Assembly: GCA_951406725.2 (NCBI GenBank)
Contig: OX597823.1
Location: 32,426,001 to 32,490,000, forward strand
Direction: 5' to 3'
Length of the DNA: 64,000 bases
DNA from: Octopus vulgaris
Lineage: Eukaryota
The notes below the pieces were generated by a model. The model searched no databases and had not been told where the DNA came from. It saw only the letters and a program-made list of their open reading frames with translations. Positions within the stretch are counted from its first letter, which is position 1, and each line of letters starts with the position of its first letter. The translations under genes and the position numbers were made by a program. Of the stretch, positions 1 through 64,000 are shown one piece after another.

Positions 1-170
1 CTACACTCTTGAAGGGGTTGGCATTAGGAAGGGTATCCAGCTGTAGAAATTGTGCCAGGTCAGATTGGAGCTTGGTGCAGCTGCTGGCTCTCCAAACCTC
101 AGCCAAACTGTCCAACCCATGCCAGCAAGGAACATGGACGTTAAACGATGATGATGATGATGATGATGAT
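1..170 (+). mobile_element. RTE-LINE 3' tail / RTE-tailed repeat (family C) with (GAT)n tail
   Basis: GGCATTAGGAAGGG..CAGCTGTAGAAA..CCAACCCATGCCAGC..GACGTTAAACGATGATGAT; same tail is joined to the RTE ORF at 55145-56390. Confidence 0.8.
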
Positions 171-342
171 AATGCTGATGAATGACCAGAGATGCATAAT
201 TAAAAATTCAACAGAATCATTGGCTACTTTGACATAAACAGAGACCACTCGAAAATTACACAACATTCAATGCTGAAGGCAATATTTCAGTATGACTTTA
301 GGTAGCCTGGCTTCAATCAATTAAATCTTCCTCAAAAGATAC

Positions 343-990
343 ATCATCATCATTGTTTAACGTCTGTTTTCCATGCTGGCATGGGTTGGACGGTTTGACT
401 GGGGTCTGGGAAACTAGGAGGCTGCACCAGGCTCCAGTCTGATCTGGCAGTGTTTGTACAGCTGGATGCCCTTTCTAATGCCAACCACTCCGAGAGTGTA
501 ATGGGTGCTTTTTTTACGTGCCACTGGCACAGGGGCCAGAGGGGGTTGGCAACGACCATGATCGGTTGGTATTTTTTACATACCCCCAAGCACAGAAGCC
601 AGTCAAGGTGGTGCTGGCTTCGGCTATGTTCGGAATGTGCTTTTTACATGCCACCGGCACGGGGATCACACCGACAATTTCCATTTGATTTTGGTTTTGA
701 TGTACTTGACTCAATAGGTCTCCTCAAGCACAGCATGTTGCCCTACGATCCAAGGTACTTTTGAGTGGGCTGGGGCTGGTTATGCGACACTGGTGTAGGT
801 TTCACTTTATTTGCCGGGTCTTCTCAGTCACAGCATATCTCCAGAGGTCCCGGTCATTCATCATCGCCTCTGTGAGGCCCAACATTTGAAGGTCATGCTT
901 CACCACCCCATCTCATGTCTTCCTGGGTCTACCTCTACCCTGGATTCTTTCTACTATTTGGGGGTGGCACTTCTTCACACAGCTCTCCTC
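343..990 (-). mobile_element. 5'-truncated RTE LINE: end of ORF plus 3' UTR
   Basis: Reverse complement of family C tail; 800-990 matches the RTE C-terminal region at 55650-55830. Confidence 0.8.
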
Positions 991-2399
991 AGGTAAGATA
1001 ATGTAGTTCTTGATAAACTTGGTGTGAAATTAGAGTGTTACTGCTGAAATGTCTTGGTCATGAGTCTTGCTAATCTTATTGACACTCACCCACCTGAAAC
1101 CACCCCTGCTCCTAAGATACAAGCTTCTTGTTTTAAAGTGATGTGAATTTACAACCCTTTATCCAAATTTTATGTAAATTTAAGTTTCAAATACTAGTTT
1201 TAGTGACAGAATTATTTTGCTAAATTATTCATTATTTAAAAAATTAAGTGAAACTGTTTCAACAGAAATATGTTAAATGAGTTCCAGGTCTGATCTGTGA
1301 ATAAACAATGACAGGATTACCAAGTTTTCTCTTAATCACTTCTGTTTACATCTGCATTTAACTTCCCTTCTGTCTTTTTATCTGATAGCCTTTTGATCTT
1401 TCTTGTCCCTGAATCACTTTAAAAAAAAAACTGCCTCAAGTTCTACAGGCTCATGTAAGCTGGAGCCATTCAGTTAAAGGTTACCTCCACTGTTACTGGT
1501 ATTAATTTTCAGTTGAGTAGACTGGAGCAACACGAAACAAATGTCTTGCTCAAGGACACAATTTACCAGCCCCAAATTTATCACAATTTATCAAACCCCA
1601 AATCAATGACCGTGAGCCCAACGCCCCTATCTGGCTATGTCATCACTTTATCGTTTCTTAGTTTTACTTGTTTTTACTTCCGTATATCTCAACTACCTAA
1701 CTCTATCATCGCTAATTCGGCTAATACCTACTATCTCGTCTAACGTCATCCTAAAATTTTTACCGTCTTTTCCTTCTTTTTACTACATGGAAGATAGACA
1801 TTAAACGACGACGATGACGATATATAATGCTTCGGTCTCACATATACAAACGTACATGAACGATATTGATATCTAACACAGAAACTTAGCCTCAAATTTT
1901 GAGAAGAATAATGTTCGTTTAGATCAATTCCCGCATTCAGCTGTTACTTATTTTATTAACCATGGGGGAAAAGAAACGAAAAGCAGAGTAGGTGGGAACT
2001 GAACTCAAAATTTAATAACATCTGAGGTGTTTTGTCTCCAATGCGACCGATTCTATCAATTTACAGCTCAGACACAAAATATTAACACACACAGATATTC
2101 ATACAATTACGCATAGCAGCTCTGACACGCACGCACGTACACACACACTCACAATTACAGACATAACCATACTCACACATCTGTTGCAGACTTCACACAC
2201 ACACATCAAGTCTTCCCTCCACTAACACCTCCGCTTCAGTTATTTTCTCTTTCAAAGTTGATCACTTTCCTGCTTCTCCCGTGTTTATTTTACTCCTCTC
2301 ATTCTGTTTATATATTCTTCATTCTCTCTCTTTCCCTCTCTCTGTGTAACTTTTCCATCTTTTTCACACTTCTCTGTCAACTTTTATTATTTACAAAAG

Positions 2400-2995
2400 C
2401 AAAAGCACGCCGGGCGAAATGCGTAGCCGTATTTCGTCTGCCGTTACGTTCTAAGTTTAAATTCCGCCTTTCATTCTTTCGGGGTCGATTAAATAAGTAC
2501 CAGTTACACACTAGGGTCGATATAATCGACTTAATCCGTTTGTCTGTCGTTGTTTGTCCCCTCTGAGTTTAGCCCCTTGTGGGTAGTAAAGAAATAGGTA
2601 TTTCGTCCGTTGCTCCGTTCTGAGTTCAAATTCCGCCGAGGTCGACTTAGCCTTTCATCTTTTTGGGGGGCGATAAATTAAGTACCAGTCAAGTAGTAGG
2701 ATCGATGTGATCGACTATCCCCACTCTCGACAAATTCCAGGCCTTATTTGCAAAACCAGCGGGCTTATGTTTCAATAAGATTGCCAACCAGCGAATGGCA
2801 GAATCATTAGCGCATGCATAGCTGCATATCTTGCGGTTGTCAACGTTCTGAGTTCAAACATCGTCGAGGTCAATTTTGCTTTTCATCCTTTCGGGGCTGA
2901 TAAAATAAAGTACCAGTCAAATATTAAGGGAAAAAATAATCGATTTATCCCTTCCCCCAAAATTGCTATTCTTGTTCTAAAATTTAAAACCGTTA
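2400..2995 (+). mobile_element. Tandem copies of tRNA-derived SINE family B, CpG-intact
   Basis: GCACGCCGGGCGAAATGC..GAGTTCAAATTCCGCC (B box)..GCCTTTCATCCTTTCGGGGTCGAT..AAGTACCAG, three overlapping copies. Confidence 0.85.
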
Positions 2996-2999
2996 TTCT

Positions 3000-3560
3000 A
3001 TCTTTCACAACTAAGTTCTCACTCACTTTATTCTTCTCTCTTTCATTTATTTCTTTTTCGCTCTCTCTTTCTCTCTGTATATAATTCTTATCCATTTTTT
3101 CTCTGTATCGTCATACCTTAATCTTTTTCCTTCTTTTTACTTCCTTCTGGCTTTATACATTCTTTTCTTTTTCTCTCTTTATAAGTTATCCTCTCTCTCT
3201 CTGTATATAATTCTCTAGCTTTACACTTATCTTTTCTACTCTTTACTGATTTATTCTCTCTCTCTCTCTCAATCTTTCACTCTCATTTCGCTATCTTTCC
3301 TTTATATCCCCATTTTACTCTCACTTTCACTCTTATTATTCTCTTTCTCTTTCTTTTCATATCGGTTCCCGATTTCTCTTGCCTCCCCACTGTGCGTTGT
3401 ATATTATATATATATATATATATATTCTGTCTCCTTTACTTTTTTCTCTACCTATTCCTCCGTTATTTGTCACACACTTTTCTTTTTCTCCTAATTTACT
3501 CCACCTTTCTCCCTCCTCCTATATTTTACTCCTCCCTTTCACACTTGCCCTCCCCTCCTT
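3000..3560 (+). repeat. Polypyrimidine (CT-rich) low-complexity tract
   Basis: Near-continuous C/T with (CT)n runs. Confidence 0.8.
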
Positions 3561-3629
3561 CCCTGTGTGTGTGTGTGTACTATGTATATATGCTTGTGCG
3601 TGTATTATATACATATACATGTGTGTTTG

Positions 3630-4119
3630 TGACTCGACAACCCCTGTCCCTGTTGTAGCTGGTTTTACCCAGGAAGAGTGTCAGTTGGCCAGACAATAAC
3701 AGGCCAACAGCGTGGCCAACTCTCATCCAACTGAGAGATAAAAATAAACTATAAAACTTGGGGTCAAAGATGAAGCGACAAGTTTTATACCCTAATCCTA
3801 TGTGGTCATTTAAACATCCTGGACACATGTACGACAGGAACTTGAACAATTAGCTTGATATTTCACATGATCACACATCGTACTTCGTTGTTCTGTGATT
3901 ATAACCAAAGTTATGGTAGTCTTATTAAAACAAGGGATCTATAATGTTAAAAAAGGTACACACGAAAAAAAGGATTAATTAATAATCATTTAAAAACAAT
4001 AATTGTTGTAATTTATGAATTAACAAACCTAAAGAGACGAATTTTACTGAAGAAACAGCAATATTTAAGTGGAGGTATAAAGAGCTAATTAACCAAAACA
4101 GTTAATAAATTCCTCAACC
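3630..4119 (+). promoter_or_regulatory. Candidate promoter / 5' UTR of a host gene
   Basis: Unique, CpG-retaining sequence after a CT tract and upstream of a Kozak ATG plus splice donor; contains a 27-codon uORF (ATGAAGCGACAA..AATTAG, ~3770-3853). Confidence 0.4.
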
Positions 4120-4125
4120 ATGGAG
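4120..4125 (+). CDS. Candidate first coding exon end (Met-Glu, phase-0 intron follows); gene unidentified
   Basis: CAACC ATG GAG | GTGAGT: strong Kozak context abutting a consensus donor, inside the CpG-rich zone. Confidence 0.45.
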
Positions 4126-4461
4126 GTGAGTAACAATGTTTACACAAACTTTTTGAAGGAAGAGCATGGGTAGACCTTAAACTTTCTGACGCCAACTTCA
4201 AATAATGATTTAGTAATACATATATAAACACACATCCTGTTTTAGGAATTAAATTATTGTTAAACGTGTTTTATTAATTAAATTATTGTTAAACGTGTTT
4301 TAAGGTGTTTTGTATTATTCAGCTGTTTATAATAACCCTTTAGGTTTCGTGGGGTAAAGTTAGTTTGCTAGAGTTTATAACTACTGATTACTTTTCGAAC
4401 CCTTAAGCTGCTTTTCACAGCCCCTTGTCTGTGCTTTTTTCGCAAATTCGTTATCTACGAT

Positions 4462-4651
4462 CAGTGTCGTCTTAAGGCATTGGCACACAGGACAGTTGCC
4501 CGGGAGCCCCACGGTTCTAGGGACTGAATTCTAATCCATATATGCTGTGGCTTGCTGTCAGTAAATACTATACAACCTAGTACATCGATTGGCGATGAAA
4601 CTTTGCCCATCGATTTGCCTGGAAGGGCCTTCATGTTTCTAAGACGGCTTA
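4462..4651. mobile_element. hAT-like MITE
   Basis: Imperfect TIRs CAGTGTCGTCTTAAG / CTAAGACGGCTT with subterminal TTGCCC motifs. Confidence 0.55.
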
Positions 4652-6074
4652 AAGCTTATAGATTCATAGAAATTTCGGTTTTTTGGTGCATTAGTTTATT
4701 TCCGACTCTATTCTATAGGAATGCCAAAACTTTAAGTTAATTTCGTGTAAATAAATGTTTATGCTAACGAGGAGGTGTAATTGAAAGTAGTGTCTCAATG
4801 ATAGTAAACAGCGAAAAGAGAGAGAGAGAGACAAGACAGAAGACTGGGAATTGAAACCCGACTGCAAACACCATTAATTTTGTCCTTGCTTAGCCCCTAC
4901 GCTACAGTAACAATTTAAATATTTTATTAGAAACACGCTTAATAAGTGGACTTGTGAATTTGTGATGTTCGGGTTGTAACCTACAACTTAGATCCTGCTA
5001 CAAGTAGTAAGCAACAAAGCAGACATGTGAGGGTGTGGTGTTCATGCTATAATCTACATCTTAGATCTTACTGCTTGCAAACGTGAAATTACTGTATGGT
5101 CACTCATTCTGGTAAAACACCAGCCAAATCTCCCTTAGATCACACACATCTTTAAAAAGGAAGAACATTATTATTACATATAGGACGGGCAGCGAAGACG
5201 GATCTACATTTAAATAACAACAGCAACACTAAACTGTCTACTTTTGCTCAGCACGTGTATGTCTGTCAGGCTCCCAATATTCTTTTACAGTCACATCAGA
5301 CATTTCTTAGAACCCCCTTTTTTTGTTTCTCTTATATATATATGTGTGTGTGCATCATGTGTGTGGTTACTTCCAAAAGTTTAACGAACATGCACGCCAC
5401 TAAAAGCATTGGGCGATTTTTTCTTTTAAATTGTTTTTGTACATAACTTGACATAAAAACAGACATTACGTGCGCGCACGCATAGACACACACACACACA
5501 CACACACATGCATTACTAGAGTCTACAGTTCCGATTAGAGAGAGGAGTGTCAGCCACGGTATTTGGGGGAAACAATTACATGTTATATCGCTGAATATAT
5601 GTGTAAACATTCAATGATCTAATAAATTATGTCAGTAGATTCTGAATCCGATACAAGGCCAGCAGTTTTGAGTAGTCGACAAAATAAAATATCAATACCT
5701 GACTGGTACTTTGTTTTATCAATCCTAGAAGGGATTAAAGACAAAGATGACCTCAGCGGGATCTGAACTCAGAATGTGAAATAGCCGGAACACGTACTGC
5801 AAGTATTTTCCCCGACGGTCTAGCGATTCTATAGTACACATATCAATAAAATTAAACCTTCTGCATTCAGTGTTTTGCAATATTTGATGATATTCAAGGA
5901 TATAAAATGTTTACATCCATCACATGTTCTAAAAGTACACCAGTGTTTATGATGAATGAATGAATTTGTGTGGAGGTAAAGCGTAAGCATCCCCTCCGCC
6001 TATATAAATATATGCTTATAGGTGTATGTACATACGCTCGTTTACATGTATACATATGAATGTGTGTATGTCTA

Positions 6075-6189
6075 CATTTACACACACACACACACATATA
6101 ATATATACTTATATATATCTATATATATATCTATATATATATATATATACATCTATATATATATATATATACATATCTATATATATATA

Positions 6190-6243
<54 letters not shown>
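6075..6243. repeat. (CA)n-(TA)n compound microsatellite, representative of dozens in the window
   Basis: Directly visible. Confidence 0.95.
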
Positions 6244-6247
<4 letters not shown>

Positions 6248-7003
6248 TCAACCACCTCACCAACAACAACACTGAACACCTTTTTGATCTCCATGTGTCT
6301 AACTGGACATATCATACAGCTCCCATGACTTTCGGATTTTTTCATATAAGCATGGAATATATTGTTGACTATGACACTGCATATATGCTTTCCGAAATAT
6401 ACCTATTATATATACACTTTAGATGATATGCACCTGAGCACTGTACACAATATTATTATTATTATTATATTATTATATATATATATATATATATATATAC
6501 AAATTGAGATAGGGGTTGTAAATGCAACCCTCCATGGGATAACATATATCCAATATACTGCTAGTGAAGTACCCAACAAGGTTAATACATAAATGTTAAG
6601 GATTGCGATGCAATCAATTCATTTACTGTATTATATGGGCAAAGGTAAAATGTTTTACCACAAATTCATAATACAAAATAAGAAAATGGAGAAATACATC
6701 TAAATCAAATATCAATTACCAGATAATACTCAATCACATACTTTATTAAACCACCACATAAGAAACTATAAGGTTAAACATAAAAAAGTAGAACAAAACA
6801 GTGTACATAAAGGAGAATACATATAAGTAGAATATATATAAGTAAATATAAATATAGATTTATGTTTTTCATTGTTTGATTTGCCTAATAGTAGTTTTAT
6901 CTCTAATTTAATATAATATAATATAATATATTTATACTATAAAATTGGATTTAGTCCTAAATCTGATTTTTCCCTGTAAGTTTGGATTTATTCCCTAATA
7001 TTT

Positions 7004-7055
<52 letters not shown>

Positions 7056-7078
7056 AGTGTATGTGCATTATATAAGTG

Positions 7079-7142
<64 letters not shown>

Positions 7143-7163
7143 ATGTATGGTTGCATACATGTA

Positions 7164-7352
7164 AGGCGGCGAGCTGGCAGAATTGTTAGCACGCTGGACG
7201 AAATGCTTAACGAGTTCAAATTGCGCCGAAGTCGACTTTACCTCTTATCCTTTTGGGGTCGATAAACTGAGTACCGGTCGAGTACTAGAATTGATGTAAT
7301 CGAAGATATCTCCCTCCCCCCAAATTTCAGGCCTTGTGCCTATTATAAAAAG
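7164..7352 (+). mobile_element. SINE family B
   Basis: GGCGGCGAGCTGGCAGAA head, B box GAGTTCAAATT, central domain. Confidence 0.85.
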
Positions 7353-7563
7353 GTTATGTGCGTGTGTATATATCTCTTTCTTTCTATATGTTTGTGTCCC
7401 TTTATGGTTGTTCCTTTGACAAAAGGTGATTCATAAAATACATATTAGCGTGAGATAAGTATTGGGCTTCAAAAATGTCAATTGAACATATTGATTCTGG
7501 TACTTATTTCTATCCTAATATTTACTTTATGAATCATCGTTTGTCAAAAGTAGAAGCACAAAT

Positions 7564-7601
<38 letters not shown>

Positions 7602-7611
7602 CACACAGAGG

Positions 7612-7882
7612 CAGGTGCAGGCGTAGCTGTGTGGTAAGAAGCTTGTTTCCCAACCACGTGGTTCTGAGTTCAGTCCCACTGCATGGCACCTTGGGCAAGT
7701 GTCTTCTGCTATAGTCTCTGGTCAACTAAAGCTTTGTCAGTGGATTTCGGTAGGCGGAAACTGAAGGAAGCTCGTCGTATATGTGTGTGTGTGTCTTTGT
7801 CCTTCACCACCGCTTGACAGCCTGTGTTGAATTATTTATGTCCCTGTAACTTAGCTGTTCGGCAAAAACGACCGATAGAATA
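7612..7882 (+). mobile_element. SINE family A, 3'-truncated
   Basis: GCTGTGTGGTAAG A-box, GTTCAGTCCC B-box, CTTGGGCAAGTGTCTT core. Confidence 0.85.
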
Positions 7883-7883
7883 A

Positions 7884-8285
7884 TGGAGGGCAGAACAGTG
7901 TTCCATATTCAAACTTGGCAACATATCATTGACAGGTTTAAATGAATGTTTTTCCATCTACTCCTACACCACCTCATAGTTCATTAAGCCCTTATTTATC
8001 CTTCATGTCCTTCTTGTCCTCGTCTTTTCTCTTCATCTCACTCTCAACCTTGCCTACTTCTCCTCATTCCATTACATTCTGGTTCTACCTTCTCACAGTT
8101 TCTCCCACCATTTCTTGTTTATGTATAAAACCCACATGGCCCTGTGGTCCTTATCAGTAGCAGCCAGTTTTTTTTTCTCCCTAACTTAGAGATATCTTTC
8201 ATTAATTTCTGTCTTTTCAAATGTTCCCTGAAGAAGGACACTGCTCAAAAACTTGTTGAACGTTTCACTTTTTACACCAAATGCA
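7884..8285 (+). mobile_element. Penelope-like element 3' fragment: GIY-YIG endonuclease C-terminus plus pLTR with degenerate hammerhead
   Basis: 7884-7955 translates WRAEQCSIFKLGNISLTGLNECFS, matching the EQ..IF.LGT..P.GLNE end of PLE endonucleases; CTGAAGAAGGACA at 8228. Confidence 0.65.
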
Positions 8286-8296
8286 CTAATCAATAA

Positions 8297-9040
8297 CATC
8301 ATCATCATCGTTTAACATCCGTTTTCCATGTTGGCATGGGTTGGACGGTTCAACTGGGGTCTGGGAAGCCAGGAGGCTGCACTAGGCTCCAGTCTGAGCT
8401 GGCAGTGTTTCTACAGCTGGATGCCCTTCCTAATGCCAATCACTCTGAGAGTGTAGTGGGTACTTTTTTACATACTTATTTCTTTACTACCCACAAGGGG
8501 CTAAACACAGAAAGGACAAACAAGGACAGACAAACGGATTAAGTCGATTATATCAACCCCAGTGCATAACTGGTACTTAATTTATCGACCCCGAAAAGAT
8601 GAAAGGCAAAGTCGACCTCGGCGGAATTTGAACTCAGAACGTAACGGCAGACAAAATACCGCTAAGCATTTCACCCGGCGCGCTAACGTTTCTGCCAGCT
8701 TACCGCCCTGTTTTTTACATACCACTGGCACGGGCCAGAGGGGGTGGGTATCAACCACGATCGGATGGTGCATTTTACATGCCACCAGCACGGAAGCCAA
8801 TCAAGGCGGTGCTGGCATCAGCCACATTTGGATGGTGCTTTTAACATACCACTGGCACGGGGATCACAACTACAAGTTCCATTTGATTTTGATGTTGAAG
8901 TACTTGACTCAATAAGTCTCCTCAAGCACGGCAGGTCGCCCTATGATCCAAGGTACTTTTGAGTGAGCTGGTCATGTGACACTGGTGTAGGTTATAGCTG
9001 TGAACTCACTTTATTTGCCGGGTCTTCTCAATCACAGCAT
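8297..9040 (-). mobile_element. RTE 3' tail (family C) interrupted by a family B SINE
   Basis: Family C halves flank 8476-8710; TTTTTTACATAC duplicated at 8464-8475 and 8711-8722. Confidence 0.8.
8476..8710 (-). mobile_element. Full-length SINE family B with 12-bp TSD
   Basis: Reverse complement of family B; flanking direct repeat. Confidence 0.85.
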
Positions 9041-9226
9041 AGAGTCAACAAGAAGGAGTACGGTTGAACATTTATTTTCAATTGGTACACTTGTTTCTAC
9101 ACAATATAGTTCTCCAAGCACATGGTGAAATCTGAAAGTGGACAAGCTTTATACTGTACTCTTCTACATTTTTAACAGAATATGCTATAACTCTGTATCT
9201 TGTGTGTGTGTGTGTGTGTATGTACA

Positions 9227-9280
<54 letters not shown>

Positions 9281-10056
9281 AAAGTATGTGTGTTTATATA
9301 CACACATACATGCACATTCATATATAACTGCCGTGTGTGCATATGTGCGTGTAGGTGCTTGTGCCTCTCCCAAAGAGAGAGAGGGAATATACATACATAA
9401 CCTTTAAAATAATTTCAAAGTGTGTTTTGCAGTTTTACAGAAACAAGTAGATTGTGGGAATAAGAACTTTAGTGTACTCTTCAACATTCAACATTTTCCC
9501 TAAACTAACTCCAGTTAATTCTTTTTTGCATTTGGAACTTTGAAAATGGTTTTGATTGTTGTTACTAATACAGAGAATTTTTTTTTCTTTTTTGGCTTTC
9601 AGTCATTCATGAAATGGAAAATTCATGAATGATGACAATACATATACACATTAACAAACAGACAAATATATTAAAAGAAGTAACATTTTATGGTGAACTG
9701 TCCTGTGTGTGTGTGTGTTTTTGCATGTAGATAGAGAGAACGAGTGTAGAGTAGAGAGATATAGGTTTTGTTTTTTTCTTCCAGAAAATTTAAAATGAAT
9801 AATTATATTTTTGTTTATATTCATATTAATTTATAGTCTTTTTTTATAAGAAAAGTTAGGCCAGGCCCTCTTTGGTTCTAGGTCTCTGTGAAAGTGAAGG
9901 TATTTACATTAACAGAAAGAGGTGTTTAGTACCAAGTCAAATGTTTTTCCTTTGTTAAAAATATGTGAAAATGTTTTTAATGGGAAAGCAGTGTAAGTGA
10001 TTTTAGAGTCTATCAACTTTATTCTCACTATGTTGTGTAAAAGAAAATTTTTTTTT

Positions 10057-10265
10057 GTACTCGAGGCACAAAACCTGAAATTTTTGGGGAGGGGGCCAGT
10101 TGACTAGATCGACCCCAGTATGCAACTGGTGCTTAATTTATCGACCCCAAAAGGATGAAAGGCAAAGTCGACCTCGGCGGAATTTGAACTCAGAACGTAA
10201 AGACAGACGAAATACCGCTAAGCATTTCACCTGGCGTGCTAATGTTTCTGCCAGCTCATCACCTT
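10057..10265 (-). mobile_element. SINE family B
   Basis: AAAGGATGAAAGGCAAAGTCGACCTCGGCGGAATTTGAACTC. Confidence 0.85.
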
Positions 10266-11159
10266 GCAAAAGAAAATTTTTGTTGGAAAAATATACTTCC
10301 TGTAATAATTTCTCACCAGAAACTATTTTGGTGTTCCTCATAAGGTATCTGTTAGCATAATGCAGGTCTTCTCTGAGCTTTATATCTTCACTATGGTCCA
10401 AACAAAGTCAAGTAAGATAACGAAAAATAATTGTGTCTTGAGTATTTGCTTTTCATCATTGGTCCCTTCTATTAACATCTGATATATCTGAGTAGTTAAT
10501 AGTAGTGCTGTGCTAACATTAATTAGGAATTTAATTAAATATTCAGTGGACCCAACTTTGATAATGACAGCATCACACTGAATCTTTTACAGTTTTTAAC
10601 CAACACACCTCTTGTCCAATATTTTAGTTTTGTTCTTCGAATGTTTTAAAATTACATTTTTTGATATCATCTCTGCTAATGTTCACAGTCTCCATTCCAG
10701 AGGACACAATCAGTCATAACATTTCCCTTTGAAAACTAACTAATGCCTTTTGAGTGAATTTGCTAGGTGGAAACAGTGTGGAAGCCTGTTGTGTGTGTTT
10801 GTCCCTCCCACACTTCTTGACAACTAGTGTTGGTTTGTTTACAGCCCCATAACTTAGTAGTTCAACAAAAGAGACTGATAGAATAAGCAGCAGACTTAAA
10901 AGATAAGAACTGGGGTCAATCTGTTTGACCAAACCTTTTCAAGGTGGGTGCTACAGCATGGCACATTCAGTGACTGAAACAAGTAAAAGATCAATTAAAC
11001 ATTAAAGATAAACAATTCTGTAAGGGAAAATTTGGTTTAGGGCTTCAGGGTTAGAGTTTAAAGTTAGGATTTTGGGTTAAGGTGAAGAGTTTAGAGTGGC
11101 ATAGACAAGGATACCCAATATAAAGGTCTGGGAAGGGCATTGAAATTGAACTTTATAAA

Positions 11160-11800
11160 GGCAAATCTATTGCTTTATTATGTAGCATTTGTCTCTTTCA
11201 AAATAGTCTTCTCCCTGGTTGATACATCCAACATTTTCTTTCCAGATTTGGAATGTATTTTCAAAGGCAGTGCATAGATGTTGTTGCTAATTTTCTTTGA
11301 CCTCTTCTTTTATCTGAAATCATTGGTCTTTCAGGGTGGATTTCTAACATGGGCACAACAAAAGTCTTCAGAGACCAAATTTGGAGATAAGGAGGGCAAC
11401 TGGGAACAAGAGACATCTTATGCACTGCCAAACTTATGGCTCAGGAGTGATTCATGAGTACAGTGTCATAGTGCAGCAGCCATGCTTTAGGCTTCTTTCC
11501 TTTGCACTTATTTTCTCAAATGCCCAAGGACATCCAAGTAAAACTCTTTATTCATTCTGATTATATGGAACAAACATATGATGAATGACACCGATTTAAA
11601 ACAACAACAAAAAATACAAAAAGCAAACAAACAAAAAAACAAAGACACCTATCACATCCCTTTCATCTGAGTGACTCTGTACTTTTTTCCTTCTTTTTTA
11701 TGTGACTGCAACAATGATCCAACATCCTGTGGTGACAACATTTTTGTTGCGACATTGTGAACATCATAAAACCTGTACACCCATGTTTCCTCCTTTGTCA
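11160..11800 (-). pseudogene. Decayed mariner transposase fossil
   Basis: Minus strand gives ETWVY..YD (~11790-11760) and a frameshifted PY(S)PNLVSEDF (YSPDLAP.DF motif, ~11392-11360). Confidence 0.6.
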
Positions 11801-12013
11801 TGTTTTACATTAAGTTTTAATCAGCATTTAACCAGTCAAACTGCTTCTGACTGACTGTGATTTGGTAGAGTGGAAGATTAAGAGAGAATGTAGTATTAAC
11901 TTATTCTCTCCTTTTATGTTCTGGGTCGTGACTTTTCCTTTCATCTTCTTGGCAGTTGATAGAATAAAACCCAATCAATTGCTGGGCTGAGCTTGAATTC
12001 CATCACCATCCTT

Positions 12014-12243
12014 TTAACCCTTTCGTTACTGTATTTATTTTGAGATGCTCTGTGTGACTTTCAATTAATTTTAAATATAACAAAAAAATTTAGTAAAATA
12101 ACTTAGTTGTCATCCAGCCAGTTTTAGGAACGTAAATTGTGACTAAGGTTTCGTGGAAGATTTTAATTCAAAACTTATGAAAACAAGACATTTGTACTCA
12201 GAGTCAGAACTGGTTTCAGCTGGGTTGGTAATGAAAGGGTTAA
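12014..12243. mobile_element. piggyBac-type MITE
   Basis: TTAA|CCCTTTCGTTAC ... GTAATGAAAGGG|TTAA; relatives at 46756-47133, 23520-23709, ~1080-1280. Confidence 0.8.
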
Positions 12244-13811
12244 GTTTAATTAGAAATCATTATTCGCCTGTTTCTCAATTTCTCTCCCTCTCATACTACA
12301 CACCATAGAAGCAACAAAAGCAAAGTGAGATTATTTGGGTTAAAGTCAAGATACAGGTATCTAATTGTTGTCAAATTTGGTACCTGTTGGACTATGTGAA
12401 CTGACATAAATACTTAAACACACACACACACACACTCACACACACACTCCTGCACACAGTGTGACAGCTTGATATACAAAGCATATGTGCACCTACACAC
12501 ATACACACACATATAATATACATTACATGGACAATTGCTCATTATTCTACAGTGTCCACTGAAAACAAGATCTGGTAGTTATTACCAGTTAACTGGGTGA
12601 ACTGTCACACACACACACACACACATGCATACACATTCACTTGCTGTCTCTTTCTCACACATACACAAATACGCACCATTCTCATCACCATTTCCAAAAC
12701 AGTCTATTGATGTCTCCTGAACAGAAAGTCTCCAGGCCAGCAATCTTCTGTTCAATTATCTCTGACGTGATGGCACTAGACATATGGAAATGTTAGGTCA
12801 TGCTGTCAACCAGAATATTTTTTTTTACAGTACAGTACACACACACACACACACATATGTATGTATGTGCATACATTTGTATGTGTTTGTGAATGCTTTT
12901 CTGTCCTAGATAAGCTGTCATAGCAATAAAATAGGGCAGAAGGGTAAAGTGCCAGAATATAGTATTCCATTACAACATTTGGTATTAGTTCTGTAAACCA
13001 GAAATCAAATTCTACCATTAATTCTCCCAACGTTGATGAAAGAAATAGTTGGAATTTACTGAAGTTGGTTTGCCCCCTCCCCCCCGTCAAGTACACCCCC
13101 ATCCTTTAGAGATTTATAGTCTTCAATGGACCAAAGTGTGAGGCCACCACTGCCATCACCACCACTACCATCAACATCACCATCATTACTATAAGGGCTG
13201 CTAGAATTAGCATGTTGGATGAAATGCTTAGTGGCATATCTTCTGACTCCTTACATTCTGAGTTCAAATGCCATTGAGGTCAGCTTTACCTTTCATCCTT
13301 TCGGAGTTAATAAAATAAAGTGCCAATCAAATCCTGGGGGTTGATGAAATCAAATACCCCTCCCCCCTGAAATTGCTGACCTTGAGCCATAATCTCAAAC
13401 AATTCTTACTATGAGGATGCAGAGTGGCAAAATCAAAGTATCAGACAAAATTCTTTGCAATTGATTATGTTCCAATATATTCTAAGTTAGTTTGCCCTCA
13501 GTGTCTGTTTTTCCATTTATTTTTCTGGGAGTATGTACCAGTAATGTATGAAGACAAACTGTCTTGCAGTGGTGAAATTGCAGAAACAGGAAAATACTAG
13601 ATAACTTATAGTGTGTTCTGATTCCACTCTAGATTGATTTTGACTTTCATTTTTTTGGGAGTTGATGAAATTGATAGCAATTATGCATGGCTGTGGAGTT
13701 AAGAAACTCACTTCCCAACCACATAGTTTCAGGTTCAGTCCCACTGGGCTTCTATTGTAGCTCCAAGCTAACCAAAGCCTTATTTGGTCGATGGAAACTG
13801 AAAGAAGCCTA

Positions 13812-14105
13812 TCTCATTTGCAACCCATAGAAAATGAACTTCCACCATCTATTCTGCCTATATGTCTGTGCACTCCTTTCAATGCCATGTATGTCATACA
13901 GTCTGCAAATCTAACGGAAGCCCCAAAAGATATTTTAAGATCCACAATGATCAGAACTTAATTGGTGGTCTAAATTGGATATGCAATCTATGTGGGTGTA
14001 TTTTCAAGACATTGTCCGGTTTAAAAAGTCACATCAGATGCCATGATGGTTCTAAGGTGTAGGTACAGGAGGTGGTCAAACTCTGCATAAAGAGTAGCCA
14101 ACCCC
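13812..14105 (+). mobile_element. 3' end of a LINE (RTE-like) ORF with two C2H2-type zinc fingers
   Basis: ORF 13862-14062 CHVC..KIH and CNLCGCIFKTLSGLKSHIRCH, then short 3' UTR and (TA)n; 5' end abuts a SINE; no TGEKP linker. Confidence 0.6.
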
Positions 14106-14154
14106 CATATATATATATATATGAAAACAGGAAGTTGGGAAATTTATTTATTTA

Positions 14155-14262
14155 CCATTACACATGTTTCATTTGCTAATAGGAATTACCAAATTGCCCT
14201 TGATAGATAAACATGTAAAAAATTTCCCATTAGAAATGTCTGATTAGAAATTCTTCAGACAG
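14155..14262 (-). ncRNA. Type I hammerhead-ribozyme-like motif with long stem II
   Basis: Minus strand: CUGU-CUGAAGA-AUUUCUAAU...AUUAGCAAAU-GAAA-C-AUGU-G-UA-AUGG; core intact, GUA site, 4-bp stem I with two G-U pairs. Confidence 0.6.
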
Positions 14263-14307
14263 AGAGTCAAATAATATCTGTCTGAGGAATTCCTAATAGG
14301 AAATTTC

Positions 14308-14470
14308 AGAGTGGCTGTGTGGTAAGTAGCTTGCTTACGAACCACATGGTTCTGTGTTCAGTTCCACTGCGTGGCACTTTGGGCAAGTGACTACTACTAT
14401 AGCCTTGGGCCAACCAAAGCCTTGTGAGTGGATTTTGTAGACGGAAACTGAAAGAGGCCCGTCGTATATA

Positions 14471-14510
<40 letters not shown>
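14308..14510 (+). mobile_element. SINE family A 5' half
   Basis: Head and core ending in internal (TA)n. Confidence 0.85.
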
Positions 14511-14511
<1 letters not shown>

Positions 14512-15623
14512 ATGAGAGCTTTTCTGATTTTGAGCTCACTAGTTAGTGACATGAGAGGATAGATCTCGAGGAGATTTGGTTTTTATTAAATCTGTTGTGG
14601 TGAAGAATATTGTTGCTAATGGATGTCTCTGTCATCTTTGAGATGTTTTAATTTTACTGCAATTGGTATGCTGTTGTTTTCTTAACACCTGTGCATTAAT
14701 ATATTCCTACATATTAACACACACACACACACACACACGTATGCATACTCATACATTTCACTCTTCTATCCTTTAAGATCACAAATGCATGTGAATGTTA
14801 AAGATAGAGAGATAGTAAGTGGTATGAGAGTGAAAGGTTGAGAGATTGATTGAAAGATAGATAAATGAATGTGAGAGAGTGAAAGATAGCATGTTAGACA
14901 GTGAGAGCAGGTGTTGAGAAATTAAGCAGATTTTAAAATAAACAATCCAACAGTTTAAATCTAAAAGAAAATACCATAAATATTTACTGTGTTGTTTTCT
15001 GATACCCATATTCCTGGAGGGCTATGTGTCACATAGTACATAGGGTCAATAGCTAAATGCTATTTAACAAAGCAGAGTAGCCTATAATTAAACTCTGGTT
15101 TCCTCCCTGTAAAACATAAACAAACAAAAAGGTTGATAATCTGCAGAAAATATTTTCTCTGATTTCATTGGTCATATTTTATACAATGGATTTTGTACAT
15201 GTTTTTTTTCTTAATATATAAAGATTTAGAAGAATATTAATTTCTTTTTTTTTTACCTAGGTACCAGAGTCCTTGGTTTTGTTTTTTTAATTTCAAAATG
15301 AAGGAGAAATGTAAAACTGAAAATCATGACTTTCCTATTGATATCAGTGAAATTCATTTATTTTGGTTCACTACTGATACCAGGGTGCTGTCTTAATTTT
15401 CCAGGAGGAACTTTCCACAATAATTCAATAACAGTGACCACCTTTCAAAAAGTGCCTCCACCATACACACAAATAAATGCCCTTCCAACACACACACGAA
15501 TACCTCACTATAGTGTGTCTGTGGTGAGACATTAGTTGCTGTTGTTGTTTATTTTGTCTTCTCTAGTGGAACATATCTATAATCAGAAGTGTTCCAACTT
15601 TGATAATAATTTTAACCCTTATA

Positions 15624-15856
15624 AGGTGGCGAGCTGACAGAAACATTAGCACACTGGGCGAAATGCTTAGCGGTATTTCGTCTGCTGTTACATTCTGAGT
15701 TCAAATTCCGCTGAGGTTAACTTTGCCTTTCATCCTTTCAGGGTCGATTAAATAAGTACCATCTAGGCACTGGGGTTGATGTAATTGACTTAATCCCTTT
15801 GTCTGTCCTTGTTTGTCCCCTCTATATTTAGCCCCTTGTGGACAAATGAAGAAGTA
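15624..15856 (+). mobile_element. SINE family B, full length
   Basis: Head to TTTAGCCCCTTGTGG tail. Confidence 0.85.
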
Positions 15857-18016
15857 AATGATTTTATCCCTTAGTATAGTGATCTTTATTAAAGAAGATA
15901 GCATGTTATTTCAGAGAATCTGGCTGCTCTTTCTAGTTGGTCAAGTGACTATATTAGTGTGACTGTGCAGTGAGGCATTAGTATATGTGTATGTGTGCAC
16001 CAAGGCATTAGTGTGTATGTGTGGTGAGTTAGTGTGTCTATGTAGTAAAGCATTAGTGTGTTATTTTATGTGTGTGTGTGGTGAGGCAATTAGTGTATGA
16101 AGAAGTAGATATGTTTGCTCAAGAGCCATGTAATGAGAGTTGATGAGGCATGGTAAGTGAAAGAATAATCAGTATAAAATAATGGAAGATAGCAAGTAAT
16201 CTGAGGGAAGACTTTGGTAAATGTAAGGAGACATGACATGAGTTACAATCTGTTCTGGGCATTTAACAATCCTGTACTATTATACTAACAATTACCAAAT
16301 GTTTGAAGATGGAGAGCTGGTAGAATCATTATCATTTCAGACAAAAAGCTCAGCAGCATTTCCTCCAGCTCTTTACATTTTCAATTCAAATACTGCTGAG
16401 GTCAACTTTGCCTTTCATCCTTTTGGAATCAATAAATTAAAAGTACCAATCAATGTAATGTTCATGAAATCAACTTTCCCCCGCCTGAAAATTGATGGCC
16501 TTATGCCAAAATTAAAAAAGAAATAATGTTTGAGATATGCTTGCAGAGACCTGTTGAGGCAAGTAAAATTGCTGTCGTGGCCAATGACAGTACTGCCTGT
16601 TTGGCACCCGTGCCAGTGACAACGTAAAAAAAGTACCATTCGAGTGTGGTCGTTGCCAGTGCCACTGGACTGGCTCCGTGCAGGTGGCATGTAAAAAACA
16701 CCATTTGAGTTTTTTTATTATTATTATTAAGGTCACTGCCTGGAATCTTGGGGTTAGTAGCCCATGCTCCTAACCACTACACCATATGCCCATAGACAAT
16801 TATGGAGTGAATTTTTAGGGCTTATAAATCTAATATTTTCCTATCCTTCCTTAATACTGGTTCCCATATGCTATTCATATCTGCACTTGGTCTGCTTAGG
16901 AGATTGTTGTGTCCTTGCATATGTGCTGCTTCTTGGTTTCAGGTTCAATTTCACTTGGTCATTTAGACTAATGTCTTCAATTATAGCTCCAGGCTACAAG
17001 TGCGGTGGTAGGCCTACCAATGTGAGTGGGTTTAGTTGATGGAAACTGAAAGAAGCCTGTCACGTGCACACATGTGTGTGTGTGTCCTTTTCTTGACACT
17101 CATGATAGTTGTAAACAAGAATCCTCTTCACACAAACAGTGTCCTTCATTTCCAATCTTCCATGAAATCATGTTGGGGCATGGGAAAAACATTACCTCGC
17201 TTGGAGACAGGTGATGGTTGATGACAGGAACAGCATCCATCTGCAAAAAAACTCTCAACAAATTCCATCTGTCCTATACAAGTATGGAAAAGTCCTATAC
17301 AAGTATGGAAAAAAGGACAATAAAAAGAATAGTCACAGTTTTATACATTGAATTTGTATTTGTGATATTTCACACTATATAGTATTCAAGTTTTATTTTT
17401 TCTGATAATTTAAACCAGCCCACAAAAAAAAAAAAGAAAAGAAAAAAAAACTGCTGCAAAAAATAAGTTTTAAAATCATATCCTGCAAACTTTGGGCAGA
17501 ATTTTTACATTGGCTCGTAATTAAACACTTCCTCTCAACTGAACATTATCTTTCGACAGCTTTTTCCTGTTGAGTTTAAGTGGTGGGTCTCACATTGGAC
17601 AATGTAAGACCAGTTCAAGTAATTTGGTATGTCTATGTGTCTTATAACACAATATACTGCTATTGAATGTTCTAATTTTTAAAACAGGATTTATATTTTT
17701 TTTTTATTAATCAATTTATTAATTAAAAAATGATAAACCCTTTTATTCTCTTAAAAAAATCAAACAAAAAAAATTAACGTTTAACCTTTTGCTTGTACCA
17801 CATGTGATACATGATATAAACACCCAGTTTTTGCCACTGGCTGAGTAACTTGGGACTTACGAACAGAATTGCTTATTACTCAGAACATCTGAAACAAGGG
17901 TCAGTTAGAAGTCTGAAAACATGAATAGATGTTTAGGGTGTACTTATGAAAATGCTTTGGACAGTCAAAGGATTAAAAAGAACCAAAGTGAATTACTTTT
18001 AACTATATAATTATAT

Positions 18017-18345
18017 ATTTCTTTACTACCCTCAAGGGGCTAAACACAGAGGGGACAAACAAGGACAGACAAACGGATTAAGTCGATTACATCGATCCCA
18101 GTGCGTAACTATAATTAACTATATAATTATATTCTTTTGTACTGTAGGCACAAGGCCAGAAATTTTGAGGCAAGGGCCAGTCGATTAGGTCAACCCCAGT
18201 ATGCAACTAGTACTTAATTCATCGACTCCGAAAGGATGAAAGGCAAGTCAACCTTGGCGAAATTTGAACTCAGAACGTAAAGACAGACGAAATACTGCTG
18301 ACCATTTTGTCCAGTATGCTAACATTTCTGCCAGCTCGCCTCCTT
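18017..18345 (-). mobile_element. Two adjacent family B SINE copies
   Basis: Two reverse copies separated and flanked by AACTATATAATTA-like duplications. Confidence 0.8.
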
Positions 18346-18696
18346 AAATATATAATTAAGCATGGAAGACACATAGCCTTTTAAAAATTGCTGATACTGT
18401 TGACTTCACTTAAATATTTATTATTTGACGAAGTTAAGAGTCTTTGTGTGTTTTCGAATGGCTGGTATGTAGCTTCTTCCACACTGTAGTTTTTCAGTTT
18501 TAAAGATAATTTATTTCAGTGGAAGTTTAGGCTGAAATCAATATCATTGTGTTCATGTTGTTGTTACTTAACCCTTAGGTGACCTCTGGCCTTTGGTTGA
18601 AGGGCATTCTAGTTGTGACCATCCTGTCTTATTTTTCAGACCCTGCATCTAGAATTACTTTATCTGTCCTTCCCATTACTTTTTAAAACTCTAAAG

Positions 18697-18848
18697 CAGC
18701 GGTTCGCAACCTTTTCACTACCAAGGACCCCTTTTATCTAAATGAGTTTTCCCATGGACCCCAGGATATTGAAAAGTCTGTCAGCTTAACATGTTCATGG
18801 ACCCCCACCCCAGTACTACCTTTGCAGATCACAGGTTGGGAACCACTG
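18697..18848. mobile_element. hAT (Charlie-type) MITE
   Basis: TIRs CAGCGGTTCGCAACC / GGTTGGGAACCACTG with internal GGACCCC motifs. Confidence 0.7.
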
Positions 18849-19036
18849 CCCTTTAGTGTGATTTGAAGGGAATTTGGCTGCTATTTCTAGTACTTCTTGG
18901 GGTGAACCAAAAATGAGATGCTTGGATAATATCATATTCATAGTTTCAGTTGATCTCTCTTGGGAATCCAGCCAAAGTCTAATGATGGTTGCTTCTAATA
19001 GGACCCTGTAAAGGTGCCTAAGGACTTTACCTCCAC

Positions 19037-19067
<31 letters not shown>

Positions 19068-19119
19068 TATACATTTAAATATTTGTTGTGCAAGATTTTT
19101 TATGACCATTCCAAAATAT

Positions 19120-19164
<45 letters not shown>

Positions 19165-19169
<5 letters not shown>

Positions 19170-19532
19170 AATGGTAACTCAGGTTCATATCCTGCTGATG
19201 GCAGTGTAGGATATCTATCTGTCTGTCTGTCTCATGGACTCTCATGTTGTTAAACGATGTATGAGGGTTTGGCAATTTCTTGCCGAACAACCACACAGAT
19301 GATTCGTTTATAGTGATCAAATGTTTGTGTACACATAAGCTCACTCCCTCCATCAAATCAACATTACCTGTGCAGGTGTGACAGATGCCACATGTCAGAT
19401 GTCAAAATGACCACAGAGCAACATGAAATGAAGTGTTTGCTCAAGAACACAACACAATACCTGGTCTGGGAATCAAACCCACGGTCTTGCAATTGTGAGT
19501 GCAACACCCTAACCACTTAGCCATGCACCTTC
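19165..19532 (-). mobile_element. tRNA-derived SINE family D
   Basis: GAGCAACATGAAATGAAGTG..TGCTCAAGAACACAAC..CCCTAACCAC; relatives at ~1420-1640, 23845-23960, 34625-34820, 37388-37610, 59250-59500. Confidence 0.7.
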
Positions 19533-19565
19533 ATATTATCTATATATATATATAAAATATTATAT

Positions 19566-19724
19566 AAGTGCAGGAGTGTGTGATAAGTAGCTTGCTGATC
19601 AACCATATGGTTCTTGTTTCAGTCCCACTGCATGGCACCTTGGGCAAGTATCATCTACTATAGCCTCAGGCCGACCTAAGCTTTGTGAGTGGATTTGATA
19701 GATGGAAACTGAAAGAAGCCCGTT

Positions 19725-19762
<38 letters not shown>

Positions 19763-20200
19763 ATATATATATATATATATGTTTGTGTGTCTGTGTTTGT
19801 GCCCCCACCATTGCTTGACAACTGATGATGGTGTGTTTACATCCCTGTAAGTTACTGGTTTGGCAAATGAGACCGATAGAATAATTACTAGGCTTACAAA
19901 CAATAAGTCCTGGGGTCGATTTGTTCGACAAAACGTGGTGCTCCAGCATAGCCACAGTCAAATGACTGAAACAAATAAAAGAATCGCCTGACTAGCTCTC
20001 ATGCCGGTGGCATGTAAAAAGCACCCACTACACTCACAGAGTGGTTGGTGTTAGGAAGGGCATCCAGCTGTAGAAACATTGCCAGATCAGATTGGAGCCT
20101 GGTGCAGCCTTCTGGCTCACCAGTCTTCAGTCAAAGCATCCAACCCATGCCAGCATGGAAAGCGGATGTTAAATGGTGATGATGATGCTGATGCTGATGA
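19566..20200 (+). mobile_element. SINE family A fused directly to an RTE tail (family C)
   Basis: Full A copy to AAATAAAAGA (~19983) followed at once by family C ending in (GAT)n. Confidence 0.8.
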
Positions 20201-20373
20201 TTACTGATTATGGTATATAACTGGTCAGAATGTTACTAACTCTTCAGACATGCTGATGAGTTGTCAATTCCTTCTAGCAGTAATATTTATTATGAAAGCA
20301 ATTTTAGATATATAGGGAGTAACACTTAGATGATTGTTGAAAACTCCATAAATTCCCCAAATGGACTATATAT

Positions 20374-20543
20374 AGGCGTGGCTGTGTGGTAAGAAGCTTG
20401 CTTCCTGACAAAATGGTTCTGGGTTCAGTCCTGCTCTGTGGCACATTGGGCAGATCTCTTCCACTATAAACTTGGACTGACCAAAGACTTGTGAGTGAAT
20501 TTGGTAGACGGAAACTGAAAGAAGCCCTTCATATATATATATT

Positions 20544-20578
<35 letters not shown>

Positions 20579-20990
20579 GGTGCTTTTTACATGCCACCGG
20601 CATTTGATTTTTAATTTGAGTCAAGTACATCAACATCAAAATAAAAATCAAATGGAGGTTGTGGTTGTGATAACCGTGTCGGTGGCACATAAAAAGCACC
20701 ATCCAAATGGGGCCGATGCCAGCGCCACCTTGGCAGGCATCTGTGCTGGCAGCACGTAAAAAGCACCAACCTATTGTGGCCATTGCCAACCTCCTGTGGC
20801 ACGTAAAAAGCACCAACCTATCGTGGCCATTGCCATCCTCCTGTGGCACGTAAAAAGCACCCACTACACTCATGGAGTAGTTGGCGTAAGGAAGAGCATC
20901 CAGCTGTAGAAACACTGCCAGACCCCAGTCGAACCGTCCAACCCATGCTAGCATGGAAAACGGATGTTAAACAATGATGATGATGATAGT
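20374..20990 (+). mobile_element. Family A 5' half plus family C tail with internal tandem units
   Basis: Repeated GGCACGTAAAAAGCACC units at 20580-20870. Confidence 0.8.
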
Positions 20991-21225
20991 ACTCTCTTAT
21001 TATCAATTGCCAGTTTCCTTTTTTACTGGAAGATAAGTAAATAAGCTTTTAAGCAAACGCCCACTTCCTCGTCCTTTTTCATGTCCATGAAGTAATTGTA
21101 GCTATTTGGAAAGTCTGCTGAGCAACAATTACACCCATCACATGAGTGTAGTAATTTATTTACTAATCCTTTTGTAAATGAACAAGTTCACTGTTGATAA
21201 CTGGGAAGTATTTAGATAAAAATAG

Positions 21226-21620
21226 GCGCAGGAGTGGCTGTGGTAAGAAGCTTGCTTCCCAATCATATGGTTCCGGGTTCAGTCCCACTGCATGGCACCT
21301 TGGGCAAGTGTCTTCTACTATAGTCTCAGGCCGACCAAAGCCTTGTGAGTGGATTTGGTAGATGGAGACTGAAAGAAGCCCATCATATATATATATGTAT
21401 ATATATTTTTTTTGTGTTTGTTATTTGTGTCCTGTGTTTGTCCCCACCACCATCGCTTGGTTTGTTTACATCCCCGTCACTTAGTGTTTCAGCAAAAGAC
21501 CAATAGAATAAGTACTAGGCTTACAGAGAATAAGTGCTGGGGTTGATTTGTTCGATTAAAAGGTGGTGCTCCAGCATGGCCACAGTCAAATGACTGAAGC
21601 AACAAAAAGAAAAGAAAAAA
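21226..21620 (+). mobile_element. SINE family A, full length
   Basis: GGCGCAGGAGTGGCTG head to AATGACTGAA tail. Confidence 0.85.
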
Positions 21621-23059
21621 TATTCACATACACACACACACACACGCACACAATGCCGAAGAACAAAAAAGAAGAAAAGAAAAAAAAGAATAAGCCCTCA
21701 ATCAAATTTTTTTGTTTGACACTCAGAGAAATGGAGGGAGTTAATTATTTTGGCGTTTTGGATTTTGTCCTTCTTTGGAATTGGTTGCAGAGTGGCAAGA
21801 GCAGAGGAAGGACAAAAAAGAAGAAAGTAAAATGAGTAATCCAGATGAGAATGTCCACATCTATATATATGTACAGAAACGTGCTCACATGATGGAAGGC
21901 AGTTAAGTAGTTATTATCTACTGGGATGCATAAAATCATGACCATTTTTCGAGTGCTACTTCAGTTAATGTATAGAGACATTGTATAATAAGGTTAAATA
22001 TAATTGGAAGTATTTTTGACATTGCTGCAGAGGAAATGACAATCTAGAAAACCAATCAGAAAGTTGTTTTAAATATCTTTATTTATGTATCATATACACA
22101 CACACACACATGCATAGTGACATACACATACAAAATATACAGGCTCTTATTAATATGTAAACACACACCATGTATGTAACCTTGTACTACACGTTATACA
22201 TGACAAGTGGGTGAAATGTATGTATATCAGTTAAAGAGTGAAGTTCAGTGTTGTGGGTTCACTATACTTTTGTCTTGTGTTCCTATCTCCTTACAAATGT
22301 TATTTGTCTTACTGCTGTCAAAAAAATCATTATGTACTGACCTAAATAATTAATGAATAATTTTGTAACTAAATAATTTATTTAAATGAATTTTCTGCAG
22401 AAGGCAAATTAAATATTTCTTGGATACAAAAAAATGCTTTTAAAAAAATGTACAAAACTGAGCAGTAACATAAACATAGAAATGAAAAAATATGAATTCT
22501 TTATTTGAATTATTTTGAAAATTATAGGTCAGCCATTTTAAATTTAGTCTTTTTGCTTCATTTAGAATAATACAAGGAATTTTGTTAGCTTCAGTCCAAC
22601 AATGGATGAAGTAAATTAGAAAACCCTTGGTAAGCCTTAAGCTTTAGCAACAAGGAAAGGTTTCTGTTTTCTTTTTCTTTGAAATGTAATAGTTTAGGTT
22701 TAGCTCCTGTCAAGCCTTCCCTCACAACTTCTCTTCTAACATCCATCCCTCCATTATGCTTCTAACTGAAGCACGATTTCTTAGGTGCTGTAAATGATAC
22801 CATTTACCTTGCTACACTTCACATTGTTTCCCTATTATTGTCTCTTATCATCCCCTATTCCTCTCTGACCCTTTTCCTATTTCCTTCACTTCCCCAATAC
22901 TGATATTCACATTGACTATAATCTTGCTCTGTACCCATTCACTGCATTCACTGGGGTGCTAAACAACAGCAAGATATGTTCAGAGAGACATTTGGATACT
23001 TCAGAAAGGGGTAACACAAATGAGTTGGGATTAACCAAGCTTTAACACTTTTATTACCA

Positions 23060-23520
23060 TACTCGTGCCAGTGGAATGTTAAAAGCACATCCGAGTGTGA
23101 GCGTTGCCAGGGCCACAGACAGGCTCCCATGCTGGTGATGATAACATGACACACTTCAGCGTGATCGTTGCCAGCGTCGCCTTCCCAGCACATGTGCCGG
23201 TGGCATGTGAAAAACAACATTCCAGCGTTGTCATTGCAAGTTTTGCCGGACTGGCTCCCATGCAGGTAGCACGTAAAAAGCACCTTTTGAGCATGGTTGT
23301 TGCCAGAACCGCCTGACTGGCCCTCGTGCCAGTGGCACGTAAAACCACCCACTACACTCTCAGAGTGGTTGGCATTAGGAAGGGCATCCAGCTGTAGAAA
23401 CTTTGCCAGATCAGAATGAACCTAGTGCAGCTGCTGACTCTCCAGACCTCAGTCAAACCGTCCAACCGTCCAACCCATGCCAGCAAAGAAAGCAGGCGTT
23501 AAATGATGAGGATGATGATT
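23060..23520 (+). mobile_element. RTE 3' tail (family C)
   Basis: Multiple internal units and (GAT)n end. Confidence 0.8.
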
Positions 23521-26500
23521 TCTGTTAAAATGCACCGTCTTTGTTTCAGTTAATTTTCTAAACAATAAAGTTTGGTAAATTAATTTCGCCATTAAGCTGG
23601 TGTTTGGAACATTATTTTGATAAAAGGTTTGAATTTTGATCACTTTAAAACAAAATATTTGCATCAGGACCAAGGACAGTCTCAGTTGGATTGGTATCAA
23701 AAGAGTTAAATATATCAGCAATATAAAGGGGAGATGAGGTTTGGGTAGATTTGCTGCTGTGATGTTGAGTGGCATGGAAAAAATTTGTCTAGCATCGCTG
23801 TAGTGAAATATCATAAACTAGTGAAAGGAGGAGGAGAGGCAAGACCTATGAATATTGTAGTGTTTTGCTCAAGAATATAATGCATAGCCTGGTCCAGGAA
23901 TTGAAACCACAATCATGCCATCATGAATACAACACCTTAACCACTAAGCCATGTGCTTAGACACACACACACTTACATATACTCACACACACATAAGGCT
24001 GTGTGGTTCAGAACTTTGCTTCACAGTTTTGTGGTTTCAGGTTCAGTCCCATACAGTAGCACCTTGGACTAAGGCCAACCAAACTCTTGTAAGTGGATTT
24101 GAAAATGGATACTGAAGTGTGTCATGTTATCATCATCCTTTAATATTCCATTGTGTGTGTGTGTGTGAGTGTATATGTGTATATATATGCATGTATATGT
24201 ATACACATACTTATATGTATATGTCTACATATACATATATGTGTGTGCGTGTACGTATGTTTTTCTCCTTGGATTAACATATAGCTGTCAGTGAATGGAC
24301 AACAGTAAAGTAAAAGTAGATGATGATGACCACACACACACACACGCGCGTGCATGCGAGTTCATTTTTAAGTGAGAGGAGGCAGTTACCTCAAACTAGA
24401 GACCTGTCTTATTCACTTGCAACAAAGTGAACCCTGCTAAAAGTTCCCAAGGATTAAGTCCATCATCAAATTTCCCTTTCAAGCTATAACTGTGGTAGGC
24501 AATGCTTTCTCTAGGTGTTGTGAAGCAGCATTTACCAATTTAAAAAGTTAATCAGGCAGCCTTAAGTTTTATTGGCAAAATTTTAAGGTAACTTAAACAT
24601 TGCTTCATTGTAGAAGATTCTTGTAGTTTTATCTTAAGCTGTCCTAAACTTCTTTAATGTTGTACATTGTCACAGTCTCTTGATTGTTTCATGAGAGAGT
24701 GCTGCACCTGAAGGAAAACAATGTTTTGAAGAAATAGTGACAAGTTAAGTAATGAATGTTGTATGAATATATAAACAATGAGGATATTCTTTTCTAAGTT
24801 TTATCTTTGTCAGTTTGTAAATTGCTTCCAGGATCTATTAAACAATTAAGGTTTGGCTAAAATTTTCACAAAAAATTGAGCCACTTTGTCAACTCTTTTC
24901 TATGTGTCTCTGGAGAAGATTGTAAATCATTTATGATAACTCTTTATATCCTATGGGAGACCTGTGTGTCTTTCTAAACAACCTTAATTTTCATGCCAAG
25001 ATCTGCCATGTTGTCAGTGTTTTCACTCTCTTGTGTGACCTGATACACATATCGCCGACACATTAAGACCCTAGTGTTTTCAGAAGATATACAGAAGTTT
25101 ACCATTAGACCATCACCTGAAGTATTAAGTCCTCAGTGAAATGGCTCAGGCTTGTGGTAAACATGTCTAACTCAGATTTGCCTTTATGGAATTCTTTACA
25201 ACCAGCTACACTGTGATGAACACCTGCTTGGAAAATGTAGAAGCAATTCGAAAAGCAACTGATAAGCAATTTGAAGTGAAGCAACATCAACCCTTCACGA
25301 GTGGTAGATACTGGCTGCTCATTTTTGTAAGAGAGGGATTGAAAACATGGGCAACTATAAGACATGCTAAGAGGATGTCCCAATACTAACAAGAGAAACA
25401 GGAAGAGAGGAATGTTTTTAGAGCACTTACGTGTCCTATCTACGAACAAAGTTACAGATCATAGATTAGAATGTACTATTAACAAAGGATCTTTGACTGA
25501 AAGAGAAGTTTGTCAACTTAGGATTTGTTAAACAACCATAAGCAAGTAAGTATGGATATACATATGTGTCTGTGTGTGTATACGCCTGCTTGTTTGTTGA
25601 TATGGGTCTTCATGTCTGTGTGTGTATGTGAGCCTGCATGTTTGTGTGTGTGTGTGTAAATGTGTGATAAAATAGTGAATCTTCAAAGATGTGTGAAATA
25701 AGAGATCCCTTACATGAAAAATGGGCAAGTGTTGGTAAGAGGAAGGGCATCTGGATGTAAAACAATGCTTTGATAATGTATTCATCTGATTCATGCTACC
25801 TTGGAAAATGGATGTTAAACAAAGAAACTTAGGTGTAACTAAGTTTAAAAATGTTTTCAGTTTCAGTTTTTTTTTTTTTTTTTCTGGAATTTTGATTTGA
25901 ATTTAAATTTCAAATTTTTTTGTCTTGGATTTTCAACTCCCAAACCATCAACATATTATATTTCAGAAATGTAATTGAAGTAAAGATAACGAAAAATTGT
26001 TAATTAAATAGCATGTATAAAATAATGAGAATAAGATAATTAGATGAGAGTTCTTCAGGGAGTGTGTGTGAGAATACTTCAAAACTTCAAACCAATATTC
26101 TCTCTCTCCTCCATCTCTCCTCCTTCCTTCTGTGTAGTCAACAGCAGACATATTTGGTCACTTAAGTAATTTGAACTCAGATGGCTAGATTCATGAACAA
26201 TTCTCATTTAGCTCCAATTCTATTTAAATTCAGCTGACTTGCAGTCAAAGACACTCCAGTTGTGACTATCTTGTCTTTTATTCAGACACAGTGTATCTAG
26301 GACTACTTTTATTAATGTATCTTTTCTCCTTCATTTTGAAATCATCATCATTATCATCATCATAATCATGATTATTATTAAGAAAGTTGTGATTTGAGTT
26401 AGGTTTGATTGCTATTTCTATCAGGTTGAATGACCACATTAAGAAGCACTGTCCTTAACCTATTTTAGTAAAAATATTAGTCTTGCCCACTTCCTCTTGA

Positions 26501-27546
26501 ATGTCATAGTTAACCCCACTCCTAACTTTTTTTTTGTTTCTAATATTAAAATATGAGACTGTATTGAAGTTTCAATATAATCTTTCTCCATTGCATAAAT
26601 AACAATATTCTGATTGTCTCAGTATGTGTTCTTCCTTCAAAGAGATATTCTTATCTGTTATCGTCAGACAAGCAGACAACTAGAGCGGAAAGAAGGGTGG
26701 GGAACGGCTGTTTTTGTTTTTGCAAAATAAAAGAGCTTTTTTCCTTAGTAAAAAATATATTGAAAGTGCTTTCCGCATAAGATTTATTTATTTTTTGTAA
26801 TTCAGAGGATAAACAAATCTAATAATATTTGTCAACAATGCTTTAAATCCATAATTAGGAATGGCATAAGGGCCATAAATTCAATCTAGTTGTGTGCAAT
26901 GCGTATCATTATTATGTGAGCTAGCAGAAATGTTAGCACGCTAGGTGAAATGTTTAGCAGTATTTCGTCTGTCTTTACGTTCTGAGTTCAAATTCCGCCA
27001 AGGTTGACTTTGCCTTTCATCCTTTTGGGGTCAATAAATTAAGTACCAGTTGCATACTAGGGTCGAGCTAAACAACTGGACCCCTCCCTCAAAATTTCAA
27101 GCCTTGTGCCTAGAGTAGAAAAGATTATCATGTTTATGCCTTCTTTTTGCTCAATCCTCCAGTGACTCAACATGCTTTCTTCATCTTGAATGCTTTATAG
27201 ATATTCAGCGCTCTACCTGTCCATTATTTCCTTATCTTTGATTTAAACTTTATTTTCTATTATAATTTCATTTTCTAAGAAAATGCTTTCTTACATATTT
27301 TTTTCTTTTTTTTTTGCAAAGGGAAACAATTTTATCTTCATGGGACCCTAGAATTAAAGAAATGTCGAAATCTTTAGATTTTTAGCATGGCTAAAGGTAT
27401 GGCTATGTACTCAAGAAGGTCACTTTGCAACCATGTGATTATGAGTTCAGTCTCACTACATAGCACCTTGGGCAAGTGTCTTTTACTACATGCCTTATGA
27501 GTGAATTTGGCAGATGGAAAGTGTGTGGAAGTCCACCATATAATAA

Positions 27547-27627
<81 letters not shown>

Positions 27628-27629
<2 letters not shown>

Positions 27630-27980
27630 CACAGGAGTGGCTGTGTGGTAAGTAGCTTGCTTACCAACAACATGTTTCTGGGTTCAGTCCCACTGCATGG
27701 CACCTTGGGCAAGTGTCTTCTACTATAGCCTCAGTCTAACCAAAGACTTGTGAGTGGATTTAGTAGATGGAAACTGAAGGAAGCTTGTTGTACATATATA
27801 TGTGTGTGTGTGTATGTCTGTGTTTGCCCCACTACCATCACTTGACAACCAACGTTGGTGTGTTTGGCAAAAGAGACTGATAGAATAAGTACTAGGCTTA
27901 CAAAGAATAAGTCCTGGGGTTGATTTGTTCGACTAAAGGTGGTGTTCCAACATGGCTGCAGTCAAATGAATAAAAGAATA
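27628..27980 (+). mobile_element. SINE family A
   Basis: Same as 39243-39650; further copies at 28750-29160, 30385-30780, 39955-40350, 59613-59980, 63320-63675. Confidence 0.85.
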
Positions 27981-28180
27981 TAGATAGATAGATAGATAGA
28001 TAGAGTGGTAGATAGATAGATAAACAGGCAGACAGACTGACATATATATATATGTATTTAAGTCACAATATATGGTTTCAAGTAATTCAGCAATACTCAT
28101 AAAAACAGCTCCTTAATGTATCATTCTACAAACCATAGAATGTACAGTCTGATACAAGAGAACATGATAAGGAGTGTATA

Positions 28181-28302
28181 AAGTTATAAATAACAACAGA
28201 AATAGTATAATGAAATTTATTTAACCATTGGAAAATTCCTATATCACAACAAATTTTCCAATGGTTAAATGGTTATACTATTTCTCTCATCATTTATAAC
28301 TT
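28181..28302. repeat. Imperfect inverted repeat (hairpin)
   Basis: ATTTAACCATTGGAAAATT / AATTTTCCAATGGTTAAAT plus outer AGAAATAGTATAA / TTATACTATTTCT and AAGTTATAAAT / ATTTATAACTT. Confidence 0.75.
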
Positions 28303-28929
28303 AATATTTAATACACACACACACACACATATATGTGTATGTGTGTGTCATTGCGGTTGTGTTTATTCCCCCTCCCCAATCACTTCACAACCAGTGTTGG
28401 TTTGTTTACATTCCCCTAAGTTAGTGGTTTGGCAAAAGAAGCTGATAGAATGAATGTGTACCAGACTTTAAAAATATAAGCTGGAGTCAGTTTGTTCACC
28501 TAAAACCCGCTCAAGGTGCTGCTCCAGACTGGCCACATTCCAGTGACTAAAACAAGCAAATGCTAAAAGGATAGTGAAAGTACAGAAATGAGAAAATTTA
28601 TAAAACATGATATTTCCACTAGTTTTGTTTAACGCATTGCAGTTGTTATTCTTGGTGTTTTGTATTTTGTCAAGCGGACATTAAGATAGGAGGAAAGAAA
28701 ATATTCTAGTTTCTTGTCATCTTTCACTATTTTCTGTTATCTTCTGTTATAGGAGTAGGACTGGCTGTGTGGTAAGTAGCTTGCTTACCAACCACATGGT
28801 TCTGGGTTCAGTCCCACTGCGTGGCACCTTGGGCAAGTGTCTTCTACTATAGCCTCAGGCCTACCAAAGCCTTGTGAGTGGATTTGGTAGACGGAAACTG
28901 AAGGAAGCCTGTCGTATATATATATATGT

Positions 28930-29023
<94 letters not shown>

Positions 29024-30343
29024 ATATGTTTGTGTGTCTGTGTTTGTCTCCCCAACATTGCTTGACAACTAATGCTGGTGTGTTTATGTCCCTGTAACTT
29101 AGCAGTTTGGCAAAAGAGACCGATAGAATAAGTACTAGGCTTACAAAGAATAAGTCCTGGCGTGATTTTGAAATTTCAACGATGTGGTTGTTTAAATTTA
29201 AAATGATACTAAAGGCTAGATGTGAGAGGCTGAATCAGACCAGTATGAAGATAAAACAGGTAGAATATTTCTGGTTAGACATGGCCAGGTTAAATACTAA
29301 AGGGTTAAACATGATAAATGTTCTACTGCTGGACCAAAACATCCTCCAAATTTCATTTTAGAAACTTTGTTCCTGCCTGCAAGAATTGTATTTAGAAAAG
29401 ATGGAATTTCTCCGAGTTCTGCTAGTAATATATCATTATCTTGCATACTTCAGTATATGGCTTCGTTTCTTTTCTTTTTTTTCTTTTTGACATTATATAA
29501 CTCATCATCATCGTTGTCATCATTTGTGTCCACTTTTTCTTGCTTGCATGGGTCAGATGGAATTTGTTGAGACAGGTTTCCTACAGCCAGATGCAATACT
29601 ATCACCACTCCTCACCTATTTCGAAACAATATTTCTCCGTGGCCAGGACATGTTTTTCATGGAAGACTGGAAATAAACAACATGGCTTGTATGATGTTCA
29701 TTTACTGCCATCAAGTTTAGAGAATCTAGAGAAGGGTGTACACATGCACACACATACCTGACTGGCTTCTACTAGTTTCCATCTAATGTGTCCATTCACA
29801 AGGCTTTGGTTGGCCCAGGGATGTTGTAAAAGATACTCAAGGTGCCACACAATAGGATTGAACCTGAGGCCACATGGTTTACAAGCAAGCTTTTTAACCA
29901 CACACCCATACCTGCGTCTGAAATAACTATTACATGTTTTTAATTTATGTATATCATTATATATTATGGGGCAGGGCCATCCGAATGTTATATGGTTTTT
30001 ATATTAATATTGCACATGTATTATTTATACATTATTGTATCTGACGTTTTCAGATACATTCATCATTATTACTTCATGGATCACAAAGGAATTTTTTGTT
30101 GTAAAAATACAAAGGATTGTATTGTGTTTTACTCACCCATATCATTCCTGCTTTTCTCAGCAAACTTCTACAAAATTAACAATGTACCAAAGACAATATG
30201 AACATTTCAGATTCCATTTTGTTCACTGCAGAAATACAACTAATGTATTTTTAATTTATCTTATATTTTATTTTCGTAATCAGATTTGTCAAGATAAATT
30301 GTAATTGCAGCCTGTTTTATTACAAAATCAAAGACACTCAGAC

Positions 30344-30386
<43 letters not shown>

Positions 30387-30821
30387 GCATAGGCGTTGGT
30401 GTCTAGTAAAAAGTTAGCTTCCCAATCACATAGTTTCAGGTTCAGTCCCACTGCATGGTATCATGGGCAAGTACCTTCTACTAGAGCCTCAGACTGACCA
30501 AAGCCTTGGTAGTGGAATTGGTAGGTAGAAACTGAAGAACCTATTGTATATGTCTGTGAGTGTGTGTGTGTGTGTTTGTCTCCCACCACCACTTGACAAC
30601 TGGTGCTGGTGTGTTTACATTCATGTAACTTAGCAGTTCAGCAAAGGAGACCAATAGAATAAGTTCCGGGCTTTAGAAATAGAAATAAAAACTGGGGTCA
30701 GTTCATTCAACTAAAATTCTTCAAGGTGATGCCCCAGCATGGCAACAGTCCATGACTGACATAAGTAAAAGACAGAGGATACATATATCTTATAATGTAC
30801 AAATTTGAGACTATATGTATT

Positions 30822-30862
<41 letters not shown>

Positions 30863-32959
30863 GTATATATATGGTTGTATATATATATACATCCATGGAT
30901 AGATAAATATGTCCAGCTCAATGGACTGCTTCTCTCTTTATTTCTCCTTCTTTCTCATTTTCTTTTCTTTTCCATTTTGTCTTTGCTTTCTCAATATTTC
31001 TTCCCCCCACCATCCATTTTGTTTTTTCTCCCCTCCATAATTCTCCACCCCCTCCATTTTGTTTCCCTTTTCCAATTTACTTTGCCCTTCTCCCCTTTAA
31101 TGTCTCCTTTATCATTATTTCTTCTTCTTGCCTTTATTCTCCTTACACTTTCATTTTTTTCTTTCTCCTTTTCTTGCCTTTTCATCGTTATCTTCTTCAT
31201 CCTTCTTCCCGCTTACTCTTTCCCTTTTGCCTTTCTTCCTCCACCACCATTTATTCTTCTTCCCCTTTACCTTATTCCCCAACCCCTCTAATCATTATTC
31301 TCCTCCGTTCTTTATTTTCTTCCATCCATTTTCACCCCTTCCCACTACATTTCCCTCCTTACCCACCACCATTGTGTAATAAATTAGCAACGTGATCATT
31401 TCTAAAAGTTGATTAATTTCAAGTAGATTTAATTACTTTAATTGCTTCTGTACTCTTTAATTAAAACAAAATACAATTACACACACACACCCACATATTC
31501 ACACACGCACACATATATATATATAGTCACACATGCACAAATAAATAAATATATATATATGTATGTATACACATGAATATATAATAACTTTTTTCTATAT
31601 ATATATTTTACAGCTGTTTTTCACTAAATAAATTCTTTCCTACAACATTTGTTGTAAGTTGATATCTTTAGTTCTTATCCTCCCCCATAACATAATTATA
31701 TATTCATCTTTTTTTAAGGGAAGTCATGTTAACAGTGCCCAGCATATTTAATTACATTCCCTTACTTTGCTGGGGTCAAATTTGCTTTTTATTGTTCAAG
31801 AGTTAATAATTACAGGTCAGGTACCCCTCCTCTGCTCATTGGTCAGTATTTAGAAATCATTATTCGGGTAGTATGCCGACAGAATCCTTAGAACATTAGG
31901 TAAAATGCCATACAGTAGTTCTTTTAGTTTTTCAAGTCCTGGTTTCAATTCATGCTGTGATCATCTTTACCTTTCATCTCTTTGGAGTTGATTAAATAAA
32001 CTATTAGTATCCATTGAGGTTGATATAATTAATTAACCCTGCCCCCCCCCTCAAAATTCTGGCCTTGTGCCTAAATCAGAAACAAATTGAAAATCTCTAT
32101 TTGGATTAGTAGAATCTTTAGACCATTTGACAAAATGCTCAACAGCATTCCTTCATTTCTTCTAGCTCATTATGTTCTAAGTTCAAATTCCTCTGAGGTC
32201 AACTTTACATTTCATCCTTTTGGGGCCAATAAAATAAAGTACCAGTCAAGTATTGGGGTTGATATAATTGACCTTCCCCCCTCCTGAAATTACTGGCATT
32301 GTGCCAAAATTGGAAGCATTTAAAGGTGGTGAACTGGCACAATTGTTAGAGGGTTTTGACAAAATGATTAGTGGCATTTTTTTCTGGCTCATTATCTTCT
32401 GATTTCAAATCTGAACAAGGTAAACTTTGTTTTTCAGCTTTTTGAGTTGATAAAGTACCAGTTGATATAATTGTTTTAGCCTCCCTAGGCTAGATGAACA
32501 GACAGGTATCTTGCTGTAGAGGACTTAGATGGTTGCCCCACTCAGAGTCAGAGGGAGTGAAAATGAGAGCAAGAGAGAGATGGTGCTGATGTGTCTGGGA
32601 GTACGCTCAAGGTACAAGGAGGTGAATGTAAATGGAGTGATAGAGGATTGAACAGGGTGCACAAGCAGAGAGTTCATGAGAGTGCAAAGAGAAAAAGGGG
32701 AATGTAGTGAGTGGTGAGATGTTTATATAGGGAACAACAGGAGAGCAATGATAAGGTTGGCAGTGGGGAGGACAGGAGAGAGAGAGAGAGAGAGAGAAGT
32801 GACAGGGAAGTGTTGGGTTGCAGAAGTCAGGGTAGAGAAAGGCATAGTGCATGAAGAAGAGATGGAGTTTGGTTCATTGGGGTGAAGTGTATGAATTAAT
32901 GTTACATGTGGGTAGAATACACAATGATTCCAGAACCCAGTTTTGCTGAGGTGGGTGGT

Positions 32960-33690
32960 ATCACCAGATATCCCAATCCACAGTCATCTCCTCTGTGAGG
33001 CTTAACATCTCGAGATTGGTCCTCACTACATCTTCCTATATCTCCCTGGGTCTCCCTCTTCTACTTTGAGTAATCAGCACTTCTTTACACAGCTATCTTC
33101 ATTCTTATGCACCACATGTCCAACCCTACACAATCTTCCCTCTTGCATGCTACATCTAATTTCTCCGATGCCCAACTCTTCTCATTTGCATTTTGTTGTA
33201 CATGCACACTGATGATGCACATCCACTGGAGCATACTAGCTTCATTCTTCACCAGTTTTTGCATGTCTTCTGCATTCAAGGCCCAAATCTCACTACCATA
33301 GTCATTTGTTTACAAGCATCATTCAATCTGCCTTTCACCCTGAGATAGAAGCCTTTTGTTGTCAGTTCTCTGAACTTCCTTCAACTTTTATTCAAGCTAC
33401 TGTATTTCCAGAAGATCCTCTTCTGCTGCTAATTTGGTTACCTAGGCAACAGAAACTATCCACAATCTCAGAGGAACTTCCTGGGCATTTGAGAGAATCT
33501 AATTCCCTTGTGTCCTTAGTGTTTATTGTTCCTGCACACCTGCCACATACAAAAATGACATTCTCTGTTAACCTACCTGTCATTTCACAGCACTTCTTAT
33601 GTGTCCATGGCTTACAGTGGGAGCAATGAATGAAATTCCTTCCAACACCTTTCCTACATTTTGGGTAGGGCTATTTACCAGACAGAAAGA
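32960..33690 (-). pseudogene. Decayed RTE LINE ORF2 C-terminal fragment
   Basis: ORFs 33392-33583 (CGRCAGTI..IVDSFCCLGNQISS) and 33085-33279 (NEASMLQWMC) are homologous to 55696-56390. Confidence 0.8.
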
Positions 33691-34129
33691 TAGTTATATA
33701 TATGCATGTGTGTGAGTGTGAGTATATACATGCATGTGTATTATTAGGCATATGGTGTGATTAAATACTCAGGGTAAGTAGTAGGCCTTATTAAAGTAAA
33801 TTTTTGATAAGTGTTTTATCACTACAAGACAATGTTCAATGAATTTCTCATGTTTATGTTAAGCATTCAGTCAATAATTTAGACACCAATATTATATTCG
33901 TAGTCACACACTTTCACTCAGATTACAGAATATGATAAACATATAGGGGAACAAAAACAGCTACATAACCATTCTTCTCTTGCTTTTATTACATGGTTTT
34001 TCAGGCCTTGCGTCCATAGTAGAGAGGATTATTTTCGTATATTTACACTATTGAAACTGTGTCCATTCAGGTATTTGTCTGTTAATTTTAATCACATTCA
34101 GTAATTCTTTATAGCTTAGTTAACTTAGA

Positions 34130-34620
34130 TTGGTTTTGGTTATTACTGGCCCAGGACATGTCCATCTTGATAGCACTAATTGGAGTAGTTTTTCAATATT
34201 TGGGTGCCTAACCCATTTCTTCCTTTCACTTGCACCTGGACACATATTAGCACTACATTACCTCACCATTCACTTGGGCTTTTTGGACAAAAAAATTAAG
34301 AATTTCACCTCTGATTATCTCTGATGGATTTGTCCCATCTTTTTCATAAAATCCACCAACCAGAGCAGTCTATGATGTTTTAGGAAATCAGAGCTCACTT
34401 GAGTAGGGAGTTCTTGTTTGATGAGATGTATTTGGGTGTTGATGGTGGGGGTTGTCTGGATTTCTTGGAGAATTTGTCAAGTAAACATTTGAATGTTGTG
34501 GTGTTTGTTTTATGTGTTTATTGATTGATTGATTTCCTTTAGAATAGTATTGAATAATGTCAGACCAGCTGAGGTAAGAAAAAAAAGAAGTTATGTCACA
34601 ATGTTGTTATATGATGTGAA
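34130..34620 (-). pseudogene. CR1/L2-like LINE 3' fragment
   Basis: Minus strand GLTLFNTILK ... TFKCLLDKF..PDNP resembles the G..LFN.LP..FK..LD.FL..IPD.P terminus. Confidence 0.55.
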
Positions 34621-34994
34621 GTGAAGGTATGTGGTTCAATGGTTAGGTTGTGAATTTGATTCCCCACGCAGTGTGTTTGTGTCCTTGAGCAAGACACTTT
34701 ACTTCACATTGTACCTGTAAATCAAAGGGCCAGCCTTGTCACATTCTGTGTCACACTGATTCACCCTGAGAACTTTGTTAAGGGTACGTGGGTCTTTATG
34801 ACATTACAAGTGTTTAATGCATTTTGTTGTTGAAGACATTGGACATGGTTTGAACAGTTTCACATGTTAACAGACACACACACAAACTCAAAACCACATG
34901 TTTGTATCCCAAACATGAGCTCTTGGGTTCAGTTCTTCTGTGTGACACCTTGGCCAACTAAATCCTTGTGTGTAGCTTTCATAGACAGAAGCTT

Positions 34995-35040
<46 letters not shown>

Positions 35041-35045
<5 letters not shown>

Positions 35046-35311
35046 ATGTATAATGTAATAGTTTAGAAAAAAAAAGCCATTGGTTTCATTTCAAGCGAGA
35101 ACTAGACATTTCTTCAGTTTTTCTAAATGATAACCATTCTCTGTGAAGAATATTTTTTAAAACACAAGAATGCTGGTGATAGTTCTTGTGCTTAAAAAAA
35201 ACATTCTTTGCAGAGAACAGTTATCATTTAGAAAAACTGAAGAAATGTCTAGTTCTCGCTTGAGATGAGACCAATGGCTCTTTTTCTAAACTATTACTTT
35301 ACTCATACAAA
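35041..35311. repeat. ~270-bp fold-back palindrome with a hammerhead-like motif on each strand
   Basis: ~125-bp arms, loop ~35171-35182; plus strand TTTAGAAAAA-CTGAAGA(35237)-..-GAGA-CCAATGGC-TC-TTTTTCTAAA, mirrored with intact GAAA on the minus strand. Confidence 0.8.
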
Positions 35312-35460
35312 AATAAACAACTGCTCTTTATTTTATAGGCTATGCTCTTCTCCTGATTTATGATATTGTAAAGATATATATATAAATATATATATATGCT
35401 TTCGGTGAGAATGGTTTTGTTATACAGCGCCGTATTTTACAATCCCATAAATAATAATAA

Positions 35461-35673
35461 TAATAATGGTATTTTTATATAAGCTTAAAGCTTATGGTGA
35501 TCACTGTGCAATGACTAAGGAAAATAGTCTAATAAAGGGGCATATAAACTCTTGACAAAAAAGAAGGCTTTCCTATTCATGAGGGCTTATATGCCCCTTT
35601 ATTAGACTATTTTCCTCAGTCACTGCACGGTGATCACTATAGTCTTTAAGCTTATATAAAAATACCGTTATTA
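35461..35673. repeat. ~210-bp fold-back palindrome
   Basis: Arms 35461-35552 and 35579-35673 are near reverse complements; CTGAGGA half-core on the minus strand. Confidence 0.85.
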
Positions 35674-35699
35674 ATATACATATATTTATATACGTGAAA

Positions 35700-35885
35700 T
35701 ATATAGAAAAACAAAAGACAAAGACAGATATATGAACAACAAGCAGGTGTATTAGTTTGGCACTTAGGAAAATGAAAAAGTCTTTTACGTTTCAAGCCTA
35801 CGCTCTGCAACAGAAAGGAATAAGAGAAAATGAACAGAGAGATAATGAAAAAAACTTGTAGATTTCAGCTGTCCAGCATCGTGAA
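35700..35885 (-). mobile_element. Short PLE-like repeat with minimal hammerhead-like motif (second copy 52500-52710, + strand)
   Basis: Minus: CUUU-CUGUUGC-A-GAGC-GUAG-GCUU-GAAACGUA-AAAG; shares ATACACCTGCTTGTTGTTC with the 52.6-kb copy. Confidence 0.6.
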
Positions 35886-35899
35886 TGTGTATATATATA

Positions 35900-35947
<48 letters not shown>

Positions 35948-36114
35948 CGTATCTGTGGCACCTGTGCAGGTGGCATATATCACGGAGTGGTTGGCGTTAG
36001 GAAGGGCATCCAGCCGTATGCCAGATATGGGCCTGATGAAGCCTATATAACCGTCCATGCTAGCATGGAGAACGGACGCTAAATGATATGATGATATATG
36101 TATGTATGTATGTA

Positions 36115-36396
36115 TGTAAAAATAATGGGTTTTGAATGGCACTATAATAACTGGACAATGGACTATAATAACTGTTATAATTTAATTATCCATAGTTTGA
36201 TATAGTGTTTTGGAATATAAAAATTCCTTCTTCAGATATCCCTAGGAATTGATTGATCCTAGCGATATCTGAAGAAGGAATTTTTATATTCTGAATATTG
36301 TATCAGACGATGGATGATTAAATTACAACAGTTTTTATAGTCCATTGTTGCTATTATAGTGCATTGTTGTGCCATTTAAAACAAATTATTTTTTAC
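36115..36396. repeat. ~280-bp fold-back palindrome with a hammerhead-like motif on each strand
   Basis: Centre CTAGGA ATTGATTGA TCCTAG; GATAT-CTGAAGA(36269)-A-GGAAT..ATTCT-GAAT..GTATC and its mirror. Confidence 0.8.
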
Positions 36397-36469
36397 AAAC
36401 AACACACAATGCTCCAAGCGAACAACAATACTCTCATATATATGTATATACATATGTATATATATAGTC

Positions 36470-37100
36470 ATTTATTCTTTTATTTGTTTCAGTCATTTGA
36501 CTGTGACCATGCTGGAGCACCAACTTTAGTTGAACAAATTGACCCCAGGACTTATTCTTCGTAAGCCTAGTACTTATTCTATCGGTCTCTTTTGCCGAAC
36601 CGCTAAGTTACAGGGACTTAAACACACCAGCATCGGTTGTCAAGTGATGGTGGTGTGACAAACACAAACACACAAACATGCATATATATATATATATATG
36701 ATGGGCTTCTTTCAGTTTCTTATTTCTTTACTGCCCACAAGGGGTTACATACAGAGGGGACAAACAAGGACAAACAGATTAAGTTGATTGTATTGACCCC
36801 AGTGCATAACTAGTACTTATTTAATCGACCCCGAACGGATGAAAGGCAAAGTCGATCTCAGTGGAATTTGAACTCAGAATGAAGCAGCAGACGAAATACC
36901 GCTAAGCATTTTGCCCGGCATGCTAACGTTTCTGTCAGCTCACCGCCTTCTTTCAGTTTCTGTCTACTAAATCCACTCACAAGGCTTTGGTCGGCCTGAA
37001 GCTATAGTAGAAGAAAGGCACTTACCATGCAGTGTGTACTGAACCCAGGACCATGTGGTTGCTAAGCAAGCCTCTTACCACATAACCACTCCTGTGCCTA
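36470..37100 (-). mobile_element. SINE family A with nested family B (36721-36946, 15-bp TSD)
   Basis: CTTCTTTCAGTTTCT at 36706-36720 and 36947-36961. Confidence 0.85.
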
Positions 37101-38078
37101 TATTAAAAAGATTTATGTAAAGCTGGAACAAGGCAAGAAGAGAGAGAGAGTTGTTTTTAGCCCCAGGTCAGACCTATGGTTAAAGGAGTTTCAGTCATGA
37201 CTGTCCTGCCATCCCTTTTTTAGGCATCGTGTATTTAGTACTACATTAGCAAATGAAACTGTTCATTCATTCTTTTCAGTTGCTTGGGCGTAATATCCTA
37301 GTGTCAGCTACACAACAGAACGAACCTCAGTGTGTACACACTCACTATATATATATAATTATATATAATTATATATATATATATATATCATGTGATCACT
37401 TAATTGGCCAGACTATCAGATGTTGGTTTACATTGCTGGTCACAATGATGCCACCCTACTTGCTAGGCAAGCAGGCCAACATTTTCCCTGGTCAGAGAAC
37501 TACTCCACTGCAGCATTAACCATTTACAACATGTGGCGGCCTAGAGCTAAGGTGTTGTATTCACAATCACTGGACTATGTCACACCTGAACCACTAGGTC
37601 ACGTGCCTATATATACATACATACATACGTGTGTGTGTGTATAAATACTATGCTGTGATGTATTGCGTTGCTATTGTTCTCACCTGCCATCACTGATTAA
37701 CTAAGACAATGTGTGTGAGTATATTAACTGACTGTGGAATGTGTCATCTGGATGTAGTGAGTCATCAGAAGCTGGACAATTGTCTCTACACCAGCTATCC
37801 TACTGCAGTAGAAACCTGTTATCTTCACAGACACTCTAATAATGAAGGTGGTGGTGGTGGTCCGTCAGAAATACCATTCTGTCATCACCACACTAAACTC
37901 AACCAGCAAAAGTTGGACTGTTGCCTGCTAATGGATTTCCCTCTCATTTACTGCTTAATGTCTGTTGCTCATTCAGTCTCTCTTTCTCTCTCTTTCTCAT
38001 TTACTTTCTTAGTCATTCAGTCTCTGTTTTTCACTTCTTCACATTTTCTTTCATACATACACTCCCTCACATATACAG

Positions 38079-38128
<50 letters not shown>

Positions 38129-39199
38129 GCATGCACACAAGCACACACACACACGCACGTACATAGGCACACAAGGACAAATGCACGCATACACATACAG
38201 GCAAGCAAGCACGCTGCACGCATACACACACACACATGCGCACACACATACACGCACACGCACAAGCACACAGACACACACAAGCACAAACACACACACA
38301 CACATATGCACACTCACACACAGAGGCAAACAAGTACGTGTGTGTACACACTCTCCTTTTCAATCCATGTCACTAACAATTACAGCTAGTTAAGTCATTA
38401 GTATGTCAATGTGCTTACTGAAAGGTTTCAATGTCACAATTCATATATCTATAAATAGGTACCATGTGGAGGTGCAACTTACTACTGTAAACAATAGACT
38501 GCAAAGTATCGTATAATTAATTGACAAGTATCTTGTTAAGTTGCTGTTTTGGGTTCAGAGTTTACCTGCTTTGATTATTATTATTTCTCTATAATGGAAG
38601 GAGTGTCTCTCAAGAACTGTTATATCATTAAAGACTGTGTCCTTGGATTTGCTTTGCCTTATGTGTGGAAATAACAAGTTTTAATTACTCTACCCCACCC
38701 ACCTCTTCTCAGGTCTTTCCCTTAACTGTAGTTTTCATCTCCCAAGGGAAAACAGTTTTATATGTATCATCACCACCACCACCACCACCATCATCATATT
38801 CATCACCGCCACCATCATCGTTGTCATCATCATCATCATTTCATATGTGCTTTCCATGCTGGTATGGGTTGCACAGTTTGGCAGGATCTAAAGGGTGGGG
38901 GGAATGCACTGCATCCGCCATTTGTTGGTGATTTCCTATTCGCAGCCGATGACACCTTTGCACCACTCAAGTGACAATCCTCCAACCCATACGTTTATTT
39001 TGGTAGTTGTTGCTGGTGAGGAGGCTTCTACAAGTTCAGAGTGTAGATTCTACCTTAACGTCTTGGGTTTGTTCTCTGAAATGCCAGACCCAACACAGCA
39101 CAACTGTTAGATTGAGTTTATTCAAATGTGAATCTAATTGAATTGCTTGCTAAATGGAGTGTCTCAGACCTCAACATTGTATGTCTGTGTATGTATGTG

Positions 39200-39242
<43 letters not shown>

Positions 39243-39243
<1 letters not shown>

Positions 39244-39650
39244 GGCGCAGGAGTGGCTGTGTGGTAAGTAGCTTGTTTACCAACCACATGGTTCCGGGTT
39301 CAGTCCCACTGCGTGGCACCTTGGGCAAGTGTCTTCTACTATAGCCTCGGGCCGACCAAAGCCTTGTGAGTGGATTTGGTAGACGGAAACTGAAAGAAGC
39401 CCGTCATATATATGTATATATATATGCGTGTGTGTGTTTGTGTATCTGTGTTTGTCCCCCTAGCATTGTTTGACAACCGATGCTGGTTTGTTTATGTCCC
39501 CGTTACTTAGCGGTTCGGCAAAAGAGACCAATAGAATAAGTACTGGGCTTACAAAAGAATAAGTCCCGGGTTCGAGTTGCTCGATTAAAGGCAGTGCTCC
39601 AGCATGGCCGCAGTCAAATGACTGAAACAAGTAAAAGAGTAAAAGAGAGT
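39243..39650 (+). mobile_element. SINE family A, young near-consensus copy
   Basis: A/B boxes, CTTGGGCAAGTG core, internal (TA)/(TG), CpGs largely intact. Confidence 0.9.
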
Positions 39651-39734
39651 AATATATATATATATATGCATATATACATACACATATGTACATACCTACA
39701 TATATATGTATATACACATGCATATATGTGTATA

Positions 39735-39890
39735 GGACATCCAAAACTAAACATGAAAAACAAAAACATGGAGAATGAACTCTTTTTTCGAACAGCAAAA
39801 GAAACAAATAGAGAAACAAGACAGGTAACATAAAAAACAATCCCTTCATCAGTTGTCCCCTGTTTTATCTACTCTGTGTTTCGAACACTT
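39735..39890 (-). mobile_element. Short PLE-like fragment with hammerhead half-motifs
   Basis: Minus: TTC-GAAA-C-ACAGA-G-TA ... CAA-CTGATGA-AGGGA (TCATCAG at 39846-39852). Confidence 0.45.
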
Positions 39891-41137
39891 GGGTGCAGGT
39901 GTGGTTGTGGGGTAAGAAGCTATAAGTGCAGGCTTGGCTGTGTGGTAAGAAGCTATAAGTGCAGGCTTGGCTGTGTGGTAAGTAGCTTGCTTACCAACCA
40001 CATGGTTCTGGGTTCAGTCACACTATGTGGCACCTTGGGCAAGTGTCTTCTACTACGGCCTTTTGGCCGACCAATGCCTTGTGAGTAGATTTGGTAGATG
40101 GAAACTGGAAGAAGACTGTTGTATATATATGTGTATATATTTGTGCATGTGTTTGTATTTGTCCCCCCACCATCGCTTGACAACTGATGTTGGCATGTTT
40201 ACATCCCCATAACTTAGCAATTCGGCAAAAGAGACCGATAGAATAAGTACTAGGCTTACAAAGAATAAGTCCTGGGGTCAGTTTGTTCGACTAAAGGCGG
40301 TGCTGAAGCGTGGCTGCAGTCAAAATGACTGAAATGAAAGAATAAAAGGATATTACATACATGTACGTGTCATCATCATCATCATCATCATTTTAATGTC
40401 CCGTTTTCCATACTTACAGAAAGGATTTATTGGGGTAGATTTTCTATGGTCAGATGTCCTAATTGTTGTCAACGTTAACTTCTTTGGAAACAATGTAATA
40501 TTTCTCCGTGGCCAGATTTTTCACAGAAGATTGGTAATAAGTAACAGTGCTTGTATGATTGTGGTGATGCTCATTTACAGCTATCATGCGATGTCAACAC
40601 ACACACACGCCCCCACCTCTGCCCACGCCCACACTTCAATCAGTCAATTGAAGTCATCTGTTAAAAGAAAGAACTCAGTGTAACAAACAAAGTGATTGTC
40701 TTTTTACAACATGGCCAGATCTGCTCTCACGGCTCTCGTCAGCTTAGAATTTCCCTCCCAGTATATTTGTACTCCATTTTTTATGCACACTAACATTACA
40801 AATCTAATGGAGAATACTCCCTTTATTTCTAACCAACATCCTCCATGACAATGAAACAGTGTCCATATTTCACTGTTGTGCAGCATCATACAATCTGCTT
40901 TTCACTTGAAGAGAAAATCCTTTTGTTGTCTATAAAAGCATAAGCTAACTTCCTGAACTTTTTCCATTCTCTTCTTATTCTGGCCACTATACTTTCGAAG
41001 TGCCCACTATCACTACTATTCAGGTCCCCCAAGCTAACAGGAACCGTTAATAGAGAGCATTATGAGCATCTGAAAGGACTTTTACTATGGCTGTTCTTAC
41101 TACTAATTAATTCTGTATATCTGCCACACCTAAATTC

Positions 41138-41389
41138 TATTGTATAGCAGGGGGTCATTATGCCAATAATAAACACCTGCACTGGTTCCATTTCACTTCT
41201 TTATTTATTTGTCAATTGGTTAATCATTTAACCAATTAACTGATTGATGGTTTGATTGACTGAATGATTAATCAGACAATCAATCAGTTATTTAATTAAA
41301 TAGTTAACCAATTGACAAATAAATAAAGAAGAGAAATGGAACCACTGCACGTGCTTATTATTGATGCAGTGACCTCCCAAGATACAATA
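41138..41389. repeat. ~250-bp fold-back palindrome (MITE-like)
   Basis: CTTCTTTATTTATTTGTCAATTGGTTAA / TTAACCAATTGACAAATAAATAAAGAAG and pairing out to both ends. Confidence 0.85.
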
Positions 41390-41909
41390 TGTTTTAACAT
41401 AAAAGTTCACATAAAAAATCTTGCAAGCCAAATACAAAGCCCAAATCCCCAATGACTACCTTCTCTGCTAGCCTGCCTGCAATTCCACTTTACACATTTG
41501 GTCACCCACATAACCAGATGAAGTGAAAAACTCAGAGTCCCAAAAGAGTATGTCATCAGCTCCCATTGAATGTGTGTGTGTGTGTTTGGGTGGGTGGTTT
41601 TGTGTTCACATTGAAATTCCAGTCATTTTACTGTCAATTATTGAAGACAACATCCTGTTTGTCTATTCTATTATTTGTTTGTTGTTATCTGTGTTGTTCT
41701 CTATCTATGTGTTGCTGTTTTCCATTATGTTTTCTGAATTATTTCCCACACTGCATCATCATTCCTCACTTAATCATGTATACACACACACACACACATG
41801 CACATTTATAGATGTATATACATGTGTGTTTGCACATATTTGTGTATATATATATATGTATATATGTATATGTATATATATACATATTTGCACATGCGTG
41901 TATGTGTAA

Positions 41910-41953
<44 letters not shown>

Positions 41954-44170
41954 GTATATCTATGTAATCTTCCTCTCACTACCATCCACCATCTTATCTC
42001 TTTTTCTCACCATTTCTCATCAACTCTGACTAAGTCTGTGAAATTTTCCACTTGAACTTTTCATGGCAAAATTGTGTCAAACTTAAAGAGGAGAAGAGAA
42101 CATCCTGACATCTTCGCATGATTTTTGGGAGAAGAAGCGAAGCTTGAATGAACATTAAAAGGCACTCATTCCCCCCAACCCTGTTTCTCTCTTTCTGTGA
42201 CAAATAGAAGAATAACAAAATAATTTTTTTTTGGCTGCTCCCTTCAATGTTTTCTTCAATTCTGACTTTCCATTTCATTGTGATTCTTTACTCTCCATTC
42301 TTGCTTTCTCTTAGTCTATCTAATTATTATTCTTTTACTTGTTCTCTACTCTCTCTCTCTTTTACTCATTTTGTTTATTTTTCACAATGTATATATACTT
42401 CTATCTACCTATCCGTTTGTCTGTCTATCTCATCGATCTATAGATAGATACTATTTAATGTAATATATACCCGGAGATAAATATATTTAATATATATTCT
42501 TCTGTCTGTCAATGTATGTATTTGTGTGTGTGTGTGTGTGTTCTGTGTCCATCTGTCTGTCTGTCTGTCTATGTAGTTAATTTATATCCAATATATAATT
42601 GTCATATATTTCATTTAATTCTCAACTTGTGTATTCAAGGGAAGAGTAAATACAATTTGGTGATGATGTGAGGTGGTGATGATGATGGTGATGTTATTGT
42701 GGCATTAATAATGTGATTGTGGTGGAGTAGTAGTAGTGGTGGTGGTGATGGTGTTCGGGGTGTGATGTGGTATGAAGGTAGTGGTGGTGGTGATGGGGAT
42801 GCAGTTGTGATGGGTTGCAGTGGTGTTGGTGGTGATGCTGGCAGCAGAGATGTAATGATAATGATGGTGGTGATGACTTTATATATATATATTCAATCAT
42901 TTCTTCATTTCTTTTTTTTTTATATTTCTTCAAATTTTGTGCTTCCATACTTTTTCCTCAAGGCTCTTCTATCTCTGCTCTCCCCTATCTCCTTTCTCTC
43001 CTCGGTGTCCTTTATCATCCTCTTGTCTTTACTCTCCTCCACCATCAACCATTCTTTCTAGCTTGCTCATCTTGACTGAAACAACTTCATGCTATTTACA
43101 TACAAATATGTTAGCATGCCTTCACTTGCCTGTATGCACACGCGCACACACCCACACCCACCCACATACACACACATACGAACGCACACACGCACATAAA
43201 TACCTGCACTATTCTGTGAATACAAAGATACAAACACACAGATAAAGATACATACTTGCTCACACGTCATCCTTCACACATACACATGCTCACATAAAGA
43301 TACCATCATTCTTTACACTTATGCACCCATCCACACACACATACACATTTGCTCAGAAAAAGACACTTATTCCTCGCACATATGTACATAGACACACACA
43401 CACACATAAACACACACACACATAAAGAGTTGTTCACATTATCACTCTTTACACATATACACATACACACACTTTTGTTCAAACACTGTCGCCCCTCACG
43501 TATATATACACATACACACACAAACACTTGCTCACATAAACACACTGAATCTTTACACCCATACAAACATATTTACTTAAACATAGATACTCTCACCTCT
43601 CACACATATATGCACACACACACACACATTTGTCCATAAATGCATTCTCACTCCTCAATCTTACACATACACACAGACAAAGGATTCTCTTACATAATAT
43701 ACATATATACACGTATATATGCATGCTTACTTATGCACAGACAGACAGACAGACACACATGAATATTGGAAGTAATTCCTATTAAAAATTCATATAAAAT
43801 ATTGTAGATATTAAGTGAGGAAATATTTGGTAATACTGTGGCAGGTTGTTACTTAGATGTAGTGGTTGTGTAAATACGCACACACAGACACACACACACA
43901 CACACACACACACTGAGTGTACAGTGGCAAAAACGCATTCACAGATAGAATTACACAACAATGATCACACATACATATAAACATTACAACACATATATGC
44001 ACTCACCTTCACATATGCACATAGATGATACTTATAAAGATTATAACATCAAGGACACATATACAAACATAACAGCCATACATATATACATAAAAGTCAT
44101 ACACACACACAAATGTAAAGTATAAACACATACATATAAACATAACATGAATATGCATAACAATGACATA

Positions 44171-44676
44171 TCTATATATATAAAACTCTAGTTGTGTGAG
44201 TGTCTGTCCCCTTCGATTTAGATTCCTAACTCCTCCCACATTTTGCGGTGCAGTTTAACCAAATTCGGGTATCTTATAGTCGTGATTCATATCGAGCCCG
44301 TCTGACTATTAGCGCGCGTCAATGATGAGTCTACGATTTTAAAAATAATTTAACATCATTTTTTATTCCATTTTAATGCATAAAATGCATCGTATGTCGA
44401 TGGCGGTGGAGTTGGCGTCCACGCTCACAGCTGCACCTGTTTGCTTCTCCTCCTTCCCTCCTTCGTGAAGCTGTGGGGAAGGGAGTGTAAAGAAATCAAC
44501 GTCGTAATGCGTTGTCAAGGAAACCAGCGTTCTTTTAGAACAACGACTTCATGGCTTGAAGACACCAAAACAAAAATGGCTAAGAAAGCCCGAATTTATA
44601 AGGGAAGTAACTCTCTAAAAATGCTTATATAGTTATTTCCCTTACAAACCCGAGCAACGCCGGGCGATACTGCTAG
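44171..44676 (+). mobile_element. Non-autonomous Helitron, young
   Basis: A|TC start (TCTATATATATAAAA), subterminal hairpin CCCG-AGCAACGC-CGGG, CTAG|T end, no TSD, CpG-rich interior. Confidence 0.85.
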
Positions 44677-44714
44677 TATATATATATATATATTTATATA
44701 TTCTTTTTTGTTTT

Positions 44715-44919
44715 CCTTTTCTTTTATTTGTTTCAGTCATTTTGACTGTGGCCATGCAGGAGCACTGCCTTTAGTCAGGCAAATTGACCACAGGACTTAT
44801 TCTTTCTAAGCCTAGTACTTATTCTATTGGTCTCTGTGCCAAACCGCTAAGTTATGGGGACGTAAACACACCAGCATCGGTTTTCAACCGATAGTGGTGG
44901 GACGAACAGAGACACACAA

Positions 44920-44960
<41 letters not shown>

Positions 44961-45125
44961 CGATGGGCTTCTTTCAGTTTCCGTCTACCAAATCCACTTA
45001 CAAGGCTTTGGTTGGCCCAAGGCTATAGTAGAAAACACTTACCCAAGGTGCCACGCAATGGGACTGAACCTGGAACCATGTAGTTTGTAAGCAAGCTATT
45101 TGCCACACAGCCATGCCTGCACCTA
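44715..45125 (-). mobile_element. SINE family A
   Basis: Reverse complement of family A. Confidence 0.85.
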
Positions 45126-45854
45126 TATACAAACATTATAACAGTCACATGTAAAAAAAAACATAGCATTACACATGTGCAGCATATGTAAATATTTGGG
45201 TATATCTGCACACACATTAAAGAAGCTATGCAACACACAACAACATACAATAAAATTTACATATTACAATAATCTTACAGCTGAATTTTTGAAATTTCTT
45301 CTGTTGCTATAGTTACCCTATTTTCCATATAATACTTTTAAAATCAATCCTATTTCATATTCACTCACAGACACACAGAGATAAATAAATAAATGTTTTA
45401 GGAGCAGTTTTAGGGGCAAGTGTCTTCTACTACAGCCTTAGGCTGACCAGAACCTTATAAGTGAATTTGGTCAATGGAAACTGAAAGAAACTCAACATGT
45501 GTGTTTGTGTTTGTCTCCCTGATGCTTGACAGCCAGTGTTGGTTTTTATTTATGTCCCCATAACTTATTCTATCAGTCTCTTTTGCCGAGCCACTAAATA
45601 CGAATCTTAAAAATAAGTACCGAGGTGAGTTTGTTCAACTAAAATTCCTCAAGGTGGTACCTCAGCATGAGCTGCAGTTTAATGACTGAAGCGAGTAAAA
45701 GAAAATAGAAAGAAAGATATACATATATCATCATCGCCGTCATCATCATCATCATTATCAATTAATGCCCTCTTTTCCATGCTGGTATGTGTTGGACTGA
45801 TATATTTTATGATTAGCAGTCCTTGCATGAAATTTTTCTCTATTTTTTAGACAA

Positions 45855-45942
45855 ATATTACCCTGATGAGATTCATATACATAAATTTGAATTTTTTTAT
45901 GAATTCACAAGTGGATATGAATGAAACAAATTATAGGATATA
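45855..45942 (+). ncRNA. Degenerate type I hammerhead-like motif
   Basis: CC-CTGATGA(45863)-G-ATTCATAT..ATATGAAT-GAAA(45923)-CAAATT-ATA-GG; 8-bp stem II. Confidence 0.5.
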
Positions 45943-46149
45943 TACTTGTTTTAATTATTTATTATATTATATTGTATTTTTATTAGCATAATAATATTAT
46001 ATTGTTAATAAATTCATAATATGTCAATTGTATTTCTTTATTTCCTTTAATATATATATATATATATATAAGTAACCATTTTATTTTTGGTATACACTTT
46101 GATACTTTGTAGTTTGTTTCTATCCTTGTATACTTTACTTTATTTCTTG

Positions 46150-46750
46150 TATGGGCAAGAATTATTTATCATGCCTTAGTTCTTTATGGAGAAGCATAGT
46201 ACACTAAAATTATTCAGGTTCATCTCAACTAAATTTCCATCTTTACATTGCATGCAGCTGCCAAGTTCAACCAAATTTGTATGCTTCACTCAATGTTAGG
46301 GAGTCAATATCCTTAATTGTTTGAACTCTTCAAGTTTGTAAAATTCTTTTCCATCATTTCTTGTTGATTTTCACCAACATCTTGATTGTCTGCTTCTTCA
46401 TATTCATACCGTTTATCGAAATCAAGAATATTCTGATCGATTAATTCTTCTGAATGGAATCACGAATGTCTGCATCATCTTTTTCTTTTATCCCAAAACA
46501 TCAAGATATTTTTTTCTACCTTTTTTATCTGCACTTGTTACCTCACCTTTTAATTAACATTGTGAATTCCTGTTTGAGTTTAGAATTTGTAAACTCAACC
46601 AGATCTTGCAGTAGAAGTTTCTTCAGATGCTGCTAGAATCCGATTTCCTTTTGTTAAGTGCAGAGATGATTAATGTTTCCATTTCGCATGTAATGGTGCT
46701 TAAGGGAATTTGTTTTTGGTTGCAATCTTCCAATGATTTAATCTGTTGCT
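46150..46750 (-). pseudogene. pogo/Tigger transposase C-terminal fossil
   Basis: Minus strand DDADIRD../HSEELIDQNILDFD..EYEEAD..LPNIE*S resembles the Tigger acidic tail (SH.EELT..DL.EL; DPN.ERS). Confidence 0.5.
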
Positions 46751-46902
46751 CCATTTAAACCTTTTGTTACAATATTTCTGCTGAAATACCCTTCTTTTGC
46801 TTCAATTATTTTCAAAATAATGGTGACTTCATCAATTATTATGTTAGTGTTTGAAACATAAATTGACATGAATTTTGATGGAAGCTTTTAATTTATATCA
46901 TT

Positions 46903-47133
46903 TTAACCCTTTTGTTACCATATTTTTATTGAAATAAACTGCCTTTGCTCCAATTAATTCTGAAAATAATAACAGATTTAGTAAAATAACTTTACAATTT
47001 ATTAAATTAGGGTTTGAAACATAAATTGACATGAAATTTTGATGGAAGCTTTTAATTTAGATCATTTAAAACAGGAACTTTACATTGTGGAAGCAGGGGT
47101 GGGCCTGAATGGGTTGGTATCAAAAGGGATTAA
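46903..47133. mobile_element. piggyBac-type MITE, preceded by a partial copy at 46756-46902
   Basis: TTAACCCTTTTGTTAC ... GTATCAAAAGGGATTAA. Confidence 0.75.
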
Positions 47134-48191
47134 CATTACCTCCTGGTCCTTGGCTGCTTCAGCAGTGTCTATTCAGTTGCAAGCATTCATTCTAAATGTT
47201 TGCTCTGATGAATACGTTCCTCCCACCAGTTACAAAAACCTTGAAAAGGGTCATGTGTAGTGCTGCCTTTCTTCTTCTGGTTAAGTTATTAATCATCTCC
47301 ACCACCATCATCATCATCATCATCATAGTTTAAAATCCACTTTTCCATGCTTGCATGGTTCAGATGAAGTGTAGTGAAGCAGATTTTCTACAGCTGGACA
47401 CCCTTCCTGTCACTAACCCTTACCTGTTTCTAAGCAAAACAATATTTCCCCATTAACAGACTTGTCACAAACTTGGAAACGAATGACACTGCTTGTATGA
47501 CAGTGACACTCATTTACAACTACCACACAATGTCAAGACAAGGAGACACAAACATACATGTTCACACACACACACACACACACATTTATGATGGGTTTCT
47601 TTCAGTTTCCATCTTCCAAATCTACTCACAAGGCTTTGATCAGCCTGGGGCTAGAATAGAAGACACTTGCCCAAAGTGCTGCCAGCAAGATTGAACCCAA
47701 AACAAAGTGGTTAGCAAGAAGACTTTCTAAGCACATTGTCACAAAGACACAAGACATGCCGTTTCCATTAAAATATTATTTTGATTCCTTGGAGTTTCCA
47801 TATTGGAAGTTAATCATGCTTTAACCTTTTCCTATTTTCTGTTACTGGTTTCAGTCATTTCACTGCAGCCATGCTGGAGTTACTGCCTTAAGCATAATCA
47901 TTTATTTTCCTTGTAAATGTTCACGTTACTGCTTCATCGATTCCCAGCTCTCATCCTATTTTTACTTTACTTGTGAGTGGATTCGGAAGATACAAACAGA
48001 AAGAAACCACCATCACATAATGTGTGTGTGTGTGTGTAATTGTCTTAAGTAAATATTAAAAAGAAAGGAGGAAGCAGTGTTGTGGCAAAGATGGTAAATT
48101 CTAAAGTCATAAAGTAACCAATTTTTACCCCTGTATCTTCTGTGTTCAAATCCTGTCAAGGTTGACTTTGCATTTTACACTTCAAGAGTTA

Positions 48192-48253
<62 letters not shown>

Positions 48254-48624
48254 TCTAGTTAATTCATTTGACAGAAAAATAATTAAAAAACCTTCCCTTA
48301 GAAATTTCTGGCCATATTCCAATGTGAGAACTCCAAATAATTGTAAAATATGTCTAATTAATCTAATTTGAATTCATATCTCCTGAGATGTAGCAAAATT
48401 TTCAATGCCATCATCATCTTCACCATCATCAACATCACCAGCATCGAAATCAGAATTTACTATCATCATATTTTCGAGGCTGTATAGGCTTGCATGCCCA
48501 TAGCCGGCACTCTGCCAAATTGTTTGATGTTCTAAGTTGATAAAACTTCAGAGTAAATAGGTAATGCTGTTTGATCATGAAAAACCTGTTTAATTGTGGT
48601 GGAGGCTTTTTACTTCCATCATCG

Positions 48625-48660
<36 letters not shown>

Positions 48661-49174
48661 CCACCACCACCAATGGTAAGATGGCCAAGTGTGAGAAGGT
48701 ACTGGACAATCTACTTCTTGATTGTAACTTCAAAACTCACTGCTGGTACTTCTAGGCAGAAAATTTTATTCTGTATCAACACAGTTGAGTTTTTTTTTGT
48801 TTTTTTTTTTTGTGGAAATCATCTGGGGAAGTTATCTACATTAAGCTGGCCAGTGTGTGTAAAGGGTGGCATGTGTATGTGTGCATTGGCTGGTGTATGT
48901 ATGTAATGGCTGATGTGTGTGTGTTGGTATATGTATATGCGAATGTACCAGTTAGTGTCACTGACCAAAAAAAAATGGTTCACTCTCTACTTCACAATTC
49001 ATCAATCAGTTATGAAGGTCATTCTTTCGTCTATAAAAACAGATTCCATTTTCCTTTTCATAGTGCAGTAGTCAACACTAGGAAGGTCATTCATCCAAAT
49101 GAACTGCATAAATAATGGTTCTAGCTGAGAAAAACCATCCACTCAGTCATGCCATTGGGTGGAAAATACCAAAC

Positions 49175-49627
49175 CTATACCAGTGCCGCATAACCAGCCC
49201 CAGCCCACTCAAAAGTACCTTGGATTGTAGGATGACATGCTGTGCTTAAGGAGACCTATTTAGTCAAGTACATCAAAATCAAAATCAAATGGAAATTGTA
49301 GTTGTGACCCTGTGCCGATGGCACATAAAAAAGCACCATTCGAATGTGGCTGATGCCAGCGCTGCCTTGACTGGCTTCCATGCTGGTGGCATGTAAAAAA
49401 CACCAACAGATAGTGGTTGTTGCCAGCCTCCTCTGGCCCCTGTGCTGGTGGCACGTAAAAAGCACCCACTACACTCTCGGAGTGGTTGGTGTTAGGAAGG
49501 GAATCCAGCTGTAGAAACATTGCCAGATCAGACTGGAGCCTTGTGCAGCCTCCTGGCTTCCCAGACCCTGGTCGAACCGCCCAATCCATGCTAGCATGGA
49601 AAACAGACGTTAAATGATGATGATGAT
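49175..49627 (+). mobile_element. RTE 3' tail (family C)
   Basis: Reverse of 343-790. Confidence 0.8.
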
Positions 49628-52600
49628 ATATATAACTAATTCCACTGTTTGTTTTGACATGGCTTGGGGCTAGTTGATTACATTGACCCCAGTGCTCTGC
49701 TTATTTTACTGACCCTGAAAGGACAAAAGGCAAAGTCAATCTTGACAGTTTGGACTCAGAACATAGAGGTGGACAAATAAAAACAACAACAATAATGGTT
49801 TTTGATTTAGATACAAGGCCAGCAAAAAAGTTGTTTGTCTATACAGTTATGGGGAAAACTGCAGTCTAATGCACTTTCTGAGTGGCAAGCCTAATGAAAA
49901 AGGTTGCCTTTATCTGGTCTATACTGTCAACTCTAGCACTTGACTCTCTTAAGAAACCACCTTCACTTCTTTCTTTGTTTCTCTTCTGAACTTGGTTGCA
50001 TTTGAACTCAGAATATGAAGAGTCAAGAGAAGTGCTAAGTACAAAGCCAGTAAGAAATATGCTAGTTGATACCATCAACCCTAGTCCTTTCCTTTATTGA
50101 CTCTGGAGGAATGTAAGAGAAAGTTGACCTGGGTGGGATTTGAACTCGGAATGCCAAGACAAATGCTGCAAGGTATTTTTTCTGATACCAATAATAATTT
50201 CAATAATAAGACTGTGTAGTATAATTTTTGTCCTTTGGTAGCAACTGTTATTTCCCATTATCTTACCTTGAGAAAGTATGAAAACTGGCTAATATTTCCT
50301 TCAAAATTTGCTTTTGTTACGTTTATTCAAGCCCCAAAGAATCCCTCTTGACACATGGCTATGATGCTCCTCCATTACTCCTGCTCATGATCAGAGATGA
50401 CGTATTGTTAGTCACTAAGGGACATGCTCAACTGGTTAAGGTCAAACAACTTTTCTACTCTAGGCACAAGGCCTGAAATTTTTGGTGAAGGAGCCAATCG
50501 ATTATATCGACCCCAGGCAAAGTCAACCATAGCAGCATTTGAACTCAGAATGTAAAGACAGACAAAATATCACTAAACATTTCGCCCGGTGTGCTAATGT
50601 TTCTGCCAGCTCACTGCTTGTTAGAGTCAAGCAACTGATAAGCAAATCAAGATGTTAAGCAGAATATTTGCTATAATGATATTTCTACTTCTGCATCTCA
50701 GCACTGAATCTGTCTGAAATGTAATGGAAAATAGGTCAGTTTGCAAACATTGATGTCCAGGTCACAAAAGCAAAGTTTGAAAGGATTAGTCATCATTTCT
50801 GCTTAGAAGCAAATAGGGAATAACACTTACTGACCAAAGACCAAACAAGAAAAACAATTAAAATTTTGCTACACAGTGTTATTGATTAATAAAAGAGCAA
50901 AATATCTAATTGGATGGTATATTGTGTCAGTGATATCATTTCCAACGAGAAATATGTGAAGCTAAACTTGACTGAACTAGAACTTTGAACCACTAAGATG
51001 CCGAACAAATGAACAATCTAAGACAGTAACAAGCAAAATGATTTCTTAATATTCCATTATTTGAAAATTTAATTTGTCGATTTTCATATGTTTGAAAACC
51101 AGAGAATTGGGTGTAGTCAGCTAAAATGTAATTCAAAGGCTTTAGTTCTTATCTTCTTCCTCCATTTCCTCTTTTCTGCTAGGCATATTTCTTGAGATTT
51201 TATAGAAATTATGAAAATTATGTCACGCGTGATGATTGGAAGGGAACAAAACAGAAATCTTGAAAATTTTAACAAAACCCTCCACCTCACCACTGCCAAC
51301 AACACATCTAAGGCAAACTACTGAAGGAAAGATGGCAGGATATCAACATTTTAAGATTTTTATGCACAGAGACAATATGATTTGTTACATAATTCAGATG
51401 ATTTGTCTGGAATTCATCTCAAATGTCTCCATTCTCTCCCCAAACATTTTTTCATGCTCTTCTTTCTACAATATTCCGCAATATCCTTATCTCTCCCCTC
51501 CTACCACTCCTCTGTGCTTTAACCTTGCTCTCTTAAGAAGCCACCTTCACTTCTTTCTTTGTTTCTCTTCTGACTCCCTGCCACTACCACCACCATTTCA
51601 CATACCACCATTACCACAACCACCTACCACCTTCACTAATACCACCAACACTGCCCACTATTACCGTTGACATCAACACCACCCCTTTCACTACCCCTCC
51701 ACCATCACCATGGCTACTATCTCCACGCTATCACCACTACCACCACCACCACCATCACCACTACCATCACCACCACCTTCTCTACTCCCACCACCACCAT
51801 CACCTTCAATTACTCATTCCTTCCAATCTCTCTTATATTCCACTCAACATTTTTTCCAGAACTACTCCCCCTCCTACTTTCACTGTCACCCTCTTCTAGT
51901 CATTTCCCTCTCCTTTTGCTTTGTTACCACTCCCTTAGCTATATCTCCCACCTCACCTCCATCCCCCTACAACCCCAACCACCACCATTTTGTTTGGATC
52001 CACTTGAAAAAAATGTCATATTTTTAACAAAACTCATTTCTTTTTTGATATTTACAGTTTCTTCTGTCATATATCCAACACTCTACTACTACTACTACAA
52101 CACAAATACATTTGAATACATTCAGACACATGAGAGAGCAGAAAAAGAAAGAGTAAAGAGAAAGGGCAGGAGGAAAAGTGAGAGATGGGGAAATAGGAGA
52201 GACAGAGAGGGAGGGAGAGAGATAGGGGGAAGAGACAAGGGAGAGATAGGAGAGACAGAGAAGGGGAGAGAGAGATAAGGGAAGAGACAAGGGAGAGAGG
52301 TGAGAGAAAGACAGTAAGTACTCAATACATGTAATTCAAAAGTTTTTTCACTCGTTTGAAGCTGAAGTTTTCACTTCGTTGCAAACTTTATATTTTTATT
52401 GATTTGGTCTGAAAGACAGGAGGTTGTTTGTGTCTCTTGCTTTCACAGGCCCTCTCAGATCAACGAGATAGTGCAGTGTTTAAGTTTTAATTAAGTGTGC
52501 GTGTGAGAGAGTCATCTCGCCATGTTGGACTGCTGAATTCTACACAGTTTTTTCCTCTCCATTTTTTTCATCTTATTTCTTTGTCGAAGAGCGTAGGCTT

Positions 52601-52709
52601 AAAACATGAAGGACTTTTTCATTCTTCCCGAACGTTAAACAAACAATACACCTGCTTGTTGTTCCTACACCTGTCTTTGTCTTTTGTTTTACTGTAAATT
52701 TGAACTATG

Positions 52710-53356
52710 TACAGTAATCCCTTGACTATCGCTGGTGTTACATTCCAAAATCCCCTGCAATAGGTGAAAGTCCACAAAGTAGAAACAGTACTCTATTCTT
52801 TTATTCTTTTACTTGTTTCAGTCATTTGACTGCGGCCATGCTGGAGCACCACCTTTAGTCGAGCAAATCGACCCCGGGACTTATTCTTTGTAAGCCCAGT
52901 ACTTATTCTATCGGTCTCTTTTGCCGAACCGCTAAGTGACGGGGATGTAAACACACCAGCATCGGTTGTCAAGCAATGCTAGGGGGACAAAAACACACAC
53001 ACACACATACACACACACATATATATATATACATATATACGACAGGCTTCTTTCAGTTTCCGTCTACCAAATTCACTCACAAGGCATTGGACGGCTCGGG
53101 GCTATAGCAGAAGACACTTGCCCAAGATGCCACGCAGTGGGACTGAACCCAGAACCATGTGGTTGGTTAGCAAGCTACTTACCACACAGCCATTCCTGTG
53201 CCTATATAATTTTTTTTATTATTTTCATAATTTGTATATATTTATGTTATCATAAATGCAAAACAACACCATGGAGGAATCGATGTAAGCTTAAATAATA
53301 AACCATGATAGATGAACCACGATAGGTGAACCATAATATGGTGAGGAATTACTGTA
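52710..53356. mobile_element. Tigger/pogo-type MITE split by a minus-strand family A SINE (~52797-53205)
   Basis: TA|CAGTAATCCCTTGACTAT ... ATATGGTGAGGAATTACTG|TA. Confidence 0.75.
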
Positions 53357-53369
53357 TGTATGTATGTCT

Positions 53370-53730
53370 GAAGGTAGATCTCTGGACACTGAGCCTTACA
53401 AAGGAGATGACTGAGGAGTGAGATATCTGGTGACTTGCTGTACTCAAGAAGACTCACCCACCACAGCAGAGTTGTTAATGCTCCCCCCAACCCACCATCT
53501 GAAGAAGTTCTCACCTTGCAAGCCCCTTGTACTGGTCCACATGTATTGGTTCATGTAAAAAGCACCCAGTACATTCTGTAAAGTGGTTGCCATTAGGAAG
53601 GGCATCAAGTCCTAGAAACCAAGTCGAATCACACTGGACCCTGGTGCAGCTCTCTACCTTGCCAGCTCTGGTCAAACTGTCCAACTCATACCAGCATGGA
53701 AAACAGACATTGAAAAATGATGATGATATA
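53370..53730 (+). mobile_element. Older RTE 3' fragment
   Basis: DLWTLSLTKEMTEE-like ORF end followed by a family C-type tail. Confidence 0.6.
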
Positions 53731-55144
53731 TATATCTGTGTGTGTGTGTGTGTGTGTGTGTATTACATAAATAATATTAGTGCATTATTAATTTATTGTA
53801 TATTGGTTGGTGTTAGGAAGGGCATTCAGCCATAAAAAAACCATGCCAAAGCATACACAGAAGCATGACGCAGGCTCCTGCCTGGTCAGCCCCTGTCAAA
53901 CCATCCTTCTGGCATGGAAGAAGGTTGTTAAACGATGATGGTGGTGGTGGTGGTGTGTGTGTGTGTGTGTGTGTATGCATGTATGCTGGTGCTGGCATTC
54001 CATGTTAGAAACAGTGATTTGGTGTTTATATTCGATTTTGACATTATGACTGGTCTTTCTGTGATTTTCAAGGCTAGGGGAATTATAATTTCCTTTACCT
54101 GACAAACTGGTAAGGAAAAAGCAATGTTGATTTCAATGTAATTTGAACTCAGAAACTAAAAACCATGTAACAAAATACTACAAGACATTTTGTCAAACAC
54201 ATTCCTGCTTTGGTCATTCCAGCATCAAAATATTATTAGTGATAATTAATTCTTTCCAATGTTTGGCATGAGGCCAGCAATTTTAGTGGGAATAGGAAAT
54301 CAATTACATCAACTCCAATGCTCAACTTGGGTCTAATTTATCTACCCTGATAAGGCAAATTCAACCTTGGTGCCATTGGAACTCAGAAAATAAAACCAGA
54401 AGAAATGCTGCTAAGCATTTGGTTTGATATGTTAACAATTCTGTGATGATAAAGTTAACACACTTTTGTGCAATACTTTCATAAAATGATCAAATATCAG
54501 AATGTTACATTTGAAATGTGAACAGGTTTGAAAGATAGAAAAAAAGTTTATAAATACTGCCACTTTTTATTTTGTAATTTCTGTTAAAATTCCTAACTTG
54601 ATAGTATCATTGTTGTCGTCGTCATTTTAATACCTACTTTTCCATACTTGCATTGGTTGGACATGTCTTCTCCAACATCGTGTCCTATCATTTTTTGTGT
54701 TTCTTTGTCACCTCCTTTGTAGGGTTCAGCTTCCTGAGATGAGCCTTTATCACTTCTTTCCATCTCTTCCTCAGGGCCTCCTCCCCACGAATCTCCCATC
54801 ATCCGTCCACGTTATGTATCTGTACCAGTGTTGGCATCTCTCTTACACCTAATACTTCTTATATCAGTTCTTTTCTTAGTTCAACTGTGCCTCCAACACA
54901 TCCAGCATTTGTCTTCATATCTATCCATATAAGTCTATCAGTCTGTCTTTCTCTATCTATCTATCTATGCAAACCTCATTCTTTTTAGCCTTTGTACATC
55001 CACTGCATTCAATGCACACGTTTCACTCCCATACAGTATTGCATTCATACCCAAGCACCATACAATCTACCCTCACCCAAAAAGACAATTCTCTTCTCTC
55101 AGCTATAGTTTTAATGGCCTTAAGTAATGTAGATATTATATATA

Positions 55145-56388
55145 TCATCATCATCGTTTAACGTCCGCTTTCTATGCTAGCATGGGTTGAACAATTTGAC
55201 TGAGGACTGGCGAACCAGATGTCCACACCAGGCTCCAATCTGATCTGGCAGAGTTTCTACAGCTGGATGCCCTTCTTATGCCAGCCACTCTGAGAGTGTA
55301 TTGGGTACTTTTACGTGCCACCTGCACAGGAGCCAGTCCAGTGGCACTGGCAACAACCTCATTCGAATGTTTTTTCATGTGCCACCAGCACAAGTGCCAG
55401 TAAGGTGACGCTGGTAACGATCACACTCGAATGGTGCATTTTACGTGCCACCAGCACAGAAGCCAGTCAGCTGCTCTGGCAACGATCATACTCGGATGGC
55501 GCTCTTAGCGCTCTACTAACTGGATGCCAGTCATCGAATTTGATTTCGATTTCACTTGCCTCAGCAGGTCTTCGCAAGTGTCCAATGAAGGAAAGGTACA
55601 CATAAGTGGGCTGGTTACACCACTGGCATAGGCCACAGGTTATGATCTCACTTGGCTTGCCAGGTCTTCTCAAGCACAGCATATTTCAAAAGGTCTCAGT
55701 CACTAGTCATTGCCTCGGTGAGGTCTAATGTTCGAAGGTTGTGCTTCCCCACCTCATCCCAGGTCTTCCTGGGTATACCTCTTCCACTGGTTCCCTCAAC
55801 TGCTAGGGTGTGGAACTTTTTCACATAGCTATCCTCATTCATTCTTGCCACATGACTATACCAGCACAGTTGTCTGTCTTGCACACTACATCTGATGCTT
55901 CTTAGGTCCAACTTTTCTCTCAAGGCACTTACACTCTGTTGAGTATGCACACTGATATTACACATCCAGTAGAGCATACTGGCTTCATTCCTTGCAAGCT
56001 TACGGCCCATGTTTCACTGCCATGTAGCATGGCTGTTCGTACACATGCATCATACAGTCTACCTTTTACTCTGAGTGAGAGGCCCTTTGTCACCAGTAGA
56101 GGTAGGAGCTCTCTGAACTTTGCCCTGGCTATTCTTATTCTAGCTGCTACACTTTCAGAGCACCCCCCCCCCCACTACTGACTTGGTGACCTAGGTAATG
56201 GAAGCTATCAACTACTTCTAGTTTTTTTCCCTGGAATGTGGTGGAAGTTGTTCCCTGCTCATTTTTTTATTGCTCCTGAGCATCTGCCACATACAAAAAC
56301 TATCTCCCCAGTTAGCCTTCCTTTGATATTGCTGTACCTCTTATGTGTCCATAGCTTATACTGGGTACATCTTATAGAGTTTATATAT

Positions 56389-56390
<2 letters not shown>
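55145..56390 (-). mobile_element. 5'-truncated RTE LINE (post-RT C-terminus plus full 3' UTR)
   Basis: EVVDSFHYLG..ARIRIARAKFRELLP and ORF 55696-56010 LCWYSHVARM..GRGIPRKTW; (GAT)n tail. Confidence 0.9.
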
Positions 56391-56428
<38 letters not shown>

Positions 56429-57192
56429 TTTTATATTTTACTTGTTTCAGTCATTGGACTGCAACCATGCTTTGTCACTACCTTGTTGAGTCTGGTCCAG
56501 CTAATTGATTCCAGTACTAATTCTTTTAGTCTGGTACTTATTCTGTTGGTCTCTTTTACCAAACTGTTAAGTTAAAGGGTTGTAAACAAACCAACACTGG
56601 TTGTCAAGTGGAGGTTAGGGGTACTAACGGACATACATACATAATATGACAGGCTTCTTTCAGTTTCCGTCTACCAAATTCGCTCACAAGGCATTAGCTG
56701 GCTTGTAGTTATAGCAGAAGGCAGCAAGGTAGTGAACACTAAGAATGAATCTAAATCCATCTTCGTCAGTTAATGTCTTTTGTTCATGCTGGTGTGAATT
56801 GGACAGTTTGACGAGAGCAGGGAAGCTGCACCAGACTCCTGTCTGATTTGGTATGGTTTCTATGGCTGGATTCCCTTCCTAACACCAACCACTTTACAGA
56901 GTGTATTGGGTGCTTTTATGTGGCACAACACAGACATTTTTACATGGCACCACATGGGCACTTTACCATTATGGGGTTGCAAAGCAAAATTCTTAACCAC
57001 ACAGCCATAACTTGTACTAATGTAATCAATTGGTCCAGTCTCTGTAATCGTATTGGAAGGATGAAAATGCAAAGTCACTCTCAGCAGGATTTAAACTCAA
57101 AGCATAAAGTGATGTAGATACATAGTGTTGAACATTTTCCCTTATGCTTTATCAATCCTACCAAAATCTGTTGTCCTTCAACAAAGGAAATA

Positions 57193-57449
57193 ATTGTGTT
57201 GTGTCTGGGGAGAGTCATTTTCTTTTTGTGCCTTATAATTTAACACACTCACTGGTAAAATTTCCACTTATATTCCTTATTTTTATTTTCCTAAAATTTT
57301 CATTGCATATTGCAACCTTTTCAATAGTCAAGACTATTGAAAAGGTTGCAAGACGCAACGAAAATAAGGAATAAGTGGAAATTTTACCGGTGAGCGTGTT
57401 AAATTATAAGGCACAAAGAGAAAATGACTCTCCCCAGGCACAACAGAAT
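57193..57449. repeat. ~255-bp fold-back palindrome with U3-A8-type hammerhead-like core
   Basis: Centre TTCAATAGTC AA GACTATTGAA; TTGAAAA(57337)-G-GTTGC-AAGAC-GCAAC-GAAA, mirrored on the minus strand. Confidence 0.8.
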
Positions 57450-58354
57450 ATGCTTCAACACACAAACTCACATAAAGAATCATGTAATCCAAAAACGAAA
57501 GGAAATAATGAAATCTCAATGGAAAGCATAGCAGAAAAACATTGCATGTGTATGAAAGAAATATGATCCTATGCTATTGTTATGGTTACCGATAAAACCT
57601 GACAGCACAATACTAATGGTTGGCCACTAGAGATTCTCTTAGCTTGGCAGTCTCATGTCTTCATTCTTTTCCATTTAACTTGGTTATAGTTGACCAGTGA
57701 ACAGTCATATAGAACATCCATCCCCCACCCTGGAAATTCATTCAAGAATATGGTTCATTATATGCAAAATATGTGTGTATGCTTGTATATGTCTATATTT
57801 TTTTACAAATTTTGTATTGGAATTGGTGAGCAATAATATATGTTACAGGTTTCCACCAATCAAATCACGTATTCATTGCATTTCTGGTTGTGAGAGCGAC
57901 AAGGGAGTAGTTGTAATAAGCTGCAGAACAGATATTGCTCAGAATTTTGTTTAAAAGCACTGTTTTTCTTAGCCTTTTTTCTTCCCCTGTGTTTCCATCC
58001 TTGGTGTGTGTGTGTGTGTACGTGCGTGCGTGCATAATTATGCATGTGGACATCTCTTATAATTCTATATTCTTTTGATGTTTTATCTTGTAATTGACTG
58101 TTCCTATTCCATTCCACCTACCTCTGGCTATACAACCACCATGGTATTAAAGAAATATATTTGACAATATGAAATTAGCCAATTAGAAATGGCCAGTAGC
58201 TGGCCACAGCTGTACTGCATCAAACTTCTAAACACACACACACACACACAATGCATTCATGTTGTTTTGTTTGTCTATTTGTCTTCATATCTATCCATAT
58301 AATTCCCTAAGTATATATATCTAAATCTATCTGTCAGTCTGTCTCTCTCCTGCC

Positions 58355-58356
58355 TC

Positions 58357-58451
<95 letters not shown>

Positions 58452-58460
58452 GTCTATCTA

Positions 58461-58496
<36 letters not shown>

Positions 58497-58700
58497 CCTA
58501 CCTACCTATCTATCTATCTATCTACCTATCTATCTATCTATCTATATATCTATCTATCTATCTACCTATCTATCTATCTATATATCTATCTACCTATCTA
58601 TCTATCTATCTATCTACCTATCTATCTATCTTTTTGTCTATCTATCTATCTAGCTAGCTATCTGTCTGTCTGTCTCTTTCTCTCTCTCTCTCTCTCCCCC
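58355..58700. repeat. (TATC)n/(TGTC)n/(TACC)n compound tetranucleotide microsatellite
   Basis: Directly visible. Confidence 0.95.
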
Positions 58701-60763
58701 TCTCCCACCTCTCTCTCTCTCTCTTTATCCATCTATCTAATAATACCTACAAGCCTATTTCTATTTCGCCAACCTATAAGCAACTTCCCACCCACCTGCC
58801 TCCATTACTACACAGCTCAGGAGCGTCAATAAAATCACAGACAAAAACATGACTCAGCAATCAGAGCAGTGAACTTTGGAGAGGTTCCACTACCAGCTTG
58901 CAGCACTTTCACTGATTCTACACTGGTGGGGAGGAATGGAGGATGGTTATTCTAATGTGTGTGTGGGGAGGGTGATATGGAACTGGTGTTTTACTGGGTG
59001 TGAGTGTGTAAGGGTGTGTTTGTTGCGATGGGGAAATGATTGAATTGTAAGAGGTTATTAAATAGAGGGTATTTTACACTTTCCACACACATTTGAATGA
59101 CTATGCATTACATCAACACATGCATATACACTCACACACTGGTAGTTGTATATAATCAGTTTAATACAACGTGTGTAATTACTTTAATGTTATGTGTATT
59201 TGTAATCTCACTGAAATGTCTTATCTCATGACTACTTCGTTCTGAGTGAAGGTGTGTGGCATAATGGTTAGGGTATTGCACTCGTGGTCCTGACACAGTG
59301 GTTTCAGTTCCTGGACTAGGCGGTGTGTTGTGCTATTGAGCAAAACATGTCATTTCATGTTGCTCCACTTCATTCAGATGTGAATGAGTAACCCGTTGAT
59401 GGATTGGCTTCTCATTCAAAGGTGAATGTTCTGATCTCTGTCACTTAAATGTCATGGAAACTGGATAACCAGCTGTATGAGTTCTGGGACTCAAGACAGT
59501 AATGCCAAGAGGTTGATGATGGTTCTGAGTTCAAATCCCAAACACCCACTCAATTTGACCACCTTTCATCCTTCTGGGGTAGATTTAATAAATACTTGTT
59601 AAGAACTTGTTAAGGTGCAGGAGTGGCTGTGTGGTAAGAAGCTTGCTTACCAACCACATGGTTCCGGGTTCAGTTCCAATGCATGGCACTTTGGGCAAGT
59701 GCCTTCTACTATAGCCTTGGGCCGACCAAAGCCTTGTGAATGGATTTGGTAGACAAATTGAAAGAAGCCCATCGTGTATATATGTTTATGTGTGTGTTTG
59801 TACAACATCGCTTGACAACCGATACTGGCATCCTCTTGACATAGCGGTTCAGCAAAAAAGAGACCAATAGAATAAGTACTAGGCTTACAAAGAATAAGCC
59901 CTGCAGTCAATTTGTTCAATTAAATGCGGTGCTCCAGCATGGCTGCAGTTAAACGGCCAAAACAAGTAAAAGAATGAAGAATAACTAAAATTGGTAACAT
60001 TAATTTGTAGTCTTGTGTGCATGTGTGTATGCGTGTATGTGCAAACACAGACATGTGCTCATACACACAGACACATGTATATATGACAGGTTTCTATTAG
60101 TTTCCAGATCCACCGACAGTGCTTTGGTAAGGCGTTACACAGTGGGATTGAACCGGAAACCATGTGGTTGGGAAGCAAACTTCTTAACCACACAACCATG
60201 CCTGCACATTTTAATAAATTTAACTATAGTCCGAACTTGAAGTCATTGTCAGAAACCTTAATGATAATGAACCAAGTTTGGGTGTTATGTTTTGGCCCTT
60301 TCACTGCAAAATTCATTTGTATCCATTTAAAATATCACCGAAAACTGTTGAAGGTGGTTTTGTATACCAATTTGTCCTTTGTAGAGGTATGTCATGTTAG
60401 AAACTGTCTTTTGTTGCTGAGGTATGTTATGGCTTTTATTATGAGGTATGACTCACAGAAAACACCAGGTCTATTTATTGTCGAATAATTAACATCGTTA
60501 TGGAAATGACCATGAAATTTAATTACTTGGTGAAAGGGTTTAAATAACTTAAACTTTGGATTGAGGAAACAATATCAGAAAGCTGTATAAAATTTATGCA
60601 TCAAAATACAAGAAAGAAATTAAAAGATAATTATAAAATGTGGAATTTTCAGAGATGATGTTAATTATTGCCATCATCACCATCACCCTTGTTACTACCA
60701 TCGCTGCTATCATTGTCATAGTTATTGGCAGAATCATTAGAATGTCAGACAAAATGCTTTGTA

Positions 60764-61046
60764 TTTTTTTTTTATAGCGTAGTGGTTAAGAGCGCAGGCT
60801 GCTAACTCCAAGATTCCGAGTTCGATTCCAGGCAGTGACCTGAATAATAATAATAATAATAATAATAACAACAACATTGAAAAATACCTTAGGAATGAGA
60901 ACCCAGGTTCAAAATTTCTCCAAGATACCTGATGAAGGCTGGAGGGTATATCAGCTGAAACGTGTTAACAACAAACAAGATGAGGACAAATATCTGTCAA
61001 ATGTAAATAATGTACATAATTCCTCATCTCTTAAATATAGAACTGT
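60764..61046 (+). mobile_element. tRNA-headed short element with hammerhead-like body, nested in a family B SINE, 13-bp TSD
   Basis: A box TAGCGTAGTGG, B box GAGTTCGATTCC, (AAT)n, CTGATGA(60929)-A-GGCTG..CAGCT-GAAA(60957); AAAATGCTTTGTA at 60751-60763 and 61047-61059. Confidence 0.75.
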
Positions 61047-62302
61047 AAAATGCTTTGTAGTATTTGTTCTTAACATACTGAGTTCAATTCCCACTGAGGT
61101 CAACTTTGCCTGTCATCTCTCTGGAATCAATGAAATAAAGTATCATTTAACTACCAAGACTGATGTAATTGTATTTTAGAAAGTTACATGGCAGAGGGAT
61201 GGGGATCTATAAGTTATTAATGATTCCGTGAAGGGGATTGGTGATATATGAAATTTGCTAACCTTTTGAGTTGAGTGATCTAGTGAGTTAAGTACTTTTT
61301 CTAAGAAAGACAATTTATTGTGGACAGACATCCTGGTTGTGTTAGAAATAGTGTGCTGCGTCTTTTTTTGTGGTAATAATAGCTTAACGAGTCAATAAAC
61401 GATGATCAGTAAAATAAGCATCAGACAGAAATTAGTACAGAGGTTGATATGATTGATCAAAATCTTTGAGAATGGTGCTCTAGTATGGCCACAAAATTCT
61501 ATGAATAAGACCAATTAAAGAAAGCTGTCTAGGTAAGATTTATCTCTCATTCATTTAACACTTGTAGAAACTCAGATTTAATCTCTAACCCCTAACCCAC
61601 CACTTCATTGTGACTTTGAAAATGATCAGCTTTAGCTTTATTGGTTGTAAGCCATTTGGCATTGGTCAAAGAACTGAAAACACTTCAATCGGACAATGGA
61701 CTTCTTCCTCTCCACCCACTTTCCCCTGAACATGTATAATTTATGACTATTGTTTCTATTTGTGGCTGTGTATAGTGTTTTATTTCCTTTGAAGATGACA
61801 CTTGTTCTTTTCAATTCAGTTTGGCTTTAAAAAAAAAGCACGCATGCACGCGCAGAGAGAGAAAGAGAGAAATATTTATGTAATATAGAACTAGTGTGTG
61901 TATGTATGTGTCTGTGTGTTTGGATGTATAAATGAGAAAGTGTTCAATACATGTAGAGTTTATTCAGTCATTTAAAGCCAAGCTTTCTCGTCTCTGGTAT
62001 TCCTAGTTTCCGGTTTCTAGCACGTTCTTCGAGGCTGCCAATATACACCACCGACCCCCATCGCATGTTTTTTTACTTTATCAATATGTTCCTCGCAAAA
62101 AAAAAAAAAAAAATAAATAAATAAATAAATAATCCTCTCCCCTCCCCCCATCACCACCAAGTATTCCTCACTGGCTGAAGTTTCCCCTTCCTTTTCCATC
62201 TCCCTGCTCTCCACCTCTAATTCTACCATAGACCAGCAGCCGGTTCCTACTATGCATGTGTAGAGACAGATACATAGGGTGAGCAGGGGTGGTGGATGGG
62301 AT

Positions 62303-62347
<45 letters not shown>

Positions 62348-64000
62348 TAGATAGATAGATAGAAGTGGGTGGGGGGAAATGGTATCCCTGTGACATTTGA
62401 GCTAGAGTTAAAGATAAATCCCAGTGACATCACCATATTTGTTGTACAACAGATGTCTCTCCATCTTTTATCTTCTTTTTTACCTCATACTACTACTACT
62501 ACAGTTTCTAATCTCCTGTTATTTTTCTTTCTCTGAATATGTCTGTCTGGCTCTCTCTCTCTCTCTCCTGTATAGGGACGTCTGGCCATCTTCTCTCAGT
62601 TCTATTTCCTCTTTATCCATCTCTCTTTCAACTCTCCCACTCTTAATCCCTCCCTTCCTCTCCCTCTCTCCAGTTTTAATCCCAGTTTATCAAATACCTT
62701 TCTGTTCCCCTCTCCCTCCCCTATTCTCCTACTTTTTTCTCAGTCTTTCTTCCTCGCCTCCCTACCTTATCTATCTGTCTGTCTCTTTCTTTCCATTCCT
62801 TTTCCCCCCTCTTTTGCTTCTTTCTCATTCATTCTTTCTCCCCTCCCCACTCAGCCTCCTCTCTATCACTTCCATTTCCTTAACTAAATCCCAACAATGT
62901 CAACTGATTGACTTCTGCTTCAATGTTTAGACACTCTCAACTTAATTAATTTGAAATAAGGGTTTCAATTGATTGAAATGAATTTTCCATCCTGTTTTTT
63001 CATTAAAGGTATTAATCTTTTCCCCCTCCTTGCCCTGTGATCATGGTTATACTGACATTTTAAGTGAGATCTAACTTCCTTATGGACACCCCAATCATTC
63101 TTTCTATGTATGCATGTCTGTGTGTCACTATGTCTGTGTTTCTGAATGTATGTGCCTTTGTGTGTGTGTGTGTGTGTGTGTGACTAGCTGTGCGCCTCTC
63201 TATATTTGTGTGTGTATTTCTGAACGTAGGTGTCTGTCTCCACAGGTATTCTTTTTATGTGTGCATGCCTGTATATTTTTATAAGTAATTATGTATGTGT
63301 TTCTAATTGTTTGTATATATGGCATGGCCGTGTGGTAAGTAGCTTGCTCACCATCCACATGGTTCCGGGTTCAGTCCCACTGCATGGCACCTTGGGCAAG
63401 TGTCTTCTACTATAGCCCCGTGCCGATCAAAGCCTTGGATTTGGTAGATGGAAACTGAAAGAAGCCTGTCATATATATGTGTGTGTGTGTGTGTTTGTGT
63501 TTGTCTTCCACACCTATGTTGGTGTGTTTATGTCCCCGTAACTTAGCGGTTCAGCAAAAGAGACCGATAGAATAAGTACTGGGCTTACAAAGAATAAGTC
63601 CTGGGGTTCATTTGTTCGACTAAAGGCATTGCTCCAGTATGGCCACAGTCAAATGACTGAAACAAATAAAAGAATATGTATGTGCATCTATTCATTTATA
63701 CATGTAAGTGTATGCATTTGTTTTACTGTATGAGTGTGTTTGTGCAATATGTGTGTCTGTGTGCATGTTTGTGCATTTATCTGTGTGTGTGTGTGTGTGT
63801 GTGCGCATGCATCCATTTGTGTCTGTATGTCTATACTTATATGTGTATGTTTGTGAGGGTGTATATGTATGCATGTGTATATATATATGCAAATAGCTAC
63901 TCCCTTACTGAAACAAACCCCTATTAATTTCTCTCATAAGCTTCACTCGAATGGTAAAGGTAATAGAATGTCAGAAACAGCAAAATACCAGCCAAAATGC

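What the first reader, a model, noticed from the sequence alone, without database searches (positions are those of the whole stretch)
34990..36450. Hotspot of four hammerhead/palindrome elements in (TA)n tracts
Seen: within 1.4 kb lie three long hairpins and one minimal-hammerhead repeat, each separated by (TA)n or (AAT)n. Known: some PLE clades target microsatellites. Inference: TA-targeted insertion builds ribozyme and dsRNA clusters inside an intron, which could cut or structure the host pre-mRNA.
Basis: partly seen in the sequence, partly recalled or inferred. Interest (0 to 1): 0.7.

Follow-up and report, generated by a model that had tools for sequence, protein, structure and literature searches.

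The report
Pile of decayed Penelope retrotransposon stumps
Three long DNA palindromes and one hammerhead-ribozyme-like repeat sit side by side between TA microsatellites; two palindromes and the repeat are likely decayed stumps of Penelope-type jumping genes whose ribozyme motifs are predicted to be inactive, while the third palindrome belongs to an abundant, unclassified repeat family with no ribozyme motif.

Summary
HP1 (35042-35315), HP2 (35457-35677) and HP3 (36118-36394) are real palindromes (arms 87-92% alike, folding z -20 to -27). A fourth repeat (35690-35870) carries a minimal hammerhead motif on the minus strand. HP1 and HP3 hold one type I hammerhead motif per arm, pointing outward. 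Other copies of the HP1 family carry letters that complete helix II and GAAA, and run about 47 nt past one arm. That is the published Penelope-like (PLE) layout: head-to-head inverted ends plus a one-sided tail. A fourth long palindrome (57193-57449) shows it cleanly, with a 10-bp target duplication. TA-targeting is seen for one family only. The functional inference is weak: four of five motifs have core mutations, each palindromic motif is predicted to be buried by its own antisense arm (23-29 kcal/mol to open), and no host gene or intron was shown. HP2 has no hammerhead; its very abundant family carries a tRNA T-arm-like hairpin in the loop, missing from this copy, and is the one open lead. 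Verdict: new members of a known kind, interest 0.3.

The parts
34998..35041 (.). (TA)n tract, left flank of HP1
35042..35170 (-). HP1 left arm; type I hammerhead motif read outward on the minus strand (core 35117-35111, GAAA 35087-35084, helix I 10 bp, helix II with 2 mismatches); the only motif of the interval with all core letters
   Evidence: 0 of 300 shuffles
35183..35315 (+). HP1 right arm; type I hammerhead motif read outward (core 35237-35243, helix II 35245-35252/35259-35266 with 6 of 8 pairs, GAGA in place of GAAA at 35267-35270, helix I 10 bp)
   Evidence: family letters at 35261, 35264, 35269 table 3
35316..35362 (+). One-sided extension of the HP1 family (likely PLE tail)
   Evidence: table 8: three contigs from runs X1, X3, X8 cover arm plus extension to 35362-35364; table 2 depth continues to 35360
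35374..35397 (.). (TA)n tract
35398..35467 (.). About 50 nt unique in the window, then (AAT)n; possible one-sided extension of HP2, untested
   Evidence: one search gave no cover here
35457..35677 (.). HP2 palindrome, member of a very abundant family, no hammerhead; other copies carry a longer loop with a 5-bp-stem, 7-nt-loop T-arm-like hairpin that this copy lacks
   Evidence: (tables 2, 5c, 7)
35690..35870 (-). Very abundant repeat with a single minimal hammerhead motif (helix I 4 bp, core 35813-35807 with T at position 6 and C at position 9, helix II 4 bp, GAAA, CG, TA); its 3' end abuts a TA-rich tract
   Evidence: 2 of 200 shuffles; second copy at about 52520-52700; tables 3 and 7
35890..35943 (.). 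(TA)n tract
35944..36096 (+). Degenerate copy of an abundant SINE-like repeat; no hammerhead
36097..36118 (.). (TATG)n tract
36118..36247 (-). HP3 left arm; decayed minimal hammerhead motif read outward (core from 36235, helix II 5 bp, AAAA in place of GAAA)
   Evidence: (4 of 200 shuffles)
36257..36394 (+). HP3 right arm; decayed minimal hammerhead motif read outward (helix I 5 bp, core 36269-36275, helix II 5 bp, GAAT in place of GAAA at 36293-36296)
   Evidence: 1 of 300 shuffles; 1 of 200
36397..36435 (+). About 40-nt one-sided extension of HP3, candidate tail
   Evidence: a TA-rich 10-nt direct repeat lies 14 nt left and 41 nt right of the palindrome; weak because low complexity
36436..36466 (.). 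TA-rich tract, right border

Best explanation
The interval is a pile of five unrelated repeats separated by TA-type microsatellites, of which HP1, HP3 and the 35690-35870 repeat are likely dead, heavily 5'-truncated insertions of Penelope-like retrotransposons (PLEs) whose hammerhead motifs are predicted to be inactive. Shown: the palindromes, the outward-pointing hammerhead motifs, the multi-copy families of HP1, HP2 and the 35690-35870 repeat, the one-sided extension of the HP1 family, and (TA)n at one family boundary. Inferred from published PLE anatomy: a PLE endonuclease opens a TA-rich site, reverse transcription copies only the hammerhead-bearing end, and self-priming adds an inverted copy, which leaves arm-loop-arm plus a tail on one side. 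Inferred: each insertion leaves TA sequence on both sides, so targets persist and different families pile up. Predicted: because the arms are head to head, a read-through transcript of either strand makes the antisense arm first, and the ribozyme is trapped in a 100-130 bp duplex; the likely RNA-level effect, if any, is passive double-stranded RNA. HP2 is a high-copy palindromic element without a hammerhead; I put PLE-type mobilisation at about 0.45 and a MITE at about 0.4.
For: Descriptor scan: the three best hits of the whole window, both strands, are the two HP1 arms and the 57193-57449 palindrome; per segment 0 of 300 shuffles for each HP1 arm, 1 of 300 for HP3 right; 2 of 200 for the 35690-35870 repeat. 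Independent of my scoring, family copies in 4 of 4 runs carry the letters that pair the two mismatched helix II positions of HP1 (35261 in 12, 10, 9, 14 contigs; 35264 in 12, 10, 10, 14) and give GAAA (35269 in 9, 7, 9, 17), and A9 and a helix II G-C pair in the 35690-35870 family (35807 and 35794, 126-128 contigs, the counting cap) (table 3; pairs). Three contigs continue from the HP1 arm to 35362-35364 (table 8). In-window control: 57193-57449 has a motif on both arms with the U3-A8 core, a 10-bp direct repeat 0 nt left and 48 nt right. Literature: inverted 5'-truncated copy plus a 30-40 bp one-sided tail, and (TA)n bias in Naiad and, as a hypothesis on mechanism, Neptune (10.1101/2021.04.23.441226, passages); head-to-head self-priming, 31-bp tail, 8-10 bp duplications (PMC3846280, passages); dual minimal hammerheads on opposite strands, unpaired base before helix II, U3-A8 variant (PMC4209133, Results). 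Opening the core costs 29, 25 and 23 kcal/mol in the whole palindromes against 6.0, 4.4 and 1.0 in the arm alone.
Against: No PLE reverse transcriptase or endonuclease was linked to any of these families; no genome is held. Rfam gave no hammerhead hit at gathering, among 81 matches at E up to 10 or on three short stretches. My first, strict descriptor found 0 hits in the interval; the relaxed ones were written after I saw the motifs by eye, use an ad hoc score, and were run on 15 and 23 segments, so 2 of 200 and 4 of 200 are weak alone (two HP2 segments reached 4 and 8 of 200). The second window copy of the 35690-35870 family gave no descriptor hit. Target duplications of HP1 and HP2 were not found. 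Only 3 of 8 palindromes touch a TA tract. Folding is equilibrium prediction, not a measurement.
Confidence: 0.8

Rival explanations
1. One reading: the cluster lies in an intron and its ribozymes cut, or its hairpins regulate, the host pre-mRNA.
For: HP1's left arm keeps all core letters and a 10-bp helix I. A 31-nt exon-like stretch with good splice signals lies at 34543-34573 on the plus strand. Three stable stems would form in any transcript.
Against: Core changes in 4 of 5 motifs; cores predicted paired (mean unpaired probability 0.001-0.105); single minimal hammerheads inactive in vitro (PMC4209133 Results); the exon candidate is 1 of 35 listed and no host protein was identified; no strand bias for G-U pairs.
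Confidence: 0.07
2. All three palindromes are MITEs of DNA transposons that insert at TA, and the hammerhead-like motifs are chance.
For: Size (220-280 bp), long inverted arms, high copy number of HP2; TIR elements and MITEs are recorded in an octopus repeat annotation (PMC13282606, part 1).
Against: Family letters repair helix II and GAAA in HP1; a contig of the HP1 family carries one arm behind 318 nt of unrelated upstream sequence and continues into a one-sided tail (table 8); the 57193-57449 control has a 10-bp duplication displaced by 48 nt on one side. Remains open for HP2 alone (about 0.4).
Confidence: 0.08
3. A selected cluster of hairpin-RNA or microRNA precursors.
For: Very stable folds; sub-threshold Rfam matches to plant MIR models, as any long hairpin would give.
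Against: 0 matches at gathering; G-U 26 vs A-C 21 over 8 palindromes, P 0.56; HP1 and HP2 are dispersed repeats.
Confidence: 0.03
4. Local fold-back duplications at fragile (TA)n sites, or assembly fold-back.
For: Each palindrome is single-copy in the window and touches a TA-type tract; no contig spanned this locus.
Against: Arms differ by 8-13% with indels; HP1 and HP2 sequences are multi-copy in 4 of 4 runs; opposite-strand joints show the HP2 palindrome in other contigs (table 5).
Confidence: 0.02

Closest known systems
Insertion units of endonuclease-positive Penelope-like elements (inverted pLTR plus tail; PMC3846280; 10.1101/2021.04.23.441226)
   Same: Head-to-head inverted ends, one-sided extension, microsatellite flanks that hide target duplications, dispersed multi-copy families.
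   Different: Here only 130-180 nt stumps with no coding sequence; extensions are 40-48 nt against 30-40 nt; the clade was not determined. (TA)n preference is documented there for Naiad, which lacks hammerheads, so the hammerhead-bearing stumps would belong to another clade, Neptune being a guess.
Minimal type I hammerheads of metazoan PLEs (PMC4209133)
   Same: CUGANGA, one unpaired base, helix II of 4-8 bp, GAAA, short palindromic helix or loop III, pairs on opposite strands, U3-A8 variant at 57193-57449.
   Different: Cores are closer (34 and 120 nt) than or at the low end of the 100-700 bp reported; most are decayed; both window copies of the 35690-35870 family have T at the normally invariant A6, a variant I did not find in print (supplements of PMC4209133 not seen).
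Non-LTR retrozymes (10.64898/2026.07.22.740005)
   Same: Short non-coding PLE-related units with type I hammerheads.
   Different: Retrozymes are head-to-tail tandem repeats; these are head-to-head pairs or single copies.
MITEs and tRNA-derived SINEs (for HP2)
   Same: Long inverted arms and very high abundance as in MITEs; a T-arm-like hairpin and a T-run in the family loop as in tRNA-derived elements.
   Different: No superfamily-type terminus or target duplication was identified; the combination was not found in the searches made; repeat libraries such as Repbase and Dfam could not be searched.

Membership tests
PLE insertion stump (inverted pLTR) | Hammerhead motif in the terminal repeat | tested here: met
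   HP1 both arms, HP3 both arms (decayed), 35690-35870; not met for HP2
PLE insertion stump (inverted pLTR) | Head-to-head inverted copy | tested here: met
   Motifs read outward from the centre in HP1 and HP3
PLE insertion stump (inverted pLTR) | One-sided tail of 30-40 bp | tested here: met
   HP1 family runs about 47 nt past the right arm in 3 contigs (table 8); HP3 about 40 nt by position only; HP2 untested
PLE insertion stump (inverted pLTR) | Target-site duplication | tested here: inconclusive
   None for HP1 and HP2, a TA-rich 10-mer for HP3, a clear 10-mer for the control 57193-57449
PLE insertion stump (inverted pLTR) | Same end attached to a PLE reverse transcriptase and GIY-YIG frame | not testable with these tools
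   No genome held; collection scans found no relatives
PLE insertion stump (inverted pLTR) | Dispersed multi-copy family | tested here: met
Active minimal type I hammerhead | Intact core CUGANGA, GAAA, UH | tested here: not met
   Intact in 1 of 5 motifs in the interval (HP1 left arm)
Active minimal type I hammerhead | Helices I and II able to form | tested here: inconclusive
   Pairable in the arm alone, predicted blocked in the whole palindrome; HP1 helix II has 2 mismatches
Active minimal type I hammerhead | Self-cleavage, as a dimer | not testable with these tools
   Needs an in vitro assay or raw RNA reads
Non-LTR retrozyme | Two or more head-to-tail units each with a hammerhead | tested here: not met
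   No such tandem array
MITE (HP2) | Terminal inverted repeats and high copy number | tested here: met
MITE (HP2) | Fixed termini and superfamily-specific target duplication | tested here: inconclusive
   No duplication found; left boundary not covered
tRNA-derived SINE (HP2) | B box / T arm | tested here: inconclusive
   Present in a loose-end consensus of 33 contigs, agreement 0.61, run X1 (table 7); absent from the window copy; ARAGORN 0 genes
tRNA-derived SINE (HP2) | A box, cloverleaf and retrotransposon-derived 3' end | not testable with these tools
   No full-length copy could be fetched
Hairpin RNA / microRNA locus | Strand-specific G-U conservation | tested here: not met
   26 vs 21, P 0.56
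Hairpin RNA / microRNA locus | Processed small RNA reads | not testable with these tools
   Only contigs were available

The most novel reading that the evidence does not exclude
HP2 is a copy of a massively amplified tRNA-derived element that is mobilised by PLE machinery as a fold-back unit (a Penelope-driven SINE equivalent, plausibly Naiad-driven since it has no hammerhead and sits in TA tracts), and PLE stumps of this kind supply ready-made 100-130 bp double-stranded RNA editing substrates every 10-15 kb of a cephalopod-type genome while silencing their own ribozymes by geometry.
Probability: 0.2. Interest if true: 0.65.

Novelty: new member of a known kind. Interest (0 to 1): 0.3.

Why it matters
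As it stands this is ordinary transposon debris of a described kind, useful mainly for annotation: such palindromes are easily filed as MITEs or microRNA hairpins although they carry PLE hallmarks. Two points could matter. The head-to-head geometry predicts that the ribozymes are silenced in any host transcript, which would explain why such insertions are tolerated and is directly testable. And the HP2 family, with a T-arm-like hairpin between long inverted arms, fits no class I could find in print; a PLE-mobilised tRNA-derived element would be a new partner type for PLEs.

Tried and rejected
Own-genome search: no genome held. Rfam: no hammerhead; it also missed the clear core at 60929, so these blanks say little. 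The mismatch counts printed double-counted one class; replace them. G-U bias as a sign of RNA selection or editing: not found. Collection scans for an HP2 arm stretch: 0 in viral, metagenome and genome contigs; for the SINE-like repeat 0 in viral contigs; for the 35690-35870 motif 0 viral and 2 metagenome loci, both dropped as chance matches inside a bacterial type IV secretion gene cluster with no similarity to the window. T-arm motif in the window: 2 matches at 3 mismatches, both outside the interval, not followed. Host gene: 46 of 200 open frames scanned with Pfam gave only weak zinc-finger and PHD matches in 2; one protein search found nothing. Sequencing runs: 24 listed, best share 0.34, no RNA holder listed. 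One search covered 35042-35886 only and left a gap left of HP2, so HP3 and the HP2 left boundary are open. Earlier-findings look-ups by place, sequence and words returned nothing.

Full report
Context. The window is eukaryotic, AT-rich and about 43% self-repeated; no whole genome is held. The abundant SINE-like repeats look like octopus repeats, but that label is recalled and comes from no call. PLEs are recorded in octopus genomes (PMC13282606, part 1 of 3 and passages; Naiad families in Octopus spp., 10.1101/2021.04.23.441226, passages).

Observation. Three long palindromes lie in the interval: HP1 35042-35315, HP2 35457-35677 and HP3 36118-36394, with arms 90%, 92% and 87% alike and folding z-scores of -20 to -27, 0 of 200 shuffles as good. 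They are unrelated to one another and single-copy in the window. TA-type tracts separate them. Two further repeats lie between HP2 and HP3: 35690-35870, with a second copy near 52520-52700, and 35944-36096, a degenerate member of a SINE-like family, whose CTGATGA aligns with CTGGTGCA in most of the 8 other copies aligned. Five more palindromes occur elsewhere in the window. The chance of 3 of 5 long palindromes falling within 1.1 kb is 0.009, of 3 of 8 is 0.043, both post hoc; all three touch a TA-type tract against 25% for random segments, but the other five lie 111-550 nt away.

Hammerheads. Rfam finds none and also misses the clear core at 60929. A strict descriptor found none in the interval. 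After reading the definition of minimal PLE hammerheads (PMC4209133: abstract, Results, Discussion, bioinformatic methods; figures and supplements not seen) I relaxed it. With one core mismatch allowed, the three best hits of the whole window are the two HP1 arms and the left arm of the palindrome at 57193-57449; 0 of 300 shuffles reach either HP1 arm and 1 of 300 reaches the HP3 right arm (15 segments). With two mismatches and no helix I rule, the 35690-35870 repeat scores 2 of 200, HP3 left 4 of 200, the 60929 motif 0 of 200, the SINE-like copy 50 of 200, and two HP2 segments 4 and 8 of 200 through hits that lack a proper core (23 segments). The score is ad hoc and was written after seeing the motifs, so the stronger evidence is from other copies. 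Contigs of four DNA runs laid on 35042-35886 at 80% likeness show, in all four runs, letters at 35261 and 35264 that pair the two mismatched positions of the 8-bp helix II of HP1 and a letter at 35269 that gives GAAA; mirrored changes appear at 35090 and 35093. In the 35690-35870 family, 35807 and 35794 differ in 126-128 contigs (the cap) and give A9 and a G-C pair in helix II. Both window copies of that family have T at position 6; natural change at A6 is known as A6C with low activity (PMC3088659, passages), and I found no A6U report. In HP1 and HP3 the motifs read outward from the centre, one per strand, 120 and 34 nt apart.

Family structure. Summed contig depth over HP1 is about 70-6,500, over HP2 about 2,500-2,500,000 and over 35709-35853 about 25,000-1,600,000 (table 2); these are not copy numbers but show dispersed families. 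Three contigs, from runs X1, X3 and X8, cover the HP1 right arm and continue to 35362-35364; the X1 contig has 318 nt of other sequence upstream, as expected for a longer 5'-truncated copy at another place (table 8). The family therefore extends about 47 nt past one arm, up to the next TA tract. This matches the inverted 5'-truncated copy and one-sided 30-40 bp tail described for PLEs (10.1101/2021.04.23.441226, passages; PMC3846280, passages, which also argues for self-priming as the cause of head-to-head repeats). The palindrome at 57193-57449 is an in-window control: motifs on both arms with the U3-A8 core reported in PMC4209133, and a 10-bp direct repeat directly left and 48 nt right. Loose ends before 35708 are (TA)n in 70 contigs of X2 and 85 of X8, agreement 0.66 (table 7, which shows 24 of 1,741 rows), so TA-targeting is seen for this one family. 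No link to a PLE protein could be tested.

HP2. It has no hammerhead on either arm in either direction. Loose ends in its loop show that other copies have a longer centre: a consensus of 33 contigs of run X1 (agreement 0.61) holds a 5-bp stem with a 7-nt loop that reads as a tRNA T arm on the minus strand, followed on that strand by a T-run, and one joint gives further loop letters (tables 5c, 7). The window copy lacks this part and ARAGORN finds nothing. Many joints in X1 remove parts of the inner arm and loop, and opposite-strand joints show the palindrome in other contigs (table 5). Relative to the neighbouring repeat the family is far more abundant in X1 than in the other three runs. About 50 unique nt left of HP2 could be a tail but were not covered. 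I could fetch no full copy. Searches (listings) and passages showed no such element; repeat libraries and the supplement of PMC13282606 (listed, not opened) may hold it.

Function. Of five motifs in the interval only the HP1 left arm has all core letters. In a head-to-head palindrome the motif always lies in the downstream arm, behind its own complement. Forcing the core open costs 29 and 25 kcal/mol in HP1, 23 in HP3 and 20 in the control, against 1-6 in the arm alone; mean unpaired probability of the core is 0.001-0.105. Single minimal hammerheads gave no detectable cleavage in vitro (PMC4209133). Cutting of a host transcript is therefore unlikely. In Xenopus, retrozymes are enriched between genes and under-represented in introns (10.64898/2026.07.22.740005, part 1 of 5 and passages), a different element type and only context. 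An intron was not shown: a 31-nt exon-like stretch at 34543-34573 is 1 of 35 candidates from a crude splice score, and Pfam and one protein search named no host gene. If transcribed, the three stems would be long double-stranded RNA, which ADAR and Dicer act on (established knowledge); nothing here shows that, and there is no G-U bias (26 vs 21).

Unexplained. At single transition mismatches the left arm has A or T and the right arm G or C at 34 of 47 sites over 8 palindromes (P 0.003 pooled, post hoc; 6 of 8 lean that way).

Comparison and verdict. HP1, HP3 and the 35690-35870 repeat work like, and on the features tested are, truncated PLE insertion units; attachment to a PLE protein is the untested defining feature. 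They are not retrozymes (no tandem units) and not active ribozymes by sequence. Two earlier scan notes from other genomes reach the same reading for similar palindromes; I saw them after forming mine and they are not independent evidence. New members of a known kind, interest 0.3, with HP2 as the open lead.

Noticed in passing
window 57193-57449: Palindrome with a minimal hammerhead motif on both arms (U3-A8 core), a 10-bp direct repeat 0 nt left and 48 nt right: a clean PLE stump, not in a TA tract.
   Followed up: yes
window 60929-60966, + strand: Single minimal hammerhead core with intact CUGAUGA and GAAA and a 5-6 bp helix II, downstream of an (AAT)n tract; no adjacent helix I found.
   Followed up: partly
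window 41138-41389, 7389-7574, 28177-28306, 14233-14307: Four more palindromes, unrelated to the others, with no significant hammerhead descriptor hit.
   Followed up: partly
all 8 palindromes of the window: Left arms carry A/T and right arms G/C at 34 of 47 single transition mismatches; no explanation.
   Followed up: partly
window 35810 and the copy near 52520-52700: Both copies of the abundant hammerhead repeat have T at the normally invariant A6 position; may be a fixed family variant.
   Followed up: partly
window 34543-34573, + strand: 31-nt exon-like stretch with a pyrimidine-rich acceptor and GTAAG donor 420 nt upstream of the cluster; no gene assigned.
   Followed up: partly
window 33088-33670 and 55699-56174, - strand: Broken reading frames that look like LINE remnants (recalled resemblance; only a weak PHD match in Pfam).
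   Followed up: no
window 13838-14062, + strand: Short frame with a C2H2 zinc-finger match (zf-met 22.3 bits, cut-off 21.2).
   Followed up: no
window 2-500: Two copies of the SINE-like repeat in inverted orientation about 180 nt apart.
   Followed up: no
L001 3000-3027 and L002 4001-4028: Chance pattern matches inside a bacterial type IV secretion gene cluster (family name recalled from the translations); unrelated to the window.
   Followed up: yes

Follow-up and report, generated by a model that had tools for sequence, protein, structure and literature searches.

The window, by which is meant the whole 64-kb stretch of Octopus vulgaris DNA that was analysed, contains a palindromic insertion in which two short and closely related arms stand head to head (Table 1). 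By self-comparison of the window, the inverted repeat occupies positions 35037-35315 with a self-inverted identity of 84.4% over 282 columns, in agreement with the inverted arms of about 125 bp reported in the initial annotation. The element is larger than was described there, and it is asymmetric, in that the right arm extends by a 64-nt tail to about position 35375. The whole element is about 340 nt long and non-coding, (TA)n runs lie on both sides of the insertion, and folding of the palindrome predicts a rod of -164 kcal/mol and about 130 bp on either strand. The inner end of the left arm was placed at 35185 by mapping against 8 of 10 reference copies; at the junction the arms overlap by 4 nt, the chance of an overlap of at least 4 nt being 0.02.

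Table 1. Features of the palindromic insertion, in window positions.
Feature	Positions	Strand	Remarks
Left (TA)n microsatellite	34998..35040	none	Putative insertion target; short ends of the family adjoin TA runs or other simple repeats
Inverted 5'-truncated 3' end, Hydra-1_Obim-type	35039..35185	-	Ends at the short end without tail; 83% to natural copy L008
Left hammerhead copy	35062..35127	-	Core 10/10, stem II 6/8 pairs, T-run expanded
Head-to-head junction	35182..35185	none	GTTC, 4-nt microhomology common to both arms
Sense 5'-truncated 3' end of Hydra-1_Obim-type element	35182..35311	+	83-90% to dispersed copies
Right hammerhead copy	35227..35290	+	Perfect 10-bp stem I, CUGAAGA, extra nucleotide 35244, GAGA for GAAA
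One-sided tail, 64 nt	35312..35375	+	In tandem copies joins pLTR to 5' UTR
Right (TA)n run	35374..35397	none	Putative second half of target; other tail ends also stop in TA runs

Compared with other arms of the family, the two window arms have five derived letters in common, two of which are rare; two rare letters are shared by just 0.2% of 1425 unlinked arm pairs. In addition, the arms are identical over 44 nt, from 35220 to 35263 (permutation p about 0.009, for a block picked after the fact). Conversion from arm to arm after insertion is the simplest reading of this identity, and an already mutated template is the alternative source of the letters common to both arms. The right arm is covered by contigs from two other runs of two studies, with 0 and 2 differing letters and one gap each, while no contig runs across the junction; because these contigs carry them, the letters of the right arm are not specific to the present assembly. 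Contigs of run X4, putatively derived from RNA, leave 35017-35264 uncovered, which counts neither for nor against transcription.

Sequence comparison identifies each arm as a 3' end of Hydra-1_Obim, which is a Penelope-like element (PLE) of the Hydra clade and was published with the same hammerhead. For Hydra-1_Obim of Octopus bimaculoides, Files S1 and S2 of Craig et al. (2021, PMC8557442) give a length of 2507 bp, a (TA)n target and a hammerhead. Compared by eye, the right arm is identical to the Hydra-1_oBim hammerhead row of File S2 at 83 of 95 nt, positions 35329-35375 of the window match the start of the published sequence, and the linked copy L021 agrees with the published protein at 81 of 85 residues in one stretch. 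The family is dispersed through the 2.8-Gb genome, where the right arm was matched at 83-90% (40 of 219 candidates scored); a 28-nt motif of the hammerhead region has at least 176 genomic matches at two mismatches or fewer, against 0 for a reversed control, and for the 28-nt stem II region, 29 of the genomic matches listed are free of mismatches. Most copies examined extend upstream, by variable lengths, into common ORF sequence for a reverse transcriptase (RT) and a GIY-YIG endonuclease, about 70 nt separate the end of the ORF from the arm, and the copies are 5'-truncated at many points.

The single ORF, with the RT followed by a C-terminal GIY-YIG endonuclease, is found in the linked copies L008, L020 and L039 and not in the window. 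Upstream ORF pieces carry YRDD, CxCx5C, a YVG-type GIY-YIG core, CxxC and CxH. The CxCX5C linker reads CSCRIRNEC in L008, L019 and L039 and is deleted in L020, and the CxxC and CxH of the endonuclease read CKLC and CPH in L003, L020, L026, L017 and L039. The DKT motif is DKT in L011 and in L059, a locus of a sister family, and AKT in the decayed L039; the RWK motif is KWK in L039 and KWN in L011 (both of two decayed copies), and RWK in the sister family and the published protein. In the account of Craig et al. (PMC8557442), such ORF motifs define the Hydra clade. Pfam gave no match on three ORF pieces, and a PDB search with a 717-aa sister protein returned nothing useful; the putative RT and endonuclease labels follow from the motifs and from the match to the published protein, and membership of the Hydra clade from near-identity to its named member. 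A hammerhead in the 3' UTR/pLTR and insertion into (TA)n were likewise both found, by the match to the File S2 row and by ends that adjoin TA runs. Naiad, the first candidate, was rejected, because its endonuclease is described as N-terminal (PMC8557442).

The insertion thus resembles Hydra-1_Obim in its hammerhead, in the ORF of linked copies, in its (TA)n target and in a tail that equals the published 5' start; it differs in that the window holds the last 130-195 nt or so alone, twice and inverted, with the hammerhead damaged. A near full-length natural copy was met at L039:309-2875, with a partial upstream pLTR, tail, 5' UTR and broken ORF. Its partial upstream pLTR-tail-5' UTR arrangement departs from the entry for Hydra-1_Obim in File S1 (PMC8557442), which reads "no pLTR". 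The tail of L039 continues into the 5' UTR and ORF, and for this reason the tail is read as what comes after the pLTR when copies are transcribed in tandem. The general background invoked in the initial annotation, namely that PLE pLTRs carry type I hammerheads and often insert as inverted partial repeats, is borne out by the match to Hydra-1_Obim; the family, the hammerhead and the inverted arrangement are all already published.

Both arms carry recognizable copies of this hammerhead. A relaxed descriptor matched twice in the 64-kb window, at 35237 (+) and 35117 (-), and once in total in 10 shuffled windows; the motif is therefore beyond chance. In the right arm, a type I hammerhead had been annotated, and its 10-bp stem I (35227-35236 with 35281-35290) and the letters CUGAAGA (35237-35243) and GAGA (35267-35270) are indeed present, whereas the extent of stem II and the register of the cleavage site had to be revised. 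The minus-strand motif annotated in the left arm is also present, with an intact GAAA at 35087-35084. Stem II is an 8-bp helix (35245-35252 with 35259-35266), of which only 6 of 8 positions are paired in both window arms; a mismatch falls at the third pair, and the predicted fold of neither arm forms stem II. Both arms also have a C after CCAAUGG, where the family has U (U16.1), so that cleavage at 35280 would need a bulged C beside the core. In terms of the hammerhead position numbers, the A15.1-U16.1 pair followed by H17 with stem III is missing from both, and a UH is reached only via the bulged C.

The core of CUGANGA and GAAA is kept at 9 of 10 positions in the right arm, which has GAGA, and at 10 of 10 in the left; position 35269 is G in the right window arm and A in 51 of 54 other arms. 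The strict hammerhead descriptor matched 22 of 56 family arms, with neither window arm among them. Core changes of this kind are expected to abolish cleavage, and the hammerheads at this locus are predicted to be inactive. In each lone window arm, the 10-bp stem I has a predicted probability of about 0.9; in the full palindrome transcript, this value falls below 1e-50 in the folding prediction. With both arms directed outward, a transcript of either strand contains the antisense arm ahead of the ribozyme, and in read-through this arm is predicted to sequester the ribozyme. Of the earlier proposal that a transcript from either strand could fold as a long rod or as a ribozyme, the folding prediction supports the rod and not the ribozyme fold. 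An Rfam scan, which had been suggested as a check, returned no hammerhead model at E<=10; its sole matches, to microRNA models, lay below gathering scores and were rejected as generic hairpin matches.

Across the family, 54 other arms were counted after 27 redundant loci had been dropped. By majority, these arms have a stem II of 8 bp, GAAA, one additional nucleotide behind CUGAAGA and, directly after CCAAUGG, U and then H; 35 of the 54 keep the core whole, 44 pair stem II at 7 or 8 positions, and 8 combine all the features of a hammerhead. A family consensus and a covariation test had been proposed at the outset, and the majority letters do yield CUGAAGA/GAAA/UH, whereas covariation does not rise above shuffles. 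The test was run on alignment A1, made of 30 of 33 extracted copies and the two window arms, in which the core is invariant by construction, because the 33 copies had been pre-filtered for an intact upstream core, a bias from which the counts over 54 arms are free; 87.5% of cells pair, and 1 double-sided change was found among family copies against 0.7 in shuffles. No covariation is expected among copies that decay from few masters, and the result is uninformative on the parent element. The core is changed at 3.4%, compared with 2.7-5.6% in neighbouring columns, which amounts to no extra conservation; a core kept no better than its flanks, together with the lack of covariation, is as expected for neutral decay among copies.

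Other Hydra families have different stems around the same hammerhead core (PMC8557442, File S2), which supports a real ribozyme in the parent elements. Stem III is self-complementary in the family, and the intact copy L008 is predicted to form a swapped dimer through stem III, an arrangement that has been described for PLE hammerheads; for the parent hammerhead, a type I motif that acts in dimeric form is accordingly predicted. Compared with the minimal and dimeric type I hammerheads of metazoan PLEs set out by Cervera and de la Pena (2014, PMC4209133), where G-C is the usual closing pair of stem II, the pair here is A-U, and the window copies also lack some stem II pairs and the in-register UH.

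The head-to-head arrangement recurs in the Hydra-1_Obim-type family, for which 15 cases with an inverted piece were found among the loci examined. In all 11 pairs whose two outer ends reach the 3' UTR, one outer end is short and the other bears the tail; the remaining four cases have a second arm that is internal or cut by the locus edge, and L025 has another repeat after its short arm. No pair in this family is tail/tail, although a tail-carrying query would favour such pairs, and over both the Hydra-1_Obim-type and the sister family the ends are asymmetric in 27 of 29 pairs. An arm consisting of the tail only adjoins the short end of a long partner in five pairs (L019, L040, L051, L055 and L058). 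Moreover, of 10 old-family pairs that could be scored, 7, including the one in the window, have a short-ended arm with more 5' sequence than the tail arm; therefore, neither arm is a plain DNA copy of the other. Four of 12 and 4 of 7 junctions show microhomology of at least 4 nt, where 2% would be expected by chance, and the rest are blunt, overlap by 1-2 nt or contain insertions; among the 12 old-family junctions, five are blunt or overlap by at most 2 nt (L017, L019, L024 and L094) or are interrupted (L025), and three more have 3-6 inserted bases. Four near-identical palindromic stubs of the family lie within 50 kb at C12:6050023-6096224 of genome G000 (L072-L076), probably as a local segmental duplication, and these four pairs were counted once.

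An inverted 5'-truncated copy with a one-sided tail is a pattern described for PLEs (PMC8557442, PMC3846280). In Schistosoma, pairs of hammerheads on opposite strands have been noted at distances of 100-700 bp (PMC4209133). Penelope, Adineta Pen2a and Repbase Penelope-13_HM, the last as annotated in Files S1 and S2 of PMC8557442, share with the window the head-to-head order, a tail on one side only and hammerheads on opposite strands; in comparison with these inverted pLTR insertions, the window arms are too short for any ORF, and the tail measures 64 nt against the 30-40 bp quoted for them. Directly established at the locus are the family to which the arms belong, the difference between their outer ends, a microhomology of 4 nt, a junction that occurs once in the genome and lesions in each of the two hammerheads. 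The palindrome is best read as a single old insertion (probability about 0.85), in which two 5'-truncated Hydra-1_Obim 3' ends lie head to head in (TA)n, likely because both nicked target strands primed reverse transcription of the element's RNA. In such an event, the GIY-YIG endonuclease would nick both strands of the (TA)n target; copying from one 3' end would begin at the short start site, and the second 3' end would use the tail start site, which lies 64 nt to the 3' side. Both cDNAs would end after about 145 and 195 nt and anneal via GTTC, host repair would close the join, and the inserted copy would then decay, with a likely conversion tract between the arms at 35220-35263. The hammerhead would have been carried along as a passenger of the element's 3' UTR.

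A sister Hydra-clade family, 50% identical in amino-acid sequence, contains many stop-free ORFs of up to 717 aa (loci L046-L066 except L061, and L098-L104; for example, L059:1294-3444 on the minus strand). Its copies are about 99% alike and often stand as inverted pairs, and the family was probably active recently; in every copy inspected, the hammerhead core reads CCGAUGA, with C instead of U at position 4. Sixteen of 18 pairs are asymmetric, 7 of the 18 being at loci picked for being inverted pairs, and the two others are tail/tail (L099) and short/short (L104). Variant sharing was scored in this young family on 37 arms of at least 400 nt and at least 95% identity, with L050, L056 and L061 left out. 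Arms of one insertion have 3.2 variants per kb in common, compared with 0.34 per kb between insertions, and differ at 1.7 per kb, compared with 8.3 per kb (12 and 652 pairs, respectively); gene conversion or assembly polishing can also give rise to variants common to both arms. A young insertion at L102 (G000 C17:48475800-48484800) consists of two full pLTR-ORF-pLTR arms head to head over about 6.3 kb, with four hammerhead copies and 0 private differences over 2229 compared sites.

Biochemical work on another clade provides a possible route to such pairs. The purified Poseidon-clade protein studied by Frangieh et al. (2024, PMC11167929) is reported to cut and extend both strands and to use two RT start sites that bracket the tail, and the hammerhead is described there as not needed in vitro. 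No difference in start site between the two strands is reported there, from which the asymmetry seen here does not follow by itself, and the protein belongs to another clade (PMC11167929). It is proposed, at a little better than even confidence, that twin priming is coupled, i.e., that each nicked (TA)n strand uses a different internal start site on the same RNA and that the cDNAs are joined by microhomology. If true, coupled twin priming would account in one step for the inversion of one arm, for a tail on one side only and for arms made of tail alone. The symmetric pairs L099 and L104, and the old-family junctions with little or no overlap, an interruption or inserted bases, speak against it. 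In L1 twin priming, two target-primed cDNAs joined by microhomology yield an inversion; by comparison, the primers here would begin close to the 3' end, each at one of two fixed sites, and sequence overlap between the arms is usual. A literature search on twin priming in Penelope inversions, made by title and abstract in an incomplete library, found nothing on PLEs.

The main rival to twin priming is self-priming on an antisense template, in which the same element and the same debris would result from a fold-back of the template or cDNA, as Arkhipova et al. (2013) proposed for Penelope elements. Self-priming of this kind has been proposed for head-to-head junctions (PMC3846280), the junction GTTC has its complement, GAAC, 14 nt away, which makes a small fold-back possible, and the variants common to both arms would be expected of it. 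Against these points, the window arm with extra 5' bases has no tail, and the tail arm was thus not copied from it, which also applies to 7 of 10 pairs; similarly, the tail-only arms have no overlap with their partners. These counts would also be compatible with fold-back at the level of RNA, and self-priming is considered unlikely, if well short of negligible. A different reading accepts the dead insertion but assigns it a use, namely that a long hairpin RNA from read-through feeds small-RNA silencing of the family. The predicted rod of about 130 bp and -164 kcal/mol would suit such a role, Penelope copies give small RNAs in a rotifer (PMC3846280), and the 44-nt perfect identity of the arms (p about 0.009) preserves the stem. 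However, conversion accounts for that identity without selection, no promoter or host gene was identified, and the family has no intact ORF among 122 scored matches, so that little is left to silence; only the 50%-identical sister family is intact. The silencing reading is held to be decidedly improbable.

The initial annotation had instead inferred a retrozyme- or viroid-like architecture. Put in full, this reading supposes a non-autonomous palindromic mini-element whose RNA alternates between the rod and the ribozyme fold and which is propagated as one piece. In its favour, the element is non-coding, small and strongly self-paired, with a hammerhead-like motif on both strands, animal retrozymes are stated to derive from PLE pLTRs (10.64898/2026.07.22.740005), and the non-LTR retrozymes of Cervera and de la Pena (2020, PMC7229834) are similarly described as small, low-GC, non-coding and PLE-related, with a type I hammerhead. 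Retrozymes, however, are presented as tandem direct repeats that are amplified as a unit and form circular RNA (PMC7229834; tandem direct repeats also in 10.64898/2026.07.22.740005), whereas the window holds a single inverted pair whose junction is unique, and neither direct repeats of the unit nor tandem same-strand hammerheads were found in it. The junction was matched once in the 2.8-Gb genome at up to one mismatch, from which it follows that the palindrome did not spread as a unit; the variant letter combination in stem II of the window arms is present at this locus only, and other inverted pairs break at other points. As the hammerheads on opposite strands point apart, no monomer could be cut out; on both strands an antisense arm lies ahead of the ribozyme, both ribozymes are damaged, and the copies lack covariation above shuffles and extra conservation of the core. 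In view of the unique junction, the outward hammerheads and the core or stem damage in both copies, the retrozyme-like inference was abandoned as very improbable, and the palindrome is ordinary retrotransposon debris, not a retrozyme or viroid-like element. A MITE or fold-back DNA transposon with an incidental hammerhead-like motif would fit the size, the long inverted arms, the TA flanks and the further fold-back repeats in the window; this origin is ruled out by the match to Hydra-1_Obim, and it is also at odds with a second inverted arm match within 1.5 kb at only 3 of 28 other loci, with variably 5'-truncated copies that mostly lead upstream into the RT-endonuclease ORF, and with two unlike outer ends in place of a uniform length with the same terminal inverted repeats.

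The window locus itself matters little, since its family, hammerhead and inverted layout have all been published before. Its wider use is as a warning to those who search for ribozymes and viroids, since a truncated PLE insertion looks like an ambisense-ribozyme rod. With regard to PLE inversion and the one-sided tail, asymmetric ends in 27 of 29 pairs, arms that consist of tail only and the failure of a simple snap-back together offer a concrete and testable model, for which the young octopus sister family with its intact 717-aa ORFs is a test system for coupled twin priming.

In the surroundings of the palindrome, no host exon of at least 120 aa was evident in the six-frame ORF list, and six other fold-backs in the window contain no hammerhead by strict and relaxed descriptors for the canonical, U4C, G3-C8 and U3-A8 cores. 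One of these surrounding repeats, at 35447-35689, is a second fold-back directly beside the palindrome, 84% self-inverted and far more abundant; its summed contig depth reaches about 90,000, compared with about 31 for unique flank (run X1). Five more fold-back palindromes of 130-310 bp, which are possibly MITE-like, lie at 36103-36408, 41138-41389, 57193-57449, 7389-7574 and 28177-28306, and two of these five have relatives in other fetched loci.
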